A stretch of 44,814 bases of DNA from Stramenopiles sp. TOSAG23-2. Taxonomy: Eukaryota. The notes beneath the pieces are model-generated. The model worked only from the letters and a program-made list of their open reading frames with translations. It ran no database searches and was not told where the DNA came from. Below, one piece after another: positions 1 through 44,814 of the stretch (positions are counted from its first letter, which is position 1; every line of letters starts with the position of its first letter). A program made the translations under genes and the position numbers. Location: the NCBI GenBank assembly GCA_900128395.1, contig LT649291.1:1-44814 (forward strand). Reading direction: 5' to 3'.

Positions 1-60
1 TTTACTCATGATAATTCCTACTCTTCAAAAGAATAAAATAACTGAAATAATCTATCTCAC
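1..60. repeat. Dispersed repeat copy 1 (may be truncated by window edge)
   Basis: TTTACTCATGATAATTCCTA-CTCTTCAAAAGAATAAAATAACTGA, similar to copies at 24524 and 36470. Confidence 0.75.
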
Positions 61-274
61 ACAAATGTGTTGATATTCTCATAATCGAAAATATCAATGA
101 AGGTAAATAGATAATATCAACTACTCATAATAAATATATCATCAATCCTACACTATAAATCCACCCGATGTGTATATGTAATTACGAACGTGCGAACGTG
201 CGTAGTTCGTAGATGCGTACATATAATTTCGAATAGCACAATACGATCATAAACACACCGATATATATATATAT

Positions 275-2776
275 TTACAAAAAAAATGAATTCAAATAAT
301 GTGATGATTCTATATCAACTGTTTTACTTTCAACAGTTTCATTTCTGTTGGTATCCGCTCCTTTTTCTGCTACATCATTTAGCAAATATGTACAACCTAT
401 CAATATGTGTACCTCATTTTCATTTACACCAGAATTTTTTAAAATCGTTGATACCATATGATTCACTTCAAATGTTGTTAAACCACCGATAATGAAGATA
501 AATAACACTTGTCTATCAAAGATTTTTAAACTATTTTTTTTCAATTTCTGAAGATGTGATTTTGTATCTGAAGACCCACCACCCCCGGCCATAGAAAAAA
601 ACCCACCCAATAATCCTGATATACTTTCTGTGACTGATGTTTCAGGGGCATTATAATCTTTTAACGTTTTTAGATCGTGTATTTTTGTTGGTTCAATATG
701 TTTATAGAACATTTCCAATAATCTACTTAAAATAGGTTGGTAGGTTCCATCATTGTTCTTAACATGCCTGAATTCATTTAAATGGCTTCGTGCCATATTT
801 ACAACTTGTAATATGTTTGTTAAAATAGTTGCTATATTAACAGCTGTAGCGTCATTACCACTCCTAATTATATTGTTATTGCTAGATTTTGTCTTGGTAT
901 TGGTACCCCACCCTTTTTCGTCATCGCTGTCGAATAAACCATCATCATCATTTTCTTCTTCCCATGCATTTGAACCCCTATTATTATTACCCCGAATCTT
1001 TCCTTCATTATTATCGTTACCGTCCTTAGCTGAAGTTATACCGTCATCGTTTCCCCAATCATCATCATCATCGTCCCAATCTAATGAGTCGTTATTTGCA
1101 ACGTTTAACGATGGTTTTGTATTAGTCGAACCCTTTCCATTTTCTTCGTGTTTCCCAGAGGAACTTGTTTGATTATCAATTCCCCAACCATCTTCATCAC
1201 CATCATCATCCCAATCTAATGAATCATTGTTTCTAATATTTAATGATTGTTTCGTATTTATTTCATCCCCACTACCTATTACTTTGCCAGTAGTATTATC
1301 GTTTTCACTATCATCATCGACACCGGCTAAATGCTTAATACCTGCTAGTGCACAGAATATGTTTAAGGTTTTACTTGATTTGACAAAAATGTCAATCAAA
1401 TTTGTTTTAATCAACTGAAAATGTTTATACGTCATTGACCCTGGGGGCAACAAAGATGCAGCACGCATCATCAGCATAAATATATTGAAAGGATGTATTT
1501 CTGTCCTGCTATTTATAATACTTTTTATTGCATCACATATCTGAGCTACAATGTCATCTGCATTTTCAGAATGCATTTGCATTTTTTCTAATACGTGAAT
1601 CTTTTCTTTTGTCATTGCATCTAATGTATTATTTTGATCATCCAACGACGATGGGGCCACGAGGTCTACCGTGCGGTCATATAATAACATTGATATTTTC
1701 TTCCGTTTCCCCATGTCTTCTGGTAATATTATGCCTTCTGGTCCATCTGTCAAATTCATAATGGTAGTTTCCCCTAAAATTTTTGCGCTGTGCTCGTGAC
1801 CGAGACAAAAAGAACTTTCACGTGGATCTAAATTTAATTGAGACATTATGCAAACTAAAATGTCAGATAAAATTTTAAAACCACATCGATGTTTCTCCGG
1901 GAAATCTTTGCTATTAATTGCATTCATATCATTACCATAATTACCTTGTATATGTTTTGGAAATATGTGAGGAAGTGCTGGAAACCATGATTTATTAAAT
2001 GGACTGTTGATTTCAAATATAGTATAAGACGATGATGACACATTTGTTCCATTATTGTCTGACAAAATGATCTTATCAATATTCAACGGGCGACAGTGCA
2101 TCGGGAAATATTGAATATTTATATTACATAAAATATTGCCATTGTTATTGCTGCTGCTATTTTCGTTTCTATTTGACATGATCTTATTTAATGCTTTTCG
2201 TGATAAATGTACTGCATATTCATCATATCGAAAAGAAGACGAATTAGTATCAAGATCATCGTCCATATGCCCTGGGTGTACACTGTCAACATTTTTCTGA
2301 ATGTCACTTCTCAAGCTCATATAAATGCCATGGCTTTTTTCAGAGACTATACTCAATATGGTAAATTTATCGTATACTATATATTTATCATCAAACATCG
2401 ATGTCATTGCATTTAAAAAATACGGTTCATAGGTCCACAAAAAATTTGAAACAAGAAAAATCAAATGGCGACCTTCTAACTTATTATTGTTGTTATTGTT
2501 ATTACTACTATTATTATTGCTAGTATAAAATGGCCGTAAACCATCCAACTGATTAATTTTCATCGCTGATGTGTGCGCTTGATCGAAAATGGCGAAATCT
2601 ACAACGTTAGTAACTCCAAGACTATATAGAAAGTCTAGACCACCAATACATTCCAGTGTTTTCCCGACTTCGTTATCAATAACAAATATACTATGTTTTA
2701 ATTGTCCTTTTGCAACTAAATTAAAAAATGCACGTTGGCATAATCCAATTAAATCAAATGGCTTTTTGGATGTCAT
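275..2776 (-). CDS. Sec1/Munc18-family protein, SCFD2/MIP3-like, with acidic Trp-rich insertion
   Basis: Sec1-type motifs LLYDRTVDLVAP and C-terminal LFIFIIGGLTTFEV...ILIGCTYLL. N-terminal IFVIDNEVGKTLECIGGLDFLYSLGV resembles SCFD2/MIP3. The track start at 2812 is TTG; the first ATG is at 2776. Confidence 0.7.
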   Translation of the reverse strand: MTSKKPFDLIGLCQRAFFNLVAKGQLKHSIFVIDNEVGKTLECIGGLDFLYSLGVTNVVDFAIFDQAHTSAMKINQLDGLRPFYTSNNNSSNNNNNNNKLEGRHLIFLVSNFLWTYEPYFLNAMTSMFDDKYIVYDKFTILSIVSEKSHGIYMSLRSDIQKNVDSVHPGHMDDDLDTNSSSFRYDEYAVHLSRKALNKIMSNRNENSSSNNNGNILCNINIQYFPMHCRPLNIDKIILSDNNGTNVSSSSYTIFEINSPFNKSWFPALPHIFPKHIQGNYGNDMNAINSKDFPEKHRCGFKILSDILVCIMSQLNLDPRESSFCLGHEHSAKILGETTIMNLTDGPEGIILPEDMGKRKKISMLLYDRTVDLVAPSSLDDQNNTLDAMTKEKIHVLEKMQMHSENADDIVAQICDAIKSIINSRTEIHPFNIFMLMMRAASLLPPGSMTYKHFQLIKTNLIDIFVKSSKTLNIFCALAGIKHLAGVDDDSENDNTTGKVIGSGDEINTKQSLNIRNNDSLDWDDDGDEDGWGIDNQTSSSGKHEENGKGSTNTKPSLNVANNDSLDWDDDDDDWGNDDGITSAKDGNDNNEGKIRGNNNRGSNAWEEENDDDGLFDSDDEKGWGTNTKTKSSNNNIIRSGNDATAVNIATILTNILQVVNMARSHLNEFRHVKNNDGTYQPILSRLLEMFYKHIEPTKIHDLKTLKDYNAPETSVTESISGLLGGFFSMAGGGGSSDTKSHLQKLKKNSLKIFDRQVLFIFIIGGLTTFEVNHMVSTILKNSGVNENEVHILIGCTYLLNDVAEKGADTNRNETVESKTVDIESSHYLNSFFL

Positions 2777-3412
2777 TAAAATAATCAATTTATACCGCCG
2801 TGTACCGTTCAATCCTCGTTAATATAATATTGTTTTGTTACTATGCTGTATATTATAATACAATAACATATTCTGTATACACATGTTTTTTAAATTTTTA
2901 TTATTTAAATAATAATTTCAAGAAATAAATAATAATAATAATAATTATTAGAAGAAAGAAGATCTTCTTATTACTACATAAAAGTTTTAATTATTATTAT
3001 GATGAATGTGCCATTATTTCAAATTATTATTTCATCACAATCAATATCTTTTCGACTAAAAAATATTTAGTAGTCGTCTATAGTAGATCTATACTAGAAT
3101 ACTTGGTAGCACCTATTATTTTTTTTTATGTATATATTTTTTTTTTTCCAAAAAAAAAAGAAGAAGGGCCGAGGATGTGATTACTATACAGTATTAGTAT
3201 GATGTAAGAATATCGGTTAAGGTTTTCTAAATTTGGATTTCCAGATATCCGCCGAGATTAATAGGCAAGCTGGCAAGCCCAGCAAAGCCGGGCAAGCGGT
3301 TAAGCCGCCAGCCGCCAATGCACAAAATTTTGATGTCTTCTTTGCATAACGCGTGTACACTCTAGATTTAATATAATAAAAAAGTTTATATTTTATAAAT
3401 ACCACTTATCAA

Positions 3413-4759
3413 CTATGGACTCCAGGTTGGTATGGAATCATATGCGATACCATCAATTGGATCAATTTCTTGACCAAATTTAACTAACGGGGGAGGTAAA
3501 CCTTGTAAAGCTTTGACATCCACCGATGGTAAATTACGAACAATGTATGGGGATATCAGGGGATTCCCTGAAGCACCTCTTCCATGAGATGGAATCTTAT
3601 AGTTCGCTGCGCGGCGTTTTATTTTTCTAATTCGTGTTTGAGTTCTAGCTGAATGTTGCAGTACTGTTGATAATCCTTTTCCCTTTAATCCTTCATTGTT
3701 TTCTATTAATTTTGATGAAATATTTTTTGATATTCGTGGAGAAGTTTTTAATGATGCTAAGTTTCTTAATTTGACATTGTTGTTTGTCGTGCTATTGTTA
3801 ATATTATTATTGCTACTATTGCTACTATTTGTATTACTACTTATGCTTCCAGATGTTCTACTACTTATGCTGCCTTTACTATTCGTACTGATACATAATT
3901 CCAAATCAACGGATGCCATTTTACCTACTGAAGGCCTTAAAGGACTTAATCTATTTGTTTTTATCATATGTGCATCACGTGTTATTAAAATACAATTTGG
4001 CCTTGGTTTACCATTATTATGATAGATATTTGGATGGATAATTTTAGCATCCTTGTCAGGTTTATGGAAGCGTTCCCAAGCCTGTGCACGGATACTTGTC
4101 CCCACGGTCATAGCTTCTATAGTTGTATCCAGTATACCTTGAATACGAGGGAAAAAATTCTCTAGTAAAAAAAAATCTGCTGTACAAATCCTACCTTGTT
4201 TGTCTTTTAAAGCCAATTCAATTGTCGGCAAAAGTGCTATCAAATATTGTGTTGTCCCGTAAAAAATTAATGGTTTATTCTCGTCCGTGGACACAGCTAG
4301 CTGTTGCAAAAATCCACCACTTTCTAATAAAGGCTTTATCTCTAAATTGGCTTCATTAATCTCAATATTAACGTTAGCTTGCCCCTCCTTCTGCGATAAC
4401 CTAACGCCAAAAGGCGTCATTTGCCGTCTACCAGTAAAGCCGCTATGGTCAAATATACCTTGTGCTCTAAATGCTTTAGTTGAAAAAAATATTTTTTCCT
4501 CTTTCTCTTTATTTATTTTACCACCCCCGAATGATAACTTTGCAAATTTTTGACAGAAACGGCTACCAGCCCCATGCGACGTAGGCGATTTCTTTATAGA
4601 TTTTATACCACTTTTTCGTTCTTCTTCCTTCCGCTTTAAATATGATGCTTTACGCCTTTTAAAGTGTTCTTCGCCCGATCGCATTGCACTAGCACCATCA
4701 CTCCAATCAATATCTCTAGCCCATGCAAACGTTTCCGTAGCTTCCGTCAACCGTGTCAT
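3413..4759 (-). CDS. Hypothetical protein, possibly with a degenerate helicase C-terminal-like domain
   Basis: 448-aa ATG ORF in coding-like sequence, with a central globular segment and an Asn/Ser low-complexity tract. Confidence 0.65.
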   Translation of the reverse strand: MTRLTEATETFAWARDIDWSDGASAMRSGEEHFKRRKASYLKRKEEERKSGIKSIKKSPTSHGAGSRFCQKFAKLSFGGGKINKEKEEKIFFSTKAFRAQGIFDHSGFTGRRQMTPFGVRLSQKEGQANVNIEINEANLEIKPLLESGGFLQQLAVSTDENKPLIFYGTTQYLIALLPTIELALKDKQGRICTADFFLLENFFPRIQGILDTTIEAMTVGTSIRAQAWERFHKPDKDAKIIHPNIYHNNGKPRPNCILITRDAHMIKTNRLSPLRPSVGKMASVDLELCISTNSKGSISSRTSGSISSNTNSSNSSNNNINNSTTNNNVKLRNLASLKTSPRISKNISSKLIENNEGLKGKGLSTVLQHSARTQTRIRKIKRRAANYKIPSHGRGASGNPLISPYIVRNLPSVDVKALQGLPPPLVKFGQEIDPIDGIAYDSIPTWSP

Positions 4760-5323
4760 ATTTGAAATGTTTAACTAGGCCAAGTGGGATGTTTCAGTGT
4801 GTAAGAAGTACTTACTAGATATGGATTTGCTTTGAATTTTCAGTATTAATTCAATTACTAGTGATGTATAATAGTTAATAGCACAATGATGTGAAGAAAG
4901 AAGATAATTATAATAATAATAATAATAATTAATTAATTAATAATAATAATAAAAAAAAAAATAACACAGTAGAAGAAGAGAAGAAGTCCTGGAAGTCCAG
5001 AAATAAAAAAGTAGTAGTTTATTAATTAATATTAATTATTATTGATATAATAGTACTAATATTATAGCACTATACCTCGTACAGCTACTTATTGTTACCA
5101 AGTATTGTGCTATTAGGCAAAAAAGGCTGTATTCTGTGATTCTGTGTGCTATCCCTATAGTGCTATATTTTTTTAATTTGCTAATTGCAATATTTCGAAA
5201 TTGCTACTTGCTATATTAATACTTACTGTAGTACGTATAACTTGGAGCCTTGCAATTTGCTATTATTAGAATTATATGCATGATGCTATTATGCTATTAT
5301 GCTATTATACGTGGACAATTAGA

Positions 5324-5346
5324 TAGAGCTAGCCAGGCTAGCTCTA
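5324..5346. repeat. Palindrome with 11-bp arms
   Basis: TAGAGCTAGCC-A-GGCTAGCTCTA. Confidence 0.8.
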
Positions 5347-5589
5347 GCTCTATAGTATAAGTACACTTTGCTATAATATATAAATAAAAAACACACAGAC
5401 TTACTATATTTTAGAAATTAAAAAGAGTACCTGTGGAGAGTAATAGGCAAAACATAAAATTCACCCCAAACTTTCCACCTTCCACTTCCCACTTCTCTAT
5501 ATTTTTCTGTTGTTGTATTGATATATGCAACAAGCATATATATCTTTTATTGTTGCAATTTACAATTCAACTTTTATACTTTATACCCT

Positions 5590-6873
5590 CTACTTTCCAA
5601 CAAAATACAACATTATATCCATTTCAATTTGTCTACCATATGACCCTAATTTCCACCAATTAAAATTGCGTATGATGGTTTTTAATTGTTGAAAATTCAA
5701 TGAATTAACATTTCTACTATTAATGATGTTGTTGCTATTGCTACTGTATTTTGATACTAAATATGATGTATATGGCACAACAACAGTCATTAGATCACGT
5801 ATGTCTTGAAATTCATCACCATTTGCAATATCTTTTGGTGGCGTTGATATTAAATAATCAGCTAATGATGATGTTGAAATATGTTGAAAAAATAAGCGAC
5901 GTTGTTTTACAGACATTGAATGAAAGTCAAATGAAACTGTATTGTCATATGTTTCATCATTTTGAACATTGCTAAATATGTACCTCCATTGATTTATATT
6001 CCATTTTCTTAAACTATTCATTACTTCCTGATCCATTGCAAATGATTCATTAGTATGATTAAAGACGATTGCACTATTTGCCGATGTTAAACCATTGAGA
6101 TTATTATTGTGAATATTATCAACATCTGCTATCATGTTATTATTACTGTTTTCATTATTATTTACATTTTTTTCCTTTCTGTTTTTATCCTTAGTGGTAG
6201 AATCATTGCCATAAATTGTGTAGTTTTCCCTATTCTCTAAAGATTCTAGATATTGTTCAACAGTCATTGATGATTCCTTGCTATTGTTTTCGTTAGCATC
6301 AGATGGAATAGTTTGAAATTTGAATGTTTCTCCTAAAGAATAGCTATATGATGGGAGAATTAATTTTTCAATATCTGTATCAGAAATATTCAAATTTGGT
6401 CGCATCCAACACATTTGCAAGCTTAGATTATTGCTGCCATTTGTAATTTCATCTGGGGTCATATAAATGCGGTGAGTAGACGGGGTTTGCAATGATGTTG
6501 ATACGTCTTTATCTTCATCATCCAGTAAATCTACTACACGATCAAAATCTGGATTCGCAAGAGACGAACTACTACTGCTGCTGCTACTACTACTAGTAGT
6601 AGTAGTAGTTGTTGTTGTTGTTGTTGAAGATAATTTCATTTTTTTTACAGCACTTTTTTCCGTCTGAAAACTATTTTTATAATCACCATTCTTAGAGCGA
6701 TTCTTCTTCTTATTATTATTTGCCTTAGATAATATACTTTGAAATTCTGCTGGCATTAAGCTTGCTAAAGATAACTTCCCTCCGTTGTTGCTGCTGTTAT
6801 TTTTCTTCTTCGTATTATTGGTATTATGATTATTATTATTTTGCATCACTACGTCGTTCCATGTTGTTTCCAT
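5590..6873 (-). CDS. Hypothetical protein with poly-Asn/Thr/Ser tracts
   Basis: 427-aa ATG ORF flanked by AT-rich spacers. No family recognised. Confidence 0.6.
   Translation of the reverse strand: METTWNDVVMQNNNNHNTNNTKKKNNSSNNGGKLSLASLMPAEFQSILSKANNNKKKNRSKNGDYKNSFQTEKSAVKKMKLSSTTTTTTTTTTSSSSSSSSSSSLANPDFDRVVDLLDDEDKDVSTSLQTPSTHRIYMTPDEITNGSNNLSLQMCWMRPNLNISDTDIEKLILPSYSYSLGETFKFQTIPSDANENNSKESSMTVEQYLESLENRENYTIYGNDSTTKDKNRKEKNVNNNENSNNNMIADVDNIHNNNLNGLTSANSAIVFNHTNESFAMDQEVMNSLRKWNINQWRYIFSNVQNDETYDNTVSFDFHSMSVKQRRLFFQHISTSSLADYLISTPPKDIANGDEFQDIRDLMTVVVPYTSYLVSKYSSNSNNIINSRNVNSLNFQQLKTIIRNFNWWKLGSYGRQIEMDIMLYFVGK
6567..6625. repeat. Compound coding trinucleotide microsatellite (poly-Thr/poly-Ser)
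   Basis: Consecutive (ACT)n, (GCT)n, (AGT)n and (TGT)n runs. Confidence 0.85.
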
Positions 6874-7672
6874 GCTGTTTTATATAATTATTACTATTAT
6901 TAGTGGCTTAATATAATCGGTATACGCATACAGTGACTTGGTATTACAATGATGACAAAAATAATATTATTTGTTGACGTACTAGTATATATATGTACGT
7001 ATGTATCTATATATCTGTATATTGTATATATCTTATTATATGTTGTTCATTTCTTTTCTTTTTCTTTTCTCTACTAAATTATTAAATAATAATTAGTTTC
7101 TATGTTACCTGGGTAATGTATTTTATACTAGAGTATATTTTGAAATTATTCATCATCTACGCGTAAAATCCCTTAATCTAGATTTAAACATGTACTGATT
7201 ACTGATTAATTAGTATTATACTTAATAATAAGACCACAAAGCTAAAGCGATGCGTCAATACTATACCTGGTGTAGTGCACACCAGCACAGCAGAAGAAAT
7301 AATTATTCAAATAATAATGGCCGTATTTCAACAAATAATAATAATAAATAATAAGCACATAATATACCTGTATAGTAGTGTGCAATCTGGCAATCCAGCA
7401 ATAAGAAGCACATCATCAGAGGAGTGCCATAATTTTAAAATAAATAAAATATTTATTATCTTAACACAGATCATATACTGTCTTCTGTAGTATAGCAATA
7501 TATATATATATATCAACAGGAAGATATTTACAACACACAAAGAAGAACAATATAACAGTCACTATAGTATTGAAAGAAGAATATATACATATATCTTACT
7601 TTATATTGAGTGATATAAATAAATTATTAATATATACAATATCATATACATCAAAATAAATTTAATACTAAG

Positions 7673-8764
7673 ATGGCTGCTTGGAATAGTAATAGTATAC
7701 ACCATCGATATGAAGACATGTACAGTAATAATAATGTGGATGATACAGCTGAATTTTCCTCTGATATATCCGACTCAGAAGATGATATTGAATCGTGGAT
7801 ATCATGGTATTGTGGATTAAAAGGTAATGAATTTTTTTGTGAGGTTGAAGAGTCATTTATACAAGACGCGTTTAATCTATCAGGACTCAGTTCACAAGTG
7901 CCTTTTTTTGACCTTGCGTTAGATATCATACAAGATTTAGAAAGTCCAGAAGAGGAAAACCTTGGTGCAGACCAAAAAGATATGGTGGAAAATGCTGCGG
8001 AAATGCTATATGGTTTAATACATGCACGGTATTTATTGACGTCACGGGGCATGTATGCTATGCGAGAGAAATTTGCCGCTGTTGATTTTGGACGTTGCCA
8101 TCGTGTATATTGTGAAGGCCAACCTGTGCTGCCCATAGGTCAATCGGATGTATTGCGTCATACAACTGTTAATATTTTTTGTCCTAAATGTAAAGAAATC
8201 TATTTCCCTAAATCAAGTAGGCATGGAAATATTGATGGGGCATATTTTGGCACTACATTTCCTCATTTGTTTTTAATGACGTTTCCACAATTAGCTGTAG
8301 ATAATGAGCCTGATAGTCATTTCGTCCCAAAAATATATGGATTTAAAATACATTCATCCAGTCCATATTATAATTCAAAGCAAGAATTAAAGGATCGTCG
8401 GGAACGGAAGAAAAAAAATCGTAAAAACAAAAATAGTAATAGTCACAATAATAAACGAAGTGGTAGCAGTGGAGGTAATAATAACAACAGCAGCAATGCT
8501 AATAATAAAGACAGGATTGGGCCTAATGATGATGGGGAAAATACGAAAAATACCAAACAAACGTTGAGTGGTGGTCTTGGGGATTTAACAATTGATAAAA
8601 ATGACGATGTTGATTCTTCAATAATAAATGATAAAGTAAATAATAATGGCAGGAGTACAAATAGTAGCGGTGGTGCTAATGAAGAAATATTACCAGTTGG
8701 CCAGAAAGATACTGTTGGTGATAATGTAATGACAGATGAAAATGCAGGTGCGATGAAGAAGTAA
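7673..8764 (+). CDS. CSNK2B: Casein kinase II regulatory (beta) subunit
   Basis: [41 protein letters not shown], zinc ribbon CHRVYC...[18 protein letters not shown]. Long low-complexity C-tail. Confidence 0.97.
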
Positions 8765-9073
8765 AAAATAAAGAACAAAATTTTTATAATATAATATATA
8801 TATACGAACCGTTTGTATTTTTATAAAAAATATTTGATGCTATGATACTAAAAAATATATAATGTGTGGGTGAAAAAATATTATGTGTGTGTGTGTGCGT
8901 TCATTTCGTACGAAGAAGGAGGAGTTCGTAAATTTTATCTTTAATCAATTAAAAAAATATAGACACTCATATTATTCATATTTTTAATAATGCAATTAAA
9001 AAGTATATCAGATTATGCATATGTATATATATATATTTTTTTAATACGAGCGTAATATGATACGGTTCGTATT

Positions 9074-9910
9074 TTATGATGCTTTCTTCTTTTTAAAAGG
9101 TTTATCTTCTCGAAATGTTCCATATATACGATCCCAAAACATAGTATACTGACTGTAATTGATTTCAAATGGTGCTAAGCTGTGATGGATATCATGATAT
9201 TTCACACCTATCAATCCAGGTATCAATATGTTTAAACGTGTATGATTCACTGTCGCAATTGTACCACCAATCAACATAAATGCAACAATTGTACCAATAT
9301 ATATAGTACCTACATATTTACAGTACAACATAATCGATATTAAATGCATATATTCACCAGAAACAAATTCAATTGGGTGAACATTAATTGCATCGTCATT
9401 TCCACGGGTTGGTATCATTTGTCGATGATGGTGTTTGTGTATATATGGGTATAATGGCGGCCAATGCAATAGACGATGAAATGGTTGATATATCATATCA
9501 TACAATAGAAATAGTAAAGGTACAGGCAATACCGTATTAACAATAGAGCAATGCATCATATCCCATTTCACGGATTTACTGAACCAACTAAACCGAAATA
9601 AATGATACATAAAGACTGGTACCATCATTTTGCTAAAGGTTATGTATAATCTACAACGTAAATCCAATACGTCTAAGTGTTTTCCTCGACGTGGTATATC
9701 CCGTGGTATTTTCAAAACATGATCACATACAAACGGCAATAAGTGATTTAAATACAACTCGAAACCTGCTAGTGATATAAACGCCAATAAAAAAATTTGA
9801 TAATATTGAAATGTTTTTGGGAACTCATTTTCAGGTGTCTTGGAGTCATCATATGTTGAGTAAAAAAAGTCAATTAATGATATTTTATGTTGAGTAATAT
9901 TAGATGTCAT
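9074..9910 (-). CDS. Fatty acid hydroxylase/sterol desaturase superfamily protein (ERG3/ERG25-like)
   Basis: His boxes HRLLH, HKHHH and HDIHH, plus NYSQYTMFWDRIYGT, TM segments and a C-terminal KKKKAS dilysine-like signal. Likely start is MTSNI at 9910; the in-frame upstream ATG at 10033 lies in AT-rich sequence. Confidence 0.88.
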   Translation of the reverse strand: MTSNITQHKISLIDFFYSTYDDSKTPENEFPKTFQYYQIFLLAFISLAGFELYLNHLLPFVCDHVLKIPRDIPRRGKHLDVLDLRCRLYITFSKMMVPVFMYHLFRFSWFSKSVKWDMMHCSIVNTVLPVPLLFLLYDMIYQPFHRLLHWPPLYPYIHKHHHRQMIPTRGNDDAINVHPIEFVSGEYMHLISIMLYCKYVGTIYIGTIVAFMLIGGTIATVNHTRLNILIPGLIGVKYHDIHHSLAPFEINYSQYTMFWDRIYGTFREDKPFKKKKAS

Positions 9911-10671
9911 TTTATTTTTTATCAACGTATTTCTTCTTTTTGAAGATGTAATGTGCAGAATATTGGTTAATATATATTTAATACTGCATCCGATAATATT
10001 AGATAAATATATATATGTCATGTATATATTCAATACTGTATAATAATTCTAATAATAGTTGTTGGTTGTAATATTTGTATTTGTATTATTGTTGGATGGC
10101 CAGGATGGCGGCTGGATGGCACTTTTCTTGTCAGCTTGCTGGGCTAAAATAATAAATAAGGCTTTTTCTCCCTGTGTGGCTATGCCATTGCCATTCCGTG
10201 TATATTTTGTTACACCTTAATCTACTTCCGAGACTTTTAAGGGACACAGATTTTTATTTATTTATTATTTATTTTACCTGTATAGATACATCCACTAAAG
10301 CACTATAAAATATCATTTCACAATCTTCTAAATCATATTCTCTTCTTCTTGATGAATTATTATATATCATCTATATATCATACTGTATATATATAATTTG
10401 TTACGTATATATATATATATATATATACATATATTATTATTATTATGTAACAATCAATAAGAACGCAAAACAAAAAAAAGCATTTCATCATATATATAAA
10501 ACAAATTCAGTTCCGCTAATCAAGACATATACATCGCGTATATCTACATATATCTTGATATATATAGATATATAGATATATAATTAAAAAAATATCTATA
10601 TACAGTTAAAATAATATATATAGAATATTATATATATATATATATATATAGTTTTTAATAATAACATTGGT

Positions 10672-11658
10672 ATGAATTTTGTGGCGCAAGAAAATGATGG
10701 AATCGATTCTATGACATCTGCGCAAATTATGGAAGAAGGTAAACGGGTCATACAAGGATTTTTAAAGAATCATACCTGTTATGATTTAATACCACGAAGT
10801 GGTAAAGTTATTGTGTTTGATGTCGATATACCAGTAAAACTTGCATTTTATGCATTAGTGGAACACGGAGTTGCATCTGCGCCTTTATTAGATCCAGCAA
10901 CAAATAAATTTGTGGGGATGTTTACTGCCACTGATTTCATTGAAATTATACGATATTTTTATAAACGTGGCTCATTTACAGACGCCTTAACAGATTATAG
11001 TGTACATGCATGGAGATCTATGCAACAAGATAAAAAATCAAATCAAGTTATACCAGGTATGATCAGTTTACCAACAACTGGTACTTTGTATGATGCATGT
11101 TTAAAATTGCGTATGTATAGGATTCATAGAGTGCCGATAATGCACCCACATCAAAACTCTGTCCTAGGAATTGCTTCTCACTTAGATGTCTTAAAATATT
11201 TAGTCGCACGATTTCAAGAGCAACGAAGACTTTTTGACCAATGTATTTTCGATCTTAAAATTGGACGTTTTCAAAATGTAATCACAGCAACAAATGAAAC
11301 CCCTTTAATTGATGTTTTAGATGCATTGGCTGAAAATAGAATTTCTTCTGTGCCCATATTAGATTCAAAAGATGGCACGCTGGTAGATATATATTGTTCT
11401 AATTATGTTACTTATTTAGGAAAAGATTCTCTTTTGAATTATTTAAAACGACCGGTTGGTAAAATATTAGAAGAAGCTCGAGCAACGAAAGATTTTGGAG
11501 ACCTTCAACCTGTACATACATGCAATAAAATGGGTTCTTTGCATACCATATTCCAGACATTTGCAATAGCAAAATCACATCGTTTAGTATGTATTGATAA
11601 AAATAATCGATGTGATGGAATTGTAACATTGAGTGATTTATTAAATTATTTTTTATAA
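10672..11658 (+). CDS. SNF4: AMP-activated protein kinase gamma subunit (SNF4-like, 4 CBS domains)
   Basis: HTCYDLIPRSGKVIVFDVDIPVKLAFYALVEHGVASAPL, FVGMFTATDFI, IHRVPI, ISSVPI, HRLVCID...GIVTLSDLL. Confidence 0.93.
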   Translation: MNFVAQENDGIDSMTSAQIMEEGKRVIQGFLKNHTCYDLIPRSGKVIVFDVDIPVKLAFYALVEHGVASAPLLDPATNKFVGMFTATDFIEIIRYFYKRGSFTDALTDYSVHAWRSMQQDKKSNQVIPGMISLPTTGTLYDACLKLRMYRIHRVPIMHPHQNSVLGIASHLDVLKYLVARFQEQRRLFDQCIFDLKIGRFQNVITATNETPLIDVLDALAENRISSVPILDSKDGTLVDIYCSNYVTYLGKDSLLNYLKRPVGKILEEARATKDFGDLQPVHTCNKMGSLHTIFQTFAIAKSHRLVCIDKNNRCDGIVTLSDLLNYFL

Positions 11659-12095
11659 AAAAAAACATTCAAAAAGAAAATTATTCTAAGTAAATAATAT
11701 ATATATATAGATATTAAGACCGGACAATCTGCTGTATGTCAAAGAGGAGTGACGGGGATAAGCTAAAATGACTAATGAGATATGAGGATATGAGAACATA
11801 TATAACACATATGTAAAATGTAAATACATGTGTACATATGGTTTATGCTTCTATTAATAGTATACAACTATTTCGTACTATGTAGAATATATAACAACAA
11901 CAAGCAATTTTAATAATAACTACCACCAGTATTATTATTATTTAAAACAACAAAAAGATACAATTCGAACAATATATTTTATATTATCCAGTTATGTTAT
12001 ATTATATTAAATATTTACATTATACATATACATACACAAAATAAACAATATATTCAATTATTATAATTTAAATTATTACAATATTTCAAATCATC

Positions 12096-15059
12096 ATGGA
12101 CCAATTATTTGTAAAAATTGCTGCTGGGGAAATTCCATCGTCAAAAATTTATGAAGATTCACTAACATTTGCCTTTTTGGATATTAACCCGCTTTCAACA
12201 GGTCATTGCTTAGTTATTCCAAAAAAGAAATATACTAAAATTGATGAAGTTCCGCCTGCTACCGCCAAAGCGCTTGGTGAAACAGTTGCAAAAGTAGCAA
12301 ATGCAGTAAAAATAGCTACCGGATGTAGCGATTATAATGTGTTGCAAAACAACGGAAAAGCAGCCCATCAAGAAGTTCCCCACGTACACTTCCATATCAT
12401 ACCCAAAAATGAAAACGAAGGATTAGGAGTAAATTGGAAGTCGGATAAAATAAGCAACGCGGAAGAGACGCAAAAGAAAATAATTGATGCGTTGAATTCG
12501 TTAAAAGATAAAAATCGACTTTCAAGGGATGTTGTTCCAAGAAATTACCAAGTATCGTTAAAGCCAGATTTTACAACTTTCAAATTTGATGGTGTTGTGG
12601 TGATCGAAGTGGACGTACTTGTTGAAACAAGCGAAATAAAAATGCATGCACATGAAATCGAAAATATTGTAGGAACGTATTGGAGATGTGGAAAACAAGC
12701 AGATGGGAAACAAAATTTATCAGTCGAATATCTAGTAGAAGATAAAAGCATAAAATTAAAAGCTGCCAAGACGTTGTCAAAAGGCGCTTATTCCATTGAA
12801 TTGAAATTCCAAGGTACTTTGAATGATAAAATGGCGGGTTTCTATCGTTCGACGTACAAGACTAAAGATGGTGAGGACAAAGTTATGGGAACAACGCAAT
12901 TTGAAGCTGTTGATGCGCGACGTGCCTTTCCATGTTGGGACGAACCGTCATTTAAAGCTACTTTTGATATGTCGCTGATCATTGCGAACGAGAACTTGAC
13001 TGCATTGTCAAACATGCCTGTACGAAATAAGACCACGTTGGGAGATGGTTCAATTTTATATGAATATTGGCGAAGCCCAGTCATGAGCACATATTTATTG
13101 GCATTTATTGTTGGCGAGTTAGAAAGTATTTCTGCGAAAAGTGCAGGTGGCACTGACTTTTCTGTTTACACCACTCCTGGAAAATTATCACAGGCTGCAT
13201 TTGCATTAGATACTGGTGTAAAGGTTTTAAACTTTTTTGAAGAATATTTTGGAGTTCGCTATCCATTGCCGAAACAAGATATGGTTGGAATACCAGATTT
13301 TGCAGCTGGAGCAATGGAAAATTGGGGACTTATTACGTATCGTGAAACTGCATTATTTGCAACTGATGATTCTTCAGCTTCTGACAAACAACGTGTTGCA
13401 TATGTCATTGCTCACGAACTTGCGCACCAATGGTTTGGAAATTTAGTTACAATGGAATGGTGGAGTGATTTATGGCTGAACGAAGGATTTGCTACGTGGG
13501 CTGGTTGGTTAGCAATTGACAATATTTTTCCCCATTGGGATGTGTGGACAAATTTTACAAATGATGATGCTGGATATGCGATGAAAACAGATGCGTTAGC
13601 AAGTAGCCACGCTATCCAAGTTACAATCGGAGACCCAAGTGAAATTGATCAAGTGTTTGATGCGTTGAGTTATAATAAAGGGGCATCTATGATTAGAATG
13701 ATTGAATCACATGTTGGCTCCGATGTATTCCGCTTGGGACTAAGAAATTATATTGAGCGCCACCAATATTCAAATACGCTTACTGCAGACTTATGGACTG
13801 CAATTTCTGAATGTGCTGGGTTCAATGTTGCCCAAATCATGGATAGTTGGTGTCTCAAAGTTGGATTCCCAGTAGTAAAAGTTGAGAGTAGAGATGGCAA
13901 TGTTTTGAAATTGTCTCAGTCTCGATTTTTCTCAGGTGGCGAAGAAAGCAAAGAAGATCATCTTTGGTCAATACCATTACATGGCTGTAATGAAAAGGGT
14001 GAAGTAACGAGCGCTTTATTCAATAGCCAAAAGTGCGATTTTACTTGTGGTGGGGAATATGTGAAGTTAAATGCAGGCCAAACATCATTTGTCAGAGTTA
14101 ATTACGATGAAAAAGGATGGAAAGCATTGCAAGCACCTATTTCTTCCCTTGCGTTACCTGCAGTGGATCGTTTAGGTGTAATCATGGATGCTTTTGCATT
14201 GGCCAAAGCTGGCATGATGAGTACAGCCGTAACATTGGATCTTTGCAAAGCATATAAAAATGAAAACTGCTACCCAGTTTGGTCAGCACTTGCCAGTGGG
14301 CTGAGCGAAGTAACTGAAATTTGCAGTGGTGCTCCTTTTTTCAGTAAATACGAAGAATTTTGTGGTAGTATTTTTAGTGATTTAATGAGCACTTTGGGCT
14401 GGAATGCTGCGTCTGACGACTCAGATTTGACAAAGAAACTTCGTGCTTTGTGCTTAGGTGCAGCTGCTAAGTATGGCGACAAAGCAGTTGTCACTGAAGC
14501 ACTGGCCCGGTTCAAAGCATATGCAGATGGTGGGGAATTAGATTCTGATTTGCGTGGTGTTGTATTCTCCACTGCCGTTAAATTTGGCGGAGAAGATGAA
14601 TTTAAGAAAATGCTAGGAATTTTTGAAAAGGTTGAATCACCTCAACTAAAAATGAAAGCTTTGACTAGTTGTGGTCAAACACAAGATCCGGAACTGGTTA
14701 AACAATATCTTGAATATGCGTTTTCGGGAAAAGTGCGTTCAAATAATGTCTTGTATGTCTTGGCAACGTTAAGTTCAAATGCAGCTGCTAGAAATATTGC
14801 GTGGGAATACGTGAAAACAAATTGGAAAACGAAAATAACCCCAATGTTCGAAGGACAGCATAGTTTGTATGCTTATTGTGTAGTATTACCAATTAGAGGT
14901 TTCGTAACTGAGGAAAAGGCAAAAGAGGCAGAAGCATTTTTCAAAGAGAACCCTGTGCCAAGTGCTACTATGAAATTATCCCAAACGCTTGAAAATATGC
15001 GTACAAAAATCGCATGGTTAGAAAGAGAAAATGCAGCTTTGACATCTTATTTTACTTAA
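12096..15059 (+). CDS. Fusion of a HINT-type HIT hydrolase (aa ~1-135) with a puromycin-sensitive/M1 aminopeptidase
   Basis: HIT: FAFLDINPLSTGHCLVIPK and QEVPHVHFHIIP. M1: TQFEAVDARRAFPCWDEP, GAMEN, HELAHQWFGNLVT...WLNEGFA, SYNKG, ERAP1-C-like tail. Single uninterrupted ORF. Confidence 0.93.
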   Translation: MDQLFVKIAAGEIPSSKIYEDSLTFAFLDINPLSTGHCLVIPKKKYTKIDEVPPATAKALGETVAKVANAVKIATGCSDYNVLQNNGKAAHQEVPHVHFHIIPKNENEGLGVNWKSDKISNAEETQKKIIDALNSLKDKNRLSRDVVPRNYQVSLKPDFTTFKFDGVVVIEVDVLVETSEIKMHAHEIENIVGTYWRCGKQADGKQNLSVEYLVEDKSIKLKAAKTLSKGAYSIELKFQGTLNDKMAGFYRSTYKTKDGEDKVMGTTQFEAVDARRAFPCWDEPSFKATFDMSLIIANENLTALSNMPVRNKTTLGDGSILYEYWRSPVMSTYLLAFIVGELESISAKSAGGTDFSVYTTPGKLSQAAFALDTGVKVLNFFEEYFGVRYPLPKQDMVGIPDFAAGAMENWGLITYRETALFATDDSSASDKQRVAYVIAHELAHQWFGNLVTMEWWSDLWLNEGFATWAGWLAIDNIFPHWDVWTNFTNDDAGYAMKTDALASSHAIQVTIGDPSEIDQVFDALSYNKGASMIRMIESHVGSDVFRLGLRNYIERHQYSNTLTADLWTAISECAGFNVAQIMDSWCLKVGFPVVKVESRDGNVLKLSQSRFFSGGEESKEDHLWSIPLHGCNEKGEVTSALFNSQKCDFTCGGEYVKLNAGQTSFVRVNYDEKGWKALQAPISSLALPAVDRLGVIMDAFALAKAGMMSTAVTLDLCKAYKNENCYPVWSALASGLSEVTEICSGAPFFSKYEEFCGSIFSDLMSTLGWNAASDDSDLTKKLRALCLGAAAKYGDKAVVTEALARFKAYADGGELDSDLRGVVFSTAVKFGGEDEFKKMLGIFEKVESPQLKMKALTSCGQTQDPELVKQYLEYAFSGKVRSNNVLYVLATLSSNAAARNIAWEYVKTNWKTKITPMFEGQHSLYAYCVVLPIRGFVTEEKAKEAEAFFKENPVPSATMKLSQTLENMRTKIAWLERENAALTSYFT

Positions 15060-15595
15060 AGTTTCAGATGTACGCAAGAGGGTATTCACCAAGTCGCAAA
15101 ACACATTATTAATACGAGAAGCATATTAAAATTTTACGAAAGTATATATCACACACATGTGCATATTATTCGTACTTAACACACGAGAAGTGTAAAGTTA
15201 TATTATATTATAAAACATAGATTTTAACCATCATTATATATGATATATATTACGAAAGTATATATAAAAAATTCTCGTAATATATATTATATATATCATA
15301 CTTCGTATCATACGAGTAATATTTAAATACGAAAGTATTATGATATTTAATATTAGAAAAAATATGTCGTGGGTACAAAAATATATTTTTTTATAAAAAA
15401 AATGATAAAATTATATATATATATATACCGGTAAACTATAAATTATATATCATACGAATATTTTTATACCTTTTTTCAGCTCTCATTCACTCACAAGTCT
15501 CTTCTTTTTCTCTTTTTTTTCCCCCATTTCTTTTGTATGGATGTGCAGGGCATGTTTTTCTACCATGTCGAGTCAAAAATAATACGCCAACCAAT

Positions 15596-18500
15596 TTACC
15601 TATATTGGGGCGGCACCCATTCAAATGGTTCCGGTGCCTCTGGCTCCGGCCCGTCCTCCCCGATCGTTGGTGGTGCTTTAATATCTCTTAAATCTTCATC
15701 TGGTTCTCCATCTAAACTATCGGTTAAAACTAAAACACCAAGATTTCTTCTCGGATCTAAATCCTTACGTACTGGGCGATAACGTTGATTCTCTACAAAT
15801 GACATGAAAGATTGTTGTGAATATGTAACACGGCATGGGTTACTAACTTCAAAAGATTCTGGCTCCGGTTCTTTTTTCTTTTTCTCCTCCTCTTCCTTTT
15901 TCTTCTCTTCATCCTCTTTTGTCTCACCTTTCTCCTTCCCATCTCCAGTATTTTTTTCCACATCGTCTTTTTCAACTTCCATGGCCTCTTCTGTACTGCC
16001 ACCACTTGCTTCTTTTTCTTTCTTTGCTGCTTTCGCTTTCGCTTTCGATGTAATACTCAATACAGCCGTTTCCACTCTTTCCTTCTTTTCCTCAACTTTT
16101 TCTGTCAATGGCTCGGGGTATGCAAAAAGGGAAGGGCGTGCATCGCATTTCAATTTGAATGACGATGGTATTTTTAAGTCTTTATTCACCCCAATAACTG
16201 CTGTGGGGGTTAAAGTTAAGCTAAAGAAATGTAACAACGGATGCCAATACCAATGGTGACACCAAACGCATAAACCTACAACAGCACCCATTCTCAAAAA
16301 GCCAGATCTGGAAGTTAGGGCAACACACATATTTCTTCCACCAGCATCTAATATGCCACAAGCCATCAAAGCGCCAAATTTAGCCATGGTTGGTTGATGT
16401 TTGGATTTCACAGGATCTGTTAAAATTTCCAAGCATTTCTCGCGCAACTGTTTAGCTTCTTTTGATTTTGTGATCGATTCTTGCATCAACACTAATGACA
16501 ATGATAACAATGCCCCTTGCCTTACAAAGTCCACTGGGTCTTCCAACATTGGCGTAAGTAAATCTAATGCTTCTTTCGAAGGTTTGCCTGCACATGCAAT
16601 ACCAACTGCCATACAAGACCCGTAGCGTACATGTGGATTGTATGATTCTGATAATAAGGCAACCAATTGCGGAACTTCCTCTGGGCTACGGAACATAACG
16701 AAACCGAGCGCCATAACGGCCGTTCGCCTTACATCGTCGTTCACGTCACTAACTGCAACATGCAATAATCTGCGTATGGCGCTGTTGTTTGTCGTCCCAG
16801 CGTAAGCCATTGCGACCGTCCACATTGCACCAGAACGCAAAATGTAATCTTTGTCACTAATCAATTGCTCAATCAATGCATCGGCATTATCTTCCTTTCC
16901 AAACATGTTCAATGCTATGCATAAAGCAACGCCACGAATAATCTTTTCATGTTTCGTTTCATGTGCATATTGTAACATTTCTGTAATGGCAGTTTCATTG
17001 CCTTTTCCAAGCATGATAAGTCCAATTGCTATCGCAGATGCTTCTCCAGCTACTGCGCTATCATTGTACATTGTGTTTCTTAATAAAGCGTACAACTGCT
17101 CGTTGCCAGTTGCCATAGCAGCAAGACCAACGCCTAAACTTGCACCGTGTTGTACAACTTCTCTTGCGACCTCATTTTCATTTGCATTCGCAGTTTCGAT
17201 TGCATCACGTAGAAATGATGTCACTTCAGCATCGCCTTTTCCACCTTTGTTTGCATGGATTAAGCCAAGTGCATATAGTGCGCCACCTTCTTGGTATGGT
17301 GCGCTACTGACGCCACCTTGCGGTAAGTATGGACGTAATAAATTCATAGATTCCCCTAAATGCCCTTTGTGGACTACACCTAAACTTCCGATGGCACTAA
17401 AACGCGCCCATAAATTTGCTTTTCCTAACCAATCCAAATTTTTACGTAAAAATGAATCCACTGTAGTTCCACAATGCATATACCCGTGGCAAGTGATAGT
17501 AGCGCCGTGCAATACTGAATTTCTTTCTGGCAATGCTTCTTTAATTTTTTTCAACAATAATAAATCTGCTTTATTGTTTCGATATAAGAAATCTAAATAC
17601 AAATCAATGGAGATTCCATCGACTAAGATATTTCTTAACTGTTTAAACCGCGGCCATATTGGATCATCATCGGATGTTGGTAATAAATTGCTATTGTTGC
17701 CAGTGTCCGTATTATTTGTTACCTCTTCGCCATCTCCAGTAGCGGTAGTGGTATCAGTTTCATCATCTTTCTTCTCTTTCGTCTCTTCTTCTTTCTCCTG
17801 CATTTTTTTTTCTAATGGCGAACGTGGTAACGATTTTTCAACGTTCAACAAAAATTCTTGATTTTCATTTTCACATAAATCAAACCCAACTTGATATGCT
17901 ACTAAATGCTGACGTTCATCGGAGGACGAAAGCAAAACTTGCAATACATTTCCAACAGCAGGCGCGTCATCAAGGGCTTGTAAGCATTGGCAAAGACTTA
18001 CATAATCACAATCGTCAGATTCTTGATGAAGTTTTACAACAATTCGTAGTACTTCTTGTCGAAACGAGCGGGATACTACTAAGGTTTGCGCTACATCAAA
18101 TGCATATCTCAACATCTTCGCAACGTCGCCACTATCTTTAATTGCTGATTCTACAATATCAAGACGTTTTGACTCCAATGCAATACCAAGTGCTTGCTTA
18201 TACGACCCATCGTTAAAACAACGTTGAAACATTCTTTCAACAATTTTCTCAAGTCGTGGATCTAAAGGTGAGTTCTCATCGTTTTCTTCCCTGCATTGGA
18301 TGTAACGATCTACGCCCCGGGCAAGCATGGTTTCTACGTACTGGGTCTTCGCATCAATATCAAAATGCTTTCCCGCGCCAAGTGCTAAATTTAATGCATC
18401 GTCATAATCTTCCAAGTGATAAAAACATTTCGACGCAACTGCAGCTGCAAGCTCACAGAATTCAAAATTTTCTAGTTCTGACAAAGCTTCGATGGTATCA

Positions 18501-18649
18501 ACTTTTTGTGCAATTTCTGCCCAAAAAGTATCTACAACTGGATATAAAAGTTGCAAAGCTTTTGCTCTTACACGATCATCTTCATTATCCAAAAGGGCCA
18601 AAATCCCATTGGCACTTGATATTGGTAAACGTTTTGCTACTGTTGCCAT
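15596..18649 (-). CDS. PSMD1: 26S proteasome regulatory subunit RPN2/PSMD1
   Basis: SANGILALLD, FWAEIA, PC repeats (LLHVAVSDVNDDVRRTAV, LLSESYNPHVRYG), GILDAGGRN, C-terminal EPEAPEPFEW. Confidence 0.97.
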   Translation of the reverse strand: MATVAKRLPISSANGILALLDNEDDRVRAKALQLLYPVVDTFWAEIAQKVDTIEALSELENFEFCELAAAVASKCFYHLEDYDDALNLALGAGKHFDIDAKTQYVETMLARGVDRYIQCREENDENSPLDPRLEKIVERMFQRCFNDGSYKQALGIALESKRLDIVESAIKDSGDVAKMLRYAFDVAQTLVVSRSFRQEVLRIVVKLHQESDDCDYVSLCQCLQALDDAPAVGNVLQVLLSSSDERQHLVAYQVGFDLCENENQEFLLNVEKSLPRSPLEKKMQEKEEETKEKKDDETDTTTATGDGEEVTNNTDTGNNSNLLPTSDDDPIWPRFKQLRNILVDGISIDLYLDFLYRNNKADLLLLKKIKEALPERNSVLHGATITCHGYMHCGTTVDSFLRKNLDWLGKANLWARFSAIGSLGVVHKGHLGESMNLLRPYLPQGGVSSAPYQEGGALYALGLIHANKGGKGDAEVTSFLRDAIETANANENEVAREVVQHGASLGVGLAAMATGNEQLYALLRNTMYNDSAVAGEASAIAIGLIMLGKGNETAITEMLQYAHETKHEKIIRGVALCIALNMFGKEDNADALIEQLISDKDYILRSGAMWTVAMAYAGTTNNSAIRRLLHVAVSDVNDDVRRTAVMALGFVMFRSPEEVPQLVALLSESYNPHVRYGSCMAVGIACAGKPSKEALDLLTPMLEDPVDFVRQGALLSLSLVLMQESITKSKEAKQLREKCLEILTDPVKSKHQPTMAKFGALMACGILDAGGRNMCVALTSRSGFLRMGAVVGLCVWCHHWYWHPLLHFFSLTLTPTAVIGVNKDLKIPSSFKLKCDARPSLFAYPEPLTEKVEEKKERVETAVLSITSKAKAKAAKKEKEASGGSTEEAMEVEKDDVEKNTGDGKEKGETKEDEEKKKEEEEKKKKEPEPESFEVSNPCRVTYSQQSFMSFVENQRYRPVRKDLDPRRNLGVLVLTDSLDGEPDEDLRDIKAPPTIGEDGPEPEAPEPFEWVPPQYR

Positions 18650-19080
18650 GATTGGTTCCTATATTGTATTGTATTAGTTCAAAATTATGTATAAAGCAGT
18701 ATTGTTTAAATTATTATAGAATAATATATGTAATAAAATGAACAAAAAGTGAAATATGTTTGGAGGTATATTATTTCTATATAATATAACTTTTCGACGA
18801 ATGCTTTATTCAATTATAATACTGACTGATGATGGTGGTAATGATAATAATTCTGTTATCTAATTTATATAATGTATTGATGTATATGTACAATCATCTA
18901 CTAAATCTGTTTAAATATGAATATTTTTCACATTGTTCATTTATTCATTTTTCATTTTTTTTTTGAAATCCGAAGAACAATATTATAGGTGCATAACAAA
19001 GAAGTAGTAGGCTAAGCTTAGGCACCAATGTTATTTTTGTATGCAGTGTTAGTGTGTGATGATATTTTTTAAAATTTTAG

Positions 19081-19194
19081 CATTGGAATAGCATTAATGT
19101 TTAAGCAAAATCAATCACCTACACAATAAATAGCTTTTACAATTTTCAAAATAATATCTTAATTGCCTTCTCTGTATAGCATGCTATTCCAATG
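19081..19194. promoter_or_regulatory. 14-bp perfect inverted repeat in the RPN2/PSMA3 divergent spacer
   Basis: CATTGGAATAGCAT (19081-19094) and ATGCTATTCCAATG (19181-19194). The regulatory role is inferred. Confidence 0.5.
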
Positions 19195-19575
19195 TATAAT
19201 ACTTACATTCAACATTTTTTAGTTCACAATATATTCATCATTTATTTAAAATGTCATATAGCAGCATTTCAGCATAACAGTATAGCGAAGTACAGATTCT
19301 CGGTAGGTATAACATATAGTATATTATAGTGTACCTATACTGTAGTAATAATGAATAATCTTAAAATCTGATACATTTTGTACCTGGTAATTGAATGAAA
19401 TTATTATTAAAATGATAAATATTTATATGAAATTGAATGATTAGGAAAAAATATGTGACATATATTAATATACACCAACTAATAGAGGACTTAGTGAATC
19501 CAACAGGCAAAAATAGGTAAGAACAACATTAACAAACGGTGAAAACATTTTGAAAATAACAGAAAAGAAAACAAG

Positions 19576-20382
19576 ATGTCATCAACTGGAGCTGGGTATG
19601 ATTATGCACCAACTATTTATTCACCGGATGGTAGAATATTTCAAATAGAATATGCACAAAAAGCCATTGAAGCAGGTGGTACTTCTATTGGTGTGAAGTG
19701 TAAAGATGGTGTGGTATTAGCGAATGAAAAATTATTATATTCAAAAATGCTTGTTGAATCAAGTAATCGTGCACATTTTCCAATTGATCTCAATGCAGGA
19801 ATGGTTACATCCGGTTATTTGCCAGATGGTAGGCAATTGGCATTACGAGCAAGATCCGTCGCAAAACAATTTCGAGAAGCATATGCAATTCCTGTCATAC
19901 CAGAACAGCTAGCAGATCAAATGGCACAGTTTATACATGCATATACTTGTTATTATCAATTCAGACCTTTTGGCGCAAGTTTCATGCTTGCCGCGTATGA
20001 TGAAAATAAGAAAGAAGCTGAACTATACGGTGTCGATGCTGCTGGTGTTCCAATGCGATATTTTGGCCATGCATCAGGAAAAGGTGCACGTAGTGCAAAA
20101 ACTGAAATCGAACGTATGAAATTTTCAGAAAAAACTTGTAAGGAAGCATTGAAAGATCTTGCAAAAATTATGTCTTTAATACATGATGATGTTAAAGATA
20201 AACCGTACATGTTGGAAATGTCATGGATTTGTGAAGAATCTGGATGGAAATTTCAAATGATAGCGCCAGAAGTAGCAAAAGCATCTAGGGAAGCTGCAGA
20301 AAAAGAAATCGAAGAAGAAGATGAGGAAGATGATTCAGATTCTGAGGACGATGACGATGATGATGATGAAGATGAAGATTAA
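19576..20382 (+). CDS. PSMA3: 20S proteasome alpha-7 subunit
   Basis: MSSTGAGYD...YSPDGRIFQIEYA, RPFG, AKTEIE, LEMSW, acidic C-tail typical of alpha-7. Confidence 0.95.
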   Translation: MSSTGAGYDYAPTIYSPDGRIFQIEYAQKAIEAGGTSIGVKCKDGVVLANEKLLYSKMLVESSNRAHFPIDLNAGMVTSGYLPDGRQLALRARSVAKQFREAYAIPVIPEQLADQMAQFIHAYTCYYQFRPFGASFMLAAYDENKKEAELYGVDAAGVPMRYFGHASGKGARSAKTEIERMKFSEKTCKEALKDLAKIMSLIHDDVKDKPYMLEMSWICEESGWKFQMIAPEVAKASREAAEKEIEEEDEEDDSDSEDDDDDDDEDED

Positions 20383-20686
20383 AAAAGATATCTATGCATA
20401 TCATATCATATTTTCAAAGACGTATGATATCATACATCATGTGTGTGTATGTACTGTATCGTCATTTTTACACCGAAAGACGGACAAGTCAAAGAAAACT
20501 AATATTTTTAAGCGAGACGTGTACACATTTGTGTATTATATTAAAATTAACTATATAGCATTCTTTTTTTTATACGAACGTGTACCTCTCTCTTCTACTC
20601 GTACTTCTACCCGCCATTCCCACTTCGACCACCCAATATTGATTTTTTACAAATTTTTTTTTCACTTTCGTCTTGCACGCACTTCT

Positions 20687-21451
20687 TTATGCTTTTTTTT
20701 CAACAACTACTTCAGTAATTTGTTCTTGGACAAACGAGACTATCTTCATCATTTCCATTTGACTACCTAGATCATGTCCTCCATTATGCAAATGATATAA
20801 CACATTCAATCCAGAATTTGATAATAAATACTGCGTCCATCCAGACACCATTACTGGGATCATTGGATCATTCTTACCATGTAGTAACAAGCATTTTGTA
20901 CTTTTTAATTTTGCTAGTCCCTCTGCCCACATTGTGACGTTCAAAGGAATACCGGAACATACTAACATACCACCTAATTTACCATTTAATCGAGACGAAA
21001 TTTCACATGTCATGGTTGCACCCATAGAAAAGCCTCCAATAAACCACTTGTTAACAGGAACACCTTCAGCAGTTTCATTAAATACATTTATCAATTTGTT
21101 TCTAGTTTCTACCATGTGCATCGGTGTCTCTCGCAACTTAGCTGCCTGGGCTTGTTCACCACCCATCATTGCCATCATTAATCCCATTTGATCAAGCATG
21201 AACCAACCTACGGTATCCATTCCTGATAATTGATTTGCTTGTGGCAAAACAAAACGAGTAGGCCTATCATTTAAAATAGGACAATTACTCATTAAAAGTT
21301 TTGCTATGTCAGAAAACTGTGTTGCTTCTGCTCCTAAACCATGTAAAAAGTAGAACACAACCTCATGTTTTTTTCCCCCATCACAATTGTAGTCTAAAAT
21401 TATCGTTTGAAACCCTTCTATTGTTTTATTAGTCGTTTTTGGGGCACTCAT
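20687..21451 (-). CDS. Phospholipase/carboxylesterase (APT1/LYPLA-like alpha/beta hydrolase)
   Basis: LHGLGA, GGFSMG nucleophile, LHGKNDPMIP (Asp), GGH (His). Confidence 0.88.
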   Translation of the reverse strand: MSAPKTTNKTIEGFQTIILDYNCDGGKKHEVVFYFLHGLGAEATQFSDIAKLLMSNCPILNDRPTRFVLPQANQLSGMDTVGWFMLDQMGLMMAMMGGEQAQAAKLRETPMHMVETRNKLINVFNETAEGVPVNKWFIGGFSMGATMTCEISSRLNGKLGGMLVCSGIPLNVTMWAEGLAKLKSTKCLLLHGKNDPMIPVMVSGWTQYLLSNSGLNVLYHLHNGGHDLGSQMEMMKIVSFVQEQITEVVVEKKA

Positions 21452-22056
21452 GACTTTACTAATTTTAATTTGCTCTTATATATGTATTTATTTTCAATTT
21501 CTCTTATTATAAAAATGAACGGTGAATGTATTAAATGGAGAGATTGTCTTATATGATTCAAGTTTACACACTATATTTACGTTTATTTTTAAGATGTAAA
21601 CGTAGTAATATACCAAGCAATAAGAATCTCTTTTAATATCAGAAAATTGGGTATATGTAGATATTTATGATTTAAGTTTAAAGTCAAAACTTATTTGAGA
21701 AGACGTGTACGTATTAATTATTCCAAGCAATATAAACAATTGTGTAAATAATATTGTGTAAACAATATTATTGTATATCATATATTTAATATAATAATAA
21801 TACGAGTAATAATAAATTTATTATTATTCCTTTCTACACCACTTAGCCGTAAGCGATAATTACTTAGAGATAGTTATGCCTATGCACCTATGTCCGTCAC
21901 ATACACTAAAATTAATGAATCACAACCAAATATTAGTAAAAATATAAAAAGGAACAAAAAAACAAAAATAAAAACATTGCTTAGATGGCCACTTTAACTT
22001 GGTGTTCAAATTGGTGATCACATACAAATTTATAAAAAAAACTATTCGCAAATTGA

Positions 22057-22900
22057 TTATAACTCTTCCGATATGTATATTGGCTTCTTGCCATCATAAT
22101 CAAATGCATTATATTCATACTGATTCGATCCAGTCAAAATATCATTCCATAATGTATTTATATGTTTCGGCCAATGCGTTTCCTTTTTTCCATGTGCTCT
22201 GTGATTGAATTCGAATTTTGTAGTATATATAAGCCGGATTCTTTTCCCTTGAATCTCGAGTGTTGTATGGTCCTTATCCATATTTTCTTCCATTAATAAA
22301 TCTAAAATATGCCTCTCAATAAATACTAGATCATGTAACGGTTTCATCATTATTATCGTTCGAATATTTTTTTGATTTTGAAGGCAATTCACATGATGAG
22401 ACATATGCTTTGCCATTGTATCCACTAAAAATAAATTCCATCAATACATTTCCGTTATCATTGGCATCTTTAATACGAAATGCGGCACCTTCAAAAGTAT
22501 AGTATTCAAAATGTTCGTTTTTTTCCAATGTCTTATCCTGTAATTCGCGGCCATGATGGTCAATTTGAAAAATATTGATTTTTACACCAGCTGTGTTATA
22601 TACGTGTAAGACACCATCTTTTTGATGATAATCACGAGCTTCATCATTTTCCTCGCCAATATGTTGATTCGGTAAAAGGTCAAATGTAGAAAGTTGTGGG
22701 CACAAATGTCTAAACTCTGGATCATTTTTATACTGACATGGTAAATTCGGACATCGTCTCAATATAAGGAAAGGATCTTTGAGATTATGTATATTATTTT
22801 CTTTCAAAGGATCTTTCTGTATAATATTTCTTGTAATGCAAATAATTGGCTGTTGCGATATTAAATATAATATTACTACCAAGAAGAAGCAAAAATGCAT
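22057..22900 (-). CDS. Secretory-pathway protein with VHL-beta-like domain, split by a +1 frameshift (ORFs 22331..22915 and 22057..22425)
   Basis: ATG at 22900 gives a signal-peptide-like MHFCFFLVVILYLIS. VYNTAGVKINIFQIDHHGRE...YTFEGAAFRIKD resembles the VHL beta-domain. The overlapping second ORF ends in SEEL. A7 run at 22367-22373. Confidence 0.55.
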
Positions 22901-23497
22901 GATAGAAACAGCCAATATCTGTAGATGGTTCTTCTTGAATGTATTCTGAATGACTTTATTCCGGTTGGTTGTTGTCTGTATGTGGTGGAAGAATCCATCT
23001 GAAATGTGTACATCACATTTAATAGTATATGTAATAAAAATATATTATTTTTTCGTTTGGGATGGTTCGAGAATCGAGAAGAATGAATTAAACATAGGGT
23101 TCAATAATAATATTAGACTACATACAGTATATAATATATAAAAATTACATGAATACAGTACAAGTTAGTATTAATACAGTACAGTAGTGCTATTTGTATT
23201 CCATAAATTGAAATTAAAATACCCTTAAAATTAAAATCTTAAATAATTTGAAGACCAGTGTACACTACTAAGTAGATACCGTACTATTATACTAATTGAA
23301 CTAATAAAAAAAACACAATGTGCCAATGGATAATATATTATTAAAATCATACTAAATCTAGAGACTAAAAGTAACAGAAGAGAAAGAGATATTTCATGGA
23401 TATGTAAGATGATGTATTATACAAAATACAAAAAAGGAACCAAAAAAGTTAGATTCATTGTATTCATCATTAATAAATAGTAATATTGACAATTACG

Positions 23498-24382
23498 ATG
23501 TCTGGCGAATCTTCGTCGATGAACTATGAATTGTTTACACCATTGGTTTGGTTCCTAGCATGTTTAATATCTTTTGTAATTATTACCATTTTAAGAAGAA
23601 AAGACTCGTCTGTTTTTAATGAAAATATTAAAGAAAGTCAAGGAAGAGTCTTGGCAAAAATATTTAGCATCTATTTAGTGATGCACATAATTTCTAATGC
23701 ATTTAATTTAACAGCATACGCTTTGCCACAATATTCATATAGTATCCAGACAATTGGAAATTTAGTGGTAGCTATAGCTGCACCAGTTTATATAGTTTTG
23801 TCTACGGCTTTGATTTTTAATGGACAATTTTTATATTTCAAGAATGCAATGCTAATAGGAACGCTTATTTACATTCCTTATTTTCTAATATACATATCGG
23901 TACCAAATGATACAAGGATTTTGTTGTTATTTTCATTTTATTTGGTTGCTGCTACGTATGCTTATATAGGCACATGGTTTGTATTTCATCGCCATGGCTA
24001 TAAAAGTGAAAAAAGAGAATATCAAGCTTTTTTTTTTGTATTTGCTTCTACAATTGGTATGATTGATTTTTTATTGCCAGCATTTGCTTTCCTTTTCAAT
24101 AAAGAAAAAATGAAAGAATTTTCTTTTCTTGGCCGTGTCCTTGATTCCATATTTTATTTGCCAATTGTAATTGCTTGTATTGTATGGTTGGATACAAAGG
24201 ATATGTATCATATCAATAGTAATCAAGATGGTGCAAAATATAAAGAAGATAGTAACATTTTATTAGATGAACGTAACAACAATGCTGCTGATGATGAAGA
24301 TAATGATCGGAATTCTTTAAAAAAAAAGAAATCAAACAAAAATAGAAAGCCATCAAAGGTTGCAACCAAAATAAATCAATAG
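23498..24382 (+). CDS. Predicted seven-transmembrane protein
   Basis: Seven hydrophobic segments followed by a charged C-tail. First ATG is at 23498 (track start is TTG). Confidence 0.7.
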   Translation: MSGESSSMNYELFTPLVWFLACLISFVIITILRRKDSSVFNENIKESQGRVLAKIFSIYLVMHIISNAFNLTAYALPQYSYSIQTIGNLVVAIAAPVYIVLSTALIFNGQFLYFKNAMLIGTLIYIPYFLIYISVPNDTRILLLFSFYLVAATYAYIGTWFVFHRHGYKSEKREYQAFFFVFASTIGMIDFLLPAFAFLFNKEKMKEFSFLGRVLDSIFYLPIVIACIVWLDTKDMYHINSNQDGAKYKEDSNILLDERNNNAADDEDNDRNSLKKKKSNKNRKPSKVATKINQ

Positions 24383-24523
24383 ACCACCCGTGTTATATAC
24401 GTATATGTAATAATATATATATTATATTATTAATACTTTTTGTACATATCATATTTAAATACACGTATTAAACTCTAATTTACGACTCGTAAAAATTATA
24501 TACGAGTATTTTTTTTTTTAATA

Positions 24524-24632
24524 TTTAACTCATGATAAATTCCTATGCATATGATACTCTTCAAAAAAAGAATATGAGATATATCATACCATCAGGGAGT
24601 CAGGGAGAATAACTGTGAGACAATAACTGTGA
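24524..24632. repeat. Dispersed repeat copy 2 (with insertions)
   Basis: TTTAACTCATGATAAATTCCTATGCATATGATACTCTTCAAAAAAAGAATA...AATAACTGTGA (twice). Confidence 0.7.
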
Positions 24633-24653
24633 TACATAAAGCTCTCATGTATT

Positions 24654-27600
24654 TTATACTCTTAATTTTCCATCATCATTGGAATCACCACCACCACATA
24701 TCTCATGAGGTGTAACAATGTCACGTGCCAATTCGTTCATTTTTAATAAGCATTCTTTCAATGCAACTGGAAATGTCATTGAATCATATCGTATATTATG
24801 TTTTTTGCAGAGCTCCTGGACCATTGGTTGTACTAAATGCAAATTATGCCTTGGTAATTGAGGAAATAAATGATGTTCAATTTGATACTCTAAGCCTCCG
24901 TGCAAAATATGCTCCCAGTTTCTACCTTCGCAATCTATATTTCGTGTTGTGCGTAATTGAAATTCAAAAAATCCCATTTTTCTTTCTTCCTCTTTAAAAA
25001 AACTCTCTGTTGCAATATGGCTAACTAATAACTGCACGTGCAACGTCCCAACAATAATACATAGACATGCGAAATAAAAAAATCTATCTAGATTATTATC
25101 GAAAGTGCAAAACATAAGCAATGAGAATAGCATCCAATGAATCGACATGCCAACAACATCCATCATAGCTTGTCTTTTCTTAAAACAATTTATAGATGTA
25201 TGAATAATGGACAAACGGCAAAGATTAAAGCGTCCGATAAGCAATGCGAACGGTATTAAAGTACAATGCTGCATGGATACAAACGAATTCGAAACGTAGG
25301 CCAGGACGGAATTTTGAGTTGGATTGAATCGAGAAGGTCCTCTTAATTCTTTTTTTGTAATCATAAAAAATGGCAACATGTTGTACTGGGGATCTTCTCG
25401 TGGGCGGACTGTTATTGCGTGGTGTAAATTATGTTCTACCAACCACATATCGGAACTGATGCCAAAAACAACACTGCCAACAAACCATCCATACCAATTT
25501 ACCGGCCCCCTTTTATCGCCCAATGGAATAATACCATTGTGCAAAGCATCGTGTGATATAAATGCAGCTTGAACTAAACCCATTCCAACCAAAAAAGCGG
25601 ATAATATCATCGATCCTTTGTCCGGGCTATTACGAACTACAAGAAATACGCCAGAACAAATTAACGATAACCATATCAAATGTTTTTGCATGTAGTACAT
25701 ATGATTGCATTCAAAGTATCCTTCCTCCCATAATTGTTTGCGCAATTTGCGATAGTCTTCCGTCGCATCCATTTTAGATGTTTTTATTGGACATTCTAGC
25801 ATTCCAATTAAATACAACTTTAAATATTTCTTAACATATGCTTTATGAAAAGCTTCAAATTGATCACTTGCCTCGTATCCAGCATATTTCATAATAATTT
25901 CCTTACCACCAGGATGTTTCGATACAAACGTCGTAATATCATATACGAGACCATTTATAATTATCCATGCATCTTGTTCATTATCATGCTTTGATATTTC
26001 TTCAATTGAATGTTGTGATAAGCATTTTGATTGGTCGGTTTCGTGAAGTGCTGATGCGTCATCACCTTTACCTTCACCCTCATTATACTTCATTTCTTCC
26101 ACAAAACCCTCATGAACTTCAAAGCTTTTCGATTCTTCATTATTATGATAGACCGGTGCAACTACATCTACTACATCATCAGCTTTGTTTTCAAACATGG
26201 AGTTACCTTCAGCATTTGCGCCACATCCTATAAAATCCGACATTATTACCATCGCAATACTAACAAATGTACCGACTGGAAGAGCAATCCAAAAACTCCT
26301 TGTAAGTACAAACGTGATCCACCAACTCACCACCCAAACCCCCGCTTCAAGTGCACTGCGAAACGTGTACACCTCCCAATTGGCTACTGTCTCCGTGAAC
26401 CTTCCTTGAAGCAATGTACCCACGCGGCGTGTCAAGGACCAATACATAAAAAATCTCCCTGCAATCAAATAACCTGCACCAGCCATTGCCGTCAATAAAC
26501 TAGCAGTATAAACACTATGTGAATTATGAATAATAAAATATGATGAAGCTAATCCAAAATAACCAAAAATACATAATGGTACCAATCGTACTTCCTTCGG
26601 CTCCTCGGATGCACCATCATCTGTGCCAAGTGTATTCAATTCACCAAAAATGCAGATTAATATACCGGTCAATGTACCAGCTTGTACAGCTAATAAAAGA
26701 CTACCATATGCGGTATATGCACCAATAGTAACCCCTGTCCACACCATACTTTCAAGCGCACTTCGCATTGGATACGACGACCAATTTTCAAGTGTACAAT
26801 AAATTCTATCTTGTATGACACGACCTAACCTATTCGTTTTATCATATTGTAAAAAAATTCTAGCAACACTCAATAATAATGTTGCAGCAGATGCACATAT
26901 TACAGCTGCGAGTATTAGATCGTTGCAAATTGAATACGTCATTGTAAATAAATTGTATCCATAAATAGTTAAAGTGAATAAGGTTCCACTTTTGCGTGTG
27001 TCAAAGATAGCATCAGATTCCCTTTCTATAAAGGTTTGTTTCTTGCTGCTGCTGCTGATACTATTATTTTGAGATTGTTGTAAATTATTATTTTCACCAC
27101 TACTACTTTTAAAATTTCCATCAATATTATCAACAGCATTATTTGCAACTTTTAGATTATCAATGTCTTCATGTTCTCCAGCAGCCTCTAAACCAGCTCT
27201 ACGCAATAGAATTTCTACATTCTTAATGTACGGTGCAGTAGTATCACCAACAATGGCTACAAAACAACCTGCAAACGAGCCGCATAAAACACTTTGTAAA
27301 ACAGATTTTGAATGACCCCAGGTCCCAAAACCTGTGGAGCGTAGCGTATGAATCAGGGATGTGTTAGAGGGTGTCTTTTTTTTAGGTTTAGGGTAATAGA
27401 ATTTACTTACAGACGCCAAACCAAATACATAATTCAATAAACGAACGGAGCGTCTCGTCTTCCCAATTTTTTTTAACGGCATTTATATCTCCTACACGGT
27501 GATAAATTATAAAACCAATTTCTCTTGTCCCTTCCCAACGGACTAATATACCGGGAACCATTAGTAACGCAAAACCAGCGACTAAAGCAATAGCAAAAAG

Positions 27601-27870
27601 TCCTAAGGCAGAGTCATGTTCTTTTAAATAACCCCATTTAACTTGTAAATTTAACGCAACTCTAAGTGCAACGGCTACTCCAGCGACAGCTAGAACAATG
27701 GAACCTCTACTATTATTTTTTGGACAACAGATGGATACGCGACTGTGTTTCTCATTATCATTGAAATCTTTATTTTGAAATTTTGTTAATTTACTATTTT
27801 TAACAAATAAGTCATCGTTAATTTTCGTATAAAAGGGTGAACGAAATGTTTTCTTCTTAACGGATGTCAT
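24654..27870 (-). CDS. Cytochrome b5-fused front-end fatty acid/sphingolipid desaturase with long membrane N-terminus; join(27870..27411,27331..24654), 1045 aa
   Basis: HPGG heme motif and His boxes HDALH, HNLHH, QIEHH. A GTAAGT...CTAAC...CAG intron joins the two ORFs in frame (WFGV-C-FGTWG). Confidence 0.9.
27332..27410 (-). other. Spliceosomal intron, 79 nt, phase 1
   Basis: 5' GTAAGT, branch-like CTCTAAC, 3' CTCCACAG. Removal restores the frame and completes the first copy of a three-fold protein repeat. Confidence 0.9.
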
Positions 27871-28608
27871 GTTTCAACAAACATAAATAGAACTTTTTAA
27901 TAGAAAAAAATGTGTGTGTACCTGTGTGTGATTGTGTACTTCTGTGTTTGTTTATATATAGGTGTTTATATCTACAAGTTTTACGTTGTGTTGTATCGTA
28001 CTGTATGTGGTCTGTATTTCATATTGATGATGTCTTCCGTTAGTTAGTTCATTCATTTATTCAGATTGTTAGTGTTTTGGTAAAGCTGCTTGTTGTGCAT
28101 GTTGCTTGTATTATTTACCTGCTTTTTTTTATCACCACCTACTGTACCTTCTATTCATTAGAAAAAAAGAGGAAAAATTTAAATTATTATTATTATTTGT
28201 CAACTATTTATATTAATACCTGCACAGTGTATAAGATAATAATGACAATGCTGGATCTATAATAGTAGAAGAGCAGTGCTGGTAATATGGTGGTATTCAT
28301 TATATGCTGGTATGCAATGCACAACTCTTCTTTTTTTCTAATAATAATTCTGACCAGCATATAATAGCACCATAAGCAGCAGACGACAGAATACAGTAAT
28401 AGCTAGAGCTACTGTAATATAATTTCAATAAAATGTATGATGTAGAGAGGATCCGCCGCCGATCGCATGATCCGCGCGCCTCCTGTGCTAATAAAATGTA
28501 TATATTTAAAATATATTCACCAATACAAAAGTGTATACTCTACATACAAGTACACAAAAACATACATAACATACATATACGGCTCATATTATAATAAAAA
28601 TAGATTAA

Positions 28609-30243
28609 ATGGCTTCAATTAAAAAGAAAACATGGGCTAGACGTATAAGTAAGACGCCAGTGTCGTTTAATAATAATAATAATAATAATAATAATCAGTA
28701 CATTCAACAAAATTTATCGTCTGCAGACGCTAATACACCTTCAAAAAACATAAATGGTAAAAGTGCGCAAGGGAATGAGTATGTTGTTTTTGAAGTAGAA
28801 TCTCCAGCAGATATGAATTCAAGTATATCTGATAGTCAAATTTTTCCGTTGGTACCACCATCTTCTTTTCATGACGATACAGCAACAAATCAATTGTTTA
28901 CCAATCCCACTAAAACTGTGTCGAAACAAAACCATAAGAAATCATACCCAATAATTGGTGGTCATAAAGACCGTATCTTTCATTGTGCTTTTGCTCCTTA
29001 CAAAGTTGGAAATAATTTAGATATTTTTGCTACTGCATCAGAAGATGGTAGTTTATGTATTTGGGAATTAATATATGGGCCATACCATTCATTACCAGAC
29101 CAATATAAAAAGTCCGTATGGAAAGGAGAAATAGCAGAAGATACAAAAAATAAAAAAAATGAATCTTCAAGCTTTAGCAATAATATTGTAGGAAAAATTG
29201 GGGATGCTGTATATTATTATGACTCGACGTCTAATGAAAAAAACGGTGAGAACGGTGAGAATGACGGCATGGATAATAATACAGTATATCGCATACGTTA
29301 TTTACGAAAATTGCATGGGCATCATGATGAATGTTTACGTGCTTGTTGGGGACGAGGTATCAGTTCGAATTTGATTGCTAGTGCAGGTGCAGATGGCAAC
29401 GTCATATTTTGGGATTTACGTACATTTAAACAACACAGTGTTTTACGACATGGGCCGAACCAACAAATATATGTATGTAATTTTTTCCCTGAAGATGGTT
29501 CTGCCTTGTTAACTGGGTATGATAACTTATTATCGATGTGGGATGTCGAACGAAAAACTATTGTGTGCCAATGGTCTTTTCTTTCCTCACAAGTCAACAA
29601 CATTTCTAATAATAATAGTAATAATAATACCAAAACAAGAAGAAATTTAGAAGCTGAAAGGCCATATATTTACTCTGGTGATAGTTCTTTACATCGATGT
29701 TTAACTGCAGCAGGCTTGTCTGATGGTTCAATTCGCATTATTGATCCTCGCTCTGGTACTACATGCTCTTCTTTTAAAGCACATGATAGCTATATTTGTG
29801 ATGTTAACTTCTCCCCAAATGACGGTAATTATTTAGTTTCATCCAGTGGTAATGGAAGTATGAAAATTTGGGATGTCCGTAAACTAGATACAGAAAAAAC
29901 ATATGGTATTAATATAAGTTCTCCGCATTGTTTAATGTCATTTGGACAGGAGAAACAACGAGCACCTATATATGGCTGTGCATGGGGTAAAAGCAATGCC
30001 ACATCAATAAAGGGGTTGTCCATTTACTCATGGTCGATTGATGGCAGTTTACGACAATACAATGCACAGAATGGTTTGGAATATTCAAGTATACCATCGT
30101 CTCCAAATGATAACTTTCCAATATTATCATTTGATTCAACATTAGAAGGTAATATTGGTATATTTTGTGGTGGTACAAATAGTAGTAAATGTGATAATGG
30201 TGGAAGTAGCACTTTTCATTTAGTACCATTGTCTAGTCGATAA
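28609..30243 (+). CDS. WD40-repeat protein
   Basis: GHKDRIF...ASEDGSLCIWE, GHHDECL...AGADGNVIFWD, AHDSYICDVNFSP...SGNGSMKIWD. Confidence 0.9.
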   Translation: MASIKKKTWARRISKTPVSFNNNNNNNNNQYIQQNLSSADANTPSKNINGKSAQGNEYVVFEVESPADMNSSISDSQIFPLVPPSSFHDDTATNQLFTNPTKTVSKQNHKKSYPIIGGHKDRIFHCAFAPYKVGNNLDIFATASEDGSLCIWELIYGPYHSLPDQYKKSVWKGEIAEDTKNKKNESSSFSNNIVGKIGDAVYYYDSTSNEKNGENGENDGMDNNTVYRIRYLRKLHGHHDECLRACWGRGISSNLIASAGADGNVIFWDLRTFKQHSVLRHGPNQQIYVCNFFPEDGSALLTGYDNLLSMWDVERKTIVCQWSFLSSQVNNISNNNSNNNTKTRRNLEAERPYIYSGDSSLHRCLTAAGLSDGSIRIIDPRSGTTCSSFKAHDSYICDVNFSPNDGNYLVSSSGNGSMKIWDVRKLDTEKTYGINISSPHCLMSFGQEKQRAPIYGCAWGKSNATSIKGLSIYSWSIDGSLRQYNAQNGLEYSSIPSSPNDNFPILSFDSTLEGNIGIFCGGTNSSKCDNGGSSTFHLVPLSSR

Positions 30244-31106
30244 GTTTAGGAAATTGGTGTATTGTATTTTCACATATTTGTGTGTGTGGTTGTGTATGTG
30301 TGTGTGTGTGTATTACATTATTAATAAGACGACTATAAAATGCATCATTACATATATCTTTTAGCAGGCCCTCTAATATAGGCCGTACACAGCATTAGGG
30401 GGGGGGGGGTTGTTGTTAACTAAGTGCGGTAGGTGCGTAGAGCTATAGTATTTTGAAAGTAGGAATATACCAGGAATCCCCTTAAATTTTGAATGCCACC
30501 TTGTAATCTGGACCTGGAAAACCTCTGGAGAGAGGTGGATGCGATGCGTTGGCTTGCTGGGCGTGTTGGCCAGGTTGGCACATTTTGCTTGTAATGTGGA
30601 CTTTGCGATCTTCAGTAATTTCTTCATTCAATAGTATTTCAATGCTGGAATGGAAATAAAGAGGATACTTTTTTTCAAAGAACGAAACATCTTTTGCTTG
30701 CACGTAGCGATCAAAATAACCCTATTCACTATTGAAAAGAAGGGATGAATTGATTTAAAAAACATAGTATATCAGATGGGTGTGCATGGACATAGATTGA
30801 TACATACAGATATTAAATTATACAAACAACATAAACCAATATTATACTCCAAAACAATATCAAAATATTATTATATATAGATACAACAAATATCATAAAG
30901 AAATAATATACTTTTCATCTTGGAATATTTTTTCGAGTCTACTAATAAATAATATACATTGTACATTATATAAATATACTACAGTAACACAAAAAGAAAG
31001 TGGACGTCTTGGAAAAAAAAAAAAAAGAAAGGGTTGATAGTTTATTGTTGGACTAAACAAATACTTGTAATATAATTATACATATACATATACATCATAT
31101 AAAACA

Positions 31107-32822
31107 ATGAAATCGCTATTGAAACGATTGTGGAAAGGTAGGAGCAAGTCATCTTCATCATCTAATAATGCTTCTTTAAAAATGTCAAGTGATGAGGATG
31201 TAGAAGTGCCTGTTATGAAAGTGTTAGGATCACGCATCATACCACGTTCCTTAGTAGATACTGCACACTTAAGTATTTTAAATCATTGTGCAGAAGAGGA
31301 TGGTGCTGTGACGTCAATTACGCTACGACTTGGAGCAACTCCGCCAGGCGATGGGACGGATTGGGAAGCGAGAATTTATGACAAATCTGGCCCAAGGGAG
31401 TTTGTATTAATATCCAGGGCACGATTACATATTAATATACGTTCGCTAGTTGAGCAAGAAATTGTATTGTCAAAAGCTTTGCCTATTAAGAAAGGGCAAT
31501 ATGTTGGTTTGACCAATCGCTCTGGCCGCCTATCAGTCACATACACACGTGGTTGGGCTGCTGATACGACAACGAATCGAGATTTCTGGGATTTGTGGTA
31601 TCAAGAAATACAACCAAGTGCAGAATTGAATAGTAAATCATCAGCTATGCTTTTATGGAATGGCCGTGTTGGTTGGTATGCATCTATGCGTGAAGATCCA
31701 CCTGAACCTATGGTGGAAAAAGTGAAAAGTACCATGGGGTTTGACATAGGACAGTTATGGCATGATAAGGAAATGACTGATGTTGTTTTTGAAGTTGGCG
31801 TTGAAAAAACTGGTATACGAGCACACAAAATTATATTGAAAGCACGTAGTCGATATTTTGCTGCACTTTTAGCTGGTGGTTTTGCAGAAGGGGTTACGAA
31901 AGCAAAACATATTGTAATTAATGACACAAGCCCAGAGGCATTTACAAAAGTCTTGGAATGGCTATATACCGATGAAATAACGGATGTGCACGCTGGCATT
32001 GCAGCTGAAGTGCTGCAAGCTGGTTCCAAATACTGTTTAGATGGCTTAGTAGCTGCATCTGAAATTGTATTGAAGGAATACGTGACTGCGGAATCCGTAG
32101 GTGAAATTTATCAATTAGCAACTGATACAAATGCAAACCAATTACTTGATTATTGTAAATATTATGCAAGAAAACATTCGGGGCGCATATTGAAGGTAAT
32201 CAATCCTGAAAATGCATCTTGTATGCTAGATTTAGCGCGCAATAGCAAAGTTAAATCGATTAAAGAACGTTGCGAGAAACTTTTGAGACAAAGGGCGGTG
32301 ATGGGCTCACACAGTCAAAAATTACTTCCAATAGTATACAATGATGAGCAGAACGAAGAAGGAAAAGCTGGACCGAAAAAAGGCATCAGTAGAAATAGCT
32401 ATAACAACAGGAAGAAAAAAGATCATCGCAAACGACGTAGCGATTTATCGGCAAGAAGCAAGAAATTATGGGGATTAGACTCCAATGAAAATATTGTAAA
32501 TGTTAATAATGATTTTGATAACGAAGAGGGGGAAGCACAAAAAGAAGAGGGTGAACAAGATGACAATTTGGATAGTAGCGGTTGGTTAAATGATGAAATA
32601 GATGAAGATGACGTTCAGGATGATGAGGAAAAAACGAATGAAACAAACACTGTAGAAGAAAAAGCTACTAGTAAATCATTAAAAGTTGCCACCAATAATG
32701 ACGGTAGTATCGCACAATTAAAATCCCTTGCTGCTATGGAAGAGAATGATGAAAACGTGGATGATAATATTGAAGAATTAAGTGTACAAATTGTTGGTAG
32801 AGAAAGAGTTTGGAGTGGTTAA
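31107..32822 (+). CDS. BTB/POZ (plus BACK-like) domain protein
   Basis: TDVVFEVG...IRAHKIILKARSRYFAALL...INDTSPEAFTKVLEWLYTD. Acidic tail. Confidence 0.88.
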   Translation: MKSLLKRLWKGRSKSSSSSNNASLKMSSDEDVEVPVMKVLGSRIIPRSLVDTAHLSILNHCAEEDGAVTSITLRLGATPPGDGTDWEARIYDKSGPREFVLISRARLHINIRSLVEQEIVLSKALPIKKGQYVGLTNRSGRLSVTYTRGWAADTTTNRDFWDLWYQEIQPSAELNSKSSAMLLWNGRVGWYASMREDPPEPMVEKVKSTMGFDIGQLWHDKEMTDVVFEVGVEKTGIRAHKIILKARSRYFAALLAGGFAEGVTKAKHIVINDTSPEAFTKVLEWLYTDEITDVHAGIAAEVLQAGSKYCLDGLVAASEIVLKEYVTAESVGEIYQLATDTNANQLLDYCKYYARKHSGRILKVINPENASCMLDLARNSKVKSIKERCEKLLRQRAVMGSHSQKLLPIVYNDEQNEEGKAGPKKGISRNSYNNRKKKDHRKRRSDLSARSKKLWGLDSNENIVNVNNDFDNEEGEAQKEEGEQDDNLDSSGWLNDEIDEDDVQDDEEKTNETNTVEEKATSKSLKVATNNDGSIAQLKSLAAMEENDENVDDNIEELSVQIVGRERVWSG

Positions 32823-33293
32823 AAGATGTACGAATCATTGTTCCGCAAGAGATGTTGTAAATGCTTAACGATTTCGTACTTAAAGAGAGCCCTTTGTGTG
32901 TGTAAATTTATAATTTTTTTTAATTTCGTTTGAGCAATTTGTTTCTTATTATCATAGTGTGTTCACAAATTTTTACTCTCATAATCTAGATCACACGCAC
33001 AGTATTGGGTTAATTTTAATATCTCAGCTTAGTGAAAGAAATATTATACGAGTCGTATATATCTACTATTCGTATCATAGATATACCTCAAAAAGCATTT
33101 TGTGTACATAGAAATTAAAGTGCGGGATCTTTTTGAAGAGGAGAGTTATAATAACATATTCGTACAAATTATAGAGAGTGGTAAAATACATCATTTTTAC
33201 GGTATCATATGTACATTTTTGAAAAGTATCGATGTACAAGAGTATACGCAGTATGCATAAGTAAGATATTGATATTTTAAAATATTTTGATAT

Positions 33294-33325
<32 letters not shown>

Positions 33326-33361
33326 AATGTAATATAAGTGTATATACAACATACCACATAT

Positions 33362-34042
33362 TTATCGTGGATTTAACGCTGTTTCCAATTGTTGATATGC
33401 TTGTTGTTGCAATGCTTGAGTATTTTGCAATCGTTTTATTAATTCCATTTCCATCTTTTCCATTTTAGATACTCGTGACTCAACTTGCTTCCGCTTGTTT
33501 AACTCGCCACCGACCTTATCGTCATAAACACCTTTGTTTCTTCTTGCTTTTTCAGCAGCTATTTTCTTTCGTTTTAATTGTGCTTCCATTTTTTCCTTCT
33601 TTATTTTCTGTTGTTTCTTCTTGTTTCTACGTAAAATTTCTTGATCTTGTTTTCTTCTTAATTTTTCCATTTTTAACTTTTCTGCTTTCATAGCACGTGC
33701 TTCTTTTCTTGCTCTTTCATCTTTTCGTTTTTGTTCTTTAGCACGGTTTTGTCGTGAGATTTCACGTTCCAAATACTTTGCGTCCAAGTTTCTTTTTTCC
33801 TGATGCATGGCAATTTTTTTCTTTGCCATCATTCTTTCTTCTTTATTATTTTGTCTTGTACGCAAAATAGCTTCAGCTCTTTCCTTCGTACTTCGAATTT
33901 TCTTCCATGCTTTTTTCTCTTCAGCTTCTAAAAGCGCTATCCTATTTGCTAATAATTGTGCGTCCCTATCTACATTACGTCTAGCCTCTCGTAATTGCAA
34001 CAATTGACTTTTAAATTTATTCCCAGTGGTCAATCCCGACAT
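33362..34042 (-). CDS. Basic coiled-coil protein
   Basis: 226-aa helical K/R/E-rich ORF with DAQLLANRIALL and MEMELIKRLQNTQ. Possibly cilia-associated (inference). Confidence 0.8.
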   Translation of the reverse strand: MSGLTTGNKFKSQLLQLREARRNVDRDAQLLANRIALLEAEEKKAWKKIRSTKERAEAILRTRQNNKEERMMAKKKIAMHQEKRNLDAKYLEREISRQNRAKEQKRKDERARKEARAMKAEKLKMEKLRRKQDQEILRRNKKKQQKIKKEKMEAQLKRKKIAAEKARRNKGVYDDKVGGELNKRKQVESRVSKMEKMEMELIKRLQNTQALQQQAYQQLETALNPR

Positions 34043-34749
34043 AGTAAAAGTATAACAATACTACTGATTATTTTTGTTGTTACGACGTCTGTTATATTGA
34101 TGTTTGTATATATATAAATGGATTGGGAATGCTGTACATATGTATGAACTACTTGATATATATACATGTATATAATAGTTGTTAGTTATATTATAAATAA
34201 ATATATGAATTTCCAGTAGGCATAGTATTTACCTGCTAGACGCTCAGGAGAGCTAATTTATTGAAGGTAACGTTTTTTCCTAGAACCCTAATTCTATCGA
34301 CTATATTTCAAAAACTCCAAAAATAGTCAATAGAATCTTGATAATATACTAAGAATATCCGATTTTTGGTATAACTTCAATTTCTCCCTATCCGATATAA
34401 ATAAAATGTACTAGATGCACGTATACTAATTTAGCACTTAAATTAACGTAGTTTTGAAATCCACTTACCATATATCATAGGATAGAGGTGAGCTACTTCT
34501 TCTTTTAAGATACGTTAGCTAAAAAAATCGTCGATCGAGAGTATTTTATTTTATTTATACAGGTGTGCAGGTATATACATTGTAATATTATTTATTACAC
34601 AGCAACAAGTATATGTACATATTACATATTATACCAAAACAAATTGGAACAATACACATATTTATATATTTGGCTTCATACATTTTATTGTTTTTTTATC
34701 AAATACACACATTTTTTGTTACGAAACATACATAATAAAATATTCCATT

Positions 34750-36375
34750 ATGCCACGTAGAAAATCAAAAGCATTACAAGGTAGTGGTATTCAACAAATG
34801 TTAAATGCTACAAAAGGTCCAATGACAAGGATCAAGAAAAAAAGAACACGTGTATTGCGTTTGCCTGACCCAATTGATAATCCCTTCTGTTCAGATAGAC
34901 AAATTGAAGATATATATCATGAAATGACTGCCAAACCAAAAATGATACAAGATTTAGATATTAAGCCACCACCGATGGACCCGTTGCATATATTGCCTAG
35001 TAGTGTATTTGCACCACATAAAGATTTATTACAAAGACGCTGGGCGGGGCAAAAAATATCTGATGTGCCAGATGGATTAAGTCATATGATAGGCTCAGCA
35101 ATGTCACATGGTGTTGAACAAGAGGATGATGTTGAGGCATGGCAACCTCCTGGTCAAGAGGAAGAAAGGGAAGAATATAAACCACCAGAGGTGGAAGAAA
35201 AGTTCGTACGCCGAGTGCCAAAAGTAGATGCAAGAGTCATAACGTTTGGTCACCGCCCCAGTTCAGCCTCACGACATTTTGACCCGTTAACTTTGAACAC
35301 TTCAACTGTACAATATAAGAAGAAAGGAAAAAAAATACCTCGTGTTGGTTTGTTAAGCTCTAGCGATTTACATAAAATGTTAGGACTGGCTGCAGCTAGA
35401 TATCGTTATCAAAAAGAATTCGAAGATGAGGAAGATGAAGCTTCCTCTGTAATTTATAATAGCAACGATAATATGAATGATAATATTAATAATAGTAGTA
35501 AATTAAATCAATCACAATCAACACCAGCATTAAATAGTAACAGTAATAATAATAATAATATGTCTTCAAGCAATAGTAATATGGCACCACCAATGCAGAC
35601 TCCCAAAATCGATGGATCAAGCCAACAAATGAGCTTAGCAATTGGAGTGTCAACACCAATTGTTAACAATAATAATAGCATTAATGAAATAAATAATAAT
35701 ACGAGTAGTGGAATGTTCAATTCAACGACAAAAAATTTGGTAAATCCAAATGAATTTGAAGCTATTAAAGCACCTGCATGGTTGGGTGGGGTATATGCTG
35801 TTGGTGGTGGGCGTAGTTTATTCAACAATAGAAAAGAAGATAAAAGTTTTAAAATACAACTAGAGAAAGATAATGATGATGGAAAATGGGATAATAAAAT
35901 ATATTATCCACCACCGCAACGTGCATTTAAAAGTGCATTGATGGAAGATGAAGTATCAAGTACTTCCACAAAACAGAAAATCTCAAAATATACAAAATTA
36001 TCAGCTGGTGCAATCATTACTCCTGTCTGCGAAGAGAGGCAATTTACAGATATGCTTGAAGCACGAGACGTTGAATCTAGAATAATGAAAAGTGCAAATA
36101 CAAATAAATCCGTGCGAGTGTATCAAAAAAATGGTGTTATATCAAGCTTGACACCACGTAAGACATTTTCACATGACATAAATGAAATTCAACGAACCAT
36201 CAAACGAAAGTATGGTGATAATATTTGGGATGTAGAAGATGAAGAAGGGGAAGAGGAGGAAAATTCTGATGAGGAAGAGGAAGATTATGATGTAGAAGGT
36301 AATGAGTTTAATGATCAAATGATGAATTCATCTATTAAAAGTTTAGAAGAGGAGAGTAGTACGAATACATTTTAA
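34750..36375 (+). CDS. Hypothetical protein
   Basis: 541-aa ATG ORF with Pro-rich N-terminus, Asn-rich middle and acidic end. Confidence 0.75.
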   Translation: MPRRKSKALQGSGIQQMLNATKGPMTRIKKKRTRVLRLPDPIDNPFCSDRQIEDIYHEMTAKPKMIQDLDIKPPPMDPLHILPSSVFAPHKDLLQRRWAGQKISDVPDGLSHMIGSAMSHGVEQEDDVEAWQPPGQEEEREEYKPPEVEEKFVRRVPKVDARVITFGHRPSSASRHFDPLTLNTSTVQYKKKGKKIPRVGLLSSSDLHKMLGLAAARYRYQKEFEDEEDEASSVIYNSNDNMNDNINNSSKLNQSQSTPALNSNSNNNNNMSSSNSNMAPPMQTPKIDGSSQQMSLAIGVSTPIVNNNNSINEINNNTSSGMFNSTTKNLVNPNEFEAIKAPAWLGGVYAVGGGRSLFNNRKEDKSFKIQLEKDNDDGKWDNKIYYPPPQRAFKSALMEDEVSSTSTKQKISKYTKLSAGAIITPVCEERQFTDMLEARDVESRIMKSANTNKSVRVYQKNGVISSLTPRKTFSHDINEIQRTIKRKYGDNIWDVEDEEGEEEENSDEEEEDYDVEGNEFNDQMMNSSIKSLEEESSTNTF

Positions 36376-36469
36376 CATCAAAGAAGTTTTCCGAAATGTG
36401 TAATATTATTGATGGTGTAATATATATCTCTTTAGTTTTAATTATGCATAACTTATCATATTTTTAAAA

Positions 36470-36536
36470 TTTACTCACATGATAATTCCTATGATACTCT
36501 CCAGAAAGAATACAAATAACTGAGGCAATCTCACTC
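36470..36536. repeat. Dispersed repeat copy 3
   Basis: TTTACTCACATGATAATTCCTATGATACTCTCCAGAAAGAATACAAATAACTGAGGCAATCTCAC. Confidence 0.75.
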
Positions 36537-36827
36537 TAAAAAACTGAAAAGATCGCGTGTTTCGGGGGTCATTTGACACATATATATCTTGATATTGTAT
36601 GAAATAGATAATTTAATATTTGGCTTGGTTGGGTATCATAAAAGAAATAAAAAATTAAAATGTACGCGTATGATACTCGTACACTTTATTTAAAATATAT
36701 TTACTAAAACATTATATTTTCGTACGAACTCGTATTTTTTATTTTTTATATAAAAAAAATATAATATTTTAATTTTCTCATCTGTGTACATCTGTGTACA
36801 TATATGTATATATGATAGACTTAATAT

Positions 36828-38480
36828 CTATTTCCTTCGCCCTTTTCCACCGCCACGCATTGGTTTACCAACATTGTTTGCAGCTCTTCTGTGTATGACT
36901 TTCATTGTTTTCAATTTCAGCTCTTCATGCGTCAATGGCCTTGCTTCAATTTCATCATCATCACTATCCTCCTCAGAACTATAATCATTAAGATTTGGTG
37001 GATTGATTTGAATTAATTCTTGACCCATTGGTGTCATTGGGCCTGCACCAAGGACATTAATCAATGCGGATGGATCTGCACCTTGTTGGTCTTGTTGCCT
37101 ACTATCATCCACTGGTGGTGCAGACACGGTTGCATACAATTGTAATATTTCATTTGTACGTTGCTCTATCATACCTAAATATTGCATCATATTTGCCTCT
37201 GTTACCATGCTATCGGCAAGCATTTCAGACATTGCACTGGTGTTACAACCAATTTTATTAAATATACTTTGGATACCAATTTTCAATGAATTAATTGTTT
37301 TCAACGAATCTTGATATTTCATTTCATATCGTTCTGCGCTATGCTCAGTCGATTTCAATCGCTGAGCTAAATCGTTCAATAGTTTCTTATGTTGATTCAC
37401 ATCTTCACCAGACTCAGCTTGGTATTTATTTTCTTCCTCATGCAATGATTGCATTTGTTCTTCCAATTTTTCAATTTCATTGTTTTGCTCATTTACATAA
37501 TTAAATAATGAAAAGTTTTGGTCTTCATTTGCGATAAATGTATTTACTAATTCATTAATATCAGTAATACCAGTGGCTGCTTTAATCTTATTAAACGCTT
37601 CCTCGAAATTTTGTACACGTTCCAAACTAGCTTGCACTTGCTGTTTCTCTTGCACGTTGCCCCATTTGCCACTTTTTTTCTCATTTAATCTTTTCTCTTC
37701 CTCTTCTTTCATGGCTAATTCTTTAGCTTGATCCCGCATCATCATATCCTTACGACGTTTATCTTCTTCCAATTGTTTACCAAGCGAAACCATTGTTTCA
37801 TCATATTCTTGCGTTTCTTTCGCATCTGCCTGTTGTATTGCAGCAATTTCCATTTGTGCTTGATCCCGCGCTTCATATGCTTGATTGGAAATTTCAATAA
37901 TATTCGCCATTTGTTTCTTTTTCTCGTGTAACTCTTTTTCTAACTTGCGATATATATTGTCAAAGACAACACGTTCACGTCTTAAATTATCAATTTCTTC
38001 TCGTAAATTTTTATTGTGTGCCAATGCTTCATTGAATTTAACCAACGCTTTGTCCAAGCGATTTTCCAATATTCTTATTTGTTTCTGTACCATAAGTTGG
38101 TTTTCGCGTGCTGCATTAACGCCACCCATTTTTTTACGTTGTATTAATATTTTTTCTTGCATTAATTTTATTTGCTTATTAATTTCACCTATATTTTTTT
38201 CCTGTATCGCTATTTTACTACTATACAAATTCCCTTGCTCTTGTAAACTAGCCAGCTTCGCCGCATGTGCATTACTCACTTTGACACTAGCGTGCCTAGT
38301 TTCCATTGCTAATTCACTTTTTAAAGATTCATTTTCCTTACGCAATTTGTCTATTGACTTTTGTTGTCTTCGTATAATATTTTGACTTTCCTCTGTATAA
38401 GCTTTACGATTTTGTTCCATGTTACGATATTCCCTCTGTAACTGGGCAAAGTCAGCTTGTACATCTCGAGCACGTGCCAT
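36828..38480 (-). CDS. ODAD1: Outer dynein arm docking complex subunit (ODA-DC2/CCDC114 family)
   Basis: QIRILENRLDKALVKFNEALAHNKNLREEIDNLRRER and FEEAFNKIKAATGITDINELVNTFIANEDQNFSLFNYVNE. Confidence 0.9.
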   Translation of the reverse strand: MARARDVQADFAQLQREYRNMEQNRKAYTEESQNIIRRQQKSIDKLRKENESLKSELAMETRHASVKVSNAHAAKLASLQEQGNLYSSKIAIQEKNIGEINKQIKLMQEKILIQRKKMGGVNAARENQLMVQKQIRILENRLDKALVKFNEALAHNKNLREEIDNLRRERVVFDNIYRKLEKELHEKKKQMANIIEISNQAYEARDQAQMEIAAIQQADAKETQEYDETMVSLGKQLEEDKRRKDMMMRDQAKELAMKEEEEKRLNEKKSGKWGNVQEKQQVQASLERVQNFEEAFNKIKAATGITDINELVNTFIANEDQNFSLFNYVNEQNNEIEKLEEQMQSLHEEENKYQAESGEDVNQHKKLLNDLAQRLKSTEHSAERYEMKYQDSLKTINSLKIGIQSIFNKIGCNTSAMSEMLADSMVTEANMMQYLGMIEQRTNEILQLYATVSAPPVDDSRQQDQQGADPSALINVLGAGPMTPMGQELIQINPPNLNDYSSEEDSDDDEIEARPLTHEELKLKTMKVIHRRAANNVGKPMRGGGKGRRK

Positions 38481-39148
38481 TTTGTAATGTTTTCTTTCTA
38501 ATAGATATCTGTAAGCTATATAAAGAAATACACCAAATTATTATATGTATATATATCTGTCTAGTGCTTTATCTATTTTCTACTCTGCATCTACATGTAT
38601 CATGGATATATATTGTAAATTAACATGTAATATGTATGTAATAAATAACAACAATTTAAAAATGAATGGTATTTCTATGCTGGCCTTCTGGCCCGGTTGG
38701 TAATAGCTATTTCAACCGTTTTTACTTTTTGTCCAGATTTAAGTACAAATTAGTAATACTGTGGCGATACCCTATGTGGATAATAAAAGTATACGTTGGC
38801 TAGGATTTTCGACGCTGTAGCTAGTATTTTGTACTTGATATTGATTTGCTGACATCATACAATCGAGACGTTAGCTTGTTTTAGCCTGGTTTTGCTGGGT
38901 TTGTTGACCAATTAATGTTATGTTGCTGCTTGTGTAAAGCGAGGATATTTGATAATAATAAATATATATATAATTCAAAAACATATATATTACATAGTAA
39001 TACTTTTTTTTGAAACCATTATAGATCAGATCGTGTAAACTTTATTTATATAGAGAGAATATAAAAGATAATATATTCAATATATAATAAGAGCAATAAT
39101 AAGCATCATTTGTAAAACAGGAAACAGTATTATCAACGTAATAATAAT

Positions 39149-42100
39149 ATGGAATCCCCCACTTTAACACCATCTGGTGGTGAGTTCTTATCGCAACTTG
39201 GAAAGACTTGGAATCTTATTCAATCAAAAGCAAAAGAACTTGACAAAGCGAAGAAAAAACAAAGAAAGACAGAGGAAGAATTGGTCTCTTCAAAAGAAAA
39301 CTGCGAGCACCTTCGTGCAAAGGAACAACAAGCGGTGTCTAAAATTGCTGAGCTTGAAAGCGCAACATTGGTTCTATCTTCAGAAAATTCAAGATTGAAA
39401 AAAGACACATACAATAAAGATGAACAAATAGAAGATTTAAGTAGCGACATTGCAACGAAAGAAAAAGCTTTACAAAAGAAGAAAAAAGAAGTATCTAATT
39501 TGGCTAAAGATAACCAAGAAAAAACGCATGAAATTAAATCTTTGACAAATACCAATGCAGAATTGGAAGATGCAGTGTTATCAATGAAAAAGGATTTTGA
39601 TAAAAAATGTAAGCAATGGTCTAAATTTGAAAGTGACGTGCAAGAGGACCACGCACGTACTCAAAATCAACTGAAGGAACTTCAAATAGAGAAAGAAGAA
39701 CTAGGTAGGCATCTATGGCATGTAATGGAAGAGTTAAAAGCATGCGAACGCCGTGTAGTAGAAATGCAACAAGGTGAAGAGGAAAATGGGAAAAAAGAAA
39801 CTAAATTAAATGAAGAAATTGAACGTTTGCAAAAGGAGATTCAAGATGGTAAATCTAGAGAGAAAGGTCAAGCGGAACAATTGGAAGCATTGAAAAAAGA
39901 AGTTGGAGAAACATTAACTGCAGCGCGTAAAAAACAAAATGAAACCATTGATGAATTAAACGGCGTGAAAAACATGTTATCAAGTACTATGCAAGCTAAA
40001 TCTCAATTGGAAGCGAATATGCAAACCATGAAACAAGATATGAAAAAGGTTAAAGATGTCGCAATGGATCAAGTGCAAAATACAAAAAGTGCATTTCAAG
40101 AAAAATTAAATAAAGCATTGGAAAAAGAAGAGGAGAAACGAAGTGCCATTGCCCGTGAGTTGCAAGTGACTATGGAGCAGCTAACTACTATGAAAAAGAC
40201 AAAACAAGCATTGAATGATACCATTGAAGGTAAACGTAACGAATTGAAAGCATCTAGAGATGAAATTGCTGCAGTACGTAAAGAAGTTGCTGAAATGTCA
40301 AATCGTTTACAACGAGCAACGAAGGAACAAGAATCTACTAGAAAAGCTATGGATAAAGAAGTTAAAAGCCGTGATAAACAAATACGAGAATTGAGACAAG
40401 AAGTACTGATTTACACTGATGAAAACAATCGTTTAAAAGAATTATCTAGCGTTTCAAATAAATTTATGGAAGATGATTTGAAAAACGCAAAAGCAAAATG
40501 CGAAGAGCTAGAAAAAAATAAGGATGAAATTACCAAGGAATTAAGTGAAACGAAGGAGATATTAAAAAATACAATGGAAACTATGAATTCATTTAAAAAC
40601 GAAGCGAAGGAAAAGATTGCTAGTGGTAAAAAATTAGCAGATGAAGCAACTAAAAAAGCAAAAGAGGAAAGTGATAAATCTGATCGTTTATCAACCATGC
40701 TTCATTCAATGGAAGAAAAATTGAAAAAAGCTGAATTTGATAAATCACAGCAAATTGGTTCGTTGACTGAAAACATTGGTGTACATACACAGCAACTAAA
40801 TAAACGTGTTGAGGAATGTAATCGTTTAAGAAATGATTTAGCGATGGCAAAAACACATAATGAAAGTTTACAAGAAACTGTTGAAAAACTAACATCACAT
40901 GTTGAAGAAGTTGAGAAAAAACGAGATGTGGAAGCAAACACATTAAGAGAATCACTTGATCGTTTGCAAATGACTGAAGAAGAAATGATCAATGCTAAAC
41001 AAACTGCCGATGAAACAGCAAATTTATTACAAGAACTACATAATGAAGTGAAAGATCAAAAACATTCAAATAAACAATTGCGCCAAAAATTGGATAAAGT
41101 TTTGCAAGAGAAAAAAGCTATTAAACAAGATGCAGCAGCACAAATCTTAGCCTTTTCAGAACGAAACAAAGACATTACAAATGAATTGCAAGATTTACTA
41201 GGTGTTAAAGCAAAATTGAGTGCAGAATTAAAGAAAAAAAGCGAAACTGTGGAAGATGCTGTTAATACGATTACTGAACTTCGTGGGGAATTGAGTAATG
41301 CAGAGGAAGATGCAGAGGCAACCATTGAGCAAATAAGCCAGAAACTAATGGCAGTTGAAAAAGACTTTGAAAGTGTACGTATTGCAAGAGAAAAAGAAGC
41401 TAGAGACAATGCCAAAGCTATGGCTCAACATACAGCACGATTAGGCCAATTACAAAAAGCACTTGACGAATCAAATTGGGAACTTGACACAATGAAAAGA
41501 GATCTAAATCAATCCAATCGTGATAAAGATGATCTAGAACAGAAAGTACAGCGTCTACAACGTGATAATGCTAGTCTTAAAAAAGTTGAAAGCAATATGA
41601 ATGGATTTTTAAAGAATATGATGGGTGAAAAAGAAAGCAAACATAGTCACTCGATGGGATTGACACCGCTGAGATTAAGTAAAACCTCTAGTCATGGAAG
41701 CTCCTCTAAATCATCTAGATCATTACAAAACAGTAGTAGAAGCTCAAATGGCGAGAATTCGGCAAGAAGTAGCTCCTCGGCCCCAGATAAATTACACACA
41801 AGAAATTCGTATACTCCAGATTCATCTTCTAAAAGTCATAAAAGCAGCAGTAGACCATCTAGTGGATCAAGGTCAAGACCATCCAGCGGTTCAAGGTCAA
41901 GACCATCATCGGCCAAACGTAATAAAGATAAACACCATAGCAGTAAAGATCGATATTATGATGAAAATGCATCATCCAAAAGTAATGGAGCTGACGATGA
42001 CTTAGTACTTCCAGCACTTCCTGCGGTTGGTGAAGATGTTGCAGCTAATGTAATACAACGTACAGCAGATTTCCTAAAGAGTCGTAACAAAAGCCGAAGT

Positions 42101-43318
42101 GGTCCGTTACACTCTTCGTCAGGTAATCCAAGGCCTTTATCAGCAAATAATCAACTAAGTGATGATGAAATTATATTTTCAAAGCGTCGTAGTAAACGAC
42201 TCAATTCGCTTGGCAAAGAAAACATTTCTGCTCATAAAATAAATCGCGCAAAAAGCGCAGCTGGACGTCGCAGACATGATCGTAATCAAAGTATATCATA
42301 TGATGCAAAAAATGGTCCATTGTCAAAAAAAGTACGCCCTTCAAGAAAAGATAGACCTAATTCTGCACCAATGCAGCAGACTCCAAAAAGAGTGTAAGTT
42401 GAAGAAAAATCATCTCATGTAATATAATTATTTCAGAAAAAACAACCAATATAGAATACACAACATAGAATGCCATCATGATATTTGACAAAATACATAT
42501 ATAATAAATAGATATATTAATAATGACTACAACATTTAGAGATAAACTGCATTTTAATATCATATTATATGATAGCACTATATATTTATAAAAAAAATAC
42601 AAAAATGTAAAAAATATTAACACAAATGAAATGTTTACAAAAAAAATTAATTATGATAATTGAAACAAATTTTCATTTTTTAACAAAAAACAAAAATACT
42701 TTTATATTTTTTACTTTTTTCCATGTGTGTCTCTTATATATATAATAATAAAATATAATATTAATGCGGATTTCGTATATTGATACGTATTTATTTTCAC
42801 TCTCTCCCATAATGCTTACAATTAACAAAACAAATTTCAGTGAAAATGAAGCATTGAAATTTGGACAAAATGTGGAAACGATAAAAAATTTATCCGAATC
42901 GTCTGATAATATTTCTCGTGAACTGCTGAAATCTACTGGTAACTATAGAACGGCTGGTATTCGCTCAGAAAAAAAGCCTGTAAAAACCTTTATTAGAACC
43001 CCACACAAGCCTGATGAAGATGAAGATCTGATTGTAAACGATGATGAACTGGAAAGTAGTGGTGAATCTTTCGATGAACGCGTAGAGCGAGTAATATACA
43101 ATCCGAAACAGAGAAGGTACAACAACAATAGATACGATAGACCGTCAAGAAGCAGAAATACAAATACGGTGCTATCCACTAAACAAAATCAAGCAAACAC
43201 TCCTGGTGGGGTTAATCCATATGATTTGTTAGGCAAATACAATAATTCACGAGATGAATATGCTGATTCTTATTATAACAGTAATACTCCAAGAAATTTG
43301 TCTCCCACAATGTATTAA
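39149..43318 (+). CDS. Long coiled-coil protein with Ser/Arg-rich tail; predicted join(39149..42393,42841..43318), 1240 aa
   Basis: About 820 aa of heptad coiled coil, then SRPSS repeats. GTAAGT donor at 42394 and TTTCAG acceptor at 42840 join the 42764 ORF in frame. Confidence 0.75.
42394..42840 (+). other. Predicted spliceosomal intron, 447 nt, phase 2
   Basis: GTAAGT donor, very AT-rich body, TTAAC branch-like site at 42822, TTTCAG acceptor. The join GT+T gives Val followed by ENEALKFG. Confidence 0.7.
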
Positions 43319-44038
43319 AAAAATAATACGACTTCGTATATCATATCATATGTATATGATATATGATACGAAGTATTATCATATTATATTTATAAAACTG
43401 ATGGTTATAAAATCTAAAGTTATGACATATGATTCGTATATCGTGTATATATATATATATATATAATGTTCTCTTACTCATATATTATATTTAAATATAA
43501 ATAAGAGATATCATATGATAATCATAAATTAATTTTTAAATAAAATATATGCATATACTTCGTGCTTGTAGAGTGTATTAGTTTGCAAAGGTGCATTAAA
43601 GCTTTTTACTAAAGTGTAGGAATAGAATATTGTTCTTGCGATTGAGTATTTGAGCACATATTACTTAAATATTCAAAAGATTCTTCCTCTGTCTGTGATT
43701 TACAGTTAGGTGAAGAAGCTACTCCTTCATAAAGTTGTAAATCATATTCTTTAATCGTATATATATATATGATATCGATGTGAGAGAGAAAAAGAAGAGC
43801 TAGAAGAGCGCAGTGTATGATATTTTTACGTTCGTACGAAGTATTATATCATATGATGCTTAAATTTTTAGTTATATTATATTTTAAAGACGTATATTAT
43901 TAAACTGTATACGTATTTTTTTTAAATCTCTGACGAATTCTATGCTCGATTAGTCTGCGTATGATAAACATTTTAAAATTAATGATATCATATGCATATA
44001 GAGAATAATTAGTATATACATCATAAAGTTCCCACCAT

Positions 44039-44503
44039 TTAAAGTTCAAGCTCTTCGTCGTCATCGTCATCTTCGTCGCCATCTTTGCCTGGGTTTACTT
44101 TCAATTCATTTCTTATCATTACTTCTGCGTTTGCTGCAGCTCGTCGTTTTGGACGGCGTGAGCCACTAATTATTAAACTTGTATCTACTTCATCTGCATC
44201 AATTTTCTCATCAAGTTCAGCCCAATCCTCACCACTTTCCTCGCCATCGCTGTATCTTTTCCTTTTTTTATCTTCCTTTTTTTCGATAGGAATCTCAACA
44301 TCTTTATATCCACGATCTCTTTTGATGACAGCTCTGTCAGTTATAAATTTCTTCGCTTCTTCCTCCGAGGCATGTTCAAATTTTTTTGATTCTTCCTTGT
44401 CTTCTTTCCCTATTTTACCAAAAGTAACTATTGCTGTTTTACCATCAACAGATGCTATCCAATATTTTTTCCCATCCTTTTCAAGTCTTAAAACTGTACT
44501 CAT
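44039..44503 (-). CDS. Small WGR-like domain protein with CHZ-like histone-chaperone motif and acidic tail
   Basis: KKYWIASVDGKTAIVTFGKIG...EEAKKFITDRAVIKRDRGY (WGR/MolR-like). EVDTSLIISGSRRPKR (CHZ-like). C-terminal DEDDDDDEE. Confidence 0.72.
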   Translation of the reverse strand: MSTVLRLEKDGKKYWIASVDGKTAIVTFGKIGKEDKEESKKFEHASEEEAKKFITDRAVIKRDRGYKDVEIPIEKKEDKKRKRYSDGEESGEDWAELDEKIDADEVDTSLIISGSRRPKRRAAANAEVMIRNELKVNPGKDGDEDDDDDEELEL

Positions 44504-44814
44504 GACTGTATGTATGTGTATTGTGTATCAACTTATGATGTGTTGTTTTATTTATGCTGGTGTGATCCTATTTGTTGTTGTTGTTGTATTTGTATTAGTT
44601 ATAACTTATGTTATTTGTAGACTATATTCTATACCTCGTAGACGACTATTTAAAGCAACAATATTATTATTAATATTATACAATTATTAGCTATATTTAT
44701 TATATAATAAATATGTCATATAATATGATGTATGTACTGTAGATGTCGGCTAAAACAGTTAGATGTTCCATTATTTTTTTTCTCAGCCAAAACAAAAATC
44801 CATTACTGTAGAAG

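Follow-up and report, generated by a model that had tools for sequence, protein, structure and literature searches.

The window, the 44,814-nt stretch of DNA that we analysed, contains one open reading frame (ORF) in its ORF listing that runs with zero internal stops through a histidine triad (HIT) domain and an M1 peptidase (Table 1). The earlier note had described an intact HINT-like domain with an HVHFH motif, followed directly by a full M1 peptidase with GAMEN and HELAH; ORF and Pfam analysis bore this out, with every position exact and three M1 Pfam domains. Pfam scores of all four domains lay far over the curated cut-offs (21.5 bits for HIT), while NCBIfam profiles gave sub-threshold matches only (HinT and pepN) against the fusion protein. 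Methionine is absent between residue 1 and residue 183, so the M1 part lacks a separate start codon. The AlphaFold2 (AF2) model of the fusion protein had a mean pLDDT of 91.5 and placed a helix at residues 122–135. Docking of the HIT part (1–135) on the M1 part (140–987), run without controls, scored 0.00 and is evidence neither way. Eight other-frame or antisense ORFs of 61–103 amino acids lie inside the gene and were taken as chance ORFs in a coding region.

Table 1. Features of the HIT–M1 fusion gene; positions are those of the window.
Feature	Residues	Position (nt)	Strand	Basis
Whole fusion ORF (P0001)		12096..15059	+	987 aa + stop; matched by ORFs of metagenome contigs L001 and L002
HIT (Hint-type) domain including C-terminal helix	1 to about 133	12096..12494	+	Pfam, PDB matches, AF2
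Pfam HIT core	11–106	12126–12413	+	PF01230, E 7e-28
His37, N-terminal catalytic-support histidine of canonical Hint enzymes	37	12204..12206	+	Motif position; role per PMC7157772
Histidine triad H96-V-H98-F-H100 (HVHFH)	96–100	12381..12395	+	HxHxHxx motif
Short variable linker	about 134–140	12495..12515	+	Alignment of fused proteins; P0365 start
Peptidase_M1_N beta-sandwich	147–334	12534..13097	+	Pfam, E 4e-49
M1 catalytic domain (Peptidase_M1)	369–585	13200..13850	+	Pfam, E 3e-85
GAMEN	405–409	13308–13322	+	Exopeptidase motif within M1 catalytic domain
HELAH	from 440	13413–13427	+	Zinc site within M1 catalytic domain
E463, third zinc ligand	463	13482–13484	+	In LWLNEG, M1 catalytic domain
ERAP1_C helical domain	655–969	14058..15002	+	Pfam, E 3e-84

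Motifs and structural matches assign the HIT part to the canonical Hint branch, with a predicted activity as nucleoside phosphoramidase or acyl-AMP hydrolase. The triad signature HxHxHxx, in which x is hydrophobic, reads H96-V-H98-F-H100-I-I; H98 and H100 are invariant in six of six aligned sequences and H96 is kept. Upstream, His37 lies in TGHCLVIPK, and the GH is retained in all five fused sequences having the region. Judged by motif position, His37 is equivalent to H39 of Escherichia coli HinT, the N-terminal histidine that supports the third triad histidine (PMC7157772). The best PDB matches were Hint-type (3ksv, 6e-33; 6iq1, 'adenosine 5'-monophosphoramidase', 2.5e-26), with weaker matches to HINT1 (about 1e-11 to 1e-12) and FHIT (2.6e-7); none of the 44 PDB matches of this part was a GalT entry.

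The M1 part has the make-up of a complete puromycin-sensitive/ERAP-type M1 aminopeptidase and is predicted to be active. Residues 140–985 aligned with puromycin-sensitive aminopeptidase (chain 35–891) at an E value of 5e-206, and the domains follow the full-length order M1_N, catalytic, ERAP1_C in Pfam. Both the GxMEN motif (here GAMEN) and the HExxH-x18-E zinc site (H440-E441-x-x-H444 plus E463) are invariant in six of six sequences.

The fusion is genuine, a single gene in a single transcript region, and does not stem from faulty assembly. The ORF recurs in two metagenome contigs from the window's species, intact at 987 amino acids in one (L001, 98.0% nucleotide identity to the window) and running 981 amino acids, open at the contig end, in the other (L002, 99.2%). 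These contigs were the only 2 of 16 loci in the metagenome DNA scan with the fusion, and none of the 16 yielded a diverged fused relative as DNA. The earlier note had proposed looking for transcripts across the HIT–M1 junction, and RNA contigs bridged it in three of four marine metatranscriptome runs, from three studies (X10, 12371–12725; X16, 12396–12565; X2, 12444–12614), with no splice joints or indels in the bridging contigs. RNA depth was zero in all four runs in the intergenic bins flanking the ORF; the first 149 nt of the ORF (12096–12244) also had no RNA cover in the four runs, from which no conclusion is drawn. It is hardly credible that the contig was assembled as a chimera, or that a stop codon between two genes was erased by a sequencing error, given the same ORF in the window and both contigs, junction-spanning RNA from three studies and the presence of the fusion in diverged relatives.

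At least nine diverged relatives have the same fusion, at 58–71% full-length identity to the window protein. The HIT plus M1 Pfam architecture occurred in 4 of the 120 matches listed in one protein search and in 6 of the 49 matches of a second, and 27 of the 466 proteins collected had both domains. Searching a representative library with residues 1–250 gave 12737 matches; among the 150 listed were only junction-spanning fragments (P0163, P0164 and P0191) and standalone HITs, since the 50% clusters of the full-length fused proteins are represented by other sequences. A Pfam scan of 10 of these 150 found HIT with M1_N in one (P0164). The ESM Atlas showed no large cluster with the HIT–M1 architecture, its best scores of 0.76 (N-terminal 260 residues) being leads only. 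Among relatives sharing 5-residue words with the protein, we saw no independent HIT plus M1 fusion elsewhere (for example, in bacteria).

Separate phylogenies of the two domains, another check that the earlier note had put forward, each gathered the fused members into one clade. Support was UFboot 100 and SH-aLRT 95 for the fused HIT domains (n = 7) and SH-like 100 for the fused M1 parts (n = 6, FastTree), and the trees thus fit a single old fusion. The only non-fused rows inside the fused clade were one fragment and one frameshifted copy. In a 16-row clade (SH-like 100, FastTree only), the M1 part also falls together with unfused M1s from the streptophyte algae Klebsormidium, Mesotaenium and Closterium; a single M1 gene tree cannot place the organism taxonomically.

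Across the fused proteins, mean pairwise identity was 70% for HIT, 60% for M1_N, 82% for the M1 catalytic domain, 61% for ERAP1_C and 39% for the linker. The HIT domain is thus conserved as well as the flanking M1 domains, and both domains are constrained. Together with the persistence of the fusion down to 58% identity, this conservation shows that HIT function has been under selection; it does not show the same for coupling. The 39% figure describes the linker region 118–146, which has Ala/Gly-rich insertions in two relatives (P0004 and P0005). This poor conservation could suggest a polyprotein, made as one chain and cut in the linker to release separate Hint and M1 enzymes. We consider that very improbable: the linker is only about 7 residues long in the window protein, a conserved cleavage motif is absent from it across six aligned sequences, and no stretch there drops below a pLDDT of 50 in the AF2 model.

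Short, poorly conserved and variable in length, the linker is as expected for read-through of two neighbouring genes, and a substantial possibility, though one we would not bet on, is that the fusion is real and both domains are active with no shared substrate. Within a compact genome, the stop codon of a small upstream Hint gene would then have disappeared, and the product would have been retained because it is harmless, because HIT dimerizes or stabilizes the peptidase, or because the fusion ties two expression levels together. The junction coincides exactly with where each partner natively ends or begins: in a standalone sister HIT (P0165) the last residue corresponds to roughly residue 133, and an unfused sister M1 (P0365) starts at the junction, 5 residues before a shared RLxRxVxP motif. 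The low-complexity character of the variable linker and the compactness of the genome (22 ORFs of at least 180 amino acids in 44.8 kb) agree with such an origin. So do the other 43 of the 49 matches in the second protein search, in which HIT was fused to different partners (GST, dienelactone hydrolase, RNase H, FKBP, methyltransferase and others). Some of these may be merged gene models; with a HIT subfamily joined to so many unrelated partners, a HIT fusion is weak evidence for a specific pathway link. Set against a chance union are the persistence and HIT conservation described above, and the two domains were never seen re-split by any lineage inside the fused clade.

Our tentative reading, somewhat short of an even chance, is that this transcribed, single-origin fusion is a cytosolic bifunctional hydrolase with both domains in one clean-up route. 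We infer that both domains are active and work in that route; coupling of the two active sites on one substrate is suggested by the fusion itself. A canonical Hint-type domain is joined through a linker of ~7 residues to the native N-terminus of an M1 peptidase. The M1 part would trim a substrate from its N-terminus until it reached a nucleotidylated amino acid, such as N-adenylyl-lysine or an adduct of the aminoacyl-AMP type, and the HIT part would then cut the P–N (or acyl-phosphate) bond, giving AMP and a free amino acid. It is plausible that conjugates of nucleotides with peptides or amino acids are cleaned up in these two steps. Because HIT proteins are obligate homodimers, the fusion should also render the peptidase dimeric.

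Published enzymology gives this order of steps some footing. A peptide-nucleotide was left uncut by HIT enzymes until aminopeptidases had stripped the peptide (PMC7157772). N-adenylyl-lysine is hydrolysed by Hint enzymes, with a biological role still called unknown in passages of one review, where early reports of natural N-adenylylated peptides are described as 'not widely confirmed' (PMC6429109); the natural abundance of such peptides is doubtful. The two-step enzyme that the earlier note proposed therefore stands in part: its step order fits PMC7157772 and both motif sets are intact, but its extension to detoxification of Trojan-horse compounds fared poorly.

That extension would make the protein a defence against bacterial microcin-C-like antibiotics, the M1 part stripping the carrier peptide and the HIT part destroying the toxic aminoacyl-adenylate mimic. 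The published sequence of events does match, with aminopeptidases acting before HIT hydrolysis of the processed compound (PMC7157772). Leu110 and Trp114 are invariant in a C-terminal extension of the HIT part, and these two residues might correspond to the Leu and Trp of the C-terminal loop that was modelled as the amino-acid pocket of MccH (PMC7157772). The MccH clade, however, is marked by HxHxK, Phe replacing the N-terminal His and an extra Glu (ExxxxxHxHxK) (PMC7157772), and all three signature residues are absent here: the third triad histidine, H100, is invariant where that clade has Lys, His37 is kept where it has Phe, and Ala90, six residues ahead of H96, occupies the Glu position. Furthermore, processed microcin C stayed largely intact when exposed to the canonical HinT of E. 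coli and H. minutum, which did hydrolyse epsilon-K-AMP, and neither enzyme conferred resistance (PMC7157772). The missing MccH signatures and the very slight cutting by the tested canonical HinT weaken the microcin version. With neither a signal nor a targeting peptide, the fusion protein would not come into contact with prey inside a food vacuole. As for the bacterivory that this version presupposes, the window shows only a flagellate (ODAD1 gene), found in seawater. We regard microcin detoxification as quite improbable.

A broader but unlikely extension of the clean-up reading is a dedicated pathway disposing of nucleotidylated peptides, in which M1 would trim to the modified residue and Hint would remove the nucleotide. 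Its substrates could be Lys/His adducts, adenylylated or guanylylated, that arise from ligases, capping enzymes or aminoacyl-adenylate side reactions, or else peptide-nucleotide toxins that have been imported. Hint enzymes are found across virtually all life, and their chemistry has been thoroughly studied. Were such a pathway true, it would identify the class of physiological substrates long sought for Hint enzymes in every organism, with the natural HIT–M1 fusion as the Rosetta stone for Hint substrates. Few clues to a functional partner of Hint come from sequence alone, and a long-kept fusion with both active sites intact is one of them. It points to cytosolic peptide trimming as a setting for Hint activity, and the protein is a ready-made subject for finding out if the processing of peptide-nucleotide conjugates takes two coupled steps. 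Even if the domains prove independent, it would still be a clean example of a lineage-specific hydrolase with two functions, in marine protists that are abundant and uncultured.

The earlier note did not know this architecture from characterised proteins, and we likewise found no description of a HIT–M1 aminopeptidase in the literature searched. Each half has close counterparts. With NPEPPS (PDB 8sw0 and 9o5k) the M1 part shares end-to-end alignment, three Pfam domains, GAMEN, HExxH-x18-E and the lack of a signal peptide, but NPEPPS has no HIT domain, whereas the present protein carries a Hint-type domain of 133 residues ahead of the native N-terminus. The HIT part has the triad, N-terminal histidine, GLxVxW tail and final helix in common with Hint1, Hnt1 and HinT; those are small standalone proteins of about 110–160 amino acids, whereas here the C-terminus, which in Hint enzymes helps to set substrate specificity (PMC7157772), continues into an 850-residue peptidase. 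In bacteria, MccH and cellular aminopeptidases form the same enzyme-class pair with the same order of action (PMC7157772), but as separate proteins with an HxHxK HIT; the present case is one polypeptide, canonical HxHxH, in a eukaryote. PDB matches of the HIT part also included 1ems, a 'NIT-fragile histidine triad fusion protein'. NitFhit is a known 'Rosetta stone', in which a HIT-superfamily enzyme and an unrelated hydrolase form one protein in certain lineages and two in others. There a Fhit-branch HIT lies at the C-terminus of a nitrilase-family partner, whereas here a Hint-branch HIT lies at the N-terminus of a metallopeptidase.

The fusion of a Hint-type HIT domain to an M1 aminopeptidase is real, on three lines of evidence: contigs from the same species, RNA contigs and diverged relatives. 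Translation and Pfam bore out the claim that one ORF encodes a HIT domain and then a full M1 peptidase (see table), and the HVHFH, GAMEN and HELAH motifs lay, on re-check, exactly where the earlier note had placed them. Methionine is absent between residues 1 and 183, so separate translation of the peptidase would cost part of the peptidase's own first domain. The gene also contains eight short ORFs in its other frames, which were taken as chance.

A scan of metagenome contigs gave 16 loci, including two contigs from the window's species, L001 and L002 (98.0% and 99.2% nucleotide identity), which keep the ORF at 987 aa and 981 aa, respectively, the L002 copy running off its contig. The stretch was present in 20 of the 23 public runs listed; they span 9 studies, are without exception of seawater or marine origin, and include 11 recorded as RNA. 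RNA across the junction, which the earlier note had named as a check, was found: when contigs from four RNA runs (four studies) were compared with the window, three runs had a contig that crossed the HIT/M1 boundary (nt 12500/12513) and extended >31 nt to either side of it, and coverage in the fourth (X5) began only at 12768, past the boundary. These contigs speak to presence and continuity, not transcript ends, and do not reach the ORF's first 149 nt. No joints or indels were reported in contigs of the four runs, and intergenic bins 11824-12195 and 15296-15400 had zero depth in all four.

Features of the fusion protein (residues) and of the window (nucleotides)
Feature	Position	Strand	Remark
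Fusion ORF	12096-15059	+	987 aa, no internal stops
HIT	residues 11-106		Pfam, far over threshold
Peptidase_M1_N	residues 147-334		Pfam, far over threshold
Peptidase_M1	residues 369-585		Pfam, far over threshold
ERAP1_C	residues 655-969		Pfam, far over threshold
RNA contig X10	12371-12725		poly-A run; bridges junction
RNA contig X16	12396-12565		oligo-dT run; bridges junction
RNA contig X2	12444-12614		bridges junction
Proteasome Rpn2	15596-18649	-	directly downstream of fusion gene
Proteasome alpha-type subunit	19576-20382	+	divergent to Rpn2
942-aa ORF	24654-27482	-	cytochrome b5 and fatty-acid desaturase domains, residues 493-901 only
ORF without Pfam family	275-2812
ORF without Pfam family	3413-4759
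ORF without Pfam family	5590-6873
ORF without Pfam family	34750-36375
ORF without Pfam family	39149-42397

The architecture is present, unannotated, in public protein sets. Searching with residues 1-300 returned it in 4 of the 120 matches listed (database proteins P0002-P0005; 52-62% identity, 99-100% cover), a search for longer proteins containing the window HIT domain in 6 of 49, and phmmer found both HIT and M1 in 27 of 466 collected proteins (cluster members counted). P0007 is an N-truncated fused copy starting inside the triad, and P0163 and P0164 are fragments across the HIT/M1 junction. The window protein sequence itself is already in several public collections, and its 90%-identity cluster (window protein or close strains) holds four further 987-aa variants with 1-2 differences, none in the HIT domain. 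One fused relative bears the automatic JGI label 'aminopeptidase N/diadenosine tetraphosphate (Ap4A) HIT family hydrolase'. P0004 has a 48-residue hydrophobic Phe/Ser-rich insertion in ERAP1_C (columns ~729-776 of A1, the alignment of fused proteins), absent from the other five. The probable cause is an intron retained in the predicted gene; if so, its lineage would have introns in the fusion gene and the window copy none.

Separate phylogenies of the two domains, also suggested in the earlier note, each recovered one fused clade. Seven fused HIT domains grouped together (UFboot 100/SH-aLRT 95; IQ-TREE, 60 HIT domains), with standalone P0165 and P0314, a HIT-dienelactone hydrolase, as sisters (89/83). 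P0129 (a fragment matching P0122 exactly), P0315 (frameshifted) and P0187 (truncated) were excluded from that tree; a 201-row FastTree placed P0129 and P0315 within the fused clade and P0187 adjacent to it, with the standalone sisters. P0315 (318 aa) has a normal HIT start and then twice runs into out-of-frame-looking sequence; a frameshifted contig from a fused gene is the likeliest explanation, rather than a standalone HIT. Six fused M1 parts likewise formed one clade (SH-like 100; FastTree, 96 M1 sequences, 90 of them unfused and drawn from 216 by a redundancy filter), with unfused P0365 and P0384 as sisters (93), followed by streptophyte-algal M1s (16-row clade, 100). A single old fusion, then descent, is the simplest reading.

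The junction bears the pattern expected if the stop codon of an upstream gene is lost and translation continues into the gene next to it. P0165, the closest standalone HIT protein, ends directly after the helix equivalent to residues 122-133 (modelled by AF2 as 122-135 in the fusion), and P0365, the closest unfused M1, starts 'MSSNPYRLPRSVLP', five residues ahead of the motif aligned with 'RLSRDVVP' (residues 141-148), so that both native ends are linked by ~7 residues. The spacer is variable among fused relatives, which have acquired Ala/Gly-rich insertions.

Compared pairwise, the five fused proteins of full length average 70% identity in the HIT core, 39% in the tail and linker, 60% in M1_N, 82% in the catalytic domain and 61% in ERAP1_C, indicating that purifying selection on the HIT domain is no weaker than on the M1 domains outside the catalytic one. 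His37, the triad, GAMEN, HELAH and Glu463 are conserved across the fused alignment. The M1 part aligned over its full length with puromycin-sensitive aminopeptidase (E 5e-206), with weaker matches to ERAP1, aminopeptidase A/N and IRAP. In a PDB search, the HIT part best matched 3ksv (6e-33) and 6iq1, an adenosine 5'-monophosphoramidase (2.5e-26), then HINT1/2 (around 1e-10 to 1e-12) and FHIT (2.6e-7); by these similarities it belongs to the Hint branch. The whole-chain AF2 model (46-row alignment) was confident, at a mean pLDDT of 91.5 and pTM of 0.85, with no segment under pLDDT 50. No targeting peptide was found ahead of the HIT domain. Three cluster members start further out, and their stretches before the conserved Met differ from one to the next and resemble leader sequence that has been translated; we therefore infer a cytosolic location.

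At 27-42% GC per kb, the window is AT-rich, and it is densely packed, with 22 ORFs of at least 180 aa in 44.8 kb that need no splicing. The encoded proteins with Pfam matches are eukaryotic (casein kinase II beta, fatty-acid hydroxylase, a CBS-domain protein, Rpn2, the proteasome alpha subunit, a protein of the Abhydrolase_2 (phospholipase/carboxylesterase) family, cytochrome-b5 desaturase, WD40 and BTB proteins) and, with the outer-dynein-arm docking protein ODAD1, indicate that the host is a flagellated eukaryote. Five long ORFs (427-1082 aa) matched no Pfam family at E ≤1e-5, and the first ~490 residues of the 942-aa ORF are likewise without a Pfam match. Three protein-breakdown genes (M1 fusion, Rpn2 and alpha subunit) lie inside 8.3 kb, a clustering that may be chance. 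Rpn2 also adjoins the fusion gene in L002, from the same species. The two genes have convergent 3' ends, and window 15249-15405 does not align with L002 3146-3644; this unalignable spacer of unequal length (~155 nt in the window against ~500 nt in L002) marks an intraspecific indel polymorphism.

We found no published description of a HIT-M1 aminopeptidase architecture in literature judged by titles and abstract openings. It is a new domain architecture built from known kinds, solidly real and conserved; no independent fusion turned up in our protein searches, which reach relatives sharing short words with the window protein. Two intact, conserved catalytic centres lie in one polypeptide with an expressed junction; all further function, including any link between the HIT and M1 activities, we only infer. 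Hint enzymes are described in PMC6429109 as cleaving P-N bonds of AMP/GMP-amine compounds, including N-adenylyl-lysine, with a biological role called unknown, and the conserved fusion offers a testable lead on Hint function.

Tentatively, we favour a clean-up enzyme, dimeric through its HIT domain, for nucleotidylated peptides and amino acids from protein and nucleotide metabolism. The M1 part, as a broad cytosolic aminopeptidase, would trim the peptide first, and the Hint domain would then act on the nucleotide-bearing product. The main rival, a real possibility if a less favoured one, holds that HIT and M1 act independently and that co-expression or dimerisation accounts for retention of the fusion. 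Consistent with this, 43 of the 49 longer proteins containing the window HIT domain join same-subfamily HIT domains to many unrelated partners, which weakens pathway inference from any HIT fusion. Close relatives occur in HIT-HIT-GST and HIT-GST proteins (P0008, P0177, P0316) and in 450-461-aa proteins with a HIT domain and a long tail without Pfam match (P0166, P0171); some of these other fusions may be merged gene models.

In E. coli, the peptidases PepA, PepB and PepN process microcin C. Detoxification of microcin-type compounds, as the earlier note proposed, is improbable for the fusion, weakened by direct comparison with MccH, the HIT enzyme inactivating processed microcin C. In PMC7157772, the sole HIT clade shown to do so has HxHxK, Phe for the N-terminal His and an added Glu; unlike that clade, the fusion protein has HxHxH, His37 and Ala90. 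The canonical HinT enzymes assayed there were active on epsilon-K-AMP, but processed microcin C came through largely uncut and no resistance resulted. In the fusion protein, the HIT domain continues into a C-terminal extension whose invariant Leu110 and Trp114 may resemble the pocket modelled for MccH; host bacterivory is not established.

Clean-up of nucleotidylated peptides has a parallel in the microcin C system. In PMC7157772, no HIT enzyme cut the intact peptide-nucleotide; peptide removal by enzymes named there just as 'aminopeptidases' is required, and a HIT phosphoramidase then cleaves the released aminoacyl-adenylate mimic. A fusion joining Hint to a broad cytosolic aminopeptidase would serve just this sequence of steps, in which the peptidase acts before HIT.
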